Shown piece after piece: positions 1-64,000 of a DNA stretch of 64,000 nucleotides. Source of the DNA: an uncultured Bacteroidales bacterium (GTDB lineage Bacteria; Bacteroidota; Bacteroidia; Bacteroidales; WCHB1-69); contig CAJOKR010000039.1 of the NCBI GenBank assembly GCA_905235135.1, forward strand, positions 3,972 to 67,971, read 5' to 3'. The first letter of the stretch is position 1. Each line of letters starts with the position of its first letter. Below the pieces are notes generated by a model. The model was not told where the DNA came from and did not search any database. It was given only the letters and a program-made list of their open reading frames with translations. The translations under genes were made by a program, and so were the position numbers.

Positions 1-882
1 GTGATGGCCGAGCACAATTTCACCTACGAGATCATCATGGTCGATGACGGCTCCACCGACGGATCGTGGTCGGTAATCCAAGAACTTCACGCCCAGAATC
101 CCGCCGTGAAGGGTATCAAGTTCCGCCGCAACTACGGCAAATCGGCCGCCCTGAACACCGCCTTCGAAGCTTGCCAAGGCGATGTGGTCATCACCATGGA
201 CGCCGACCTGCAGGACAGCCCTGACGAGATTCCCGAACTCTACCGTATGATCACGGAAGACGACTACGACCTCGTATCTGGCTGGAAAAAAGTCCGTTAC
301 GACTCAAAACTCACTAAGAACATCCCGTCGAAGTTCTTCAACTGGACCACCCGCCGGAAATCGGGCATCCAGCTTCACGACTTCAACTGCGGACTCAAAG
401 CATACAAAAAGGACGTGGTGAAGTCCATCGAGGTCTATAGCGAGATGCACCGTTACATCCCTGTCCTCGCTAAATGGGCGGGTTTCACCAAAATCGGCGA
501 GAAGGTGGTCATCCATCAGAAACGCAAACACGGGGTTTCCAAGTTCGGCTGGGACCGCTTCATCAACGGCTACCTCGACCTGCTGACCGTCAACTTCATG
601 TCGAAATTCGGCAAGAAACCGATGCACTTCTTCGGCAGCTTAGGCAGCCTTTCCTTCCTCATCGGTATTATCATCACCATCGTGCTGATTGCGCAGAAGC
701 TGTACCGTTTGCACCATGCTGTGCCCGGCTTCCGTCAGGTCACCGAGCAACCGCTCTTCTACCTCGCGCTCCTCGCCATGGTCTTCGGCCTCATGCTTTT
801 CCTCGCGGGCTACCTCGCGGAACTCATTGTCCGTAATGGTGCCGACCGCAACAAATATCTGATTGCCGACCGAATTGAATAA
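1..882 (+). CDS. Glycosyltransferase family 2 (ArnC/DPM1-like), probably 5'-truncated by the window edge
   Basis: VDDGSTDGS, RRNYGKSAAL, TMDADLQD motifs; two C-terminal hydrophobic helices. Confidence 0.9.
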   Translation: MMAEHNFTYEIIMVDDGSTDGSWSVIQELHAQNPAVKGIKFRRNYGKSAALNTAFEACQGDVVITMDADLQDSPDEIPELYRMITEDDYDLVSGWKKVRYDSKLTKNIPSKFFNWTTRRKSGIQLHDFNCGLKAYKKDVVKSIEVYSEMHRYIPVLAKWAGFTKIGEKVVIHQKRKHGVSKFGWDRFINGYLDLLTVNFMSKFGKKPMHFFGSLGSLSFLIGIIITIVLIAQKLYRLHHAVPGFRQVTEQPLFYLALLAMVFGLMLFLAGYLAELIVRNGADRNKYLIADRIE

Positions 883-890
883 CCCTTTGA

Positions 891-943
891 AGAGACGCGC
901 CATGGCACGTCTCTACGATAGACGCAATGCATTGCGTCTCTAC
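891..943. repeat. Tandem pair of GTAG-family REP-like palindromes
   Basis: agagacgcgccatggcacgtctctac and tagacgcaatgcattgcgtctctac; same family recurs at least 8 more times in the window. Confidence 0.85.
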
Positions 944-971
944 AATTGACACAGATCCGACCACATAAACA

Positions 972-1715
972 TTGATTATGAACACACTCAATATCAGAAC
1001 ATTGGCGACCGCTATCCTTTGTAGCATCGCCATTTTTGCAATAGCCCAGCCGCCCGTCAAGGATTGCGGTCCCGTGACCGACATCGACGGGAACGTGTAT
1101 CAGACCGTGGTGATGGGCGACGAATGCTGGCTGCGGGAAAACCTGCGGACAACACATTATGCTGATGGCAAGGCCATTACCCCAACACCCGCCATACCGA
1201 ACGCCGACTCATCACTGATAGCCACCTACGGACGACTCTACACATGGTTTTCCGTTCTTAACGGAGCAGAACCGACGGAGGAGACCGACGGTCGCGTGCA
1301 AGGTCCCTGCCCCGATGGATGGCACGTGCCCTCGAACTTCGAGTGGATGGGTATAGAAGACTATGTGGGCTACAAGGACTACTACCGCTGCGGCACTGAC
1401 GTGAACAACGTGGCCAAAGCAATGTCTTCCACCAACGGATGGCAATTCGACTTCCTGACACAAGGAGCCGGCTGCTGCGTTATTGAAAACGTCGCAACAA
1501 ACAATAGCACAGGATTTTCCGTACTTCCCGCAGGCAGCGTATGGAATGGGGAAGCGGAGGGCTTTGGCACCAACACGGGCTTTTGGACCTGCTCCGACGG
1601 CAGTCCCGACACCTCTCCTATTCATCGTTTTTACTACACCAACGCAACGGTAGAAATCAACTGCACCCCAAAAGAGGCGTTCTACTCGGTCAGGTGCGTC
1701 AAGAACAAAGACTAA
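972..1715 (+). CDS. FISUMP (Fibrobacter succinogenes major paralogous) domain secreted protein
   Basis: Signal peptide; DIDGNVYQTV..G..CW..ENLR, YGRLYTW, CPDGWHVPS, SVRCVK. Confidence 0.85.
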   Translation: MIMNTLNIRTLATAILCSIAIFAIAQPPVKDCGPVTDIDGNVYQTVVMGDECWLRENLRTTHYADGKAITPTPAIPNADSSLIATYGRLYTWFSVLNGAEPTEETDGRVQGPCPDGWHVPSNFEWMGIEDYVGYKDYYRCGTDVNNVAKAMSSTNGWQFDFLTQGAGCCVIENVATNNSTGFSVLPAGSVWNGEAEGFGTNTGFWTCSDGSPDTSPIHRFYYTNATVEINCTPKEAFYSVRCVKNKD

Positions 1716-2984
1716 TGTTCCCTGTCAACAATTGAGCAGGACTGGAAACCGATGAGCTGATCGTAGGAGGAACCCTCCTCCTGGTAATACACGTAAATAT
1801 TGTATATATTACTAGTTTCGTAATGAGATCCCTCGACATACGTGGCATCAATCGTGCTGCTACCATACGGGAGATAGACATACTGGTAATTATACGCACC
1901 CTGCTTTAGCAAAAGTTCCGTTTCCCAGAAGTCAAACTCCTTGTTATAATGCAACTTAGCATCCTCTTGAAGTTGCCAGTCGGTCAGTTCGCCAAACACA
2001 TACACATCACCTTCATTATACGGAGTATTGCTCTTCAAGGTAAAATGGGTAAACACGTAATCCTCTGAATACTCGTTAACTAGGTCGCGGTTACGATAGT
2101 AGCAGTGGCCGTTCATGTTGCCACGGCTCTCGTATGCGGAAAACGGGCGCGCATCGTCCTGCAACACGTATGCGTGATTGTGACGATTGACGAAAGAAAT
2201 ACCCACAATGCGGTCGGCGTTAGAACGCAGCGTGGTGATGTCGAAAGTACGGAACTCCGAACTACCAGGGAAAGAGTTGGTACCGTCCAAGTAATTGAAA
2301 TTCAACTCAGAACCGACGCCCGAATGGTAGATCAGCCCCATCTTGGCATTGTCCCAACGGCCGTTCTGCTGGATAGTGGCGCGAACCGACATTTGAGGGT
2401 TGCGGATCCGATAAGCACCCGTAAAGACCGTGAAATCAACATCTTGATGGGTAAATTTATTATTCACGTCGAAGGCAGAGTGAACATCGCAAACTATCTT
2501 GACAGGCACCGGTTCAACAACCATGAAACGTCGGGTCAAAATCGGATTATCCGGAGTGTCATCATAAACAAACAGAATATAATTTCCTGATTTAGTGAAC
2601 GATATATTCTAAAACAGCCTCATAATGCATATAGGGCTCTATCGTGTTGAAGGAATGTTCATACTTCGTGATGTCCTCCTCCATGAATCCCTCAATATAC
2701 TCGATCGGATTGAGCTGCGAAAGCTGCCAGTCGTGGGTGCAGTGGATGAAGGTGTATTTCAAGTGCCGGACATCAACATTCAGGTCATCGAAGGAAATCT
2801 GGAACCATGTTTCGCCCAAAACCCCGACAGGATCGGCAAGCTGGTCGTCACCAGCAGTGAGCTTTATGCTGGCGATGCCATCTGTATAAGTTTTGTTATC
2901 TAACTGGATATCATACTGTTGTGCGTTCATAAAACCTACAACAGTAAATAAAAACAGACCCACTAAAACGATATTTTTCTTCAT
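1712..2984 (-). CDS. DUF5103 / T9SS plug-like protein, frameshifted near 2610
   Basis: ORF 2592-2984 (ISFDDL, YTFIHCTHDW) continues in another frame as ISFTKSGNYILFVY...TRRFMVVE into ORF 1712-2539 (FPGSSEFR, LLKQGAYNYQY). Confidence 0.75.
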
Positions 2985-3205
2985 AACACATCATTCTTTA
3001 ATACGACTGCAAAGATACTTTTTTTGAGAAAAGTGCGTGCATCGTAAAAAAATTCAGAAAATGAACGGCGTATTCAAAAAAATTATATTTTTGCAGCTCA
3101 ATTAAAAACAATCAAGGCATTATAAGTTAAACTTAAAAAGGAACCGGCTATCGAAAAGACATCTACTTTCTGAATTTAGTACAAACCTTAAGAAAGGAGC
3201 ATATC

Positions 3206-3784
3206 ATGAATTGGAATGCCTTGTCCGATAACGAGTTGATAGCGCGTTATCAAGCTGGTGAAGAAATGGCTTTAAAAACCATCATCCTCCGTTACCAACG
3301 GCGGCTGTTCTCCTATCTCATTGTGTCCGTCCGGAACAAGGAGCTGGCCGAGGACATCTTTCAAGACACTTTTATCAAAGTCATCAATACCATACGGTCC
3401 GGAAATTATCACGAAGAGGGTAAGTTCTTCCAGTGGATCATGCGGATTGCCAATAATCTGAAAATCGACTATTACCGCAGGCTGCAGCACATGCCCACGG
3501 TGGATGGCGGCGAAGACTTTGACATTTTCACCATCATCGGGTCGAGGGACGAGTCGGTGGAAGAGAAGATGATCCGCGAGCAAACATACTCCGATCTCAA
3601 CCACTACGTGGAGTACCTGCCCGAAGAACAGAAGGAGGTGCTGAAGCTGCGCATTTATAACGACTACAGCTTCAAGGAGATTGCTGAGATGACCAACGTC
3701 AGCATCAACACCGCCCTTGGACGTATGCGCTACGCCCTCATCAACCTGCGCAAAATCATGGCCAAGAATCAGGTCGTTTTGTAG
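3206..3784 (+). CDS. ECF-type sigma-70 RNA polymerase sigma factor
   Basis: Region 2 AEDIFQDTFIK..WIMRIANN; region 4 LPEEQKEV..SFKEIAEMTNVSINTALGRMRYA. Confidence 0.92.
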   Translation: MNWNALSDNELIARYQAGEEMALKTIILRYQRRLFSYLIVSVRNKELAEDIFQDTFIKVINTIRSGNYHEEGKFFQWIMRIANNLKIDYYRRLQHMPTVDGGEDFDIFTIIGSRDESVEEKMIREQTYSDLNHYVEYLPEEQKEVLKLRIYNDYSFKEIAEMTNVSINTALGRMRYALINLRKIMAKNQVVL

Positions 3785-3845
3785 GACCCTCCGATTCGGT
3801 TTTTGCAGCCGAACCCCAAAAATCTGCGAAATCTGGACTCAAAAA

Positions 3846-3871
3846 TTAACTAATCGAGGTCGATTAGTTAA
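3846..3871. promoter_or_regulatory. Perfect 12-bp dyad (operator-like) upstream of the 4195 operon promoter
   Basis: ttaactaatcga-gg-tcgattagttaa; TAnnTTTG (tatctttg) about 80 bp downstream. Confidence 0.55.
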
Positions 3872-4194
3872 CGGCTTTTATGCAACTCACTGAAACACAG
3901 CGAGAAAAAAAATTTTCAAAACTCTTGACAAACGCTTTCCGATGTATTATCTTTGCCATGTTCAAAAAAGGGTTGGCGACCCTTGCTGATCAAAGCTGTG
4001 AAAACAGTTATTGTTAAACCAAAATAGAAGACTCGCCGCAACGATAAAACAAAACCTTAATCCACCTATGTGAGAACAAAGTCGATTAACGTAAGCAGGA
4101 AACTGCCGCCTCCGCGAAAAGAAGGCAACCAAACAAAAATAAACAAAAACAAACAAATTAAACAAAATTACTAACTTAAAAAAACAAAAGAACT

Positions 4195-4758
4195 ATGAAA
4201 AAATTATTATTATTCATCGGATTAACTGTTTTCACGTTCAGCGCATTTGCTGAAAAGGTCCCTGCGGTTGTTGTAACCAAGAGCAACGGCGGCTGGACAG
4301 CCATCCTCAACTTGTACAACTATGTCTCCTACACGCCAGCGGACCTCAGTCCTACCGGCGTCGGCCAGTTGGAGTGCTCGGGTGGCGGCTTCACCGCATG
4401 TAGGGTGCCGAATTGCACACACCTGACGGTCAATAACGGCACTGCAGTCTCAACCGTCTCAGAATCCAGCAAGGTGAATGCTCTGCAAGCGGCCATCAAC
4501 AACGTCATCATCCAGTATGAGGCGGCCCAGGAGCAGAACATGGATTCCGCCGTAAAGCCGAACGCAGGCAAAGGAGCCTCTATTCCAAGCGTTTACACAA
4601 AGACCATTGCCTTCGCCAACAATTCCGGAACTTCGAAAGCGAACAAAACGGAGACCTATGTGGTGCGTGGGGTGGTGACGGCCAGCGATGCGAACTCCTC
4701 CACAATGAAAATCTACATCGAAAAGACGAACCTTCTCCCCTCTGTAAGCAGTAATTAA
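4195..4758 (+). CDS. Secreted hypothetical protein
   Basis: MKKLLLFIG..SAFA signal peptide; AT-rich leader. Confidence 0.75.
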   Translation: MKKLLLFIGLTVFTFSAFAEKVPAVVVTKSNGGWTAILNLYNYVSYTPADLSPTGVGQLECSGGGFTACRVPNCTHLTVNNGTAVSTVSESSKVNALQAAINNVIIQYEAAQEQNMDSAVKPNAGKGASIPSVYTKTIAFANNSGTSKANKTETYVVRGVVTASDANSSTMKIYIEKTNLLPSVSSN

Positions 4759-4784
4759 TTCCACACTTCCAAAACCGAGCCCTA

Positions 4785-6425
4785 ATGAAAACACGAATAA
4801 TCATCTTCGTTAGCATTGCGCTGACTTCTCTGAGTGTCTGCGGACAAGAATGGATTGGCAACCAGTTTACATTGGATACAATCGTTGCATTTCAAGGTAT
4901 CCATACGCCTGGGAATCAGAACCTTATCCTATGCAGAATGATTGACAGAACGTTCTATTTCGTTGAACAACAGGGGTTTCAGAACATGGGCAACAGCTAT
5001 CAAGCGGTCGTCCACACGCTATCGACGGATCATTATGAACAGTCGGAAATCGTACTCCCGATGCCCGATGGCGTCCGTAACAAAGAACGGTACGCCCGCA
5101 GCCTCTGGATTTACGACTTCTGCCTCGACGGTGACCATATCTTACTGACCACACAGGAAGAACTCATTCTTTACAAACAAATCCAAAACCGAACCTACCG
5201 TGTGGAAGCGACGTATCGTCACCCGAACCTTTTCATGGGATACCTGCATGAAAATAGGATCCATTTCTTCGAGGAAGACCATGACAAGGGGTTCAAGTGG
5301 TTTCAACAGGACTTGGAAGGCGACTCGGCGACACTTGTGCGGGAACTGCCCTACGAGGCACCCCACATCGTGCAGATCCAGCCGAACCGCTACATTTCCC
5401 ACAACAAACAATCTGTATTCTTCCTAAGCACGAGACACCCCCGCGTGGAGGTTTATGACCTGGACGGAACATTTCGGGACACCCTTCGCTTCGACCTGCC
5501 CCTGTGGAAGGCCTTCGAGGACGAATATATCCGGAAAACGCTATCTTTCCCATACGGAATTGAGCGCATCTACGCCGTCAAGGACGACTTGAACGACTAC
5601 TCCTATCCGAAAGTCATTATGCCGCTTCGCGGGGATCTCCTGCTATTCTACATGCAATTTGACACCGCAACTGGGAAATCGGCGCTGCAATACGCCATCC
5701 GCAAAGAGAATGGATTAACCACCCAATATCTGCGAACAAACCATGAAGAAAGCACCTATCACGCAGCCCGATTCCCATTTACTCAGGGAGCTTTCGACAA
5801 AGGAAACGCCGCCGATGATGGTAAAATCGTACAACTCACCTACAAAACAGATGTCCCCTGGCAGGGCAAAACACCGTCCGAGTACATCTCCGACGTGAAC
5901 AAGTACTTCTCGGAGCACGACCCCATACTTGCTTACAAGGTTATGCGGTACACACCTCCAGCCCCGCCGTTCGATGAGGGACAACTGCATACCACATCCG
6001 GCGACCTCATACGCATGGATGCGCTACCGTCCGACAAGTGCGTACTGGTGCTGCACAGCGGTTTGGAGTGCTCTGGCTGCGTAAAAGCCGTGTACAAACT
6101 ACTTGCGGAATCGACCACGGAGGATATCCACCTCGGGCACGTCTATCCCACTCCCATCAACGGAATGGCCGCCTACGAACTCGCCGCCCGAATCCGTCAG
6201 AATCTCAACAAGCCGTTCGCCCTCTACTACGACACCTCCGACCATTATATGCAACTCTCCCCCACCCCGCCGCTCCAAGAAAGCGATTTTCCTTGTGTGA
6301 TTCTCTACGAGAAAGGAAAAACACCAAGAATTTTCCGCAACGGCAACCTTTTCACGCCCAACTACAGTATCACGGAGTTCCGCGAGAGCTTCCTTGATGC
6401 ATGGTACACCTTTCTCAAACATTAA
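4785..6425 (+). CDS. Secreted hypothetical protein with C-terminal CxxC (thioredoxin-like) region
   Basis: 546-aa ORF, signal peptide, HSGLECSGCVK near the C-terminus. Confidence 0.65.
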   Translation: MKTRIIIFVSIALTSLSVCGQEWIGNQFTLDTIVAFQGIHTPGNQNLILCRMIDRTFYFVEQQGFQNMGNSYQAVVHTLSTDHYEQSEIVLPMPDGVRNKERYARSLWIYDFCLDGDHILLTTQEELILYKQIQNRTYRVEATYRHPNLFMGYLHENRIHFFEEDHDKGFKWFQQDLEGDSATLVRELPYEAPHIVQIQPNRYISHNKQSVFFLSTRHPRVEVYDLDGTFRDTLRFDLPLWKAFEDEYIRKTLSFPYGIERIYAVKDDLNDYSYPKVIMPLRGDLLLFYMQFDTATGKSALQYAIRKENGLTTQYLRTNHEESTYHAARFPFTQGAFDKGNAADDGKIVQLTYKTDVPWQGKTPSEYISDVNKYFSEHDPILAYKVMRYTPPAPPFDEGQLHTTSGDLIRMDALPSDKCVLVLHSGLECSGCVKAVYKLLAESTTEDIHLGHVYPTPINGMAAYELAARIRQNLNKPFALYYDTSDHYMQLSPTPPLQESDFPCVILYEKGKTPRIFRNGNLFTPNYSITEFRESFLDAWYTFLKH

Positions 6426-6522
6426 TTCACGTCCCTACCGCCTGCTGCCTTATCACTATTGCCTTCTGCCTATTGCCTATTGCTTAAAAAATTGTACCTT
6501 TGCACCCCGAAAAAATTACGAT

Positions 6523-7458
6523 ATGGCATATACTATTGACTTGACGCAAATCACACAGTTCGACCACGTGGAGTTCGTGGCCAAACAGGTCGTGGAAGGT
6601 TTTATCACGGGCATCCACAAGAGCCCCATGCACGGATTCTCGGTGGAATTTGCCGAACACCGGCCCTACAATACCGGAGAGCCGATCCGGCACATCGACT
6701 GGAAACTCTACGCCCGCACCGACAAACTTTTCGTCAAGCAATACGAAGAGGAGACCAACCTGCGCTGTCATTTAGTCATCGACAACTCGTCATCCATGTA
6801 CTTTCCCAAGCGGGACAAATACACCCTCGCACAGCCGAACAAGATCTTCTTCGCCGTATATGCTGCCGCCGTGCTGATGCAGGTGTTCAAGAGCCAGCGC
6901 GATGCCGTCGGCCTAAGCCTCTTCTCCGACAAACTGGAGCTGCACACGCATGCACGTGGAGGCGATGCCCACCACAAAATGATCTACCGGGAATTGGAGA
7001 AGGTGCTGCAACCTATCGGGGAAGACATTCAGCGGAAGTCCATGGTAACGGACACCCTGCACCAAATCGCCGAACAGATCCACCGCCGCTCCTTGGTCAT
7101 CATCTTCAGCGATATGCTGGAGACCTCCGGCAATCTCGAAGAGCTGCTGCTCGCACTGGGACATCTGCGCCACAACAAACATGAGGTCGTCCTCTTCCAC
7201 ACTTTTGACAAACAGCTGGAATACGATTTCGCCTTCGACAATCGGCTCTACCGCTTTGTTGATATGGAAACTGGACACGAGGTGAAAGTGCACGCCAACA
7301 ATATCCGTGAATACTACCAACAAACCGTGCGCGACTACTTCCAAGAAATCAAAGTCAAATGCGGACAATACCAGATTGACGTCATCCCAGCGGACATTAC
7401 GCAAGGATTCGAACAGATACTGCTACCATACTTGCTAAAACGATCACAAATGTACTAA
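6523..7458 (+). CDS. DUF58 (vWA-like) protein
   Basis: GIHKSPMHGFSVEFAEHRPY..IRHIDWK..YARTDK..VKQYEEETN; tacctttg promoter at 6495. Confidence 0.9.
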   Translation: MAYTIDLTQITQFDHVEFVAKQVVEGFITGIHKSPMHGFSVEFAEHRPYNTGEPIRHIDWKLYARTDKLFVKQYEEETNLRCHLVIDNSSSMYFPKRDKYTLAQPNKIFFAVYAAAVLMQVFKSQRDAVGLSLFSDKLELHTHARGGDAHHKMIYRELEKVLQPIGEDIQRKSMVTDTLHQIAEQIHRRSLVIIFSDMLETSGNLEELLLALGHLRHNKHEVVLFHTFDKQLEYDFAFDNRLYRFVDMETGHEVKVHANNIREYYQQTVRDYFQEIKVKCGQYQIDVIPADITQGFEQILLPYLLKRSQMY

Positions 7459-7467
7459 CCAAAAGAA

Positions 7468-8178
7468 ATGAACCCAACCAACACCTACGAAAACAAGAGA
7501 CTGACTATCAAACAGTGGAGTGTACAAGACAGACCTCGCGAAAAATATGCCAAAGGCGGTGCCACCGCCCTTACTGACGCGGAACTGATTGCAATACTGC
7601 TGCGCACGGGAAGCCCTAATGACTCCGCCGTGGAACTCGCCAAGAAGCTTCTCGCAGAATCAGGGAACAGCTTGAACACGCTGTCGGGAAAATCCCTGCG
7701 AGAACTGTCGCAAGTCAAGGGCATCGGGCAGGCAAAAGCCATCTCCCTGATGAGTGCCTTCGAAATCGGGAACCGCATTCGCGCCGAAAAGGTGGAAGAG
7801 TGCCTGCAAATCCGAAACAGCCTCGACGTAGTCAGTTTGATGCAAGATAAGATCGCGCACCTGAATCACGAAGAATTCTGGGCCATCTACCTCAACCAGG
7901 CCAACCGCATCCTGAACACGATTCAGATCAGCAAGGGCGGCATCACTAACACATCGGTGGACACCCGTATCGTGATGCAGCAGGCCGTGCTGAACAAGGC
8001 CACCCAAATCATCCTGTGCCACAACCACCCGTCCGGCTCCGTCAGCCCAAGCCACGCGGACATCCAACTGACCAAAAGGCTTCAGAAAGCCGCCGACCTG
8101 ATGGACATCCTGCTCGTTGATCACATCATCATCCACAAGGAAGAGTATTACAGTTTCGTGGAAGAGGGACGATTGTGA
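7468..8178 (+). CDS. radC: RadC/JAB domain protein
   Basis: DRPREK, LTDAELIAILLRTG, HNHPSG..PS..D, DHIII. Confidence 0.93.
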   Translation: MNPTNTYENKRLTIKQWSVQDRPREKYAKGGATALTDAELIAILLRTGSPNDSAVELAKKLLAESGNSLNTLSGKSLRELSQVKGIGQAKAISLMSAFEIGNRIRAEKVEECLQIRNSLDVVSLMQDKIAHLNHEEFWAIYLNQANRILNTIQISKGGITNTSVDTRIVMQQAVLNKATQIILCHNHPSGSVSPSHADIQLTKRLQKAADLMDILLVDHIIIHKEEYYSFVEEGRL

Positions 8179-8257
8179 ATCCTCGCCATCGGCACACCTA
8201 CCGCATCAAAAGCACCACATCGTCGCAAACAAACGACCATCACGAATCGAATAAACA

Positions 8258-8899
8258 ATGGAACTAACTGACAAAGCCGAAACATCACAAACCGAAGCCC
8301 CCTTCATCGGGGTGAACCGCCACCGCATCGGGGTGGATGGCGAGGGCGTAACCACGCTCGCTGCCTTCCACGGCTGTCCGCTGCGGTGTCGTTACTGTCT
8401 GAACCCAAGCTGTTTGGATGCAAATGCTCGCGTACGTTGGTTCACGCCAGAGAGCCTCTATCAAGAGCTGCTCATCGACGACCTCTACTTCATCGCTACG
8501 GGCGGCGGAGTCTGTTTCGGCGGCGGGGAACCGCTTCTGCGCCCGGAGTTCATCCGCCAATTCCACGCCCTCTGTGCCGACCGATGGAAGATCACCCTCG
8601 AGACCTCGCTGAACGTCCCTCTGACATCCCTTCAGACCGTTGCCCCGCTAACCCACGACTTCATCATAGACATCAAGGATGCCAACGACGAAATTTACAC
8701 GGCCTACACGGGAAAAACGAACGCGCAGGTGTGGGAAAACCTCACATGGCTCGCCGGAAACTACAACCGCGAGCATATCATTCTTCGCGTACCGCTGATT
8801 CCTGGATTCAACACCAAAAAGGACGTGGAACGCAGTGTGGAGCGGTTGCAAGAGTTAGGGTTTGAGAAGTTTGACCGGTTCACGTACCGAGTGAAGTAG
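8258..8899 (+). CDS. Radical SAM protein, glycyl-radical activase (PflA)-like
   Basis: DGEG..FHGCPLRCRYCLNP (CxxxCxxC), GGVCFGGGEPLL, DIK, RVPLIPGFN. Confidence 0.88.
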   Translation: MELTDKAETSQTEAPFIGVNRHRIGVDGEGVTTLAAFHGCPLRCRYCLNPSCLDANARVRWFTPESLYQELLIDDLYFIATGGGVCFGGGEPLLRPEFIRQFHALCADRWKITLETSLNVPLTSLQTVAPLTHDFIIDIKDANDEIYTAYTGKTNAQVWENLTWLAGNYNREHIILRVPLIPGFNTKKDVERSVERLQELGFEKFDRFTYRVK

Positions 8900-8977
8900 G
8901 TTTCAGATTGACAAGTTAAAAGGCATTAGGCATTAGGCAATAGTCAATGGTCAAAGTCAATGGTCAATACGCGGAGA

Positions 8978-9814
8978 TTAAGGTCGGAAGGTAATGGGTA
9001 CCTGGTAATAGCACCGCACCGGTTTCCCCATATTCTTTCCGGGCTTCCATTTCGGCATGGACATGACGGCACGACATGCCTCCTTATCGCATTCGGGGAA
9101 GAGAGGGACTTTCACCTTGGCGTTGGTCACACTCCCGTCTTTCTCCACCACGAACTCAACCAAGACCGTGCCTGTGATGCCATTATCCTTCGCCACCTGA
9201 GGATATTGAATCTCCCTTACCAGAAAGGCTTGCAAGGAATCCATTCCTCCGGGGAATTCAGGCATCTCCTCCGCCACCATACCCATTATCGGCGGCTCAT
9301 CGTAATAAGCATCGTCTTCCACATCCCCAACATAGTCGTCAGTGACGTCAGTCTCCCAAAAATCGGGTCCATCTGTTGAAACACAAAGACCATTTTCCAC
9401 GATATGCAGGATTATTTCCTCTTTCGGGGCGGTGGCAGGTCGGTTGCCGTTGGTTGGCTCGTTTGCCGGTTCGTCGGCCGGTTCGGTGGATGATTCTGCG
9501 GGCTGCGACAACGTGTTGACGGATGTAGGCACGGATTCGTTGCCGACAGGCGTCGCGGGCGTTTTCGGACTGTGGCACGCACCCATCATCATGGAGGAGA
9601 CGGCGATGCCCGCCACCGCAACAGCCTTGCCGAGAGCACGGCGTTTGGAGAGTTCCCGCTCCAAGTAGCGCACTTCGGCCTCGCAGTAGGGACACGTGCC
9701 GCGACAGTCACCCTCGTGGGTGCATTCGCGTTCCACCAACGGGATGTCGTTCTCTTGCGCGACTTTCCGCCGCACGTCCTTCAGGATTTCGCAGGTCCGT
9801 TTGCCTCGTTTCAT
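8978..9814 (-). CDS. TonB C-terminal-domain protein with N-terminal Cys-rich domain (copy 1)
   Basis: GKRTC..ECTHEGDCRGTCPYCEAE, hydrophobic helix, EEMPEFPGG..YP..G.V.VEFVVEKDG..MPKWKPG..PITF. Confidence 0.88.
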   Translation of the reverse strand: MKRGKRTCEILKDVRRKVAQENDIPLVERECTHEGDCRGTCPYCEAEVRYLERELSKRRALGKAVAVAGIAVSSMMMGACHSPKTPATPVGNESVPTSVNTLSQPAESSTEPADEPANEPTNGNRPATAPKEEIILHIVENGLCVSTDGPDFWETDVTDDYVGDVEDDAYYDEPPIMGMVAEEMPEFPGGMDSLQAFLVREIQYPQVAKDNGITGTVLVEFVVEKDGSVTNAKVKVPLFPECDKEACRAVMSMPKWKPGKNMGKPVRCYYQVPITFRP

Positions 9815-9995
9815 TGTAGTCCGATTTAATGGTGCAAAAATATTCCCTTTATATATATGATGCAAAAATTCCGAAAGGTTGCAGTTTGTTGAAAAAAATA
9901 TCTCCGCGTATCACGCGTATCTGCACGTATAAAAAAAGCGGGGTGAGTGTTAGAACTTGTTAAAGATACGTGCGGATCCGTGCGATACGTGGAGA

Positions 9996-10844
9996 TCAGT
10001 AACGCTTCCGGCAAATCATCAGCACTCGGTAGCCCGGCGACATTGTCGCAAACCGTTCCAGATTCACCGTCTCATTCTTGATATGCATAGCCGTGACACG
10101 GTTCGGACAGATTTCGTTCATACGTTCATACAAGAACTTTCCTCTTCTGTTCGCAGGAATATCAGACATTACATCTTCCATAAAATCCCAATAGGTTAAT
10201 TCGAAACAGTCATTGGTCGAACAGAGTGTGTTCACCAGACTGTCAAACTGCGCCAGCGAGAAATCAAGGAGCTCCCACATCGCCAGCCTCCAATGCAATT
10301 TCACAACAATTGTGTCATCTGTAGGTTGAATATGCATGCACTCGGAAAAGTCGGATTCCTGAAAAGTCCATTCGGAATCAGGACACGTATTCTGACCATC
10401 TAATCGCACCTCGCGTCCTTCCGACAGCACAAACACCGCAATCTGTTCATTCTCAATGCCGAAACGGATGGCGGCGGCGAGGGAATCTTCAGGGAAGAGG
10501 CGGGAGCTGTCGAAATAGTAGAGGCTGTCGGAGGTGTCGAGCCATCCGCCGACATAACCGTCGTGCCGGAGCGCGTGTCGCACCACCTTGCCGAGCTGCT
10601 TGCGGGAGTGGCAGCCCTGGGTGGCCGCGTACGCCACAACAACACCCTCCGTCGGCTCCGTCATCGTGGCGACATCCATCGTGAAGCCGTCGGGATGGCG
10701 GAGGCTGTACGCCCAAATGCTGTCCGATACGGCCTTGACACTGCCGCCCGTCAACTTGCCGCCGCTGTAGCAGGAGGTCATGAGCAGGGCGCACGACAGG
10801 AGCACCGTCATCGCTGTCTTTTTCGGGAACAGAATTCTGTCCAT
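9996..10844 (-). CDS. Hypothetical lipoprotein
   Basis: LLMTSC lipobox; 282-aa ORF. Confidence 0.6.
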   Translation of the reverse strand: MDRILFPKKTAMTVLLSCALLMTSCYSGGKLTGGSVKAVSDSIWAYSLRHPDGFTMDVATMTEPTEGVVVAYAATQGCHSRKQLGKVVRHALRHDGYVGGWLDTSDSLYYFDSSRLFPEDSLAAAIRFGIENEQIAVFVLSEGREVRLDGQNTCPDSEWTFQESDFSECMHIQPTDDTIVVKLHWRLAMWELLDFSLAQFDSLVNTLCSTNDCFELTYWDFMEDVMSDIPANRRGKFLYERMNEICPNRVTAMHIKNETVNLERFATMSPGYRVLMICRKRY

Positions 10845-10976
10845 TGTCTAATGTTTGTTTATTAATTTGTCCATTAATCACAGGATTGCGGCCTCAACTT
10901 GGGCTAACGAGCTCTTGCCCCTCCGGGGCGGCTCAGAGAAGCGATTTCAATATATGGGGACTTTTCGTTACAACTA

Positions 10977-11282
10977 CTAACTACTAACTGCTAACTCAAT
11001 ATAGAAGCTCACCGGCCTGAAGCCGTCGTTGCAGCTGATCATGGCGGAGTGCGGGTTTTTCATCCAGCCGTCGTAGAAGTTGCCGCGGCCGGCGGCCAGT
11101 TCCTGCACGAACCACCGCATCGACTCCCACGCGCTGTCGCACATTCCCTCGGGCTGCGCGCCATCGACCGAAATCCATGTCTGCCCCTCCTGCACGTCGC
11201 ACGCGTGCTCGATGGGGTTCTCGAACCGCGCCTGCAAATCGCGGTAATCCGCCTTCCGTATGGCTGTAATCTTGATATTCAT
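10977..11282 (-). CDS. TIGR04076 family protein
   Basis: HACDVQEGQ..PEGMCDSAW..MISCNDGFRPVSFYIE. Confidence 0.85.
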   Translation of the reverse strand: MNIKITAIRKADYRDLQARFENPIEHACDVQEGQTWISVDGAQPEGMCDSAWESMRWFVQELAAGRGNFYDGWMKNPHSAMISCNDGFRPVSFYIELAVSS

Positions 11283-11456
11283 AAGCGGTTATTAAGGTTG
11301 CAAAGATATAAAATAATCCCGCAGAACTCGCTGATCACAGCAGATAATTTTAAGGTGAAAAAATTGCCCCTTAAAAAGCATACTAAACAATCAACTCTTT
11401 CGTTTCTCAAAAAAAGTATCTTTGCACCCGATATTCATCATTCTACATCCTACATC

Positions 11457-12311
11457 ATGAAAAAGGGCAAACGAACCTGTGAAATCCTGAAAGATGTGCG
11501 GCAGAAGATCGCGCAAGTGAACGACATCCCGTTGGTGGAGCGTGAATGCACGCACGAGGGGGACTGCCGTGGTACGTGTCCCTACTGCGAGGCCGAAGTG
11601 CGCTACTTGGAGCGGGAACTCTCTAAACGCGGTGCTCTTGGCAAGGCCGTCGCAGTGGCGGGCATCGCCGTCTCCTCTATGATGATGGGGGCGTGCCACA
11701 GTCCGAAGGTGCCCACGCCGGCCGCCAGCAACGAGCCAGAGCCTGCCGTGGAGGCTGTCTCCCAGCAAGTTCCGGAAGAGGCAGACGGACAGGAAGTTCC
11801 GCCGCCTCCTGGACAATCCAACCCGTATGAGGTGGACGGTATCGTGGAAGAGGTGGGGAAAATACCAGACATCCCGGAAAATTCGTCCACCCCAAACCGC
11901 TGCACACAAATACCTTTACAGCTAGCTGATCCAGATGATTGGGAGACTACCGAGGGGATAGTGGTAGGCGACGTCGAAGACGATGTTTATTACGAGGATT
12001 CTCCGTTAATGTTCGTGGAGGAGATGCCTGAATTCCCCGGAGGAATGGATTCCTTGCAAGCCTTTTTGGTAAGGGAGATTCAATATCCTCAGGTGGCGAA
12101 GGATAATGGCATCACAGGCACGGTCTTGATTGAGTTCGTGGTGGAGAAGGACGGGCGTGTGACCAACGCCAAGGTGAAAGTCCCTCTCTTCCCCGAATGC
12201 GATAAGGAGGCATGTCGTGCCGTTATGTCCATGCCGAAATGGAAGCCCGGAAAGAATTTGGGGAAACCTGTGCAGTGCTATTACCAGGTACCTATCACTT
12301 TTCGACCTTAA
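11457..12311 (+). CDS. TonB C-terminal-domain protein with N-terminal Cys-rich domain (copy 2)
   Basis: Near-identical N- and C-terminal domains to 8978-9814; tatctttg promoter at about 11417. Confidence 0.88.
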   Translation: MKKGKRTCEILKDVRQKIAQVNDIPLVERECTHEGDCRGTCPYCEAEVRYLERELSKRGALGKAVAVAGIAVSSMMMGACHSPKVPTPAASNEPEPAVEAVSQQVPEEADGQEVPPPPGQSNPYEVDGIVEEVGKIPDIPENSSTPNRCTQIPLQLADPDDWETTEGIVVGDVEDDVYYEDSPLMFVEEMPEFPGGMDSLQAFLVREIQYPQVAKDNGITGTVLIEFVVEKDGRVTNAKVKVPLFPECDKEACRAVMSMPKWKPGKNLGKPVQCYYQVPITFRP

Positions 12312-12378
12312 TCTCCGTGTATTTCTCGTATCTTCACGAAAATAACGACTACTTTTGCAACCGAAATATGAAATCATT

Positions 12379-13587
12379 ATGATGAACCTTCGAACATTGC
12401 GACTACTCATATCATTGGCACTCTGCTGTTTAGGTTTACAACTGAACGCGCAGACGGATTCAGTGTATGATGGAGCCGTGCACTATTTCTGGACGGGAGA
12501 CGGCAATCACGTGCGGTACGGACTGATGGACACCGCCGGGAACGTTATCTGCAGGCCGACCTTTAGTCAAATCGGAGCTCCATATTTTGATTTCAAGTCC
12601 GGGCCGGTTCCCGCAGCCAAGGGACGGAAGTGGGGCTATATCAATGCTAAAGGCGAATGGGTCGTCCGCCCGCAGTTTGAATACGCTGGCTATTTCCAAC
12701 ATGGACTTGCCAAGGTCGTCATCAAGGGCAAAACCGGCTACATCCAGCAGGACGGCACTATGGCCATTGAGCCTCGGTTTGAGGGAGGAGATCATTTCTT
12801 TGACACTATCACTTTAGTATTCGAGAATAACCAATCTCAATATATAAACACTCGCGGAGAAATCCTTTTTGGAGAAAAATTCTGCTATGCCTGGCCATTT
12901 CAGGACGGTGTTGCGGAAGGAAGCACATGTGAATTTAACGAAGGGGAGGAAGAATTATGGGGTGCCATTGATGCGAATGGCGAATACATTTTCACACCAC
13001 AATTTGAAGAACCCCCACAATTTCTTAACAAAACTACCGCTCTTGCCATGAAAGATAGACTTTGGGGTGTCATCAGCGTTGACGGACATTGGATTGTGTC
13101 GCCAAAATATGATTATGCCTGCCGTGCATGGGTTGGGGACCTCGCATGGATAAGGACGAAGAGTGACGAAAAATGGAGCCTGGTCGGCAGCAATGGAAAA
13201 GTCATCACAGAGCAGAAATTCGACGAAATGGATGCATTCTCCGAAGGGCTTGCCGCCGTGAAGATGGGCGATCGTTACGGCTTCATCGACACAACGGGAA
13301 CTGTGGTGTTTACACTGGAGCCGGAATACTATCCCATGCATTTCTCCGACGGGCTGGCACTAGTTGTCCAAACCGGTGACAGTACAGACAGATGGGGTTA
13401 TATCAACAAAAAGGGTGAGTGGGTCATTCCGCCGCAATACGTTGACGCGGACCATTTTTACGGTGGACTCGCATACGTGTTTCTGAGCAACGACCCGAAG
13501 GACAGACGGTCAGGCTACATCAACCACCGCGGCCAAGTCGTTTGGCAGTTCAAGGACAAGTACCCGATAGAGATTTGGAGGTTTTAA
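12379..13587 (+). CDS. WG-repeat secreted protein
   Basis: Repeated KWGYINxKGEWVxxPQ / FSEGLAxV units; signal peptide (exact start uncertain). Confidence 0.88.
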   Translation: MMNLRTLRLLISLALCCLGLQLNAQTDSVYDGAVHYFWTGDGNHVRYGLMDTAGNVICRPTFSQIGAPYFDFKSGPVPAAKGRKWGYINAKGEWVVRPQFEYAGYFQHGLAKVVIKGKTGYIQQDGTMAIEPRFEGGDHFFDTITLVFENNQSQYINTRGEILFGEKFCYAWPFQDGVAEGSTCEFNEGEEELWGAIDANGEYIFTPQFEEPPQFLNKTTALAMKDRLWGVISVDGHWIVSPKYDYACRAWVGDLAWIRTKSDEKWSLVGSNGKVITEQKFDEMDAFSEGLAAVKMGDRYGFIDTTGTVVFTLEPEYYPMHFSDGLALVVQTGDSTDRWGYINKKGEWVIPPQYVDADHFYGGLAYVFLSNDPKDRRSGYINHRGQVVWQFKDKYPIEIWRF

Positions 13588-13627
13588 CGGCGGCTTCCCA
13601 TCTCTCCGATTGTGACCCTTAACTTAG

Positions 13628-13729
13628 ATTCAGGATTCAAGTTTCAGGATTCAAGTTTCAAGTTTCAAGTTTCAAGTTTCAAGTTTCAAAGTAGTGGTCA
13701 CCTGAAACTTGAAACCTGAAACCTGAAAC
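13628..13729. repeat. Heptamer microsatellite (TTTCAAG)n followed by its inverted form (CYTGAAA)n, a probable hairpin between convergent genes
   Basis: Directly visible repeat arms. Confidence 0.8.
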
Positions 13730-13788
13730 AAAAAATGGGAGCAGGTCCAAATCCCCACTCCCATTCTATATTCTTCATTCTACATTCA

Positions 13789-15927
13789 TCATTCTTCATT
13801 CATAATGATGTCCAGCATCGCGTTCGCGGAGTCGGCAATACGTGTGCCGGGACCGAAGATGGCGGCGACACCGCAGTCGTACAGGAACTGGTAGTCCTGC
13901 GGGGGAATCACACCGCCCACGGTGATGATGATGTCCTCGCGACCGAGCTTCTTGAGCTCTTCGATCACCTGCGGGACCAACGTCTTGTGACCAGCGGCCA
14001 GTGAGGAGACGCCCAAGAAGTGCACGTCGTTCTCCACAGCCTGCTTGGCGGCCTCTTCGGGAGTCTGGAACAAGGGACCCATATCGACGTCGAAACCGAT
14101 GTCGGCATAGCCGGTGGCGACCACCTTGGCGCCGCGGCGTCCTGACCCATCTTGGCAATCATGATACGCGGACGACGGCCCTCCTTCTTGGCAAATTCGT
14201 TGCAACGCTCGCAAGCCCGTTTGAAGGCGGCGTTGTCTTGTTGTTCTTTACTGTACACGCCTGAAATTAAGTTGATTTTTGCTTTATAACGTCCATAGAC
14301 TTTCTCCAACGCCATGGAAATCTCACCCAAGGAAGCACGCACTCTCGCGGCCTTGATGGAGAGGTCGAGCAGGTTGCCGTTACCGGTCTTGGCGCACTCG
14401 GTGAGGGCTTCCAAAGCGGCTTGCACATCCTCTTCGTTGCGGTTGGCTCTCAGCTCGGCCAGACGCTTGATCTGCGCCTCGCGGACCGTCGTGTTATCGA
14501 CCTCCAAGGTCTCGATCGGGGACTCCTTGTCGAGTTTGTACTTGCTGACGCCGATGATGGACTCCTTGCCGGAATCGATACGGGCCTGCTTGCGGGCGGA
14601 AGCCTCCTCTATACGCATCTTCGGGATGCCGGTCTCGATGGCCTTGGCCATGCCGCCGAGCGATTCCACTTCCTGGATGTGCTCCCAGGCGCGGTGCGCG
14701 ATCTGGTGCGTGAGGCTTTCGATATAGTAGGAGCCGGCCCACGGATCGATGGAACGGCACACTTGTGTCTCTTCCTGAATGTAAATCTGCGTGTTACGGG
14801 CGATACGGGCCGAGAAGTCGGTCGGCAGCGCGATGGCCTCGTCCAACGCGTTGGTGTGCAGCGACTGGGTGTGGCCGAGGGCGGCGCCCATTGCCTCGAC
14901 GCAGGTGCGGCAGACGTTGTTGAACGGATCCTGCTCGGTGAGCGACCAACCGGAAGTCTGGCAGTGCGTGCGCAACGCCATGGACTTCGGGTTCTGCGGG
15001 TTGAACTGCTTCACGATCTTGGCCCACAGCATACGGGCGGCACGCATCTTCGCGATTTCCATGAAGTGGTTCATACCCACGGCCCAGAAGAACGACAGAC
15101 GCGGCGCGAACTCATCGACGCTCATGCCCGCGTTGACACCGGCGCGGAGGTACTCCAGACCGTCGGCCAGCGTGTAGGCCAGCTCGATGTCGTCGGTGGC
15201 ACCAGCCTCCTGCATGTGGTAGCCGGAGATGGAGATGGAGTTGAACTTCGGCATGTTCTTGGCCGTGAACTCGAAGATGTCGGCGATGATCTTCATGGAG
15301 TGGGCAGGCGGGTAAATGTAGGTGTTACGCACCATAAACTCCTTGAGGATGTCGTTCTGGATGGTACCCGACAACTGGTCGAGCGTCGCGCCCTGCTCCT
15401 CGGCGGCGATAGAACGCCAAGATCGGCAGCACGGCACCGTTCATCGTCATGGAGACGGACATCTTGTCCAACGGGATCTGGTCGAAGAGGATCTTCATGT
15501 CGAGGATGGAGTCGATGGCCACACCGGCCTTGCCCACGTCGCCCACCACACGCGGGTGGTCGGAGTCGTAGCCGCGGTGCGTGGCGAGGTCGAAGGCCAC
15601 AGACAGCCCCTTCTGACCGGCGGCGAGGTTGCGACGGTAGAAGGCGTTGGATTCTTCGGCGGTGGAGAATCCGGCGTACTGGCGGATGGTCCACGGGCGG
15701 AAGACGTACATCATCGAGTAGGGTCCGCGCAGATACGGCGGGATGCCCGACGCGTAGTTGAGGTGCTCCATGCCGAGCAGATCGTCGGCGCCATAGACCT
15801 GCTTCACCGGAATCTGTTCGGAGGTCATCCAATTGGAAATGATGTTGTTATCCTTCTCCCACTGACGGAAATCCGTAGGATGCTGGGGGAGCTTCTTGAA
15901 GTCGATATTGCTGAAATCAGGACGCAT
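13789..15927 (-). CDS. scpA: Methylmalonyl-CoA mutase, with two frameshifting short deletions (about 15410 and 14140)
   Basis: [68 protein letters not shown] spread over three ORFs. Confidence 0.93.
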
Positions 15928-16131
15928 ATTAACTCTTTTTCTTTTTTATATTAATGAGGCTGCAAAAGTACAAAAAATTTCGGGACTTCGGGAAAGGGAA
16001 AAAATTGTTTGGATTTTGTAGCGACCACATCAAAACACTGGCCATTATCTTTTGCGTTGTGAAAATTTCATGCAAGATCACATACTTATTCGAGAATATT
16101 GTGTATTTTTGCAACTTCATTTTTGACAAAT

Positions 16132-17076
16132 ATGCAAAAGCCCCTATACTCCATCATCGTTTCGGTTTACAACGAGGAATCGGTATTGCCACTTTTCCAT
16201 CGGGAGATATCCGCTGTTATTGACACCCTGGCCGACACCGCCGACTTCGAATTGCTGTTCGTCAACGACGGAAGTCGGGACAACAGCCATCAGATACTGA
16301 AACAGCTGATGAAGAAAGACAAACGGGTGAGGGTCATCCATCTCTCCCGTAATTTCGGCCATGAGGCGGCCATGATTGCCGGACTTGACCATTGCCGTGG
16401 GGAAGCCGCCGTATGCATGGACAGCGACTTGCAGCATCCGCCCGCACTGCTGCCGCAGATGTTCTCGCTCTACCGGCAAGGCAAGGATGTGGTGACCATG
16501 ATCCGGACCGACCGTGCCGACGGGAGCGCTGGCAAGCACTTGAGTTCCAGATTGTTCTACCGTATCATCAACAAGATGTCCGATGCCAGGCTTCAGCTCG
16601 GCGCCTCTGACTTCTTCCTGCTGTCACAAAAGATCATCGACGTGCTGCGGACTGACTACCGCGAGCGAACTCGCTTCCTGCGCGGCATCGTCCAGAACAT
16701 CGGCTTCGAAAAAGATTCCATCTGCTACGAAGCTCCCTCACGCGCCGCCGGCCAAAGCAAATACTCTTACAGAAAACTGCTGAAATTCTCCTTCTCCGCC
16801 ATCGCTTCTTTCTCCAAAGCCCCTCTGAAAATCGGCATCTACTCCGGACTTGTCTTTGTCTTGTTGAGCATTTTCCTCATCATCTACTCCATTGTGATGT
16901 GGATTATTGACACCCCCGTTTCCGGCTACACCACCATCGTGATTTTCCTGAGCGCTTTTGCCGGCATCCAGCTCTTTGTCACCGGTGCCATCGGCTATTA
17001 CATCGGCTTTATTTTCGACGAAGTGAAACAACGCCCGCATTATGTCATCCAAGAAATCGAGGAGTCCTATGAATAA
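16132..17076 (+). CDS. Glycosyltransferase family 2 (GtrB/YfdH-like)
   Basis: VNDGSRD, LSRNFGHEAA, MDSDLQHPP, two TM helices, EVKQRPHY. Confidence 0.9.
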   Translation: MQKPLYSIIVSVYNEESVLPLFHREISAVIDTLADTADFELLFVNDGSRDNSHQILKQLMKKDKRVRVIHLSRNFGHEAAMIAGLDHCRGEAAVCMDSDLQHPPALLPQMFSLYRQGKDVVTMIRTDRADGSAGKHLSSRLFYRIINKMSDARLQLGASDFFLLSQKIIDVLRTDYRERTRFLRGIVQNIGFEKDSICYEAPSRAAGQSKYSYRKLLKFSFSAIASFSKAPLKIGIYSGLVFVLLSIFLIIYSIVMWIIDTPVSGYTTIVIFLSAFAGIQLFVTGAIGYYIGFIFDEVKQRPHYVIQEIEESYE

Positions 17077-18922
17077 ACAAGAAAAATTCATTTGGATTTT
17101 GGCATATTCGGTCACTGCCATCATCACTCTATTACCGTTTTTCCAAGTCGGTTTCACCAACTGTGATGATTTCCAATACTATAACGCGGCCCACTGCGGT
17201 TGGCGCTATTGGTTGACAGACGCCAACATCTATGCACAATGCGCCGGTAGATTTTATTTTCTCCTCACCAAGTATTTCTATTATATTCCATATCTCCTTG
17301 ACAGTTTTGCATGGACAAAGGCCGTTCAATATCTTCCCTTGATAGGTTGTTATCTGTTTTTCTCATACATCATATATCGCATTTTCAAATCTCAGAGAAT
17401 TGGGGCGCTCACTTTCTTATTGCTTATTTTCAGCATGTCTGTCGGCCACGAAAGCTTTTCCCTCCCCACCGCGTTCCCGTTCTATTTTCCTTTCAGTTTT
17501 CTGATTTTCTTGAGCGGCATACTCCTTTTTATTAATTACACCGAAAATAACGGCTACTGGCGAATTCTTGTCAGCGCACTCCTCCTGTTCATTTCTTACC
17601 TGTTTTATGAAAACTATCTTGTTTTCACACTCCTTTTCTGCTGCTATATCCTCATTCGGAACTGGCGACAGTCAGGCTTCATCCAAACCCTGAAAAGCAG
17701 GTCGTTCTACAGGGAAATCGTGCCCTATATTGCCGTGATAGCACTGTATATGGTTTGTTATCTGGGTTATCGCCTTTACTTGACCCTGACAATAGACGAC
17801 ATCCATTTATATGACGGGGCCACCATCGCCCACCATTTCAGTCTGGCCAACTTCTTCACGATTCTGAGCAACTGCACCTTTTACACACTGCCCTGCAGAA
17901 CATATTGGTTCGACGATGTAAGGGAGCTTCTGGCAGAAAACTCCCCATTGGTTTCCGGTCATTACAACAATATTTTTTATATCCTCACCCATGCTCCCGC
18001 GCTTGCTTACATCAACGCATTGTTGCAATGCTGCCTTCTTTGGTTTATCCTCTACAAAGCCGATTTTAAAACACTATCTTGGAAAAAAATCGTCGTAGGT
18101 GTTGTTTCTGCCTTGCTTTTTGCTTTTTCCGCTCACATCCTGATCGCCATAGCCGAAAAATACAATTCGGAATATGCCACCTCAATGCGGACATACGTCA
18201 CCTCTTTTTATTCCTATTTCGGAATAATGCTGGTTCTTGCCATCCTCATCACCGCATCCATCAAAACATGTTCCCAAAAGCCTATCCGACGGGTCATTTG
18301 CGCAATTTGGTGTGTGCTTTTCTTCACCGGTGCCGTTTTATCCTACTATATTAATGACCTTTTAGGCAAAGAATGGAAGAGAACACAAAACCGTATTGCG
18401 GTCACAGAACTTGTCGCACAAGATCATTTTTTCGACAAAATACCTGAAAACGCCCTTATCTATTCAACAGACGCCCCTATCAGCCAATACGAATATAAAA
18501 CCCAGATCCGGACAAACGCCCATCGTTATTACCATTTTGCGTTTAATCAGGAAGAGCTTCTGCAACAACACTCTGAACTCCCCGACAACACGCTTTACTT
18601 CATCCAAACCAAGGATAGCAAAAAACAAGGTGATTTACTGATGGCCTTTTCGCATATCACACATCTGGACACCTGCACTATTCCCAGTGCCATAGCTGAC
18701 GAGGCTGACATATATTATTACTCTCCCTCAAAAGATTTTGTTTTGTTTTACAATGTACATAAAGATTCGGATTCAACCCAAACAAAAGCCGTCACAGTGC
18801 TTTCTATGGACAAGCACCATAAGATCTCCCATGTCAACATTCAGGAACCTGGTTTGGACCCTTTGGGATTCAGTATCAGCAATATGATGACTCCAACGAA
18901 CGACACGATTTGGTTGCCTTGA
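17069..18922 (+). CDS. Polytopic membrane protein (possible GT-C-type transferase), coupled to the upstream GT2
   Basis: Many TM helices, early DD motif and GRF, ATGAATAA start/stop overlap, AT-rich. Confidence 0.65.
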   Translation: MNKQEKFIWILAYSVTAIITLLPFFQVGFTNCDDFQYYNAAHCGWRYWLTDANIYAQCAGRFYFLLTKYFYYIPYLLDSFAWTKAVQYLPLIGCYLFFSYIIYRIFKSQRIGALTFLLLIFSMSVGHESFSLPTAFPFYFPFSFLIFLSGILLFINYTENNGYWRILVSALLLFISYLFYENYLVFTLLFCCYILIRNWRQSGFIQTLKSRSFYREIVPYIAVIALYMVCYLGYRLYLTLTIDDIHLYDGATIAHHFSLANFFTILSNCTFYTLPCRTYWFDDVRELLAENSPLVSGHYNNIFYILTHAPALAYINALLQCCLLWFILYKADFKTLSWKKIVVGVVSALLFAFSAHILIAIAEKYNSEYATSMRTYVTSFYSYFGIMLVLAILITASIKTCSQKPIRRVICAIWCVLFFTGAVLSYYINDLLGKEWKRTQNRIAVTELVAQDHFFDKIPENALIYSTDAPISQYEYKTQIRTNAHRYYHFAFNQEELLQQHSELPDNTLYFIQTKDSKKQGDLLMAFSHITHLDTCTIPSAIADEADIYYYSPSKDFVLFYNVHKDSDSTQTKAVTVLSMDKHHKISHVNIQEPGLDPLGFSISNMMTPTNDTIWLP

Positions 18923-19016
18923 GATTAAAACAGCAAATGGATTGCGAACTCCGCACCAGGAATAAATATAAAAAAATTGTACTTTTGCCATTTCAAATCC
19001 GATAATATCAAAGCCT

Positions 19017-20186
19017 ATGATTAACGTGATTACCCTGATTGGTTACTTCCTCTTCCCCATCCTTATCATCTTGATTTTCAACAAGTACAGATGGGCAAGA
19101 AGCATCGGAACCGTCATCATGGCGTATGCGGTGGGTATCATCGCGGCGCTGATCGGATTCCTGCCCACGGGCACGGAACCCGGCGCGGAGGCCCTCGAAT
19201 CGATGCAGAAAACGCTGATGAGCGTCACAGTACCCTTGGCCATCCCGCTGATGCTCTTCAACTCAGACTTCAAGCTCTGGACAAAGTCGCTGCCGAAAAC
19301 CATGGCCGTGCTTCTCGGCGGTCTGGTATCCATCATCATCGCCGTCGTTTCGGGCTATTTCCTGTTCCGCAACGCCGGCATCCCGCAATTCGACCGCGTG
19401 GCGGCCATGATGACCGGCATATACACCGGCGGTACCATGAACTTCTCCGCCCTCGGGCACATGCTGCAGGTCGATCCCTCACTCATCACCATGACGCTGA
19501 CCTTCGAGGAAATCGCCACCCTCCCGTTCATCGTCTTCATCGTGGCCGGCGGCTACAAAGTGTTCCGCAAGCTACTGCCCAGCAAGGAAGAGACCGACAG
19601 TGCGGAAGTGGAGGAGCTGATTGAGACGGAAAGCTTCGAAAACTACAAAGGGATGCTGCAGCCCAAGACGTTCGGGCGCATGATGCTCGGATTCCTGCTC
19701 TCCCTCGGCATGTTGGCCATCGGCGCGGGTCTCTCCCTACTCATCACCCACAAGATCAACGAACTCATTGTCATCCTGACGATTACCACCCTCGCCATCA
19801 TCGCCTCCTTCAGCCCGAAGGTGCGTACCCTGCCCAAAACATTCGAACTGGGCATGTTCTTCATCCTGATTTTCAGCATCGTGGTGGCCTCCAAGTTCGA
19901 CATCCACCATATCAGTGGTTCCCTGCAAATCCTCTGGTTCATCGTCTTCGTGATGCTCACCTCCATCGTGCTGCACCTCATCATCTGCAAGATTTTCAAG
20001 GTGGAAGGCGACCTCTTCACCGTGGGCCACATCAGCCTGCTCTGCTCGCCGCCGTTCGTTCCGCCAGTGGTAGAGGCTATGGGCAACCGCAAGGTGCTCC
20101 TCAGCGGCATCGTCATCGGCCTGGCCGGCTACGCCGCCGGAAACTATTTGGGCGTGCTTATTGCGTGGTTCTTGGGGGTGTTTTAA
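19017..20186 (+). CDS. DUF819 family membrane protein
   Basis: YTGGTMNF, SPPFVP, GYAAGNYLG. Confidence 0.85.
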   Translation: MINVITLIGYFLFPILIILIFNKYRWARSIGTVIMAYAVGIIAALIGFLPTGTEPGAEALESMQKTLMSVTVPLAIPLMLFNSDFKLWTKSLPKTMAVLLGGLVSIIIAVVSGYFLFRNAGIPQFDRVAAMMTGIYTGGTMNFSALGHMLQVDPSLITMTLTFEEIATLPFIVFIVAGGYKVFRKLLPSKEETDSAEVEELIETESFENYKGMLQPKTFGRMMLGFLLSLGMLAIGAGLSLLITHKINELIVILTITTLAIIASFSPKVRTLPKTFELGMFFILIFSIVVASKFDIHHISGSLQILWFIVFVMLTSIVLHLIICKIFKVEGDLFTVGHISLLCSPPFVPPVVEAMGNRKVLLSGIVIGLAGYAAGNYLGVLIAWFLGVF

Positions 20187-20205
20187 TAATGAATTCCGAA
20201 TTATG

Positions 20206-20284
20206 AAAGAGGAGACGTGCTGGGACGCGTCTCCTCTTTTGTTTTTCGTTCCTTTGTAGAGACGTGCCATGGCACATCTCTACA
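20206..20284. terminator. Bidirectional terminator-like hairpin plus GTAG REP
   Basis: aaagaggagacg..cgtctcctcttt then tgtagagacgtgccatggcacatctctaca between convergent genes. Confidence 0.7.
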
Positions 20285-20296
20285 GATAGGGAATCC

Positions 20297-21763
20297 CTAC
20301 TTCCCTTTCCGAATAGGTTCGCACGTCAGCCCGATTCCCAACTTCTTGAAAATCTTGTGGTCAACCTCACTCAGCATGACGGTGGTGTGAGCCTGACAAC
20401 CATCTAATTGTGGCAGACAAGCCAAGGCTTTGCGGCAGTTCTCGTCGTTGAGGCTGAGCATGGAAAGCGCAACCAGCACCTCATCGGTGTGCAGACGCGG
20501 ATTATGACCGTGTAGCAGGTTGACCTTGGTGCGCTGGATAGGCTCAATCATGGCCTGCGGAATCAGTCTGAGCTCGTGGTCGATGCCCGCCAGATGCTTC
20601 GTGGCGTTGAGCAACAGCGCGGCACTCGGTCCCAACAACTCACTGGTCTTGGCGGTAATGATGGTGCCGTCGGCGAGTTCGATGGCAGACGAGGCGACCC
20701 CACTCTCCTCCTTGCGCTTGCGGGCCGCGATAATCGATTTGCGGTCCTCTACCGTGATGTCCGCCCGCTTGATCAACAACGATATCTTGTTGACCTCCTG
20801 CTCGGTGGATTTTCCATCGACCACATTGCACAATGCCGTGAAATAGCGGCGGATAATCTCGTCTTTGGAAGCTTCGCAGCACACCGCATCGTCGGAAATG
20901 CAGTATCCGGCCATGTTCACGCCCATGTCGGTGGGCGATTTATACGGATTTTCCCCGTAAATGCCCTCGAAGATGGCGTTCAGCACCGGGAAAATCTCCA
21001 CGTCGCGGTTGTAGTTGACGGCCATCTTGCCGTACGCTTCCAAGTGGAACGGGTCAATCATGTTGACGTCCTCCAAGTCGGCGGTTGCGGCCTCGTAGGC
21101 AATGTTGACGGGGTGTTTCAACGAGAGGTTCCAGATCGGGAAAGTCTCGAACTTGGCATAGCCGGCCTTCACACCACGCTCGTTCTCCTGGTAGAGCTGG
21201 CTCAGGCAGACGGCCATCTTGCCGCTGCCGGGTCCGGGCGCCGTCACGACCACCAACGGCCGTGTGGTCTCCACGTACTCGTTTTTGCCGAAGCCGTCCG
21301 GAGAATCGATAAGTCCCACATTGGTAGGATAGCCTTCAATGATATAATGGTAATAGACCTTGATGCCGAGGCGCTCCAACCGCTTGCGGTAGGCCATCGC
21401 GCTGGCCTGACCATTGTAGTGCGTAATCACCACCCCGCTGACCAAAAAGCCGCGGGCGATGAAGATGTCGCGCAGGCGCAGCACATCCTCGTCGTAGGTG
21501 ATGCCCAGATCACCGCGCACCTTGTTCTTCTCGATATCCACGGCGCTGATAACGATCACAATCTCGGCATCGTCCTGCAACTGCGTGAGCATCCGCAACT
21601 TGCTGTCGGGCTGAAACCCCGGCAACACACGACTGGCATGGAAATCGTCATACAGTTTCCCACCAAATTCCAAATAAAGTTTGTGTCCGAATTGCGCAAT
21701 GCGCTCCTTGATGTGCTCTGATTGGATTTTCAGATACTTCCCGTTATCAAAACCGATTTTCAT
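20297..21763 (-). CDS. DUF1846 (UPF0371) protein
   Basis: KLYLEFGGKL.DD.HASRVLPG, APGPGSGK, YAKFETFP. Confidence 0.92.
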   Translation of the reverse strand: MKIGFDNGKYLKIQSEHIKERIAQFGHKLYLEFGGKLYDDFHASRVLPGFQPDSKLRMLTQLQDDAEIVIVISAVDIEKNKVRGDLGITYDEDVLRLRDIFIARGFLVSGVVITHYNGQASAMAYRKRLERLGIKVYYHYIIEGYPTNVGLIDSPDGFGKNEYVETTRPLVVVTAPGPGSGKMAVCLSQLYQENERGVKAGYAKFETFPIWNLSLKHPVNIAYEAATADLEDVNMIDPFHLEAYGKMAVNYNRDVEIFPVLNAIFEGIYGENPYKSPTDMGVNMAGYCISDDAVCCEASKDEIIRRYFTALCNVVDGKSTEQEVNKISLLIKRADITVEDRKSIIAARKRKEESGVASSAIELADGTIITAKTSELLGPSAALLLNATKHLAGIDHELRLIPQAMIEPIQRTKVNLLHGHNPRLHTDEVLVALSMLSLNDENCRKALACLPQLDGCQAHTTVMLSEVDHKIFKKLGIGLTCEPIRKGK

Positions 21764-21897
21764 ATCATTATTGGCTTAAAATACGGGAGGCAAAAATAGG
21801 ATTTTTTTGGATATACGGGCGGGAGCGGTGAAAAAAAGACTTGAGACCGGAGACTTTAGACTTAAGACTTTTCAGACTTACTATAAAAAACTCTTCT

Positions 21898-21988
21898 TTG
21901 AGCAGCCTCGAAGAGGCAAGACGCACGTAGTGCAATTAACCCCACACAAGGCGAAGCCGCAGTGTGGGGTTAATTGCACTACGTGTGT
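21898..21988. repeat. REP-like dispersed repeat family 2 (long hairpin); other copies 28791-28862, 41917-41990, partial 23886-23922
   Basis: agcagcctcgaagaggcaa..acgcacg.agtgcaatt.accccacac..gtgtgggg shared between copies. Confidence 0.85.
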
Positions 21989-22019
21989 CGGCGGCGTGTC
22001 GGAGACACGCTACCACACA

Positions 22020-23078
22020 CTACTCCTGCACCAGCAGCTCCGGGTTCGCCACATAGAGACAGAAATAAGGATTTGTAGCATCGGCGCGGCGGAGCATCAC
22101 GAAAAACGGTTTGTCAAAAATCATCTTTTTGGGTGTCGGTTTCGCTTCCTCTTCTTGCTCTATACTAAGCAGTACGACTTCAAACTCCGCTTCACTCTTC
22201 ACCTCCGCACCTGCCTCGTCCAACTTGAAAGCCGTCCGCTGCCACGCCTTCAAAATCTTATATATCTGAGCATTAGCCTCAAAAAGATTGCCCACCAGTT
22301 TGTCAAAAGAGGCACTGATGTCGAAGTCTATGTCAGGAGCCATCACCACATCGTCATCCAGAAACTGATACTTCCACTTTTTGTTGGCCACAGCCCGCTC
22401 TTTCTTCCCGAGTAGGATCAGACTGTCCGTCGCGGCCGTCATCTCCGCCATCGTCCCATACTTCTTTTCCGTTTTGAACAGGACGATTTCATGCTCTTTA
22501 TCGGTAGGTATTAACTTGATAATGAAGTCCTTGTCGTTTTTATAGTACAGAATTTCCACGATTTGTTTCACATCCTCATTATCGTCGCCATCCACCCCGA
22601 AAGCGGCCACCTGCTGTCCGTCAAACTTCAGCTTGTGCTCATATTTCCGAAGCTTGTAGTCAAATGGCAGCTTTTTCTCAAAGGAGGCGCGAGTGAAGAT
22701 GTAATCCCCTTTCACTTCGCCAACAGACTCATATTCACTGGGGTTCAGCACATCTTGGAACGACGTGGAGGCGTTGAGCAGCTTCAGATCGTGGTATTTG
22801 TCGGGAATAGACAATGGCGTGCCGACGATTTTGCGAACTTCATCCCACGCAAACAGCAGCGTGGCGCAATAGACCGCGTTGGTGTCCGAACAGATGGGAG
22901 ACTCCAACGTCGGGACGAACTGCGTCCGCTGGAACTCCGAAAGGTTCTCTTCTTCAGCGGTCTGTTCCAACAGAGCCTCCTCAGAGACCGGTTCCTCCAC
23001 GGTCGCCTTTTTAGATGAATGCCCGCAAGCAACAAACAGGATTGCCATCAAGACAATACAAAGGTATGTGTTTTTCAT
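22020..23078 (-). CDS. Lipoprotein with serpin-like C-terminus
   Basis: FVAC lipobox; FKLDEAGAEV.. and MIFDKPFFVML..YVANP resemble the serpin hinge and signature. Confidence 0.6.
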   Translation of the reverse strand: MKNTYLCIVLMAILFVACGHSSKKATVEEPVSEEALLEQTAEEENLSEFQRTQFVPTLESPICSDTNAVYCATLLFAWDEVRKIVGTPLSIPDKYHDLKLLNASTSFQDVLNPSEYESVGEVKGDYIFTRASFEKKLPFDYKLRKYEHKLKFDGQQVAAFGVDGDDNEDVKQIVEILYYKNDKDFIIKLIPTDKEHEIVLFKTEKKYGTMAEMTAATDSLILLGKKERAVANKKWKYQFLDDDVVMAPDIDFDISASFDKLVGNLFEANAQIYKILKAWQRTAFKLDEAGAEVKSEAEFEVVLLSIEQEEEAKPTPKKMIFDKPFFVMLRRADATNPYFCLYVANPELLVQE

Positions 23079-23236
23079 ATTGCTTCTCTTTTTTGATCGT
23101 ACAACGACGGCAAAGGAAATTTTATTATATCCATCTAAAATTATTAAAGATATAAATATTAAAATTTTATACACTAACATCCAAAAAAAATTATATCTTT
23201 GCCGCACTAAAAAGAACGAACAAAAGACAATCCATT

Positions 23237-23494
23237 ATGCCACAGATCAGCTACTTTTACGGGATATACATCTTCATGAACTTTTACGACCATAATCCTG
23301 CTCATTTTCATGCATGGTACGGAGACTATAAAGTGTCTATTGAAATCGCAAATGGGAATATTTTAGGGAAAATGCCAAGAAGGGCTTTGAATCTTATTTT
23401 TGAATGGTTAGATCTTCACAAAGAGGAACTCCTGGCGAATTGGGAAAAAGCGAAAAACGGTGACACTCTTGATAAAATCGAACCTCTAAAATAA
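23237..23494 (+). CDS. DUF4160 protein (putative toxin-antitoxin component)
   Basis: MPQISYFYGI.I.M...DHNPAHFHA.YG..EW...H.EEL..NW. Confidence 0.88.
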   Translation: MPQISYFYGIYIFMNFYDHNPAHFHAWYGDYKVSIEIANGNILGKMPRRALNLIFEWLDLHKEELLANWEKAKNGDTLDKIEPLK

Positions 23495-23501
23495 CAGCAT
23501 T

Positions 23502-23804
23502 ATGTTTATTGAAATAAAAAAAGCAGAATATATTAGTGGGTATCAGCTCCGTCTTTGGTTTAATAATGGAGCCGTAAAAGACGTTGATTTATCAGATTCC
23601 TTAAGAGGAAATGTTTTCGTTCCGCTTCAAGACAAGGAGTTTTTCAAGCGTTTTTCCATCCGATTCAACACAATAGAATGGGAAAACGGTGCCGATTTCG
23701 CCCCCGAATACCTTTACGAAAAAGGAGTTGCCGTTTATGAGCCACAGGAAACGACCGAGAATCTCGTGGCCGAGGACAATGCGCCGTATAACACTGAACA
23801 ATAG
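23502..23804 (+). CDS. DUF2442 protein (partner of DUF4160)
   Basis: YQLRLWFNNG..VDL..F.PL.D..F..TIEWENGADFAPEYLY. Confidence 0.88.
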   Translation: MFIEIKKAEYISGYQLRLWFNNGAVKDVDLSDSLRGNVFVPLQDKEFFKRFSIRFNTIEWENGADFAPEYLYEKGVAVYEPQETTENLVAEDNAPYNTEQ

Positions 23805-23950
23805 GACTTTAACTCAAATTTAAGACTTGGAACTTGAGACTTAAGACTTTCGGGAACACTTCACTTGCCGACACGAAACCTCAATAACCCTACACAAGCG
23901 AACGAAGTGCGCAGTGTGAGGCTATTTCGAAAAAATCGTATTTTTGCGGC

Positions 23951-25147
23951 ATGAACAGTTCTACCATCCCCCGCATCACCCTGCGCCCCGGCAAGGAAAA
24001 ATCCCTGCAGCGGCGGCACCCATGGATATTCTCCGGCGCCATCGCCCGCAAAGACAAAGACTTGCGCGACGGCGACATCGTGGAGGTATATGACGCACAG
24101 CGCCAGTACCTCGCCACTGGCCACTACCAGCCCACCACCATCGCGGTGCGCATTTTCAGCTTCGAACAGCGCGACATCAACCGCGACTTCTGGCGCGAGA
24201 AACTGCTGAACGCCATTGACTTCCGCAAGAGCATCCTCCTGCCTAACCCGCAGACCAACATGTACCGCCTTGTGAACGGCGAGGGCGACGGCATGCCCGG
24301 ACTCATCATCGATGTCTATGGCCACCACCTCGTCATGCAGGTGCACTCCATGGGCATGTACCGCCTGCGAGAGACCCTCGCGGAACTGCTCACCGAGCTC
24401 ATCCCCGACACGCAGGCCATCTGCCTCAAAACCGTCATCGAGACCGATGATACTGAAGATGTTGCCTTGGACAGCGGCTGGATTTACGGCCAGCCCGACG
24501 AGGAGGTCATCGCTTCCGAGAACGGCATCCTCTTCAAAATCGACATCCTCAACGGACAGAAGACCGGCTTCTTCCTCGACCAGCGCGACAGTCGCGCCAT
24601 GGTGGGCGAACTGGCCAAAGACCGCACCGTCCTCAACATGTTCTCCTACTCCGGCGGCTTCTCCCTCTACGCCCTGCGCGGCGGGGCGCAACACGTTGAC
24701 TCCGTGGATATTTCACAGAAAGCCATCGACCTCGTGGAGGAGAACGTGCGGATCATGGGCGGCGACTTCGCCCAGCGGCACAACGCCGTCTGCGAGGACG
24801 TGTTCGCCTTCCTCGACCGCATGCCCGACCATTATTACGACCTCATCGTCCTCGACCCGCCGGCCTTCGCCAAGCACCACCGTGTGAAGGAGCAGGGCAT
24901 CAAAGGCTACCGCAATATCAACCGCAAGACGATGGAGAAAATCCGTCCCGGCGGGCTGCTCTTCACCTTCTCCTGCTCGCAGGCCATCAGCCGCGACGAC
25001 TTCCAGACGTTGGTTTTCTCCGCCGCCGCCCTCGCCGACAAGAACGTCCGCGTGGTGCGCCACCTGCAGCACGCCCCCTGCCACCCCGTCAGCATCTTCC
25101 ACCCAGAAGGGGAATATCTGAAAGGACTGCTGGTGGAAATTCGATAA
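23951..25147 (+). CDS. rlmI: RlmI-like class I SAM rRNA methyltransferase
   Basis: PUA RRHPWIFSGA, EGDGMPGLIID, GQKTGFFLDQR, FSYSGGF, LDPPAFAK, FSCS, EGEYLK. Confidence 0.9.
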   Translation: MNSSTIPRITLRPGKEKSLQRRHPWIFSGAIARKDKDLRDGDIVEVYDAQRQYLATGHYQPTTIAVRIFSFEQRDINRDFWREKLLNAIDFRKSILLPNPQTNMYRLVNGEGDGMPGLIIDVYGHHLVMQVHSMGMYRLRETLAELLTELIPDTQAICLKTVIETDDTEDVALDSGWIYGQPDEEVIASENGILFKIDILNGQKTGFFLDQRDSRAMVGELAKDRTVLNMFSYSGGFSLYALRGGAQHVDSVDISQKAIDLVEENVRIMGGDFAQRHNAVCEDVFAFLDRMPDHYYDLIVLDPPAFAKHHRVKEQGIKGYRNINRKTMEKIRPGGLLFTFSCSQAISRDDFQTLVFSAAALADKNVRVVRHLQHAPCHPVSIFHPEGEYLKGLLVEIR

Positions 25148-25156
25148 ACATTCCAC

Positions 25157-25184
25157 GTAGAGACGCAAAATTTTGCGTCTCTAC
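25157..25184. repeat. GTAG REP, perfect 28-bp palindrome
   Basis: gtagagacgcaaaattttgcgtctctac. Confidence 0.9.
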
Positions 25185-25200
25185 CTCCGACCTTGAGCTC

Positions 25201-26457
25201 TCACCAGCGTGCCTGCCGCTTCAACACCTGCGTCATGCAGTGGGCGGCACCGTAGCCGTCGATGAGGCTCTCCAACGGGATCCACTCCACCTTCACGCCG
25301 GCTTCGGCAAAACGCTGCTGCAAAGCTTTCGACTGACCGCCCACCGCCATGATGTGACGCGGCGCGATGGTCAGGAAATTGTTGGCATAGTGCATCTCAT
25401 CTTCGCTGTCGATAGGGACAATGTCATAGTTGCGCTCCTGCAAAAAGCTCACAAAAGAGAGTTCCTTCCGTTGAAGCGTGTATTTTTTCGTGCCGGGTGC
25501 GCGCACCCACACGTCGCAGGTGACGTACTCCGGGTCGTCTTTTTGTGCATTCAGCCGGCTGGAAGTCAGCGTGCAAAGGCCTTTGTCGATAATATTGAAA
25601 TAGGTGTCAAGGTGCATCTGCATCTGCCAGAACTTGTGGTCGCGGACCACCACCACGGTGTCGTGGCCGAAAGCGTCCGCCTCCATCATCTGCCGGATGC
25701 CTTCGTCGTTGGTGCGCATACCGCAACCGATGAACGACAAGGTGCCGGCGGGCAAGTAGTCGCCACCCTCAAGACGTCCCTCGTCCTGGATGCGCAGAAT
25801 CGGTTTCAGACCGAGGTGCGCGTAGCACAGACTGATGATGTCGGCCTCGGGCTCCCGCTGCAGAGAGTTCATATTGCAAATCACATGGCCGCGCGGGGTA
25901 GTAATACTTTGGTCGCGGGTGAAGTAGAGATTCATCAGCGGATTTTGCACATATTGGGCTTCGTAACCCGTATTCATATCGGTTTTGTACAGCACCACTG
26001 TGGGTTGCAACAAGATGCAGCGGATCAGATCGGCGCGGCTCATTTTGGCAAGCACATCCTTTTTGTAACGATCAGCTGCGGCTGCTGCATCGTCATCCAG
26101 CATGGTGACATCATACTGGAGCAGCTCGCCCGCCAACGCACGCAAGCTGTCAATTCCCGTCTCCTCTAAAATCTGCCGCACCGTATAGACCTTGATGCCG
26201 TTCTTCTGCAGCATCTTGATGTAGTTCCGGTGCTCGGCCGCCGCCTTATCCACATCGAAATAGTCCTCAAAAAGTCCCGCCGAGGGATGAATCACTCCAT
26301 TGAACAGTTCCTGTCCAGGGGTGTGCATCAAGATAACCGCCGCCTTCGACCACTCGGCTTGCGGGCAATCCACCTTGTTCTTCTGCGCAAATACACAATT
26401 GATTGAATTACAAACAAATAAAATGACAACTACGGTCCAAATCCTCACTTTGTTCAT
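25201..26457 (-). CDS. Arginine deiminase / amidinotransferase family protein with signal peptide
   Basis: NLYFTRD, LEGGD, RTN, MHLDT, GYGAAHCMT. Confidence 0.88.
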   Translation of the reverse strand: MNKVRIWTVVVILFVCNSINCVFAQKNKVDCPQAEWSKAAVILMHTPGQELFNGVIHPSAGLFEDYFDVDKAAAEHRNYIKMLQKNGIKVYTVRQILEETGIDSLRALAGELLQYDVTMLDDDAAAAADRYKKDVLAKMSRADLIRCILLQPTVVLYKTDMNTGYEAQYVQNPLMNLYFTRDQSITTPRGHVICNMNSLQREPEADIISLCYAHLGLKPILRIQDEGRLEGGDYLPAGTLSFIGCGMRTNDEGIRQMMEADAFGHDTVVVVRDHKFWQMQMHLDTYFNIIDKGLCTLTSSRLNAQKDDPEYVTCDVWVRAPGTKKYTLQRKELSFVSFLQERNYDIVPIDSEDEMHYANNFLTIAPRHIMAVGGQSKALQQRFAEAGVKVEWIPLESLIDGYGAAHCMTQVLKRQARW

Positions 26458-26633
26458 CTTCCAATATCCTTTAAATTTTCGAGCGGCAAAAGTACGTTTT
26501 TTTCTTCTCGAAAAATTTCTGTCCTGGAATAGATAAAGTTGTTATTTTTGCAGCGGCATAGGAGTTGCGGCATTCCGGCCGCAAGAAGGTCGTTTGGAAT
26601 GGCGACACTCCTACATGACAGTTATTATACAAT

Positions 26634-28751
26634 ATGAAAAAAAACACTATGAAGAAGTTGTTATTGGCAACAATGGTTTTGCTTTCTGTTGCGACTTTCG
26701 CACAGCCGCAGCTCTCCGTCTATAACTACGCGCCGATCGAGTCGCAGGGTGGTTTCCCCGCCGACCTGAAGAAGGCCGCGAACACCCCGAAGTCGGACAA
26801 GGAATACAACCCGCTTCTCGTTTCCATGCTCAATCAGGGCAGAATCCTCTACGGCAGCGAGATGAACCAGTATCTCGACAACATCAAAGAGAAGTTACTG
26901 GTCAACCACCCGCAGCTGCAGCAGGAGGTCCACATCTATATCCTGCAGAGCACTCTCGTGAACGCCTATTCGCTGCCGAACGGCACCATCTTGGTGACTA
27001 TGGGAATGTTGGCGCAGGTAACCAACGAGGCGGAGCTGGCCTTCGTGCTGGCACACGAAATCGCCCACTACAGCGAGCACCATGGCAAAGACGACCACTC
27101 GAAAGGCAAAGACAAAGATGTCGTGAGCCGTTACATGCGCTACCACCAGTTCTCCCGTGAGCAGGAGTTCTCCGCCGACCGCGTCGGGTTGCTCTCCTTC
27201 TACAAGGATTCGCCCTACAGCTACGACATCTTCGACGGTCTCTTCGACGTGCTGCTCTACGCCGACCTGCCCTTCGACGAGATTCCGTTCCAGCGTTCGG
27301 AGGTGGAGGAAGACTTCTACCAATTCCCCGACAACTACTTCCTGAAAACGGTCGCCAACATCCCTGACCGCTCGAACATGATCGACACGTTGCTCACCCA
27401 CCCCAACGTGGAGAAACGGCGCTCTTTAGTCAAAGGATTGGCGAACAATCTCTCCAATGAGAGCCGCAAGCGCTTTGTGCAACCCGAAGAGCAGTTCACG
27501 CGGTTGCGCAACGTAGCCCGTTTCGCGTGCATCGAGCGATTTTTGATCAACCACGACTACGACAAGGCCATCTACAACATCCACGTGATGGAGCAGACTT
27601 TCCCTGACAATAACTACCTGCGCCGTGCCTTAGCCACCGCCTACTACGGGGCTGCCAAGCACAAGGGTACCGGACAAACCAGCACTTTTTTGGAGCCCTA
27701 CCGCGATGTGGAGGGCGAACAGCAGCAGGTCAACTACTTCCTGTCCAAAATGAACCGCAACGAATATGCCGCACTGGCCCTGCGCAAGGTATGGACCGCA
27801 CTGCAAGCCGCTCCTCAGGATGAATATCTGCAAAACGTGGCCAAAGACCTCATCAACGAGATTTTCGTGAAGAACAAGATGAAATTCATCGACTTCTGCG
27901 ACTACCCGCAGGGCACCACCTTGGAGGAGGTCGCGCAAGCCGGTGGCGACACCACACGTTCGGCCGCCGCCAACTCCAAATACGACCGCATCAAGCAGCA
28001 GAACATGAGTGCCAAAGTGCTACCCGACCCTAAGTTCAAGACCGTCAACTACATGCTGGTGGATATTCACAGCGACTCGCTCTTCAAAGCTTGGGTGAAC
28101 GATGCGGTAGTGAACGCCGAGATGCAGGCCGTGCTGGATGCCGTTGCCGACTCGAAAATCGGTAATGAAACATCCATGCTCATCACCACCCCAATCTATC
28201 TGACTTACGACAACAACGGTCGTATCAAGAGCCTGGATGCCGACAAGCGCAACGCCGAACGGCTGCAGAAGCTGATGTGCCGCGCCCTCAAACGCAACCA
28301 CATCACTCCGGTAACGCTGACGATGGATTACACCGATCCGACGACCGAGGCGTACAACAATTTCGCGAAGATGCGCCAGTGGAACGAAGATTTCACCAAC
28401 GCCGGCGGCCTCGACATGCGCTACCACACCTCCGACAATCTCGATGACATCGCCGCCGAGTTAGGCAGCCGCAAGCTCTGCTTCGTCCATGTGACCGACG
28501 CACCCGGCCGCGCCTTCTTCCCCAGCAAAATCTACCTGCCTTGGCTCATTCCCGTCTTCCCCTACACTCTACCCGTCGTGGTAAGCGTACTCTGCCTTCG
28601 CACCCGCGAGGTGAACGTAAACTTCCGCATCATCGACGTAGTGGACGGCAAAACGGAAGTGTCCGGCCATTACAGCAACGCCGAAGTGATGGACAAAGCC
28701 TACATCAACGGGTATGTGTATCAGCGATTAGAGCAGTATGTAAGGAAATAA
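26634..28751 (+). CDS. M48 family metallopeptidase
   Basis: NAYSLPNG, NEAELAFVLAHEIAH, FSREQEFSADRVG, THP. Confidence 0.88.
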   Translation: MKKNTMKKLLLATMVLLSVATFAQPQLSVYNYAPIESQGGFPADLKKAANTPKSDKEYNPLLVSMLNQGRILYGSEMNQYLDNIKEKLLVNHPQLQQEVHIYILQSTLVNAYSLPNGTILVTMGMLAQVTNEAELAFVLAHEIAHYSEHHGKDDHSKGKDKDVVSRYMRYHQFSREQEFSADRVGLLSFYKDSPYSYDIFDGLFDVLLYADLPFDEIPFQRSEVEEDFYQFPDNYFLKTVANIPDRSNMIDTLLTHPNVEKRRSLVKGLANNLSNESRKRFVQPEEQFTRLRNVARFACIERFLINHDYDKAIYNIHVMEQTFPDNNYLRRALATAYYGAAKHKGTGQTSTFLEPYRDVEGEQQQVNYFLSKMNRNEYAALALRKVWTALQAAPQDEYLQNVAKDLINEIFVKNKMKFIDFCDYPQGTTLEEVAQAGGDTTRSAAANSKYDRIKQQNMSAKVLPDPKFKTVNYMLVDIHSDSLFKAWVNDAVVNAEMQAVLDAVADSKIGNETSMLITTPIYLTYDNNGRIKSLDADKRNAERLQKLMCRALKRNHITPVTLTMDYTDPTTEAYNNFAKMRQWNEDFTNAGGLDMRYHTSDNLDDIAAELGSRKLCFVHVTDAPGRAFFPSKIYLPWLIPVFPYTLPVVVSVLCLRTREVNVNFRIIDVVDGKTEVSGHYSNAEVMDKAYINGYVYQRLEQYVRK

Positions 28752-28884
28752 CGTTCCCTAGCGAGTTCGAGGCTTTATGTAATATATTCCTTGAGCAGCC
28801 TCGAAGAGGCAACACGCACGGAGTGCAATTTACCCCACACAAGGCGAAGCCGCAGTGTGGGGCCTCCAACAAAAACGAGTAAAT

Positions 28885-29685
28885 ATGAAAAAGATAATAA
28901 CAATACTCATCATCATAACCGGCCTGGCAACGGCCAACGCCCAGATTTACAACTACTTGGGCAACCACGTCATCCTGAACATGGAGGGCTACTTCTCGCC
29001 CGCGTGGTTCAACCCCAACCCGGTGAGCTCGAGTTGGAACATTCCCGAAAGTGCCAAGCGTTACCTCGGGCTGAACTACTTCCTCTCGCCGAGCGTGGAG
29101 CTGATGGTGTGGAAGAAAGGCACCGTCGGGGCCGGCTACAACTACTACAACTCGCCGTTCAAAGGCACCGACTATAGAGTTCAGCTGTATGATGGCTATT
29201 GGGGGTACAACGACTACGGCGAGCTTTACGGGAACATCACCGCCCATGGGTTCAACGTCTATTATAAGCAGTATCTCGGCGACGGTTTCGCCCCGCTGGG
29301 CCATCACTTCAAATTCACCTTCGACGGGTATTTCTACCACTACCAGATGGACACGGAAGGCAAGCAGTTCCGGATTTCCTCCGACGTGCCTGTGGAGGAA
29401 AGAGAGGCCATCTTCGACAACAAGGGCTGTCTTTTCGGGATCAAAGCCGAGTACGGCTACGACCTGGTGGTGTTCAACCGGCTGAAGCTGACCTTCGGTG
29501 CGAGCATCGGCACTACCTTCGGGGGATACCGCGCCCCCAGCGCAAGAATCCGCGACGAACTCCCCATGTTCGATATCGGAGACAGACCCCACGAGCCTCT
29601 CACCTACAACGATTACGCCCGCGGCCGCATCCTCGGCGCCTACTGGTTCGGCATCAAATTGGGGGTCGGATTTATCGCGTTCTGA
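28885..29685 (+). CDS. Hypothetical outer-membrane beta-barrel-like protein
   Basis: Signal peptide, alternating aromatic strands, C-terminal Phe. Confidence 0.65.
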   Translation: MKKIITILIIITGLATANAQIYNYLGNHVILNMEGYFSPAWFNPNPVSSSWNIPESAKRYLGLNYFLSPSVELMVWKKGTVGAGYNYYNSPFKGTDYRVQLYDGYWGYNDYGELYGNITAHGFNVYYKQYLGDGFAPLGHHFKFTFDGYFYHYQMDTEGKQFRISSDVPVEEREAIFDNKGCLFGIKAEYGYDLVVFNRLKLTFGASIGTTFGGYRAPSARIRDELPMFDIGDRPHEPLTYNDYARGRILGAYWFGIKLGVGFIAF

Positions 29686-29704
29686 AGCAGGACGATGCCC
29701 TCCC

Positions 29705-29732
29705 GTAGAGACGCACGGCCGTGCGTCTCTAC
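29705..29732. repeat. GTAG REP, perfect 28-bp palindrome providing the TAG stop of the fucosidase
   Basis: gtagagacgcacggccgtgcgtctctac; stop codon at 29729-29731. Confidence 0.9.
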
Positions 29733-31273
29733 AAATCCTCCAGAATATTATCCATGAATAATCCGATGCGGTTGAGCACAATGCAGGCGCGGCTCTGATC
29801 GATGACAACCCGCACCTTTTTCGTCGTGACCGTCTCCGTAAGCACAATCCGTTTGTAGCCGATGGTGGTCTCCTCGGCGATGGTGCGCCAGTTGCCGTTC
29901 TCATCCTCGATCTCAATGTGGAACTTCTCCACCCGCTGTCCGAGAGGGATGTACTCTTGCAGCATCACGCGGTTGAAGGTCTGCGGTTCGTAGAACTGAA
30001 GCTCCACCCAGGCAGTGGTCACGGTGTCGTCAGTGGCCCAATAGGTGTCATAATTATCGCCAATCAGATGAGCCGGGCAATATCGAAAAGACCGACAATG
30101 GTTTTCACGGTCCCGCATATAAGCCGGAATATTATCCCAACAACGGCAAGATTCGTGATCGCTATTGCGAACGTTTGAGGCACAAATCCCAAAAAATCTT
30201 TTGGCATCTGCTGCTTCTGTCACCAAATCGTGCGCGAAAATGCTGTCCAACGCGGCGCGGAACTCCACCAGGCGCAGGGAGTCCTCTGCGGGGATGAGGC
30301 CGCGGCTGTCGGGCGGCACGTTGAGCAGCAGCAGGGAGTTGCGGCCCACGCTGTTGTAGTAGATCTTCAGCAGCTCCTGCACGCTCTTCGGGTGCTCGCT
30401 GTCGCGCCAGAACCAGCCCGGCCGGATGGAGACGTCCGTTTCGGCGGGAATCCAGCACGCACCGTTGTAGTTGCCCGCGTTGAGCGTGTCCTGCGAGGGA
30501 GCGTTCGCGCCCGGCTCGCGCCCTTCCACGTCGAGCCGCCAGGTGCGCCCGCAGGTGCCCTCCTCGTTGCCGACCCAGCGGCATCCCGGACCCACATCGC
30601 TGAAAATCACCGCATTGGGCTGTAACCTCTTCGTCTGCGCGTTGAACCGTTTCCAGTCATAGACCTGCTTCTTGCCGTTCGGCCCCTCGCCGTTGGCCCC
30701 GTCGAACCACTGCTCGAAGATAGGGCCATAATGCCGATGGGCACTTTGTAACGTCTTGAGAAACACCTTGTTGTATTCGGGTGTGCCGTAAGTGGGCGCG
30801 TTGCGGTCCCAGGGGGAGATGTAAATCCCGAACTTCACGCCGCCTTTCTTGCACGCCTCCGACAGTTCCTTCAGGACATCGCCCTTGCCGTTGCACCACG
30901 CGCTCTCGCGCACGGTGTGCGCGCTCATGGGATTCGGCCACAGGCAGAAGCCGTCGTGGTGCTTGGCGGTGAGGATAACGCCCTGGAAACCAGCATTCTT
31001 CGCCACCGTCACCCACTGGTTGCAGTCGAGGGCGGTGGGGTTGAAGATGTCCTCCGCCTCCGTGCCCTCGCCCCACTCCAAACCAGTGAAGGTGTTGGGC
31101 CCGAAATGGCAGAACATGTTCATCTCCATGCGTTGCCACGCCACCTGCGCGGCGGTCGGCACGGGACCGTAGGGTTTCGGCGGGTCGGCGGGCTTCACTT
31201 TCGGAGCATATTTCTGCGCTCCCACGGATAGCCCGAGGAGGAGAAGGCAGACAAGAAAATAACATCGTTTCAT
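29729..31273 (-). CDS. Alpha-L-fucosidase GH29 with F5/8-type C-terminal domain
   Basis: HFGPNTF..EWG, TAKHHDGFCLW, YISPWD, WFDGANG, DVSIRPGWF, GQRV. Confidence 0.92.
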   Translation of the reverse strand: MKRCYFLVCLLLLGLSVGAQKYAPKVKPADPPKPYGPVPTAAQVAWQRMEMNMFCHFGPNTFTGLEWGEGTEAEDIFNPTALDCNQWVTVAKNAGFQGVILTAKHHDGFCLWPNPMSAHTVRESAWCNGKGDVLKELSEACKKGGVKFGIYISPWDRNAPTYGTPEYNKVFLKTLQSAHRHYGPIFEQWFDGANGEGPNGKKQVYDWKRFNAQTKRLQPNAVIFSDVGPGCRWVGNEEGTCGRTWRLDVEGREPGANAPSQDTLNAGNYNGACWIPAETDVSIRPGWFWRDSEHPKSVQELLKIYYNSVGRNSLLLLNVPPDSRGLIPAEDSLRLVEFRAALDSIFAHDLVTEAADAKRFFGICASNVRNSDHESCRCWDNIPAYMRDRENHCRSFRYCPAHLIGDNYDTYWATDDTVTTAWVELQFYEPQTFNRVMLQEYIPLGQRVEKFHIEIEDENGNWRTIAEETTIGYKRIVLTETVTTKKVRVVIDQSRACIVLNRIGLFMDNILEDL

Positions 31274-31393
31274 ACGCAAAAAGAATTCATGGATAAAAAA
31301 AATTCGGGAGAAGGGTGTTGTATTAAAAAAAGTGTATTTTTGCCGTGATATTAAAATGATATTATTTTAATCACAGATCTAAATCATAAAGTT

Positions 31394-32359
31394 ATGGAAT
31401 CCAAAGAGTTCAACAAACAAATGAATGCAGCGAACAATGGTTTTCTGCACCTTTTCATTAACCTGGCGCTGCTGGTTTTCTTCATCTGGATAGTGGTCCG
31501 CTTCGCCAAATTCGACTGCATGACGGATGCCGAAGGTGAAGTCACACCTTGGATCCTGCTGCCCATCGTAAGCGGATTTGTGCTGCTCATGACCTATGTC
31601 ATGCACCTCGCCGGATTCATCACCGTGCAGCCGAACGAATCTCGGGTGCTCACCTTCTTCGGCAAATACTCCGGCACGGTGAAGCAGAACGGCTTCTTCT
31701 GGGTCAATCCTTTCTACAGCAAGCAGAAAATCTCGCTGCGAGCCAAGAACATGGACGTGGAGCCCATCAAGGTGAACGACAAAAACGGCAACCCCATCAT
31801 GATCGGTCTGGTCCTGGTGTGGAAGATCAGCGACACCTACAAGGCTTGCTTCGAGATCGATTCCGACTTCAAGGTTGCCGAGAACGCCATCTCGACCTCC
31901 AAGAACTTCGACCCCTTCGTGCGGGTGCAGAGCGATGCCGCATTGCGCAAACTGGCAGGCCTGTATGCCTACGACAATATCGACCGCGCCGATGAGGGCA
32001 TGACTCTGCGTTCGGGTGGCGACGAAATCAACGAACGGTTGGAAGACGAGCTGCGCAAACATTTGGAAATCGCCGGCATCGAAGTGGTGGAAGCCCGTAT
32101 CAACTACTTAGCTTACGCCGCCGAAATCGCCAGCGTGATGTTGCGCCGCCAGCAGGCCGACGCCATCATCTCCGCCCGCGAGAAAATCGTGGAGGGTGCC
32201 GTCAGCATGGTTGATCTCGCCCTGAAGAAGCTCTCCGAAGACAAGATTGTGGTACTGGATGAGGAACGCAAGGCCGCCATGGTCTCCAACCTCTTGGTAG
32301 TCCTTTGCGCCGACGAATCCGCATCGCCGGTCATCAACACTGGAACGTTGTATCAATAA
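31394..32359 (+). CDS. SPFH / band 7 domain protein
   Basis: VQPNE..FFGKY.GTV, KVNDKNGNPI, LRRQQA..AR..IVEGAVSMV, MVSNLLVVLC. Confidence 0.92.
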   Translation: MESKEFNKQMNAANNGFLHLFINLALLVFFIWIVVRFAKFDCMTDAEGEVTPWILLPIVSGFVLLMTYVMHLAGFITVQPNESRVLTFFGKYSGTVKQNGFFWVNPFYSKQKISLRAKNMDVEPIKVNDKNGNPIMIGLVLVWKISDTYKACFEIDSDFKVAENAISTSKNFDPFVRVQSDAALRKLAGLYAYDNIDRADEGMTLRSGGDEINERLEDELRKHLEIAGIEVVEARINYLAYAAEIASVMLRRQQADAIISAREKIVEGAVSMVDLALKKLSEDKIVVLDEERKAAMVSNLLVVLCADESASPVINTGTLYQ

Positions 32360-32368
32360 CCGCAATGC

Positions 32369-32398
32369 TGTAGAGACGGGGCGCGCCCCGTCTCTACA
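32369..32398. repeat. GTAG REP, perfect 30-bp palindrome
   Basis: tgtagagacggggcgcgccccgtctctaca. Confidence 0.9.
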
Positions 32399-32420
32399 AT
32401 ACCATGGTAATCATCTTGTT

Positions 32421-32603
32421 ATGAAGAAAAATTTCGCCTTACGGGTAGATTCCGAAATCTTCGAGGCCATCGAAAAATGGGCCGCGGACGAATTCCGCAG
32501 CACGAACGGCCAGATCGAATGGATTCTGCATTCGGCGTTGAAGAAGGCGGGACGGCTACCAAAGAAGAAACGTTCTTCCGAAGAGGAGAGACCTGAGACT
32601 TAA
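32421..32603 (+). CDS. Arc/ribbon-helix-helix DNA-binding protein
   Basis: KNFALRVD..EKWAADEFRSTNGQIEW; usual partner of this SPFH family. Confidence 0.85.
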   Translation: MKKNFALRVDSEIFEAIEKWAADEFRSTNGQIEWILHSALKKAGRLPKKKRSSEEERPET

Positions 32604-32779
32604 GACCTGAGACTTAAGACTTGAGACTTGAGACTTGAGCCCTTAAACCCTAAACCTTAAACCCTAAACCTTAAACCCTAAACCTTAAACCCTAAACCTT
32701 AAACCCTAAACCTTAAACCCTAAACCTTAAACCCTAAACAAACCCTAAACCTTAAACCCTAAACCTTAAACCTTAAACC
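32593..32779. repeat. Heptamer microsatellites (GAGACTT-type, then about 20 units of CCTTAAA/CCCTAAA)
   Basis: Directly visible. Confidence 0.95.
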
Positions 32780-32781
32780 AT

Positions 32782-34716
32782 CTACGGCAGCAAGTCTCCC
32801 CTTCCTACATGCTCATAATACGACTGGAGCAGGGCTTTCAAATCCTGCTCCAGCTTTTTTTGTGCCGGAGAGTTCATATTCAGGATATTGCGCTGCTGGA
32901 GCGTGTCGTCGGCGGCATAGACATACAGACTGCGGTTGCCGTCGAAGTAGAGGCTCAGCGAGTCGGTCAGTGCCTGGTAGGTCTGCTGCACGCAGTTGGT
33001 CACCAACGGTTTGCGGTCGGGTTCATTGAAGACATCGCGGCCGAAAGCGAAATAGGGTTTGTCGTAACCCATCAGTCCAAGAGTGGTCGGCATGATGTCA
33101 ATCTGCTGGGTTACAGACTCATAGCGGCCCTTGACGGAGTGGTCGGGGGTGAACATGAAATAGATGATCGCCGTGTTTCCCCTCGCCGTGCGCGTCTCCT
33201 CGGCGGCGATCTGCGGCGACACGTGGTCGGCCACGAAGATGAAGAGCGTGTTCTCGTACCAGGGCATCTTGGAGGCCGTCTCGAAGAACTTGCGCAGCGA
33301 GAGGTCGGTGTAGGCCACGCAGGGCTGCACCAGCGTGTTTCCCTGCGGCATCTTGCCCGCGTACTCCTCCGGCAGGTCGTAGGGATGGTGTGAGCTCAGC
33401 GTGAACACCGACGTGAAGAACGGCGTCTGCTGACGGTTAAGTTCCTCTGCCACATACTGCAGGAACAGCATATCCCAAATGCCCCACACGTTGGCGTTCC
33501 CCTTTCCGGGGTGCAACTTCTCAAAATCCTCCCGATTGTGGAAATTCTCGATGCCGCACAGCGTTCCGAAGGCCTCAAAGCCCATCTGGTTTCGGGTGGC
33601 GCCGCAGAAAAAGTGCGTATTGTAACCCTGCCGTGCGAGAATGCGGGGCAATGCTTCCAAATCGGTCAACACATTGGGCATCAGCGCGAAAGGAGTGCGG
33701 TATGACGGGATAGAAGCATATATGGACGGCAGTGCCTCGATGGACTTCATCCCGTTGGCAAAAGCGTTCGTGAAAACCAGTCCCTCCTGCATCAGCGAAT
33801 CGAGGAAGGGGGTGTAGCCGCCGTTCGGGTTCAGGTGCGGGGCGAGATATTGCGAATGCTCCTTGCTGAAGCTTTCCAGCACGAAAATCACCACATTCTC
33901 GCCCGCAGCCACAGGCGTTTGCGTCAGGTTGGGATAGTGGTAGGGCGAGTAGAGCTCCGCTAACTTCTCCTCACTGAAATAGACCGGCGCATCCAACTGC
34001 CGCATCCCGATGGTGCGGAAGAGGCAGAACGGGTTGCTCAGCACCAACGCCGCCTTCTGGGGCGACTGCGTGTAATAGGCCGCATTACCGATGGATATGG
34101 GGAACGCCTTCTTGTCCGTCGAACCCCGGATGCCGAGAATCCACAACGGTACCGCCAACGCCAAAATCAGCGTCCCGACCCCGTAATACGACCACTTGTT
34201 CGTCAGCTCGGTGGGATGATATTTAATCCGCTTATAGACAAAAAACAGCAGGAAAATCAAAGCAGCGGCCAACAGCACTAAATACCAGTTTTCGCCCAAC
34301 GCCTTGAACAGAATGTCGAACGTATTATCATTCTCGCGGAAAAAGTGCATTTCTTCGGAAGTGATCCGTTTGAAAGCGTAACGGAAATAGACGACATCGG
34401 AGAGGTTCAGCGCCACCAGACCGAGGGAATTGGTAATCCCGTAAATCCAAAACAGCGCCTTCTGGTAGCCACTTTTTTCACGGAAGCGGAAGGGCAGCAG
34501 CGACATCAGGATGAACGGCGTGTTCAGGAAGAAGATGGAGGCGGTGGCGAATTTCAGCGATCCGGCCAGCAGCATAGGAATTTCCGACCACGTCAGCGAC
34601 CCGAGCAACATCCGGTTATAACCGTAAAAGGCGGCCTGCGTCACCAGGATGCAGCCGTAGAGCGGCAGCAGCCGCAACACCATCGTCGTCAGATCGTTTT
34701 GGAGTATCTTTTTCAT
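32782..34716 (-). CDS. LTA synthase family (sulfatase-like) membrane protein
   Basis: N-terminal TM helices, NVVIFVLES, YTPFLDSL, TLSSHHPY, FVADH, QQIDIMPT. Confidence 0.9.
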   Translation of the reverse strand: MKKILQNDLTTMVLRLLPLYGCILVTQAAFYGYNRMLLGSLTWSEIPMLLAGSLKFATASIFFLNTPFILMSLLPFRFREKSGYQKALFWIYGITNSLGLVALNLSDVVYFRYAFKRITSEEMHFFRENDNTFDILFKALGENWYLVLLAAALIFLLFFVYKRIKYHPTELTNKWSYYGVGTLILALAVPLWILGIRGSTDKKAFPISIGNAAYYTQSPQKAALVLSNPFCLFRTIGMRQLDAPVYFSEEKLAELYSPYHYPNLTQTPVAAGENVVIFVLESFSKEHSQYLAPHLNPNGGYTPFLDSLMQEGLVFTNAFANGMKSIEALPSIYASIPSYRTPFALMPNVLTDLEALPRILARQGYNTHFFCGATRNQMGFEAFGTLCGIENFHNREDFEKLHPGKGNANVWGIWDMLFLQYVAEELNRQQTPFFTSVFTLSSHHPYDLPEEYAGKMPQGNTLVQPCVAYTDLSLRKFFETASKMPWYENTLFIFVADHVSPQIAAEETRTARGNTAIIYFMFTPDHSVKGRYESVTQQIDIMPTTLGLMGYDKPYFAFGRDVFNEPDRKPLVTNCVQQTYQALTDSLSLYFDGNRSLYVYAADDTLQQRNILNMNSPAQKKLEQDLKALLQSYYEHVGRGDLLP

Positions 34717-34718
34717 TA

Positions 34719-34834
34719 CCTTAATCCTTAAACTCTAAACTCTAAACCCTAAACCTTAAACCCTAAACCTTAAACCTTAAACTCTAAACCTTAAACCTTA
34801 AACCTTAAACCTTAAACCTAAAACCTTAAACCTA
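34719..34834. repeat. Heptamer microsatellite CCTTAAA/CCCTAAA/CTCTAAA
   Basis: Directly visible; same orientation as the 32640-32779 tract. Confidence 0.95.
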
Positions 34835-34900
34835 AAAAAAGCGGGCAAAAATATACAATTTTTCTGTATTTTTGCCGCATTCAAAATCTATCAGCGGATT

Positions 34901-35771
34901 ATGTCCAAAAAACGGATACTCTTCATCGTCAACCCCATTTCCGGACAAGCGGCGGTTCGGGGAGGAAGCGGCTGCCGTTCTGAGCGGCGGGGACATCCAG
35001 TATGAAATCGTCTTCACGGAACGTGCCGGACATGCCACCGAATTGGCGACAGCAGCTGTAGGCAACTACGACATTGTAGCGGCTGCAGGCGGCGACGGCA
35101 CCCTCAACGAAGTGGCTCGGGGGCTTCTCCACAGCGACACCGCCATGGCCGTAATCCCCTGCGGTTCCGGTAACGGACTGGCCCGATGCCTGCATCTCCC
35201 GCTGAAGACTTCCGAAGCAATCCAACTTCTAAGGCAAGGTAAGATAGAGCGCATTGACACGGCCACGGTCAACGGGAAACTCTTCCTGAGTGTTGCCGGC
35301 ATCGGTCTCGACGCGCAAACCGCCGACGATTTCGCCCGGGATCCGCGCCGCGGGTTCATCCCTTACGCCCACTACGCCACTAACAACTACTTCCATCTCA
35401 AGCCGGAAACGGACCGTATCACCTTCGACGGAAGTAAAACGCTGACCTGCAGTCCGATGCTCGTCACATTCGCAAACTCCAACCAATACGGCTACAACGC
35501 GGTCATCGCGCCACACGCCTCGCTCCAGGACGGGCTGCTCGACACCTGCATCCTCAGCCGCCCGCCCCTGCCCGTCATTCCCGCCTTCGTGGGTATGCTG
35601 ATGCACGGGCACCTCGACCGATCCCGCTATCTCACGGAAATACAGTCGGCACACATCACCGTGGAACGACCCTCCGCCGGTGTGGTGAACATCGACGGGG
35701 AACCGGTCATGATGGACGCGCTTCTCGACGTCCGTATCTTGCCGCAAAGCCTAAAGGTAGTGATACCGTAA
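34901..35771 (+). CDS. Diacylglycerol kinase / YegS-like lipid kinase, frameshift near 34945
   Basis: MSKKRILFIVNPISG in one frame, then TERAGHA, GGDGTLNE, IPCGSGNGLAR, DGLLD, IDGE in another. Confidence 0.88.
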
Positions 35772-35806
35772 TGTGTGGAGACGCAAAATTTTGCGTCTCT
35801 ACCACG

Positions 35807-36589
35807 TCAAAACTGTCTCAAGCCTTTCTCATCAAACGGATCAAGGGAGAAAATGTCGTCACTACTGACTCGGATAACCAGCAATCCCTCTTTGTGGGCG
35901 AGTTCGGCGACCTCTCTTTCATAGTTGACGGCGGCGACGGCAGCGACAACCCTTTTGTCGGCCAACTCGGGGAAAAGTTTCCGGAAAAGGCCCATCTGAT
36001 GCAGAAACCTGTACAATTCTTCCTTGGTGAAGTTCGTCTTGACCTCGATAGGGACGGCCATTGTCTCGTTGCTGAGCAGGACATCCACCTCCATCGCAAT
36101 ATTCTCGGCTTTGAGCTTTCTTTTTAGGTTTTTACCACTATTATGCAGTTCGAGACCAGCCTCTTTGAAAATCTTCTCCACAGAAGAACTCACCAGACCT
36201 TCCACGATATGGCCTGTGGTGCCGCTTAGTTGGCGGGAAAGTTTTTTTACCTCCATAGAGGTCTCTTTAATCTGCTTGTCCGTCTCCTTAATTTGCTTGT
36301 CCGTCTCCTTAATCATTTCTTTCAGTTCCCGACTGCTCTGCTCGGAAGCTTCTGAGATTTGTGCGATTTCATCTAACGTCTTTCTCATGTTTTTCGTCCA
36401 GCGTTCGCACTCTATGCGGGATCTCTCAGCCCATTCGTCGCATTCGCTGATTTTCCGGGATTGTTCGGCGTTTTCCATAAGCATTCTGCTAATTGTCATT
36501 TCATGCTTGTCGATTCTTTCGGAGTTTTTCTGGACCATCTGCCTCAGTTGCGGCAGCTCGGGCTCCATTAGCGTAATTTCTTTGTCCAT
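35807..36589 (-). CDS. Coiled-coil + PD-(D/E)XK-like protein (DUF3782-like)
   Basis: IKETDKQ 21-bp tandem repeats; G..VE, EVDVLL..IEVK. Confidence 0.75.
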   Translation of the reverse strand: MDKEITLMEPELPQLRQMVQKNSERIDKHEMTISRMLMENAEQSRKISECDEWAERSRIECERWTKNMRKTLDEIAQISEASEQSSRELKEMIKETDKQIKETDKQIKETSMEVKKLSRQLSGTTGHIVEGLVSSSVEKIFKEAGLELHNSGKNLKRKLKAENIAMEVDVLLSNETMAVPIEVKTNFTKEELYRFLHQMGLFRKLFPELADKRVVAAVAAVNYEREVAELAHKEGLLVIRVSSDDIFSLDPFDEKGLRQF

Positions 36590-36856
36590 GATTACAAATT
36601 TAAATGAGTACTTAAATTAACGCCGCAAAGATATACTTTTTATTAATACAATCCGCCGTGTTGTTAATATTTTTTTGAATGTTGATTTTTTTGCAATTAA
36701 CTGAATGTTTTTGGCAAAAAACGCACTGTTTCCTGCTTCTTGCCCGTTTTGGGAGGAAATGTTTTTGACAACCCTCGAAGGCTGGAGGATGCAAAAACGA
36801 AGGGCGCAGCACCTCAGCCACACCCCTCTTTTCAACTTTCAAGTTTCAAGTCTATT

Positions 36857-38388
36857 CTATTCCGAATCGCGGAGACGGCGAGCGAAATAACCGAAGAACT
36901 TGGTGTCGTCGGAGAACGTCTGATTCTCAGACACCGGCTCATCCCGCAGACAGCGGACCGAACGGCCGTATTTCAGAGCGTCGTAAGCAAGGGCTACCAC
37001 ATCGTACGTGACCATTCCAAGACGGAAGAAATATCCCGTGGAATCTGAACCCGGTTGAGTTGAAGAAGACCAGAAATGCGCATCCTTACCTGGATCAAAT
37101 TCGCGTCCACCCAAACCCGTAACGGTATCTATATTACCTCCGAGATTGTCGTACCACGCTCCAGCAGGAACGGCGGAGAAATAGGAGGCATCGTTGAGAT
37201 AGTCCGAACCCTGATATTGCGGGCTGCAGGGTCTGGCAACGGCATCATTATTAATGGTATATGTTATGGGGGGCGTTTCAACATTAAACCAGTAATTCCG
37301 GGAAGCCACCGCTTTGGCCAAATTCGAATTGTCGTTGTCGCACCAATATTCGGGATGCGCTTACTGATGAGATCTTTCCAATCGTTGGTGTCCGGCACAT
37401 GCCAGCCCGTGGGACAGAGATTGTTACCAACGGTGGCATATCCGTTGTAGTAGAAACCAAAGATGGAGTCCGGGGCAGTGGTCTGTTTAACGATGTCACT
37501 GTTTTTATCGGTTTCACTCAACCGATAGTAAGCGGGGACCGTTGTTCCAATCTGATTAGAAATAGCACTGCCGTTACGATATTTCGTGGTGCGCAGGTTG
37601 GTCTTGGTCCAGCACTGCTCGCCTATTTGCACAGTCTCGTAGTGGTTGTCGTCAGCATCCTTTATCTTGGAGGTGCCGCAGACGAAAGTTTCGGGTTGGG
37701 GTTCGGGCCCGGGTTGTGGTTCGGGTTGAGGTTCCGGCTCGGGCGTAGGATTATCAACCTCTTTCACACAGCGCACACTCGCGCAGATGTTTACGGTGTT
37801 ATCCAAATGGATGAAATCATTACAATGACACGGCATCTCAAAAATGGTAAGTACCGGTGTGCCGTTCACAATTTCCACAGCCCACAGATACCCGCCGGAG
37901 AGCAGGTCCTCGAAACGGCTTGTCATGCCGTTGTAGATTCCCGAAGCGTTCCAGGAAAAGCCCGTGCTATTGTTGCCTACAACGTTGACCCAGCCCGTGA
38001 CAGAGCGCAAATCATCTGCAGTATAGTTGGCCCTCAGCTGCTCAAAATAGGCCACAGTAGGCAGATACCAGCCGTCGGGACAGATGCCCTGCATACGGCC
38101 GTCAGCATCCATACTGCCATCCTGCATGACGGCAGCCGCATCGTAAAGGCGCCCGTACGCAGCCACGTTTTCAGCCACATCAGGATGCTGCATGCTCTCG
38201 TACGCATACACGTTGCCCAAGACCACGCACGATTCCGTAGCCAGATTCTTACTCATCCAACAGACATTGCCAAGACGCACAGTCGGATACTTGAGGTTGT
38301 CGCAATCGATAACCGTATCGCATTCCGTAACCGTAACATTTTGAGACTGCGCATGGACCGCGGTGGTCAAACAGAATGCAAACAGCAT
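36857..38388 (-). CDS. Tandem FISUMP-domain secreted protein, frameshift near 37365
   Basis: Two CWxxxNL / CPxGW / SVRC units joined by a PEPQP linker; continues as YWCDNDNSNLAKAVAS; start uncertain. Confidence 0.75.
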
Positions 38389-38692
38389 TAAACAGAACGT
38401 TTTTCTCTTTTCAGAAATAAATATTCTCTTATAGGTTAATGGTGTTAAAAAAAGCGCGCGAAAGTACAAAAAAGACGAATTGGCAGGCGGCTTTTTTTCA
38501 CTTTTTATTAACCGCGACAAGTCCCCGTAATCTATTCATCATTCTGTGATTTGCCGCGTCACATCGCGCAGGAACTTTTTGGTATTGTAGGAAATAACAT
38601 AATTATTCGACCCTACGTATTGTGTAAAGAAAAAATGTACTTTTGCGGCTTTACTTTTGTCACATCTTATAAACCAACAAAGTTGTATTATC

Positions 38693-40132
38693 ATGAGTAA
38701 AAAAGTTTTACTTGCGACTATTCTTGTGATGACAATGTCTCTTTGGCAGGGCGTGAAGGCCCAGGATTCAGTCTTCAGCTATGCTTATCAGGGCAACACG
38801 CTGTACTACATCATCGACTCGACCGGCAACGCCGTGGTGGTTCCGCCGCTGTGGCCGGATTACGACGAGACGAACGATGCCACCTGGACCGGCTACACCG
38901 AGCCGTCGGGAGCCGTGGTGGTGCCCGACTCGGTGCCTTTCGGCGGCACGATGCACGCCGTCACTGAGGTAGGCCACGACGCCGTCTACAATTGCGAGTT
39001 GGTAACCTCCATCACATTGCCCTCCTCCGTCACCGCTTTCGGCGAGTACGCCTTCGGCAAGTGCTTCAGCCTGACCTCATTCACTGTCCCAGAGGGTGCC
39101 ACCGAATTGTCTAGCCGGTGTTTCTGGAACGACCCGCAGCTCGCGTCGGTCACTTTCCCCTTGAGCCTTGAGCAAATCAACTACAGGGCTTTCTACCATT
39201 GCAATAGCCTCCAGTCCATATTCCTTCCTGATGGTTTGACAACCATTGGCAACCAAGCTTTCTTCGAATGTACGGGACTCCAGTCTGTGTCATTCCCTAA
39301 TGGTCTGACAACTCTTGGCACTGCCGCTTTTTATGGATGTAGCAATCTTCAGTCTGTTGACGTTCCTGGCAGCGTAAGCGTTATCGACGAGTGGTGCTTT
39401 AACCAATGCAGCAATCTCGCCTCTGTCACCCTGCACGAGGGCACGGAAACCATCGGATCTTGTGCCTTCAGAGAATGCACAAGCCTTACCACCATCAACT
39501 ACCCCTCAACGCTGAAGGAAATAGGCGATTATTCATTCCAGTTCGACAGTCTGCTCGCCATCCCCCTCATTCTCCCGGAGAGCCTCACCTATTTGGGCGT
39601 TGTTGCATACGGAGATTGCCATAGCATTGTCACGGCGAGTCTGCCTGGATCGATAGGAGAAGTTCCTGGTGAGTTGTTTTATGGCTGCAGATCCCTTTCG
39701 ACGGTCACCCTCGGGGATGGTATTTGGTCTATCGGTGAGCAAGCCTTCAATCATTGCCCGAATATTGATACCCTCTTTGTGAAGAGTGCATATCCTCCGG
39801 GTGTGGGGCCTCTCACAGACAGCACCTTCTTCACGTATAATTCCATCGTTGTCGTTCCCTGTGGTACCAGAAATGTGTATATCGCTGATCCAATTTGGAG
39901 TGAGTTCGCGGAAATCATTGAGGACTGTGGCGCAGGCATCCATGAGGAGGATTTTCCCGAAGTCAAGATTCGTGTCGAAAACAGCTGCATTGTAGTTGAC
40001 GGTGCCGAAGGTGAAACCGTCAGCATTTTCGATGTCAACGGCAGAAGCGTCCGCAACAGCGATTTGCCTTCCGGCGTCTATATCGTCATCGTCGGTAACC
40101 GTCCGGCAGAGAAAGTCGTGGTGATACGTTAA
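38693..40132 (+). CDS. BspA-like leucine-rich-repeat surface protein with T9SS-type C-terminal domain
   Basis: Repeats LxSVxxPxxLTTIGxxAFxxC; C-terminus IFDVNGR..SGVYIV..KVVV. Confidence 0.88.
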   Translation: MSKKVLLATILVMTMSLWQGVKAQDSVFSYAYQGNTLYYIIDSTGNAVVVPPLWPDYDETNDATWTGYTEPSGAVVVPDSVPFGGTMHAVTEVGHDAVYNCELVTSITLPSSVTAFGEYAFGKCFSLTSFTVPEGATELSSRCFWNDPQLASVTFPLSLEQINYRAFYHCNSLQSIFLPDGLTTIGNQAFFECTGLQSVSFPNGLTTLGTAAFYGCSNLQSVDVPGSVSVIDEWCFNQCSNLASVTLHEGTETIGSCAFRECTSLTTINYPSTLKEIGDYSFQFDSLLAIPLILPESLTYLGVVAYGDCHSIVTASLPGSIGEVPGELFYGCRSLSTVTLGDGIWSIGEQAFNHCPNIDTLFVKSAYPPGVGPLTDSTFFTYNSIVVVPCGTRNVYIADPIWSEFAEIIEDCGAGIHEEDFPEVKIRVENSCIVVDGAEGETVSIFDVNGRSVRNSDLPSGVYIVIVGNRPAEKVVVIR

Positions 40133-40237
40133 TGTTTATGTAGAGCCGCCATATTATGACGGCTCTACGGTGTGTGACATACATAAAAAAAACATATCTT
40201 TGCAACCTCGAAAAAATTTTACCAAACCCCATAAAAT

Positions 40238-41854
40238 ATGAAAGATTTAAGAGCAGAATTGCAAGCCCTGGGTGTGGAAAACCCCGTTGAGATTTACCAC
40301 AATCTGTCGTACGACGAACTCTACAAACACGAGACCAACCCCGCACTGACGGGCTATGAGAAGGCCTACCAGACCAAGTCGGGCGCCCTTTCGGTCGATA
40401 CCGGTATCTTCACCGGCCGCTCGCCAAAAGACAAATACATTGTGAAAGACGAGAACACGAAGGACAACGTGTGGTGGTTCGACCCCAACAAGAAGGGTTC
40501 CGACAACAAGCCCATCGACCACAAGACCTGGGAGCACTTCCGCAAGCTTTGCCAGAAGCAGCTTTCCGGCAAGAAGGTCTATGTGATGGACGGCTACTGC
40601 GGCGCCAACGAGAACTCCCGCATGAAGGTGCGCTTCGTGTCGGAGGTGGCTTGGCAGGCCCACTTCGTGAAGAACATGTTCATCCGTCCCTCTGAGGAGG
40701 AACTCGCCGATTTCGAGCCCGACTTCGTGGTGCTGAACGCCGGCAAGACCACCAACCCCGACTGGAAAGAGATGGGGCTGAACAGCGAGGTCTTCGTGGC
40801 CTTCAACCTGACGGAGCGCATGGCCCTCATCGGCGGCACCTGGTACGGCGGCGAGATGAAGAAGGGCATCTTCTCCGTGATGAACTACTTCCTGCCGTTG
40901 CGCGGAATGGCTGCCATGCACTGCTCGGCCAACGAAGGCAAGAACGGCGACACCGCCATCTTCTTCGGCCTCTCCGGCACCGGCAAGACGACCCTCTCCA
41001 CCGACCCGAACCGCGCCCTCATCGGCGACGACGAGCACGGCTACAACGGCGTCTTCAACTTCGAGGGCGGTTGCTATGCCAAGTGCATCAACCTCAGCGA
41101 GGAGAAAGAGCCCGACATCTTCCACGCCATCCGTCGCGATGCGCTGTTGGAAAACCTCGTGGTGGATGCGGAAGGCAATATCGACTTCAACTCCGCCGAG
41201 AAGACCGAGAACACCCGTGTCTCCTACCCGATTTACCACATCGACAACATCGTGCGTCCGGTTTCCCGCGGCACCCATCCCAGCAAGATCATCTTCCTCT
41301 CCGCCGACGCTTTCGGCGTGCTGCCGCCGGTCTCCATCCTCAACAAGGAGCAGACCATGTACTACTACCTGAGCGGCTACACCGCCAAGTTGGCCGGCAC
41401 CGAGCGCGGCATCGTGACCCCGCAGCCGACCTTCTCCTCCTGCTTCGGCGCAGCCTTCCTGTTGCTGCATCCCACGAAATACGCTGAGGAACTGGCCAAG
41501 AAGCTCGAAGAGCACAACGCCACGGCCTACTTGGTGAACACTGGCTGGGCTGGCGGCGGCTACGGCGTCGGCGAGCGCATCTCCCTGAAGGCCACCCGCG
41601 CCATCATCACGGCCATCCTCAACGACGAGCTCAAGAGCTGCGAAACCGAAATCGTGAAGCCTTTCAACTTGGTGATTCCGAAACACGTCACCGGCGTCGA
41701 TGACAACATCCTGAATCCCGAGAACAGCTGGGCAGACAAGGCCGCCTTCAAGAAGAACGCCGACGAGTTGGCCGCAGCCTTCATCAAGAACTTCGCCAAC
41801 TTCAGCGACACTGAGGAGGGCAAGGCACTGATCCCGTTCGGCCCGCAGATTTAA
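40238..41854 (+). CDS. pckA: Phosphoenolpyruvate carboxykinase (ATP)
   Basis: [51 protein letters not shown]. Confidence 0.97.
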
Positions 41855-42009
41855 TGGTTATTGGTTATAGGTTATTGAAGCCTTATAATCAGATTTAAAT
41901 TAAAAATTATTCATTAAGCAGCCTCGAAGAGGCAAAACGCACGAAGTGCAATTAACCCCACATAAGCGACGAAGGAGCGCAATGTGGGGGTTCACCAAAA
42001 GAAAAGATT

Positions 42010-42768
42010 ATGAAGCTATTACTGATAAGCAATTCAACCAACTACAAAGAGCCCTACCTGGGCTGGTGCCAGCCGCTGATCGCAGAATTCCTGCAGGGTA
42101 CGGCTGACGAAATCCTGTTCGTGCCGTACGCCGGCGTGGACGTGGGTGGCAAGGTCTATCCCGAAAGCTACGACAGCTACACGGCTCGCGTGCGTGGCGT
42201 GTTCGAGAAATTCGGCAAGAAGGTGGCCTCCGTTCACGAGGTCAGCGACCCCGTGGCGGCGGTCAACGATGCCAAATTCATCATGGTGGGCGGCGGCAAC
42301 ACCTTTCACTTGGTGGCCGAGCTGCACCGCAACAAACTCATCAAGCCCATCCGCCGCAAGGTGATGGAAGGCACGCCCTACATGGGCTGGAGCGCGGGCT
42401 CCAACGTGGCCTGCCCGACGCTCTGCACCACCAACGACATGCCCATCGTGATGCCCGAGAGCTTCGACTGCCTCGACCTGGTGCCGTTCCAGATTAACCC
42501 GCACTACATCGACCCCTATCCGGAGGAGATCAACGACCGCATCCGTCACGGCGGCGAGACCCGTCAGGTGCGCCTGAACGAGTACTTGGCCGTAAACAAG
42601 GAGAAGACCGTCGTGGGGTTGCGTGAAGGCACCGCCCTGTGGGTCGATCACGAGCGCATCACCCTGAAGGGCACGCGCAACATGATCGTGCTTCGTCACG
42701 GCAAGGAGCCCGAGGAGGTCGTCCCCGGCACCGTATTTGAATACGATATCACCCCGTGCTTAGCATAA
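42010..42768 (+). CDS. pepE: Dipeptidase E
   Basis: LLLISNST, FVPYAG, VGGGNTF, GWSAGSN, TTNDMPI, FQINPHY, GETR. Confidence 0.95.
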   Translation: MKLLLISNSTNYKEPYLGWCQPLIAEFLQGTADEILFVPYAGVDVGGKVYPESYDSYTARVRGVFEKFGKKVASVHEVSDPVAAVNDAKFIMVGGGNTFHLVAELHRNKLIKPIRRKVMEGTPYMGWSAGSNVACPTLCTTNDMPIVMPESFDCLDLVPFQINPHYIDPYPEEINDRIRHGGETRQVRLNEYLAVNKEKTVVGLREGTALWVDHERITLKGTRNMIVLRHGKEPEEVVPGTVFEYDITPCLA

Positions 42769-42938
42769 AGCAGGGGAATTTGTTCACCGAAAACACTGTA
42801 GAGACGTGCCATGGCGCGTCTCTACGTGTTTTATCATGCAATGGCGGCGGCAAGGGTATGGAGCAAACTGCGTCCCGCAGTTTGGGAAGACAACGGTAAT
42901 CGCCCATCTTTTTCCCCTTTAATTAACTTCTAAACAAC

Positions 42939-42990
42939 ATGTCAAAGAACGTCCGAAACCGTTCGCGAACTGATTTCGACGGCAAAGATA
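42939..42990 (-). promoter_or_regulatory. Bacteroidetes -7 promoter followed by a hairpin and boxA-like GTTCTTTGACAT
   Basis: Minus strand: tatctttg (42983-42990), stem cgtcgaaa..tttcggacg, gttctttgacat (42939-42950). Confidence 0.5.
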
Positions 42991-43142
42991 CAATGGTGGG
43001 AAAGGTGTAGGGTTTGTTGATGAGTATCACGAACCCATCACGCAATCCACACATTGAGTATCAGGCAGTTAGAAATGTAAAAAGATGAACATCGAAGAAA
43101 AAGACGCCTGTTCGAAGCCACCAGCCCCCATGTTCCCAAGAT

Positions 43143-43999
43143 TCAACGTCCTATCTTCCCCATTATCTCCTCCGCCCCTACTTCCATCCTGCTGAACGCA
43201 AACAGCTTTTTGCCGAGGTCTTTGAGTGATGCGCCGAGGTGATAGACTGTGTCGTCGATAATGAGAAAGCGGTCGTGGTAGCGGTCGCATTCACGCACAA
43301 TCACAGGCGGGTATTGACGGTTGTGGCGTTCGAGGTCGAGGTTCAGCGTTTCCGTGACCTTTCGGGTGACAATCTCCGCTGAAACATCCTCTCCCCGTTT
43401 CGACAGCAACAGCAGCACAGATTCGTCGATGTAATTGTCAATGAGGATGATGCGCACACGAGCCGAGCGAATCAAGTCGGAGGCGAAAGCGTAGGCGTCG
43501 AAGATCTGGCCGTCGAAGAATACACCCTCTTTTGGTGGTAGTGCTGTTCGGACGAAGAGGCCGATTTGTTCCTCAGTTTTGCTGACACGCTGTTCCAATC
43601 TCTCAATCCGCTGGTTGACTGCGTAACCGCGAAGGAGGTATTCTTTCAGCACAGCGTTCGCCCACTGGCGGAACAGGATGCCTTTTTGTGATTTAACTCG
43701 GTATCCAACAGAGAGAATCATATCTAAATTAAAGTATTCGATATCTCTATTCACTAGACGATCCCCTTCTTGCTGAACTGTCGCAAATTTTGCGACAGTT
43801 GATAATCCTCGTAACTCTTGGCTTAGGCGTTGTTTATATGTTTGCCAATTGTCTTGATGTCTCTATCGAACAACGTGGCCATTTGCTGTCGATTCAACCA
43901 CACGGTCTCCTCCTCCATCCGCACCTCCAGCCGGATGCTGTTGTCGGGTTGGTAGAGGATGATTTCACCGTTTTGTCGTAAGTCTATATTCTGTTCCAT
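43143..43999 (-). CDS. RhuM-family protein with C-terminal PLD-like (HDR) domain, 1-nt frameshift at about 43825
   Basis: GEIILYQ..ETVWLN..MA.LF, NLDMILSVGYRVKS..FRQWA; IDNYID..HDRFLIID..GASLKDLG. Confidence 0.85.
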
Positions 44000-44458
44000 A
44001 CTGTTATAAATTTCGTTTATAGGTTCAAAGAATTCTATGTTGCAAAGATACAACAAAACGAAGCGTTTGTCAAGAGTTTTGAGAAATTTTTATCCAGCTG
44101 GTTTTCAAAGGAATGCGAGTTTCGATTTAACAATTCGACGTTGAATTGTTAAATTCCGACACGAGATTTGGCAGAAACTGTTCCCCAAGCCCCAGTACCC
44201 TACCAGCACCCTCGTTCCAAAGGTGTACCCAAGTCCTACCCAAGTCAAAAGGGCTTGCTTGGACTTGCGAAGTACTTGGGTAGTACTTGGGAAGGACTTG
44301 CCATATACTGTTCAAACCGTGATCCGGAATGATTTTGCGTCATGCGTACCCGTCCTATCCCCTCTCATCCCGAATGCAAAAAACATTGCGTTTTTTGCAG
44401 ATTATATAGCGGAAAATGCTATTTTTGCAGATTGAATGTGTAATGCCAAATCATTGAT

Positions 44459-47400
44459 ATGTTAGAACTTACCATTACCAAGTCGTTGAACAAGGCATAC
44501 CGGCAAATCCCTGTTGACCGCGCCGCCTTCGATAATTTCAAAAAACAGTTGCATTTCCTTTATGAACAGATTTCCTCCGTGAACAGAGAAGAAAAGCTAA
44601 AAGGAGATTTGATGGATTTCCTGAAAATGTCGTTCTATGGGCAAACTTACAAAGTGTCACCCAACGGCGATATCGACTGCGCTATCCATCTTGGTAGTAG
44701 CATAGATGACCCAGTCGGTGTTATCTTCGAGGTTAAGACGCCGACTAACAAATCTGAAATGATTACAAAGGAAGATCTCAACCGCAAAGCCTTGCAAGAA
44801 TTGCTTCTTTATTACCTCCGGGAGCGTCATGCAAAGAAAAACTTCCAGCTCAAACAGCTTGTGGTCACCAATGTTAATGAGTTTTTTGTTTTCGACGCAC
44901 AGGAGTTCGAACGCTTATTCTACTCCAACAAGAAACTCATCAAACGTTTTGAAGAATATAGTGCGGGGGAATTGACCTCTGAAAAGACTGACTTTTTCTA
45001 CAAAGAGATAGCCGCTGATTTTATTGCCAAAGTGCTGGATCAGTTGACATTCACTTGGTTCGATATCCAGAAATACAAAATTCCCCTTGACACAGGCAAT
45101 GATAAGCGCCTCATAGAGCTGTTCAAGTTTTTCAGTCCAGAACATCTTCTGAAAAAACGCTTCCAAAACGACAGTAACTCTCTCAACACCAAGTTCTATA
45201 GCGAACTTTTGTACATCATAGGACTGGAAGAGGTGGAAGAAAAAGACAGCCATAAGCGCATTATTACACGGCGGAAACAGAACGAACGCTATCCAGCTTC
45301 CCTTCTTGAAAATGCTATCAACATATTAGACGCAGAAGACTGTATTGACAATGTTGAGGAGCGCTATTATTACGGAAAGACTCGTGAAGAGCAACTCTTC
45401 AACATAGCTTTATCCCTAACTATCAATTGGGTGAACCGCGTATTGTTTCTGAAGCTTCTCGAGGCACAACTTGTAAAATACCACAAAGGGGACCAAAGTT
45501 ACGCGTTTATGCGAACCACCTTGATTCCTGATTATGATGAGCTTAACAAACTCTTCTTCCAAGTCCTGGCCAAACGTGTTGCAGATCGTTCCGACACTAT
45601 CAATGCTAAATATGGCAAGGTTCCGTATTTGAATAGCTCACTGTTTGAGATTAGCCACTTGGAACGTTACGCAATTCGTATCAGCAACCTTGAAAACAGT
45701 GAACTTCCCCTTTATACTGGCACCGTCCTCAAAGATGGACAAAAGCCTCGCTATAAGCAGCTCCCAACGCTTCGCTATTTGCTTGAATTTCTTGATGCAT
45801 ATGATTTTGCAAGCGAAGGGACAGAAGAAGTTCAAGAGCAAGCTAAGACGCTTATCAACGCCTCAGTTCTCGGCTTAATCTTCGAGAAAATCAACGGTCA
45901 CAAGGATGGTTCCGTCTTTACGCCGGGTGCTGTCACCATGTACATGAGCCGCGAAGCTATCCGACAAACAATAGTTAGACGTTTCAATGAAGAAATGAAC
46001 TGGAACTGCAAAGACTACGATGACCTTAAGAACAAAGATATAGAAGACCTTGCTCTCGCCAATGCCATTGTAGATTCCCTGCGTATCTGTGACCCCGCTG
46101 TCGGTTCCGGTCACTTTTTAGTATCTGTCCTTAACGAAATCATCCGTACCAAATACGATCTCGGTATTTTGGTTGACGGATCTGGAAGACGCATCAAAAA
46201 ACAAGACTATAGCATTGATATAGAGAATGATGAACTGCTCGTTTCTGATGAGGAGGGTAATCCTTTCTCTTATACCCCTGGCAATCCTGAAAGCCAACGT
46301 GTTCAAGAGACGCTTTTCAACGAAAAGCGCAAAATCATAGAAGACTGTCTTTTCGGAGTGGACTTGAACCCGAATGCTGTAAACATTTGTCGTCTCCGCC
46401 TTTGGATTGAACTGCTGAAGAACGCCTATTATACAAAAGAAAGCAATTTCACTGAATTAGAGACACTTCCCAACATTGACATCAACATCAAGGAGGGTAA
46501 TTCTCTGTTACACCGTTTTGACTTGAATCAGGACATTTCTGACATACTCCGCAAAAATGGTATTTCTATAAGTGAATATTATAGGGCGGTCAATGATTAC
46601 AAAAACGCCCACAGCAAAGAGGAGAAACGGAAACTTGTGGATTACTTGAAGCAAATTAAAGGGAACCTTCGCACTCAAATTGGGCTGAACGATCCCAAAC
46701 TGAAGAGCAAGCGTCAATTGCAACGCGAACTGGACAATCTGACAGCCCCACAACTTTTTGAAATCAGCAAGAAAGAACAGGCTGCGCGTGACAAAAAGGC
46801 AAAGGAATTGCAGGTCAAGATAGACAAAATTCAAAAAGAGATTGATGAGATCCGTGACAACAAGGTTTTTGTAGATGCTTTCGAGTGGCGCATTGAGTTC
46901 CCTGAAGTGTTGGATGAAAACGGCAAGTTCATCGGATTTGATTGTGTTATTGGCAATCCGCCGTACATACAGCTTCAAAAAATGGGTGCGGATGCCGATG
47001 CACTCCAAAAAATGAATTACCAAACCTACGAGCGCACTGGCGATATTTATTGTCTGTTCTACGAAATGGGCATGGCATTGTTGAAGCCTGGAGCTTTGTT
47101 GTCGTTTATTACTTCAAACAAGTGGATGAGAGCGGGATATGGTGAATCACTGCGTGAATTTCTTGCCAATCAATGCGACCCGATCTTGTTGATTGATTTT
47201 GCCAACAACAAAATATTTGATTCGGCAACTGTTCTTGTAAACATACTATCTCTGATAAAAAGAAACAATTTGAAGAAAACACTTGCTTGCTCGGTTGAAG
47301 ATGGTTTTGACATCGGGAAACTGAGCGATTATGTGGAGACACATACACAATACTCCATCTTTGGTAAAGATGCTTGGACCATACTAAGCGACATTGAACT

Positions 47401-48184
47401 AAGTATCAAAACTAAAGTTGAATCAGTTGGTATTCCTCTTAAAGACTGGGATGTAGAAATATACCGTGGTGTTTTGACTGGTTATAACGATGCTTTTATC
47501 ATCAGCTCAGAGAAAAGAAACGAAATCCTTGATAATTGCGCTGATGAAGAAGAGCGTGAAAGAACGTCCGCAATCATTCGACCAATTCTTCGCGGACGGG
47601 ATGTAGCACGGTACAAGTATAATTGGGCTGATTTGTGGCTGATCAACACCCATAACGGTATTAAAGGCAAATTGGAGCGCATTCATATAGAGGACTACCC
47701 TGCTATCAAGCAACATCTTGATTATTATTGGGATAAGATAGAGTCCAGAGCTGACAAAGGCGGCTCTCCTTATAACCTTCGAAATTGCGCCTATATGGAC
47801 GAATTTTCGAAGCCAAAAATCGTATGGGGAAATTTGAACACATCTGGGAGTTATGCACTAGCGCCTGAAAACATGTTCATAAACGCCCCCTCTTGCATGA
47901 TTGTGCCTGGTAACAGATATCTATTGGCTGCACTTAATTCCAAAGTGGTAGATTATTACATTCGAACACTTGGAGTCGTTCGTAACGGCGGATTTTTTGA
48001 ATACAAACCCATGTTTGTTGAAAAAATACCTATTCCAAAGATAACGACTGAACAAGAATTGGCCTTTGACGAATTACTATCTTCATCTCTAACTGATAGC
48101 GACAGAGACGCCAAGACTGACAAATTGATGTGTGAACTATACGGTTTATCAGAAGAAGAAATCAGTTTTCTCCAAAATCAATAA
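44459..48184 (+). CDS. Type IIG restriction-modification enzyme (Eco57I-like, REase + N6-adenine MTase + TRD)
   Basis: DIDCAI..IFEVK (PD-D/ExK), DPAVGSGHFL (motif I), GNPPY (motif IV), TaqI-like C-terminal PILRGRD..PKIVW..LNS. Confidence 0.93.
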   Translation: MLELTITKSLNKAYRQIPVDRAAFDNFKKQLHFLYEQISSVNREEKLKGDLMDFLKMSFYGQTYKVSPNGDIDCAIHLGSSIDDPVGVIFEVKTPTNKSEMITKEDLNRKALQELLLYYLRERHAKKNFQLKQLVVTNVNEFFVFDAQEFERLFYSNKKLIKRFEEYSAGELTSEKTDFFYKEIAADFIAKVLDQLTFTWFDIQKYKIPLDTGNDKRLIELFKFFSPEHLLKKRFQNDSNSLNTKFYSELLYIIGLEEVEEKDSHKRIITRRKQNERYPASLLENAINILDAEDCIDNVEERYYYGKTREEQLFNIALSLTINWVNRVLFLKLLEAQLVKYHKGDQSYAFMRTTLIPDYDELNKLFFQVLAKRVADRSDTINAKYGKVPYLNSSLFEISHLERYAIRISNLENSELPLYTGTVLKDGQKPRYKQLPTLRYLLEFLDAYDFASEGTEEVQEQAKTLINASVLGLIFEKINGHKDGSVFTPGAVTMYMSREAIRQTIVRRFNEEMNWNCKDYDDLKNKDIEDLALANAIVDSLRICDPAVGSGHFLVSVLNEIIRTKYDLGILVDGSGRRIKKQDYSIDIENDELLVSDEEGNPFSYTPGNPESQRVQETLFNEKRKIIEDCLFGVDLNPNAVNICRLRLWIELLKNAYYTKESNFTELETLPNIDINIKEGNSLLHRFDLNQDISDILRKNGISISEYYRAVNDYKNAHSKEEKRKLVDYLKQIKGNLRTQIGLNDPKLKSKRQLQRELDNLTAPQLFEISKKEQAARDKKAKELQVKIDKIQKEIDEIRDNKVFVDAFEWRIEFPEVLDENGKFIGFDCVIGNPPYIQLQKMGADADALQKMNYQTYERTGDIYCLFYEMGMALLKPGALLSFITSNKWMRAGYGESLREFLANQCDPILLIDFANNKIFDSATVLVNILSLIKRNNLKKTLACSVEDGFDIGKLSDYVETHTQYSIFGKDAWTILSDIELSIKTKVESVGIPLKDWDVEIYRGVLTGYNDAFIISSEKRNEILDNCADEEERERTSAIIRPILRGRDVARYKYNWADLWLINTHNGIKGKLERIHIEDYPAIKQHLDYYWDKIESRADKGGSPYNLRNCAYMDEFSKPKIVWGNLNTSGSYALAPENMFINAPSCMIVPGNRYLLAALNSKVVDYYIRTLGVVRNGGFFEYKPMFVEKIPIPKITTEQELAFDELLSSSLTDSDRDAKTDKLMCELYGLSEEEISFLQNQ

Positions 48185-49083
48185 AACCAATATATAACTG
48201 TTCTTCTTTAGTTAAACCATAAAGGTCAAAAATCTGCTTATCTATTATTATAGCCTTTTCTTGAGTATAATCGTTTTGTATATCCTCGACAAGAGTTGCA
48301 AATCGTTGTTCTTGCTCTACAGAAACGCTAATCACAGGAATGTCATCCATGAAGATTTTGCTCAATTCTCTTGTTTTTCCTTGTAATTCAGGGAATTTGT
48401 TTGCAAAACAGAACTTGAAAAGAGAAGAATTTAAAAATGCTGTTAAGAATCCGAGCTTCTCTCCTGTCACAATGAAACACTTTTGGTTTGTCAAAAACCC
48501 CTTGGTGTCAAACACAAAAGGAAGGAACTTGGTCATATTCGGATAAATAATTTTTGGCTTCGAAAATTCGTCCCAATAACTGATACTATCCTGTGTTTCA
48601 AACCACTTATTATTCGTTTTTTTTCTTGCTTTTACCTTTTCTCCATCAATAAAATACTCTTTGCCTGTTTGCTCCAATCGCTCCATTCCAAAACCAAGAA
48701 GAAATGATTTAAGTGATTGATAATCATCTATATTATACTGTCTTGACGGGAATGTCGCAATGATATACTTCTCATCCCAATTGTAACTATAACGCTTGAT
48801 GTCCCGTCCCCTTAATATTGGTCGAATGATTGCGGACGTTCTTTCACGCTCTTCATCACTCTGGCAATTGGAAAGTATTTGCTCCCTTTTTGCCGAATCA
48901 ATAATAAAAGCATCATTGAACCCTGTCTTTATTCCATAGTTGATGGAAACATCCCAATCTTTCAATGGTGTGCCAACGGATTCAATCTTTGCTTTGATGG
49001 ATCGCTCAATGTCGGTCAAAATAGACCAAGTTTCGAAGGAATCGAACTCAGAATTAACAGCATGTGTCTCCACATAATCGCTC
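47323..49083. mobile_element. Invertible segment bounded by perfect 22-bp inverted repeats (47323-47344 and 49062-49083)
   Basis: gagcgattatgtggagacacat and its exact reverse complement atgtgtctccacataatcgctc; inversion keeps the reading frame. Confidence 0.88.
48162..49073 (-). CDS. Silent alternative C-terminal specificity domain (TRD) of the type IIG enzyme
   Basis: Shares W.IL.DIE.SIK.K.ESVG.PLKDWDV..TG.NDAFII..ERERTSAIIRPILRGRD with the expressed TRD, then diverges; begins inside the inverted repeat. Confidence 0.9.
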   Translation of the reverse strand: METHAVNSEFDSFETWSILTDIERSIKAKIESVGTPLKDWDVSINYGIKTGFNDAFIIDSAKREQILSNCQSDEERERTSAIIRPILRGRDIKRYSYNWDEKYIIATFPSRQYNIDDYQSLKSFLLGFGMERLEQTGKEYFIDGEKVKARKKTNNKWFETQDSISYWDEFSKPKIIYPNMTKFLPFVFDTKGFLTNQKCFIVTGEKLGFLTAFLNSSLFKFCFANKFPELQGKTRELSKIFMDDIPVISVSVEQEQRFATLVEDIQNDYTQEKAIIIDKQIFDLYGLTKEEQLYIGFIDFGEN

Positions 49084-49692
49084 CTATTCTTCCTTCAAAA
49101 AAGTGTTTACAAATCGACACAAAGTGTTGCGGTCCACTTTGCAGATGACAGCTATTTTTCGTCGTGATATCCCAGCCTTCAACAATTCCGATATTAGGTT
49201 TTTCTTGGGGTAGAGCTTGTACTTTTTTTCATCCGTCTTCTTGCCAACAGGCCGTCCCAAAACAACACCGTCTGCCTTTTTTCTCGCCAACGCCTCTTTC
49301 GTCCGCTGGCTGATGAGGTTTCTTTCAATCTCTGCCGACAATCCAAAAGCAAATGCCAGCACCTTGCTCTGGATGTCGTCACCAAGACGGTAATTGTCCT
49401 TGATGGTCCACACCCGACATTCTTTCTTCATACAAAGGCTCAGGATTTCCATAATCATGAAAAGGCTTCTGCCCAATCGGGACAGCTCGGCACAGATAAT
49501 CAAATCGTCTTTCTGAACTTTCTTCAACAGCCGCCCCAGCTCCCGTTTGTCATAATTCTTGGTTCCGCTGATGGTTTCCTCAATCCAGCCGTCAATGTGC
49601 AGGTTCTCTTTCAAGCAGAAGTTGTTAATCTCAAAGCGTTGGTTCTCCACCGTCTGCTTATCGGAGGAGACGCGAATGTAACCGTAAATCAT
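49084..49692 (-). CDS. mpi: Mpi-family serine DNA invertase
   Basis: MIYGYIRVSSDKQTVENQRFEI, ELSRLGRS, SKVLAFAFGLSAEIERNLISQRTKEAL..LGRP, C-terminal HTH. Confidence 0.92.
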   Translation of the reverse strand: MIYGYIRVSSDKQTVENQRFEINNFCLKENLHIDGWIEETISGTKNYDKRELGRLLKKVQKDDLIICAELSRLGRSLFMIMEILSLCMKKECRVWTIKDNYRLGDDIQSKVLAFAFGLSAEIERNLISQRTKEALARKKADGVVLGRPVGKKTDEKKYKLYPKKNLISELLKAGISRRKIAVICKVDRNTLCRFVNTFLKEE

Positions 49693-49777
49693 ATCTTTGC
49701 TTTTTTACAAAGATACGGTTATTAAATAACGTTGTATAAAACGGCAGCGATGTTTTACCGTTTCAACCATCCAAGTA

Positions 49778-50116
49778 TCAAATACCATACAACATTGCGC
49801 CCAGAATAGGGTTGTCTTCTTTTATTTTCTCTCTGCATGCCCTGTCTCTTGCATTAACAAAGGCTGACCTAATATCCCACTCATTCTCATCATCCATCAT
49901 ATACCTGCGTTCTTCCGTATCGAGCACATCGCATTGCTTGCCATTGTCGTCCCAGAGCTCGTCTATGTCGAAAAAGTCGCTCATCTCCGAGAGCTCATAC
50001 CAGGCCACGCATTTCCCATCATACCGCATGGCATCCTTTATCTTGTTGTACATGTACTCCTCAAGCGCTATCCGCTGCGCTATGTCCAACGGTCCGGTTA
50101 TGATCTGTTTTTCCAT
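49778..50116 (-). CDS. Small acidic hypothetical protein (112 aa)
   Basis: ATG about 35 nt downstream of TACCTTTG in the CRISPR repeat; 27 D/E vs 15 K/R by hand count. Confidence 0.65.
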   Translation of the reverse strand: MEKQIITGPLDIAQRIALEEYMYNKIKDAMRYDGKCVAWYELSEMSDFFDIDELWDDNGKQCDVLDTEERRYMMDDENEWDIRSAFVNARDRACREKIKEDNPILGAMLYGI

Positions 50117-50140
50117 ATCTCTACGATTACGATTTTGGCA

Positions 50141-50262
50141 TTTCAGACTGCAAAGGTACAAAACTTTTGAAAGCTATTCACAACAGCCGCAGCCTGGCAT
50201 GGAAGATCGTGAAGACTGTTTCAGACTGCAAAGGTACAAAACTTTTGAAAGCTATTCACAAC
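50141..50262 (-). CRISPR. Orphan mini-CRISPR: two type II-C-like repeats and one 30-nt spacer
   Basis: 44-nt identical direct repeats at 50141-50184 and 50219-50262; full unit GTTGTGAATAGCTTTCAAAAGTTTTGTACCTTTGCAGTCTGAAACAGT (50215-50262); spacer 50185-50214; no cas gene seen in the window. Confidence 0.82.
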
Positions 50263-50707
50263 TAGCGTTGAATAGTGGTTCCCAGTTGCAGTCCTCAGGC
50301 GTGTCCATTATGCCACCTCTGTATTTATAAACAAATTTTGCCCAAAATGATCTTACATAAATACCGTCTTCTTTCAGAACCGCATGAGCACCGTCTGGTA
50401 TTTTATAGACAATGCCGTTGGCTTTTATTCCGTCAATGTGTTTTACAACATCTCCGGCTTGAACAACATAAAGGGTATCGCTGTTTTCATCTTTGGCCAA
50501 AATCGGTGACATAGTTTTGTTTTTCACCACTGATCTTGACACAAACATTGAATATACAAGCGAGGCTCCAGTAACGGCCATTGGTATCGGGAACCATCCT
50601 TCCATTGACTTGCTTATTATGAAGCAAACAAACAGCAATACTGTTACTACCGTCGCCACATCTGCTAATAAATACCCGTCTATTGTTCCAAACTTCTTCG
50701 TCTCCAT
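50252..50707 (-). CDS. Hypothetical membrane protein whose last codons and stop lie in the CRISPR repeat
   Basis: Two N-terminal hydrophobic helices; ends ..gct agt tgt gaa tag. Confidence 0.65.
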   Translation of the reverse strand: METKKFGTIDGYLLADVATVVTVLLFVCFIISKSMEGWFPIPMAVTGASLVYSMFVSRSVVKNKTMSPILAKDENSDTLYVVQAGDVVKHIDGIKANGIVYKIPDGAHAVLKEDGIYVRSFWAKFVYKYRGGIMDTPEDCNWEPLFNASCE

Positions 50708-51060
50708 ATTTTAGATTTTTCTACATTGCATTAACAATCAGATGCGTTAATTATTGTCATCATTGACAAGACCTCAGCTCTTCCACTAATTTTGAATACA
50801 AATGAACAAATTTGTTGTTAATGCACGTTTTTCGTATCCGAATTTTTTGTTTCTTTGCAGCGTCCTTTGGTGGTTGGTACAACACCCTTCTTGGGGCGGG
50901 AAAAGATTCAGAGTAACCACTTTCTAAACTTTCAGAATTAGCACCACAGCCTCTTTACGTGTTGCTGCTACCGGCTGTTCTGGAAGTTATTCTTTTATCT
51001 ACTTTCACTGCATACACAATATTGGACTCTCTGCTACGTTACCCGTGAAAAAACAAACCT

Positions 51061-51825
51061 ATGAATCAAGATGTACAACAAGAAATGCCGGGCTTTTTCC
51101 GCCAAGTGACCAACTGGAAGGAGTTGCGGTTCTATCAGAAAACGGAAGTCCTTTACCAACTCACTTACGTGTTTTGTGAGCGGTTCCTGCCTAAATACGG
51201 AGACCGCACCGTGGACCAGATGCGCCAGGCAGCACGCTCGGGGAAACAGAACATTGTGGAAGGGGCAGAGGATGGAAAGATGTCCAACGAGATGGAGCTG
51301 AGACTGATGAATGTTGCCAGAGGGAGCATTGGCGAACTACGTCAGGATTTCGGTGATTATCTCAAATCCCGCCATTTGCCTATTTGGACCCCCGCTGACA
51401 AGCGTTTCCAACCTATGCAGGACTTCACCAAAACGCACAACACCCTCAGCGACTACGAGCCTTATTTCCAAAAGTGGACTGCCGAGGAGATGGCCAACGT
51501 CGGCCTCACCTTGTGCTACCAAGTGGACGTGATGATGAACCGCTACATGAAGACAATGGAACAAACTTTCATCAAGGAAGGAGGCGTGAAAGAGCGGATG
51601 CACAAAGCCCGCAGCAACTACCGCCAGCAGCAAGACGACCGTCTGGCGGAACTGGAACGCAGCGTTCCGCTGCTTCAGCAGCAGCTTGCTGCTGCCCAGA
51701 AAGAGGCATCCCAATGGAAAGCCGCCTATGAAAACCTAAAGCAACGGGCTGTCAAGGCTTATCGTTTGCAGCAGGAAGAAATAGAAATGCTGAAGAAAAG
51801 AATTGGCAAAGAACAGGAACTATAG
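51061..51825 (+). CDS. Four-helix-bundle protein (TIGR04258-like) with C-terminal coiled coil
   Basis: FYQK..LYQLT..FC.RFL..DRTVDQM.QAARSGKQNIVEG..NVARGS..EL..D..DYL..F..EGG..E.M..AR. Confidence 0.85.
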   Translation: MNQDVQQEMPGFFRQVTNWKELRFYQKTEVLYQLTYVFCERFLPKYGDRTVDQMRQAARSGKQNIVEGAEDGKMSNEMELRLMNVARGSIGELRQDFGDYLKSRHLPIWTPADKRFQPMQDFTKTHNTLSDYEPYFQKWTAEEMANVGLTLCYQVDVMMNRYMKTMEQTFIKEGGVKERMHKARSNYRQQQDDRLAELERSVPLLQQQLAAAQKEASQWKAAYENLKQRAVKAYRLQQEEIEMLKKRIGKEQEL

Positions 51826-52047
51826 ATTTATCGGAACTATTCTCGAATCATTTTTCTTTTCCGCTCAATCTTTTTTGCGCAAAAAGGGTATTGTAAAGAT
51901 CGGAATGGTGGCTCGCCTGTTACGCTATGAGGGAAAACTATGGCGGCATCGGACAGTCTCCGGCAACGGCAAGCACTCCCCGCCGCCCTTGTTTCTCTTT
52001 TTCACCCCTTGCACGGCGCACCATTCCGCAGGCGACGTCAGGAGCCG

Positions 52048-52330
52048 GCGGAATCTCCGCCTCGCTAGGGCTGGGTGTTGCGGTGACCTGCATCTGCGAG
52101 GACGCAGATGCCTCCATAGTGATGCGTCCCTCCCCGCCAAATTCCTCCAAAAATCCACCCGTCATACCCAACGAGCAATCCCAATCTTTTTCGCACATTT
52201 TTACAATTTTGCAACTTTTATATCGAAACCTGCAAGTTTTATATCGAAAAATGAAACTTTTATATGTTTGATTTTTAACAATTTAAATTAATTTCGCTCT
52301 TGGTTTTCTCGAAAAGATTTTGTATGTTTG
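52048..52330 (+). repeat. Non-coding module B, copy 1 (copy 2 at 54330-54600), ending in a TAnnTTTG promoter
   Basis: gcggaatctccgcctcgc..gcatctgcgaggacgcagatgc..aaaatccacccgtcatacccaacgagcaat..tgtatgtttg in both copies. Confidence 0.9.
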
Positions 52331-52375
52331 CTATCTGGAATTATTAATATGTTTTATTACTAAAATTAAATTGTT

Positions 52376-52978
52376 ATGACTAACATTATGGATATGGAAG
52401 ACAAAATGATCACCCTGAGAAACCAGCAGGTGATTCTGGATTCTGATGTGGCTGAGCTCTACGATGTAGAGACTCGTGACATCAACAAGGCGGTCAAAAA
52501 CAATCCGAGGAAATTTCCGAAAGGCTACATTATTGAATTGGATGCCTCCGAGAAGAATGAACTGGTGGAAAATTTCCACCGGTTCGAAAAACAAAAGCAC
52601 TCAACTGTAAACCCTAAAGCTTTTACGGAAAAAGGGTTGTACATGCTGGCCACCATCCTGAAAAGCCCCAAAGCTGTGGAAACCACCATCGCCATTGTGG
52701 AAGCTTACGCGAAATTGCGTGAACTCGCTCAGGTGATTGCCGAAGTGTCGCAACACAAGGACGACAAATCGGCGCAGCAATCGCTGATGCAACGCGGTGG
52801 ACAGCTGGCGGCGGAGCTACTGGCAGACAATCTTCCGATTCAAAGCAGCGAGACCTCCGTTGAGCTGAATCTCGCCATGTTCAAACTCAAGCACACTGTG
52901 AAGCGGGAAAACGACAATGAGGAACGGATCGCGCGTCTTGAAGCAGAACTGGCAGAACTCAAAAAAGAGAGGCAGTAA
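52376..52978 (+). CDS. ORF6N (KilA-N-like) domain protein
   Basis: RNQQVILDSDVAELY.VETRDINKAVKNN..KFP..PKAFTEKGLYMLATILKSP. Confidence 0.88.
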   Translation: MTNIMDMEDKMITLRNQQVILDSDVAELYDVETRDINKAVKNNPRKFPKGYIIELDASEKNELVENFHRFEKQKHSTVNPKAFTEKGLYMLATILKSPKAVETTIAIVEAYAKLRELAQVIAEVSQHKDDKSAQQSLMQRGGQLAAELLADNLPIQSSETSVELNLAMFKLKHTVKRENDNEERIARLEAELAELKKERQ

Positions 52979-52989
52979 AGAGACTCCAT

Positions 52990-53046
52990 AAAATCATTTG
53001 CAGAAGCCGTTGACCGCAGGAGATTCCGCCGCTCACTCCGTTCGCC
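52990..53046 (+). repeat. Non-coding module A, copy 1 (copy 2 at 54272-54328, diverged copy at 55562-55690)
   Basis: aaaatcatttgcagaagccgttgaccgcaggagRttccgccgctcactccgttcgcc; one mismatch between copies 1 and 2. Confidence 0.9.
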
Positions 53047-53071
53047 GTTGGTTTACAGGTTTTGCTACGAT

Positions 53072-54040
53072 TCACAACTGCAACACCTGATTCCTCTCCA
53101 AACTGCCGACTATGTTTTGGTAGAGCATCACATCCTCCACCCTGCTGATGGAAGAGACCCGCTTACCAACATCCTTAGAAGACCCTCCGCAATGAAAAAT
53201 CATCTCACTCGGAGTGGCGTGGTCAATGAAGATGTAGCGGTCGTGATAAATGCCGCCCGAAGATTTCAGTTCAACGTCAACCTGCGGGTATTCGCTCTGG
53301 AAATCAGCGAACTCGGTCTGGTGCAGGCCGTGGTTCACGTTGTCGCTGAAAATGGTGACCTTCACCTCGGAGGACACTGATTTTAGCAGAACCAATGTCT
53401 TCAAACTGATGTAATTATCGATGATATGGATTGACTTCTTGGCGTAGGAATAGATTTCCGAATAGGCGATGTCGGCCTCAACGGTCTGACCGTTATAGAA
53501 CAGGTAGTCTTTCTTGATAGTAGGGTCTGTGAAATCCTTAATGACAACGGAAAGCTCATCGCGGGTCACCATCTGCTGCTTCATTTGGCGAATGTCTTCT
53601 GTGTTGTTTTGGGTTTGAAGCGCAAGAACTTGCAATTCAGTACTTGGTAAAACGTTCTGTATTTGAATGGCAAAGTCTTTTAATTTCTTGAAGAGCCTGA
53701 TCAATGTTTTGCTCTGCTTCACAGCAAGATTGCCTTTTAGCACCATCATCAAGGAATATATTCCCAGCTCGGTAAAAGCGTATGGGCATTTACGTTTGCC
53801 ACCCCAACTTGATGTCGAAAATTTCGACATCAAGTTTTTAAATTCTAACTCAGTGAGTTGGAATCGGAAATCGTCATCAAAACGCTCAATGTTGTTTTTG
53901 ACTTGCTCATTGAATCGCGTTGTCGTATATCCGTAAATGGCCGCCAAATCAAAGTCCAGCATCACTTGCACGCCTCTGATGACATATATCTTCGACATCA
54001 AATATTCTTCGTCAAGAGGTATCATTCCTTTTTCTTCCAT
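53072..54040 (-). CDS. ORF6N domain protein with C-terminal PLD-like (HDR) domain
   Basis: IRGVQVMLDFDLA.IYGY.T..FNEQVKNN..RF..DFRFQLT, PYAFTE; IIDNY..YHDRYIFID..CGGSSKD.G. Confidence 0.88.
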   Translation of the reverse strand: MEEKGMIPLDEEYLMSKIYVIRGVQVMLDFDLAAIYGYTTTRFNEQVKNNIERFDDDFRFQLTELEFKNLMSKFSTSSWGGKRKCPYAFTELGIYSLMMVLKGNLAVKQSKTLIRLFKKLKDFAIQIQNVLPSTELQVLALQTQNNTEDIRQMKQQMVTRDELSVVIKDFTDPTIKKDYLFYNGQTVEADIAYSEIYSYAKKSIHIIDNYISLKTLVLLKSVSSEVKVTIFSDNVNHGLHQTEFADFQSEYPQVDVELKSSGGIYHDRYIFIDHATPSEMIFHCGGSSKDVGKRVSSISRVEDVMLYQNIVGSLERNQVLQL

Positions 54041-54271
54041 ATCGTAGTAATATTAAACCTCGCAAAGATACAAATTCCTTGTTAGAGAAACAAGCTTTCG
54101 GGATGTATATTTTATTGAAAATCAACATTGTAAAAATGACAATTATCAACAACAAAAGTGCATTTTTTGTGCCAAAAAAAATGCAAATAGCGTCCGATGC
54201 GCGCTCATACAGACTTTTCGTGTTCGAACGAGGAGCACCCATTTTTGGAAAAAATCGGAGGAGTGCTCCGC

Positions 54272-54600
54272 AAAATCATTTGCAGAAGCCGTTGACCGCA
54301 GGAGGTTCCGCCGCTCACTCCGTTCGCCTGCGGAATCTCCGCCTCGCAAGGGCAGGATAGTACGGTGACCTGCATCTGCGAGGACGCAGATGCCTCCATA
54401 TTATTGCACCCGCCCCGCCAAATTCTTCCAAAAATCCACCCGTCATACCCAACGAGCAATTCCAATCTTTTTCGCACATTTTTACAATTTTGCAAGTTTT
54501 ATATCAAATTCTGCAAGTTTTATATCGAAAAATGCAACTTTTATATGTTTGATTTTTTTAATTTCGCTCTTGGCTTTCTCGAAAGTATTTTGTATGTTTG
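54272..54600 (+). repeat. Contiguous module A + module B
   Basis: A (54272-54328) joins B (54330-54600), forming the ggagRttccgc..gcggaatctcc stem. Confidence 0.9.
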
Positions 54601-54642
54601 TCGGCGGAAATTCATAAAACTCAAAATAAAAAAAGATCTCTT

Positions 54643-55523
54643 ATGAAGAAAATGAAATAACAGCAGAGAACGGAAAACCAACCACGAACACCGGCGAAAT
54701 CATCCTCTACCAACCGGACAACAGCATAAGGTTGGAGGTCCGTATGGAGGAGGAAACAGTGTGGCTCACGCAGGCGCAGATGGCGATGCTATTTGAGACC
54801 TCAAGAAATAATATCACATTACACATCAAAAACATTTTCAAGGAGGGGGAGTTAGAAGAGACAGCAGTATGTAAGGATTTCTTACTAACTGCCGCAGATG
54901 GGAAAAAATACAAAACCAAGCTGTATAATCTTGACGTCATCATTTCAGTTGGTTATAGAGTGAAAAGCAAATGGGATACACGATTCAGAATATGGGCGAA
55001 CAAGGTGTTGAAAGAGTATCTGCTTCGTGGATACACCATCAATCAGCATATCCAATCTATAGAACGGCGTATTGACAGACAGTTGCAGGAACATTCAGAA
55101 AGGATTCATGACCTTGAGGATAAAGTCGGCCTTTTTGTTCGCACCGCCCTGCCGCCCGTGGAAGGCATCTTTTTCGACGGCCAGATCTTCGATGCTTACG
55201 CTTTCGTCTCCGACCTGATCCGTTCCGCAAAAGAACGCATCATCCTCATCGACAACTACATCGATGATTCGGTACTTCTAATGTTGGCGAAACGGGTAGC
55301 TGGCGTAACGGCGGAGATTGTCACGCGGCGTATTACAGAAGCACTAACCTTAGACATTGAACGGCACAACCTGCAATACCCGTCCGTAACCGCCAGGGAG
55401 TGTGACCGCTTCCTCATCATCGACGACACGGTGTATCACCTTGGTGCATCGCTCAAAGACCTAGGGAAGAAATTGTTCGCGTTCAGCAGGATGGACGTGG
55501 GGGCAGAGGTACTTTCTATATGA
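54643..55523 (+). CDS. Second RhuM-family/PLD-like protein; start codon out of frame and 12-bp deletion of the YHDR motif
   Basis: GEIILYQPDNSIRLEVRMEEETVWL, YNLDVIISVGYRV; RECDRFLIIDD vs RECDRYHDRFLIIDD in the paralogue. Confidence 0.8.
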
Positions 55524-55787
55524 TTACCCCATTCGCCGCAGATGAACCCCGGAAAAACCGCAAATCATTTGCAGTAAGCCGTTCGCCGCTGGAGATTCCG
55601 CTCGCTCACTCCATCCCCAGCGGAATGGTGGTTCGCCCAACGACGACAAGGAGCCAAACGTAACCTCTCCCTCGCAAGGGCTGGGTGTTTCGTCATCCGC
55701 AATACGGCAACCCAACTTTGCAATATATTTTGTGTTTTTGCATCTTCATATTGAACAGTAGAAAAACAATCGAGCTATTATAGATTT

Positions 55788-57148
55788 ATGAAAAAGAAAC
55801 GCTGGGCGCTTATAGTTGCACTTTTTGCCATCGCGCTCTTTGCCATCGTGAGCGGACAGACTTTGACCAACAAGCTCAAAGACCTTTGCACAGAGCTGCG
55901 GATGACCACCCAGCAACGCTCAAAAGCACAGCAGCGGTTTGACGAGGATTACGAACGCCAGCATCAAAAGATGCTCGATGTCATCAATAAGTCCAACGAC
56001 CTCTCCATCCTGCTTTATACCCAGGAGCAGAACATGACTTTCGATTTGACCTACGCATTGAAAAAGGTTTCTTCTGAATACAAGGACTTCAGCAAGGATC
56101 GGCGCCCATACGACCACATCGTAAACGAACTGAACATCGAAATCGACCGTTATGGCCGTCTCATCGAAGCTCTTCGTCGGCTTCCTCCGATGATGGAGGA
56201 GATTGAGGAGGAAATTGTGCCCGACAGTCTGCTCTATCACAACGATACGCTGGACCTGCAGGTGTCCAACAACGCTTCCACTGCTGGCCGTTTTGGGAGG
56301 TACGGTCTTGTATGTCGTGGTGTTCAGCTTCCTGTGGACGGGTGACGAATATTTCCAGTTGGGTGTCAAGCATATCAACACCTTCCTTTGGCTGCTCGTG
56401 GCCATCTGCGGGTCCATGTTGTTGCGGGTGAAACCGGAGCAAATCCGGCACAGTCTGATGCTCTACATCCCCACCTTCCTGATAGCCCTGATTATCATTG
56501 CCTGCCGCATCATGTTCATGCCCGACAGATTGATGGTGTTCATCTTCCCGCCCGTTTTGGCGTTGATTGTACTGCGGCAGCTGTTCTTCTGTATTCGGGA
56601 AATCGGGAAAGCCACGCCTATCGACTCCTCGTTGGGCTGGATTTCGTTGTTCATCTATATCATTGCCTTCGGGTTTGCTTTCGCGGGCTACACTTTTGTG
56701 GCTTTGCTCATCTTGGTTTGGTGGTATTTCCAGTTGGCCGTCCTGCCCACTATAGTCTGTATTTCGGATCTGTTAGACCGCTACAAAGAGCGCTGGTTGG
56801 ACAAGCGCGTGGCAGCCATGCGTGAGCGCATCACCTACGTGGGCGGCACCGACATCAAGAAGGTTCGCGAAGTGCTGACAGAGGCCATTCAGCAAGTGCG
56901 CACGAAGGATCAATACGGTCGTGAGATTGTGGAACCCAAGTACGGAATCAGGGTGGTTGTGAGCGATATGGCCGACAGTGAACATTGCCGTGAAGCAGTA
57001 TGTGCTGGTTCCCGAAAGAATCGGTTACGTGGATCGTTCGAAGGAGGTGATTTACGAGGCGCTCAACGCCGCCGGCATCACCATCCCGTTCCCGCAGTGC
57101 GATGTGCATTTGATCAAGGACGACACGGAAGGTAATCAGAAACTGTAA
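55788..57148 (+). pseudogene. Degraded large MscS-family mechanosensitive channel
   Basis: Three frames with apparent internal deletions; GTDIKKVREVL and GITIPFPQCDVHL MscS signatures. Confidence 0.75.
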
Positions 57149-58258
57149 CCGAGTCCGACACCGAGAACCGATTTGAATTGCACGCGATCTTTCGCGACGC
57201 CGTTTTGGTCTTTAATCAATGTGCCGTTGTAGGACTTCATGTTGGTGCTGAATGTCACGTTCAGCACTTTGAGGAAGTTGTAGGAGATGAGGAAGTCCCA
57301 GTCCACGTCGAAACGGCCAAAATGGCGGTTTAAATTAGAATATTGGTAATACAACTCGTATGGCTGGTAGGCTTCCTCAAACGCTTCCTTCATGTCAAAT
57401 CCTTTGCCTTGGTAGGGCGTGAAGAGCCACAGCGAGGAAACGATCGTCAGATTCTTGTATTTGTAGGCAAGGGTGCCTTTGAGAGAAAGGCCGAATTCCG
57501 CCCGGCAGTTGCGCAATTCAATAGCGGGATAGCCATCATTATCCAGAACTATCTTGTAGGTGCCGTATTTGATCTGCATTTCTTGACGGAAACCGTTGTA
57601 GTCTTCCGGAATGGGCAGCCCGGCTTCTTCCATGGCCGCCAAATACTCTTCGGTGAACCTGATGTTGGTGGCATCGCTCACGTACGCGGTGGTGATGGTT
57701 CCCGCGACGGGCGAGATATAGACGGAAAAGTCGCAGCCGCCTACCGATTTCTTCCAGTCGATACCAGTGACACTTCGGTCTTGGACGGACAGAGCCACTT
57801 GGAAATCACAGGGTCGTATTTTCCTTTTTTGTAATCGCGTCCAATGGCGTATTGGCTTTGGAAACTACCTAAAGCCGTCAAATACCAGCCTTTCTTGAAC
57901 TCCCAACCCAATTTGGTGGCGAATTTGATGTCGTCGGACTACTTTTTGACCTGGTCGTCTTCCTGGTCGATCCATGTCAAGCCGAAATCGGTGTCGAGGT
58001 TCGATCCCCAGGCGATATTGTCCTTGTAGTAGAGTAGGTGCAGTTTGGCGTACGTCAGCGCATTGGCGTTTTCGTGTCCGCCACCCGTCCAAAATACGAG
58101 GCTCGTGGCGCCTGCATTCAGCCCCATCACCCCGTCGAACTTCCATTTTTTTGGACTGTATCGGCCTTCTGTTCAGTTGTTTGGGTCTTATCCTCTTGGG
58201 CAAACACGGTAAGAACGCCGAACAAGCAAAGAAGCACCAGAATATTGAATTTTCTCAT
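57136..58258 (-). pseudogene. DUF3078 outer-membrane protein, disrupted
   Basis: WTGGG..NANA, in-frame TAG at 57939, frameshifts at about 58146 and 57770, GIDWK, VQFKSVLGVGLGYSF. Confidence 0.75.
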
Positions 58259-58383
58259 ACAATCAAAATTTGGTGCAAAAAATACAGAATTTTTGCGAGA
58301 CGGAGAATTGGGGCGCGATTATAAACAAAAGGAGACGCACCATGGTACGTCTCCTCGATGTTAATCCGAATTCTTACAGTGGG

Positions 58384-59172
58384 TTAGCCGTTCATCCGTT
58401 TGTCGAGCTCCTGAGCGATGTAGGAGGCCACGTCGTCGGCGTAGGTGTTGGCACCGAAACCGGCATCGTAACCTAACTCCTTGGCCAGCTCGTGGGTGAT
58501 ACGCGGACCACCGCACACGACAATCAGCTTGTCGCGAAGGCCTTCCGCCTCCAACATCTCAATCAGCTCGGTGAGGTTCTGGATGTGCACGTCTTTCTGC
58601 GTCACCGTCTGGGAAACCAACAGCGCGTCAGCATGGAGTTCCACCGCCTTGGCGATGAATTCCTCGTTCGGCACCTGGCTACCCATGTTCAGGGCATCGA
58701 ACATGTCGTAACGCTCAATGCCGTAGTGGCCGGCATAGCCTTTCATGTTCATGATGGCATCGATGCCAACCGTGTGCGCGTCCGTGCCCGTGCTGGCGCC
58801 CACCACCACAATCTTCCGGCCGATGTGCTCGCGGATGAAATCATCCGTCTCCGGCATCGACCATACCGTCGATTCCACCTTCGGCACATGGATGGTGGTA
58901 TAATCCACGGTGTGCGTGCAGGCACCGTAGCAGTTCACAAACGTAAAGCCGTCTGTCAATTCTTTGAAATAAACGACCTGTGGGTTGTCGAAACCCATCT
59001 TTTTCAGCAGCTGCTTGGCAGCCTCCACGGCCTCATCGCCGCAGGGCACCGGCAGCGTAAAGCTCAGCTGCGTCTTGCCGTCGTTCATGGTGTCACCGTA
59101 AGGCTTCACCTTGGTTAAGTCTAATGTCTGATCAAAGTCCTTTTGATCCATTGAATATAATCCGCCGCTCAT
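58384..59172 (-). CDS. kamE: D-lysine 5,6-aminomutase beta subunit
   Basis: VKPYGDTMNDGK.QLSFTLP, GTDAHTVGIDAIMNMKG..G..G.ERY, VSQTVTQKD. Confidence 0.93.
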   Translation of the reverse strand: MSGGLYSMDQKDFDQTLDLTKVKPYGDTMNDGKTQLSFTLPVPCGDEAVEAAKQLLKKMGFDNPQVVYFKELTDGFTFVNCYGACTHTVDYTTIHVPKVESTVWSMPETDDFIREHIGRKIVVVGASTGTDAHTVGIDAIMNMKGYAGHYGIERYDMFDALNMGSQVPNEEFIAKAVELHADALLVSQTVTQKDVHIQNLTELIEMLEAEGLRDKLIVVCGGPRITHELAKELGYDAGFGANTYADDVASYIAQELDKRMNG

Positions 59173-59181
59173 TTTTCTAAA

Positions 59182-59258
59182 GGTTTAAGGGTTAAAGTTT
59201 AAGGTTTAAGGGTTATGGTTATGGGTTGTTGTAGAGACGCACGGCCGTGTGTCTCTAC
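59182..59258. repeat. (TTTAAGG)n tract plus GTAG REP
   Basis: Visible tract; gtagagacgcacggccgtgtgtctctac at 59231-59258. Confidence 0.85.
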
Positions 59259-59264
59259 ATAGGG

Positions 59265-59804
59265 TTAACTCTTCATCCCCACGAAATAATCTTCTTTGTT
59301 CTCGAAGAGGACGTTGAAGGAGGTCATACTGCCGTAGATACGGGAGATGTACTGCTGGAGGTTGACTTTTTCCTCGTCGGTGAGCGAGCTGCTGCTGTTG
59401 ATGTTCTGCTCGAGCACGCGCAGACGGTCGCGCATCATGACGATTTTGTGGAAGAAGGTCTCCACAGGGATCTCCTTGGGGGCGAGGTCCTTGTTGGCGG
59501 GTTGCAGAATCATCGTGCCGCCCTGCCATTTCTTGCCCAACTCGGCCTTGTATTCGATGCCGTTGTACTGGACCAGAATCTGGGTCAGCACCTGCTTGAA
59601 CTCGCGGATGTTGAGCTTCGGGGTGTCGTCCTCGACCTCATTGGCCTCGACCACCTCTAACGCCACGGCCGCCTTGGAAAATTCCAATTCGCCGCCGCGC
59701 ACGAAGATGATTTTGTAGGTCATCGCGTTGTTCTGGCTGACGATGCCTTCGCCGTATTTCTCGTGGCTCACTCTTGTCCCAACTGGGAGATTGTCTATAT
59801 CCAT
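59265..59804 (-). CDS. Hypothetical protein between kamD and kamE
   Basis: 179-aa ORF with host-like codon usage; G.RV.H..YG.G, KW.GG, FFHKIVMMRDRLRVLEQ, YGSMTSFNVLF. Confidence 0.8.
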   Translation of the reverse strand: MDIDNLPVGTRVSHEKYGEGIVSQNNAMTYKIIFVRGGELEFSKAAVALEVVEANEVEDDTPKLNIREFKQVLTQILVQYNGIEYKAELGKKWQGGTMILQPANKDLAPKEIPVETFFHKIVMMRDRLRVLEQNINSSSSLTDEEKVNLQQYISRIYGSMTSFNVLFENKEDYFVGMKS

Positions 59805-59807
59805 TCT

Positions 59808-59891
59808 GGTTTAAGGTTTAGGGTTTAAGGTTTAAGGTTTAAGGTTTAAGGGAATGGGGGGATGTAGGGGCGAATAATTATTCGTCCCTAC
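59808..59891. repeat. (TTTAAGG)n tract plus GTAG REP
   Basis: Visible tract; gtaggggcgaataattattcgtccctac at 59864-59891. Confidence 0.85.
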
Positions 59892-59899
59892 GAATCATC

Positions 59900-61459
59900 C
59901 TACCATCTCTCTTTCATCATCTTAATGAACGGATTGAAGTAGTTGTCGCCTTTGGTGACCACACCGGCGAGACCCTTGCCGCCGTCCTTCGGACGCTTCA
60001 CGTCGCCGAAGATACCCTTCTCCAAAGCGGTGAAGAGGCCCTCTTGGACGATTTGCTGCAGCAGCTCGATGGCGTTGTTGAGGACGGTCTTGGCGCGCTC
60101 ACGGCAGATGCCGCCTTCACGGAATTCCATCTCCTCACCGATGCTGCGCATGTCGTTGAAGATGTAGCGGGCGTTCTCGATGGAGAGGTAACGGTCGCTC
60201 ATGAAGGGCGTATGGATGGCCTCAGTGGGCATACCTAACAGCTGGATGCCCTGATGCGTCCAGATGCCGATGATGTTGAAGAGCGCATCCTGGATATGGC
60301 CGCGGAAGATGTTGCCGGTCATGAACTTGGTGGGCGGCATGTACTTCAGCGTAGCCTTCGGGAAAATCTCGCGGGTCATCTGTGCCTGCGCGAGCTCCAA
60401 CAGGAAGCCGTTCTCTAACATCGGGTCCATTTCGAAAGCGTGACCCAAGCCCATCTGTTCCTCAGGCAGACCAGCCAACAAGGCCAACTGCTCGTTGATG
60501 AGGTCGGAAGCAAGCACCGTGTGGGCAGCCTCCACAGCATCAGCGGTGGTGAGGTAGTTGTCCTCACCGGTGTTGATGATGACGCCGGCATAGCCGTTGA
60601 TGATACGGGAGAAGTACTGGTCGATAAGGGTACGCTGCGGGTTGATGTCGCGGAAAAGGATGCCGTAAAGGGCGTCGTTCAACATCACATCCAAGCGTTC
60701 CAATGCACCCATAGCCGCGATTTCCGGCATACAAAGTCCTGAGCAGTAGTTACATAAGCGGATGTAACGACCTTGTTCCTCGCCGACCTCATCCAAGGCC
60801 TTACGCATGATGCGGAAGTTCTCCTGCGTGGCGAACGTGCCGCCGAAGCCCTCGGTGGTCGCACCGTAAGGCACGTAGTCCAAGAGGCTCTGTCCGGTGG
60901 TACGAATCACAGCGATGACGTCCGCACCTTGACGGGCACCAGCCTGTGCTTGGACGACATCCTCGTAGATGTTGCCCGTAGCCACGATGATGTAGAGATA
61001 CGGTTTCGGACCCTCACCGATGGTGTTGAGGTACTCGTTACGCTTGGCCACATTACCCTTGATGCGGGTGAGGCACTGCTCGATGTAAGGCTGTATCGCC
61101 TTTTGGATTTCCGGCAGCGGATGCAGCGGCAGGGAGGTCAGATCGAGCGTGCCGGCGGAGATGCGCTCGGCAATCTCCTGCGGGTTCGCGCCAGTTTCCA
61201 GGATAGCATTGCCCATGAAGTAGAGCACGCCCTGACTGAGCACACCGGCCTCCAAAAGCGAATCCACCACCCTGTTGGGCAGCGGGACCTCGTTTTCATC
61301 GATGCCGTCAATACCGATCAGACGGCATAATGTGCGCTCCACCGTGACGGTCGTGTACCCGTCCACAAACTCCTGAACCTGATCCGCAATCTGCTTGGCC
61401 AGCTGTTTTGCCACAGCCACCTGGTTGAAATCCAGTCCAAGTTTCGATTTTTCTGTCAT
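59900..61459 (-). CDS. kamD: D-lysine 5,6-aminomutase alpha subunit
   Basis: TT.TVERT..RL.GIDG, IVATGNIYED, IRTTGQSLLDYVPYG, NYCSGLCMPE, KYMPPTKFMTGNIF. Confidence 0.94.
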   Translation of the reverse strand: MTEKSKLGLDFNQVAVAKQLAKQIADQVQEFVDGYTTVTVERTLCRLIGIDGIDENEVPLPNRVVDSLLEAGVLSQGVLYFMGNAILETGANPQEIAERISAGTLDLTSLPLHPLPEIQKAIQPYIEQCLTRIKGNVAKRNEYLNTIGEGPKPYLYIIVATGNIYEDVVQAQAGARQGADVIAVIRTTGQSLLDYVPYGATTEGFGGTFATQENFRIMRKALDEVGEEQGRYIRLCNYCSGLCMPEIAAMGALERLDVMLNDALYGILFRDINPQRTLIDQYFSRIINGYAGVIINTGEDNYLTTADAVEAAHTVLASDLINEQLALLAGLPEEQMGLGHAFEMDPMLENGFLLELAQAQMTREIFPKATLKYMPPTKFMTGNIFRGHIQDALFNIIGIWTHQGIQLLGMPTEAIHTPFMSDRYLSIENARYIFNDMRSIGEEMEFREGGICRERAKTVLNNAIELLQQIVQEGLFTALEKGIFGDVKRPKDGGKGLAGVVTKGDNYFNPFIKMMKERW

Positions 61460-61603
61460 AGTTTACCTTTTATATTAATGTATAATTTCCCAATAATTTT
61501 CAAATCGGCAAAGATACATTTTTTTTGGTTATGTGGCAGTCCCATATTTTGCCTCCGCATATTCCAAAAAAATGTATCTTCGCGGGCTTAAATTTGGATA
61601 AGG

Positions 61604-62402
61604 ATGAAAAGTAACATCATACGTGCGCTCACGGCTTGCTTACTCTTTGTTTTTGTAATGCAAGACATTAATGCACAACGTTTTATCGGTTCTGCCATTG
61701 CAGGTGCGAACTTCGCGCAAATTGAGGGCGACGACGTGCATGGCTACTACAAAATCGGCTTCAACGGCGGTTTGGGGCTCACCTTGCCCGTGGACCGCAA
61801 ACAGAGCTGGCAGATCTCTTTGGAGATGCTCTATTCGATGAAGGGGGCACGAAAACACTGCGATCCCGGCTATTTCAACCTCGACAACTACGGTCCCTCA
61901 ATGTTCACCGATGTCGATTGGTCGGTGCCTTTTGACTCGACTGTAAAGTGCGACATCACCCTCCACTACGTGCAGATTCCCTTGATGATGCGCTACGAGG
62001 ACTACTACTCCGGATGCTCGTTCGGGGTGGGCTTCGCGTGGAGCCGTCTGGTGGGCGTAAAGGAGACCTATAACGGCTATGCCCGCACCACCACTGCTCG
62101 TAGCGGAACATACAAGACGAGCGACTGGTCAATTCTGGCCGACATGAATATCCGGCTTTACAAGAACCTCAACCTGAACATCCGTTTCGAGTACTCGTTG
62201 GTTCCGATTCGGGAAGAGCTGTTTGTGTATCAGCTCAAACCATTCCGTCATAGCTGAGACGCACAAGTTCCACAACAACATGCTCTCCGCCCGTCTGATT
62301 TATTATTTCAACGAAAAATTCTACAAGAATACCCGCGTCAACAAATACGGCCAGGTCATGGGCACGAAATGGCTGCGCGAGATTCCCGATTATAACAATT
62401 AA
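61604..62402 (+). CDS. PorT-like outer-membrane beta-barrel protein, frameshift near 62245
   Basis: AGANFAQIEGD..G..K.G, EMLYSMKG, YVQIP; continuation HKFHNNMLSARLIYYFN in another frame. Confidence 0.7.
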
Positions 62403-62411
62403 CGTTTGATT

Positions 62412-63479
62412 ATGAAGAAAACACTGATATACTGTCTGATTCTGCTGACGACCGGCATCCTGCTCCGCCAGTGCAAACCTATCGATTTGACGGCCGATTA
62501 CAAGGACGTCACCGTCTCCTACGGTATCTTGAATATCAAGGATAACGTCCACTATTTCAAGATTTACCGAGGCTATATCACCGACGGCAACGCCAACGTG
62601 GCTGCCGGCGAGTGGAACAATATCTACTACCCGGTGGATTCCATAGAGGTGTATTTTGATGAGTACGAGAACGGCCACCTGCTCCGCAGCGCGAAACTGG
62701 ACACCACTACCGTCGTGCCGAAAGATGAGGGCTACTTCCCCAACCCGAAGCAGCTGCTCTACTACTCCGACTGGCAGCTGGATCCCGAGCGGGTCTATCG
62801 GCTGAGAATCGTCCGCCACACTTCCGGCGATGAGATTTACGCCGAGACCGTGATGGTCGGCAACTTCTCCATCCGCCGCCCGATGGTGTCGTGGAACATG
62901 TGTTCCGAGAACCCTTACAAGATCATCTTCTACTCCGCCGAAAATGCTGCCATGTACGACCTCTACCTCACCTTCTACTACATCGAGGTCGATAATGCCA
63001 CCGGCGTGATTGAGCACAAGCAAATTTCCCGCCGAATCAACGGCGACTACATCCGCGCAACCACCGGCACGGAGGTGGCCTTCACGGGATTCACACCCGA
63101 AACCTTCTTCACCACCATCATCCAAGGCATCGAAACCAACAATCGGGTGACGCGTTACATCGATTCCGTCGCCGGACAGCCCTATCGCTGCATGAGGCTT
63201 ACCGCTTGGGCTGCCGACAAGAATTACCTGACGTATCGCGAAGTGTCCAACCCAGGCAGCAGCATCGTCCAAAACCGTCCGGAATACACTAACTTCATTT
63301 CCGACAACGAGACGGCCTACGGGCTGTTAGCCTCCCGCAACTACGCTTACGCCGACCTCGCCTTCGACGATGTGTCGGGGCACAATGAGGACACGCTGGT
63401 GAAGAGTCCCAGCACGCGGAGGCTCAATTTCGACTATTATCGCAACTCCCCGGAATTCCCGAACGGTCCAGCCCAATAA
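62412..63479 (+). CDS. DUF4249-like lipoprotein
   Basis: Hydrophobic leader + Cys; ADYKDVTVSYGILN; PEYTN..YGLLASR. Confidence 0.65.
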   Translation: MKKTLIYCLILLTTGILLRQCKPIDLTADYKDVTVSYGILNIKDNVHYFKIYRGYITDGNANVAAGEWNNIYYPVDSIEVYFDEYENGHLLRSAKLDTTTVVPKDEGYFPNPKQLLYYSDWQLDPERVYRLRIVRHTSGDEIYAETVMVGNFSIRRPMVSWNMCSENPYKIIFYSAENAAMYDLYLTFYYIEVDNATGVIEHKQISRRINGDYIRATTGTEVAFTGFTPETFFTTIIQGIETNNRVTRYIDSVAGQPYRCMRLTAWAADKNYLTYREVSNPGSSIVQNRPEYTNFISDNETAYGLLASRNYAYADLAFDDVSGHNEDTLVKSPSTRRLNFDYYRNSPEFPNGPAQ

Positions 63480-63488
63480 TCCTGCACC

Positions 63489-64000
63489 ATGTTGACGGAT
63501 TTCATCCTTCGGTTGCTCGCCGCCACGGCCATGGGCGCGGTTATCGGCCTCGAACGCGAATACCACGCCAAAGAGGCCGGCGTACGCACGCATCTGCTGG
63601 TCGCACTGGGTTCCTGCCTGTTCATGATTCTCTCGATTTACGGTTTCGACTTCATGCTGGAGTACGATAACGTAAGTTTCGACCCGTCGCGTATCGCCGC
63701 ACAGGTGGTCACGGGCATCGGCTTTATCGGCGCGGGCACCATCATTTTCCAGAAACAAGTGGTGCGCGGTCTGACCACCGCAGCCGGACTATGGGTCACC
63801 GCCGCCATCGGACTGGCTTGTGGCAACGGCATGTTCTGGCTGGCCCTCATCACCACCGCCATCGTGCTCATCTCCTTAGGACTGATCAACGTTTATCTGC
63901 CTTATTTGTCGCAGAAAGAGCACACGGTCACCTTCCTCGTGGAGGACTACACCGTCCTGACCGAGGTGATGGAAAACCTTCACAAAGAGAAAATCACCGT
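63489..64000 (+). CDS. MgtC/SapB family protein (3'-partial)
   Basis: GAVIGLEREYHAKEAGVRTH, DPSRIAAQVVTGIGFIGAG, GLTTAAGLW (translated by hand; absent from the ORF track). Confidence 0.92.
   Translation, partial: MLTDFILRLLAATAMGAVIGLEREYHAKEAGVRTHLLVALGSCLFMILSIYGFDFMLEYDNVSFDPSRIAAQVVTGIGFIGAGTIIFQKQVVRGLTTAAGLWVTAAIGLACGNGMFWLALITTAIVLISLGLINVYLPYLSQKEHTVTFLVEDYTVLTEVMENLHKEKIT

Follow-up and report, generated by a model that had tools for sequence, protein, structure and literature searches.

The locus lies on the minus strand of a 64-kb window (the whole stretch of DNA that was analyzed) from an uncultured Bacteroidales bacterium. In the direction of transcription, it consists of a 151-aa ORF (50252..50707) whose product has, by eye, a hydrophobic N-terminal half, a repeat-spacer-repeat array (50137..50262), a short 5′ UTR (50117..50136), and a 112-aa ORF encoding an acidic protein (49778..50116). 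These features are followed by a resolvase-type invertase gene (49084..49692) of the neighboring phase-variable type IIG RM system, which is regarded here as context and not as part of the array. A hairpin followed by UUUUAUAC (49737..49765, minus strand) lies between the acidic ORF and the invertase gene; its folding is distinguished from that of shuffled sequences (z = -3.64; 0 of 200 shuffles fold as well), and it may be a weak intrinsic terminator, though a terminator scan of the minus strand did not list it. A separate TAnnTTTG-type box is also located between these two genes. The order of acidic ORF, invertase, and RM system is repeated at a second locus (L027). Neighbors of the acidic ORF include RM systems, ORF6N genes (PADLOC candidate PDC-S05), a YoeB-like toxin gene, and an ATPase gene that is AAA-type by eye. 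The island has a GC content of 40-45%, compared to 51-56% in its flanks, and no phage structural genes or integrase are in view there. The contexts of the acidic gene are defense islands.

The original prediction described a repeat, a 30-nt spacer, and a second repeat with a 78-bp period, and this architecture is exact: two 44-nt copies (50141-50184 and 50219-50262), reading GTTGTGAATAGC... on the minus strand and spaced 78 nt from start to start, are 100% identical, while 100 dinucleotide shuffles gave a mean of 0.00 matches for the repeat pair. Comparison with the full array of a congener, G002, set the true repeat unit at 48 nt, ending ...GAAACAGT; spacers in congeners measure 29-30 nt (80 spacers from five arrays). 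Repeat 1 (50215..50262, minus strand) is thus a complete 48-nt type II-C repeat, GTTGTG...GAAACAGT, and is separated by a single 30-nt spacer (50185..50214) from repeat 2 (50137..50184), which is the same as repeat 1 at positions 1-44 and, as had been noted from the sequence, degenerate in its last 4 nt, which read TGCC where the full unit has CAGT. With two repeats (48 nt and 44/48 nt) and one spacer, this is the smallest array possible. The two-copy locus was not picked up by Tandem Repeats Finder, and an Rfam search over 49000-51500 assigned no family, its sole match being a chance one to a snoRNA (E = 0.5). The 151-aa ORF does end inside repeat 1, as claimed, with its TAG stop codon at repeat positions 9-11; it is not truncated by the repeat, and a homologue (P0021) ends at the same place. 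In a second homologue with 82% identity (P0020), the reading frame continues across a variant repeat, then a different spacer and another repeat.

The same repeat is present in 8 of the 55 genomes of the genus. In G002 (31 copies), the array adjoins genes whose products score as Cas9 (TIGR01865, 530.8 bits), a type II Cas1 of the NMENI type, and Cas2, and 30 repeats with two mismatches are located beside these cas genes. In G004 (27 copies), G070 (19 copies), G033 (9 copies), and G075 (one copy, at a contig end), cas9 and the repeats are located on one contig. Congener arrays are convergent on cas2, and G002 additionally carries a tracrRNA-like anti-repeat (L014, 2464->2443) followed by a hairpin and a T-run that form its own terminator. 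The absence of csn2 and cas4 beside congener arrays was read from the ORF list and not from a family search. Overall, Cas9 is present in 14 of the 55 congeners.

The repeat next to cas9, which had been suggested as a check within this genome, was found in congeners (9-31 copies with cas9-cas1-cas2 and tracrRNA) and not in the genome of the window itself. Its assembly (118 contigs, 88% complete) contains no other copy of the repeat, no Cas9 above the cutoff (best match, 18.1 bits), no Cas1, and no match resembling an anti-repeat beyond 13-14 nt. What had been noted within 64 kb, that cas genes, leader, and tracrRNA are lacking, thus extends, for cas9, cas1, and the anti-repeat, to the whole 88%-complete assembly. 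Binning frequently leaves CRISPR-cas loci out of assemblies, and with a completeness of 88% the orphan status falls short of proof. In G002, G070, and G075, the arrays linked to cas genes have a conserved flank on the leader side, which the flank following the last repeat of the window does not resemble. Two other genomes, G003 (96% complete) and G074 (92% complete), carry only one to three copies of the repeat and likewise lack cas9, which makes orphan remnants a common feature of the genus. In G074, the solo repeat stops at position 35 and passes into a gene on the opposite strand. Taken with the presence of this repeat beside cas9 in congeners, the locus is a genuine cas-less type II-C mini-array, in agreement with the original prediction. 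That prediction had also allowed that relatives might reveal only the tail of a deleted CRISPR-cas locus, which is partly true and stays compatible with the promoter function considered below.

Each repeat contains the motif TACCTTTG, the Bacteroidota -7 element. In repeat 2, it occupies 50151..50158 on the minus strand, with its last G located 35 nt upstream of the A at 50116 that begins the ATG, matching the predicted spacing; the ATG itself is the conserved start across the family (MEKQ...). The copy in repeat 1 (50236->50229) would drive a single crRNA. Repeat positions 14-44, the 3′ two-thirds, resemble upstream regions of the host genome, in which many matches at 6-8 mismatches of the type TTTTGTAyCTTTGCag..GAAA were found, along with 1328 TAnnTTTGC sites and 44 TTTTGTAnCTTTGC sites. 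As host promoters share this consensus, part of the likeness between repeat and promoter is generic. The 20-nt UTR contains no other promoter-like box. Promoters located within repeats and reading toward the leader have been described for II-C arrays, including those of Flavobacterium columnare and F. psychrophilum (PMC8092290; PMC10309648). Very probably, the TAnnTTTG inside repeat 2 serves the acidic ORF as its promoter; from its position we infer a transcription start near 50142-50146.

A new point of the present analysis comes from the homologues of the acidic ORF. The original prediction had asked whether such homologues are consistently preceded by a repeat, and among the close ones (clade A) they are: all 11 other distinct upstream regions align to the repeat, with alignments ending at repeat position 44-47 and 19-23 nt before the ATG. 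These 11 loci are not independent, because G070 contributes three clade A loci and G010 two. The junction between the 3′ end of the repeat and the short UTR is shared by all of them, and the position of repeat 2 in the window is that of the decayed repeat upstream of every other clade A homologue. When loci whose flanks are unrelated are compared, they share sequence no farther upstream than -68 relative to the ATG, which is the 5′ end of a 48-nt repeat. Decay across the repeat is uneven: the -7 segment (repeat positions 27-35) is retained at 9 of 9 positions in 10 of the 11 regions, whereas the tracrRNA-pairing positions 1-13 match at only 1-8 of 13. The exception, L029, keeps 5 of 9 positions of the -7 segment, and its acidic ORF is intact despite the lost box. 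The common junction, the intact -7 element, and the decayed 5′ third together suggest that the gene has come to be driven by the co-opted promoter of the repeat, supporting the claim that the repeat-internal motif serves the acidic ORF. A keyword search of the open-access literature found no description of a CRISPR repeat acting as the promoter of a protein gene.

RNA-library runs were available as contigs only, from which transcript starts, strand, and RNA template are not readable and which may derive from DNA; stretches without contig cover carry no meaning. Both the acidic ORF and the 151-aa ORF are partly represented among the contigs of X1 and X3, and those of X1 extend to sequence upstream of the 151-aa ORF. 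Since RNA-library contigs bridge the 151-aa ORF to the acidic ORF, read-through from upstream could supply an acidic-ORF transcript. On the downstream side, a 261-nt contig from X8 (49632-49892) spans the junction between the acidic ORF and the invertase gene. The proposed co-transcription of the invertase may be reflected in this contig, but the hairpin and the separate TAnnTTTG-type box are located between the two genes. A 1932-nt contig from an independent run, X10, has the order 151-aa ORF, repeat, one spacer, repeat, acidic ORF; compared to the window, its repeat 2 has no listed difference and its repeat 1 differs at four positions. An X1 contig shows a one-repeat form that skips 78 nt and is possibly a graph artifact.

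No target was found for the spacer in the phage databases or host sequence in which the original prediction had proposed to look. The INPHARED phage collection gave chance-level matches (best E = 0.6), IMG/VR contained neither the exact 30-mer nor its 3′ 20-mer, and in its own genome the spacer matched itself alone at ≤3 mismatches. There was likewise no match to cas9 upstream regions or to any of the loci compared, and nothing of ≥10 nt near the locus. Two partial matches were set aside as chance: the best self-match (23/30), in a gene of contig C48 that is hexapeptide-repeat transferase-like by eye, and a 17/30 match in a viral contig (L023). The spacer is not conserved between strains. In the X10 contig it is replaced, with 11 listed positions and three indels differing within 50185-50213, and the contig of P0020 has a different spacer beside its variant repeat. 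This variability and the lack of a nearby partial target disfavor the proposed CreTA-type or regulatory crRNA. The repeat itself was absent from IMG/VR in an exact-match scan with a degenerate 35-nt pattern, and the idea of a mobile module that borrows Cas9 and tracrRNA in trans finds no support in a genome without cas9, cas1, or tracrRNA.

The acidic protein (pI 4.34; 27 D+E and 15 K+R among 112 aa) belongs to an uncharacterized family and is recorded, in exact form, on 25 contigs. A profile search of 1.84 billion representatives with a threshold of E ≤ 0.001 identified 43 proteins; at 50% identity, the family amounts to ~43 clusters. When 10 of the longer proteins were scanned against Pfam, eight were without a family, whereas a TPR/NACHT protein and one that gave scattered weak hits look like spurious matches of the profile search. 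For the acidic ORF itself, Pfam, PHROGs, and PADLOC gave no family, the ESM Atlas gave no usable match, and the best profile match in the PDB had an E value of 0.14. Its AF2 model is confident, with a predicted alpha-beta3-alpha topology. Foldseek searches with this model returned nothing at E ≤ 0.001 from the PDB or BFVD, the top rows being dsRBD/SRP14-like alpha-beta3-alpha folds at E ~0.2, and VIA-align wide gave a best Z of 6.0, to unrelated proteins and inside the tool's stated noise band.

Distant homologues of the acidic ORF occur as tandem paralogues and, in IMG/VR, on a viral contig with RadC-like and DUF932 genes as neighbors; clade A genes were not found in IMG/VR. A 573-aa ORF that follows the acidic ORF in viral contig L023 was considered as a portal gene, and this assignment was dropped, Pfam and PHROGs giving no family. 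In view of the viral-contig homologues near RadC-like and DUF932 genes, we take the acidic gene to be a mobile-element gene, putatively acting in phage-host or defense conflict. The proposal that its product is an Acr gained nothing from these searches: no sequence or fold match to any solved protein was significant, though Acrs are too diverse for exclusion on such grounds, and cas9 occurs in only one of the seven congeners that carry the gene family. An anti-Cas9 role is unlikely; another anti-defense role and host-side interference with the element are each rather unlikely, and the remaining probability falls on roles outside these three.

The reading that we favor, and consider probable, is that a cas-less II-C mini-array in a low-GC defense island of a rumen Bacteroidales genome has had the outward promoter of its repeat 2 taken over by the acidic gene, and that the resulting unit of repeat, UTR, and gene has spread as a cassette. 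By analogy to other II-C arrays, each repeat would carry a complete promoter firing toward the leader end. Repeat 1 would yield one crRNA, probably inert because no Cas9 or tracrRNA was found, and repeat 2 would fire out of the array into the adjacent 112-aa acidic gene. The repeat, ~20 nt of UTR, and the gene would then form a small cassette that moved between defense islands of related rumen bacteria, with other copies keeping only the promoter part of the repeat and the window containing the least decayed copy, its array still attached. Of this, the identity of the repeat, the missing cas genes of the assembly, the shared junction, and the uneven conservation are direct observations, and transcription from the repeat, the inertness of the crRNA, and the direction of evolution are deductions.

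Alternatively, the array could be an ordinary secondary one, still served by a cas operon and tracrRNA that lie in the unassembled 12% of the genome or on an unbinned contig, with the acidic gene merely sitting at the leader site. Completeness of 88% and the occurrence of Cas9 among congeners leave room for this, and the differing spacers in X10 and P0020 at the same locus would fit Cas1-Cas2 service from elsewhere; however, differential loss from a longer ancestral array also yields differing spacers, the leader-proximal repeat has diverged in its last 4 nt, the flank of the last repeat does not resemble the leader-side flank of cas-linked arrays, and G003 and G074, with one to three repeats, are without cas9 as well. 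We therefore hold a still-served array to be unlikely. A further alternative is the mobile anti-CRISPR module that had been proposed, in which the mini-array or solitary repeat would act as an RNA decoy or guide (Racr, crRNA-like, or viral scaRNA-like) with host Cas9 and tracrRNA in trans, and the acidic protein would be an Acr or DNA mimic. The protein is indeed small, acidic, and without known family, its distant relatives include tandem paralogues and genes in a viral contig, and RNAs that mimic repeats have been described next to acr genes (PMC10651486; bioRxiv 10.64898/2026.06.01.729453). The genome of the window also carries a 30/30 match to a spacer of a congener, which makes Cas9 pressure on elements of this lineage real. 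Against this stand the missing cas9, cas1, and anti-repeat, the low frequency of cas9 among gene-bearing congeners (1/7, versus 14/55 overall), the failure to find clade A genes in IMG/VR or, in an exact-match scan with the degenerate 35-nt pattern, the repeat, and a spacer that is neither conserved nor matched in phage collections or cas9 upstream regions. The pattern of decay is opposite to that expected, since a decoy or guide RNA would need the tracrRNA-pairing part, which has decayed in the other clade A loci, and not the promoter part that has been kept, and such a module appears quite improbable.

The array could also be a functionless, decaying remnant to which the acidic gene is incidentally juxtaposed, the shared junction reflecting descent from one accidental, hitch-hiking fusion. 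Orphan and truncated repeats do occur elsewhere in the genus (e.g., the solo repeat of G074), a shared junction shows a single origin and not selection, and L029 has lost its -7 box. Yet a remnant of this kind does not account well for the preservation of the -7 segment in 10 of 11 loci beside the eroded positions 1-13, for a 20-nt UTR without an alternative promoter-like box, or for other kb-sized inserts that also carry genes co-oriented with the repeat promoter, and we see it as an improbable account of the locus. Finally, 48-nt repeats can be mis-threaded by short-read assemblers, so that a longer array might have collapsed to two repeats or a chimeric join might have formed at the repeat. 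The one-repeat form in X1 is just the product that a k=31 graph can give from a repeat-spacer-repeat loop. Such an artifact is nonetheless very improbable, given the same architecture in the independent X10 contig, the repeat/UTR junction in 11 other loci from other assemblies, and the exact protein on 25 contigs.

The favored reading places the locus beside, but apart from, several known systems. Zhang et al. reportedly showed in 2013 that II-C arrays of Neisseria meningitidis and Campylobacter jejuni carry a promoter in every repeat. The window resembles such arrays in that its repeat starts with GTTGT(G), is of the long Bacteroidota type, and has a promoter motif in its 3′ part reading toward the leader, and its congeners have cas9-cas1-cas2 without csn2 or cas4. 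In contrast to these arrays, the window has two repeats and no cas genes or tracrRNA found in the assembly, the promoter of its last repeat reads into a protein gene instead of a leader and terminator, and its promoter-gene unit recurs without a functional repeat. Orphan arrays are represented by CRISPR2 of Enterococcus faecalis, which reportedly also lacks adjacent cas genes and has repeats matching the Cas system of related strains (PMC5491264); the window array is far smaller, with one spacer, and what is new is not the array itself but a repeat that apparently serves a gene as its promoter.

Near-solitary repeats outside a cas locus and beside a small gene are also a feature of Racr (PMC10651486) and of viral sgRNA/scaRNA-like Cas9 inhibitors (bioRxiv 10.64898/2026.06.01.729453). 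Such elements are reported to be located on phages or plasmids, in hosts with the cognate Cas, and to keep their Cas- or tracrRNA-binding part, whereas in the host of the window no Cas9 was found, the repeat was not found in IMG/VR, and the tracrRNA-pairing part decays across loci. CreTA and crRNA-like mini-arrays share the arrangement of two repeats and one spacer beside a small gene; such regulatory mini-arrays reportedly have a conserved pseudo-spacer, partly matching a nearby promoter, within cas loci (Shmakov et al., bioRxiv 10.1101/2023.03.03.530964; bioRxiv 10.1101/2024.01.05.574328), unlike the window, where the spacer varies between strains, has no nearby partial match, and is not in a cas locus.

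Outward-facing IS promoters and the integron promoter Pc drive downstream or captured genes, and here, too, a repeated element would give a ready-made promoter and the promoter-gene unit would then spread; the difference is that the donor would be a CRISPR repeat and the cassette has no associated integrase or transposase. The roles ascribed to CRISPR repeats are those of RNA handle and integration site. The present repeat appears to have gained a further one, as a movable promoter for a protein gene that selection has maintained since immunity was lost. If so, the scattered TAnnTTTG promoters in Bacteroidales defense islands may include CRISPR-repeat fossils, and read-out from the leader end of II-C arrays would be a route to expression for neighboring genes. 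The unannotated acidic family is a candidate for a conflict-related function.

Separately, kb-sized mobile-element fragments were observed exactly between intact repeats at three places in the genus, in cas-less genomes or at old array ends; in one cas-less congener, 1-kb pieces of a viral-contig element lie exactly between full repeats. No match was found between the 80 congener spacers (five arrays) and the acidic-ORF loci compared, and spacer-protospacer recombination is thus unsupported as the source of the inserts in G003. A keyword search of the open-access literature found no description of kb-long inserts exactly between II-C repeats. Bacteroidales II-C arrays might serve more generally as sites of gene capture and expression, in which kb-sized mobile-element DNA is inserted between repeats, a gene is expressed from the upstream-repeat promoter, and useful captures spread as repeat-promoter cassettes after cas loss, the window being a capture still joined to its array; we rate this broader view as rather unlikely. 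Insertion would proceed via Cas1-Cas2 acting on long DNA or via repeat-guided recombination, and the useful captures would include the acidic gene and the YoeB toxin-antitoxin pair. Inserts of this size would bear on how strict the Cas1-Cas2 spacer-length ruler is in vivo, as well as on gene capture by arrays. The kb-sized inserts beside a repeat carry genes co-oriented with the repeat promoter, namely the acidic ORFs of G003 and the YoeB pair of G002 and G070.

Two identical 44-nt stretches, at 50141-50184 and 50219-50262 of the window, lie 78 nt apart and are its sole matches to one another at up to three mismatches (mean in 100 shuffles, 0.00). Read on the minus strand, these copies begin GTTGTGAATAGCTTTCAAAAG, and comparison with a full congener array defines the repeat unit as 48 nt with the 3′ end GAAACAGT; spacers of congener arrays measure 29-30 nt (n = 80 spacers). 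All features of the mini-array lie on the minus strand: repeat 1 (50262→50215) is complete, a 30-nt spacer follows (50214→50185), and repeat 2 (50184→50137) has its final four bases altered. The stop codon TAG of a 151-aa ORF (50252-50707, minus strand) occupies positions 9-11 of repeat 1, and the box TACCTTTG within repeat 2 ends 35 nt upstream of the ATG at 50116, the conserved family start of a 112-aa ORF (49778-50116, minus strand; the acidic ORF) whose product has a pI of 4.34. The sequence observation in the original prediction was confirmed by these results: a repeat-spacer-repeat with a 78-nt period, a gene ending inside the first repeat, a second repeat degenerate in its last 4 nt, and an internal box about 35 nt before the start of a small acidic ORF.

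The repeat is carried by 8 of the 55 genomes of the genus, with long arrays in four congeners (G002, 31 copies; G004, 27; G070, 19; G033, 9) and a single copy, at a contig end, in G075. In G002, the array adjoins and is convergent with genes whose products score as Cas9 (TIGR01865, 530.8 bits), type II Cas1, and Cas2, and upstream of cas9 is a tracrRNA-like gene that carries an anti-repeat and has a promoter-like box and a terminator of its own; the layout is that of type II-C. The window's own binned assembly (88% complete, 118 contigs) yielded no further repeat copies, no Cas9 above the cut-off, no Cas1, and no anti-repeat. The lack of cas genes and tracrRNA noted for the window extends to the whole assembly, the check put forward in the original prediction, for the same repeat beside cas9 elsewhere in the genome, found none in it, and the label "orphan" rests on an assembly of this completeness. 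Orphan remnants of the repeat are common in the genus, since G003 (96% complete) and G074 (92% complete) also carry few copies, three and one, respectively, and no cas9. The copy in G074 (L042, contig C80, 3996-4030) is a solo repeat truncated after position 35 and leading into a gene of the opposite strand, among what appear by eye to be Rhs-like toxin cassettes, namely, a further decayed orphan.

Positions 14-44 of the repeat resemble the upstream regions of the window's own genome, where a scan allowing up to 8 mismatches returned many sites of the shape A/T-rich, TTGTAyCTTTGCag, nnGAAA, and where 1328 TAnnTTTGC sites and 44 TTTTGTAnCTTTGC sites occur. TAnnTTTG is given as the Bacteroidota -7 element in a passage of PMC10309648, and passages of PMC8092290 and PMC10309648 describe transcription of type II-C arrays from repeat-internal promoters toward the leader end. 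Both papers cite Zhang et al. 2013 for such promoters. In the window, transcription running from repeat 1 across the spacer and repeat 2 would continue into the acidic ORF, suggesting that the promoter of repeat 1 would produce one crRNA and that the promoter of repeat 2, pointing outward from the array, would transcribe the acidic ORF. RNA-library runs exist as contigs, which show neither starts nor strand and may derive from DNA; the one-repeat form in an X1 contig may have arisen artificially where a repeat loop was threaded.

The small family of the acidic ORF carries no annotation; it comprises 18 clusters at 90% identity, with 43 representatives at E ≤ 0.001 in a wide search, and its loci were gathered from species-representative genomes, IMG/VR, metagenomes, and the genus. 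Apart from the window, close homologues (clade A, at least 50% identity) provided 11 distinct upstream regions, one of them from a second copy in L017 (L016, L017, L017-paralogue, L018, L019, L025, L027, L028, L029, L031, and L059, after removal of the duplicates L026, L030, L058, L060, L065, and L066); with three of these from G070 and two from G010, the regions do not represent 11 independent events. Whether homologues of the acidic ORF follow a repeat had been put forward as a check, and all 11 regions align to the repeat of the window, the alignment running out at repeat position 44-47, which leaves 19-23 nt to the ATG. At positions 27-35, the -7 segment, 10 of the 11 regions match at 9/9 (L029 at 5/9); matches number 6-13 of 13 at positions 14-26 and only 1-8 of 13 at positions 1-13, which pair with tracrRNA. 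Among loci with unrelated flanks, homology never extends past -68 from the ATG, the point at which a 48-nt repeat followed by a 20-nt UTR would begin. The simplest reading of these alignments is one ancestral event in which the 3′ end of a full repeat would have become fused to the gene; the fused cassette would then have spread, with only the promoter part of the repeat being retained. Such uneven decay is what selection on promoter function would predict and the reverse of the pattern that a decoy or guide RNA would require. The proposed role of the repeat as promoter of the acidic ORF is well supported by the comparison of homologous loci. Orphan II-C arrays and repeat-embedded promoters are already known; the new element would be that a protein gene has taken over the promoter of a CRISPR repeat.

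The locus is part of a low-GC stretch of ~12 kb (40-45% GC vs 51-56% in the flanks) that includes a phase-variable type IIG RM system (44459-49692) with a 1241-aa enzyme (DUF7149, DUF7814, Eco57I methylase, TaqI_C), a spare, inverted TaqI_C specificity gene (48162-49073), and a resolvase-type invertase (49084-49692). Two divergent ORF6N-domain genes (52376-54040; PADLOC candidate PDC-S05, E = 4.6e-78 and 1.5e-99), RhuM fragments, and a 23S-IVP-like four-helix protein are also present. Clade A genes elsewhere have similar neighbours, with ORF6N or RhuM genes recurring beside them, and L027 has the same order as the window (acidic ORF, invertase, RM). A stable hairpin followed by UUUU and a separate TATCTTTG box separate the acidic ORF from the invertase; one RNA-library contig, which may derive from DNA, spans this junction, and the two genes may be co-transcribed, as the original prediction proposed.

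The original prediction also envisaged a mobile module that borrows host Cas9 and tracrRNA in trans and co-expresses a DNA-mimic, Acr-like, or toxin protein, and it put forward a search of the spacer against phage, plasmid, and host sequences. No spacer target was found in the phage and viral collections or loci searched, and the window's own genome holds no meaningful partial match; the best (G000 C48:23408-23437, 23/30, both ends unmatched), in a gene that by eye resembles one for a hexapeptide-repeat transferase, was judged to be chance. A 1932-nt contig from run X10 has the same architecture (151-aa ORF, repeat, spacer, repeat, acidic ORF), differing from the window at 11 listed positions and by 3 indels within 50185-50213, at four positions in repeat 1, and at no listed position in repeat 2. 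Likewise, the frame of P0020, a homologue 82% identical to the 151-aa ORF, stays open across a variant repeat, a different spacer, and a further repeat. By these comparisons the spacer is not conserved, and its differences are such that Cas1-Cas2 could still serve the locus in some strains. In addition, the repeat has no exact match in IMG/VR, and the gene family occurs in 7 of 55 congeners, only one of which (G070) has cas9, which is found in 14 of 55 genomes across the genus. The acidic protein is confidently modelled (pLDDT 90.5) as alpha-beta3-alpha, with no significant structural match in PDB or BFVD and none by sequence. An Acr would be compatible with all of this, though nothing points to one. 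These results weigh against the anti-CRISPR and the regulatory readings, and the mobile anti-CRISPR module is not supported.

Spacer 18 of the G070 array matches the window's own genome outside the window (G000 C13:1643-1672, 30/30), within an ORF of 1088 aa that, together with the several large co-oriented ORFs behind it, resembles by eye a phage tail module; through this match, a probable prophage of this cas-less genome is a target of the congener's Cas9 system.

More distant homologues (clade B, 35-42% identity) have a different upstream region, unrelated to the repeat, except in G003. In L023, a 59.5-kb IMG/VR contig, the clade B gene is preceded by a DUF932 gene, by one for a RadC-like JAB protein, and by two ORFs that match no family; G029 has three tandem copies of the gene. 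In G003, which lacks cas9, three full II-C repeats (L015, contig C85, 3890-6169) lie 1072 and 1160 nt apart, with inserts of 1024 and 1112 nt between them that consist of pieces of an L023-type element and occupy the places expected for 30-nt spacers. Over 1109 nt, insert 2 shares 95.9% identity with L023 5847-6955; insert 1 is a diverged allele of it whose ends coincide with those of insert 2. Each insert reaches its flanking repeats to within ~2 nt, with no long homology at the insert-repeat borders; the last 15 nt of the inserts recur as the 15 nt before the first repeat, and the acidic ORFs point the same way as the repeat promoters. Common to G002 and G070 is a full solo repeat, followed by ~1.09 kb and then the cas-linked array (L014, G002 contig C47, 10677-11820; L018, G070, 9233-10347). 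Between the solo repeat and the array are a degenerate repeat-like box, an antitoxin-like ORF, and a gene for a Txe/YoeB toxin, which share the orientation of the repeat promoter. These inserts, which are not the basis for the takeover of the repeat promoter by the acidic ORF, underlie a more speculative and rather improbable reading, in which kilobase-long mobile-element DNA would insert between II-C repeats and its genes would then be expressed from the promoter of the upstream repeat; such inserts located exactly between repeats deserve a systematic survey. In L017 (G010), the decayed repeat-promoter with its UTR occurs three times (4614, 5947, and 7714), at distances of 1.3 and 1.8 kb, and heads two paralogous acidic ORFs and one truncated start, an arrangement resembling a worn version of the kilobase-spaced repeats of G003.
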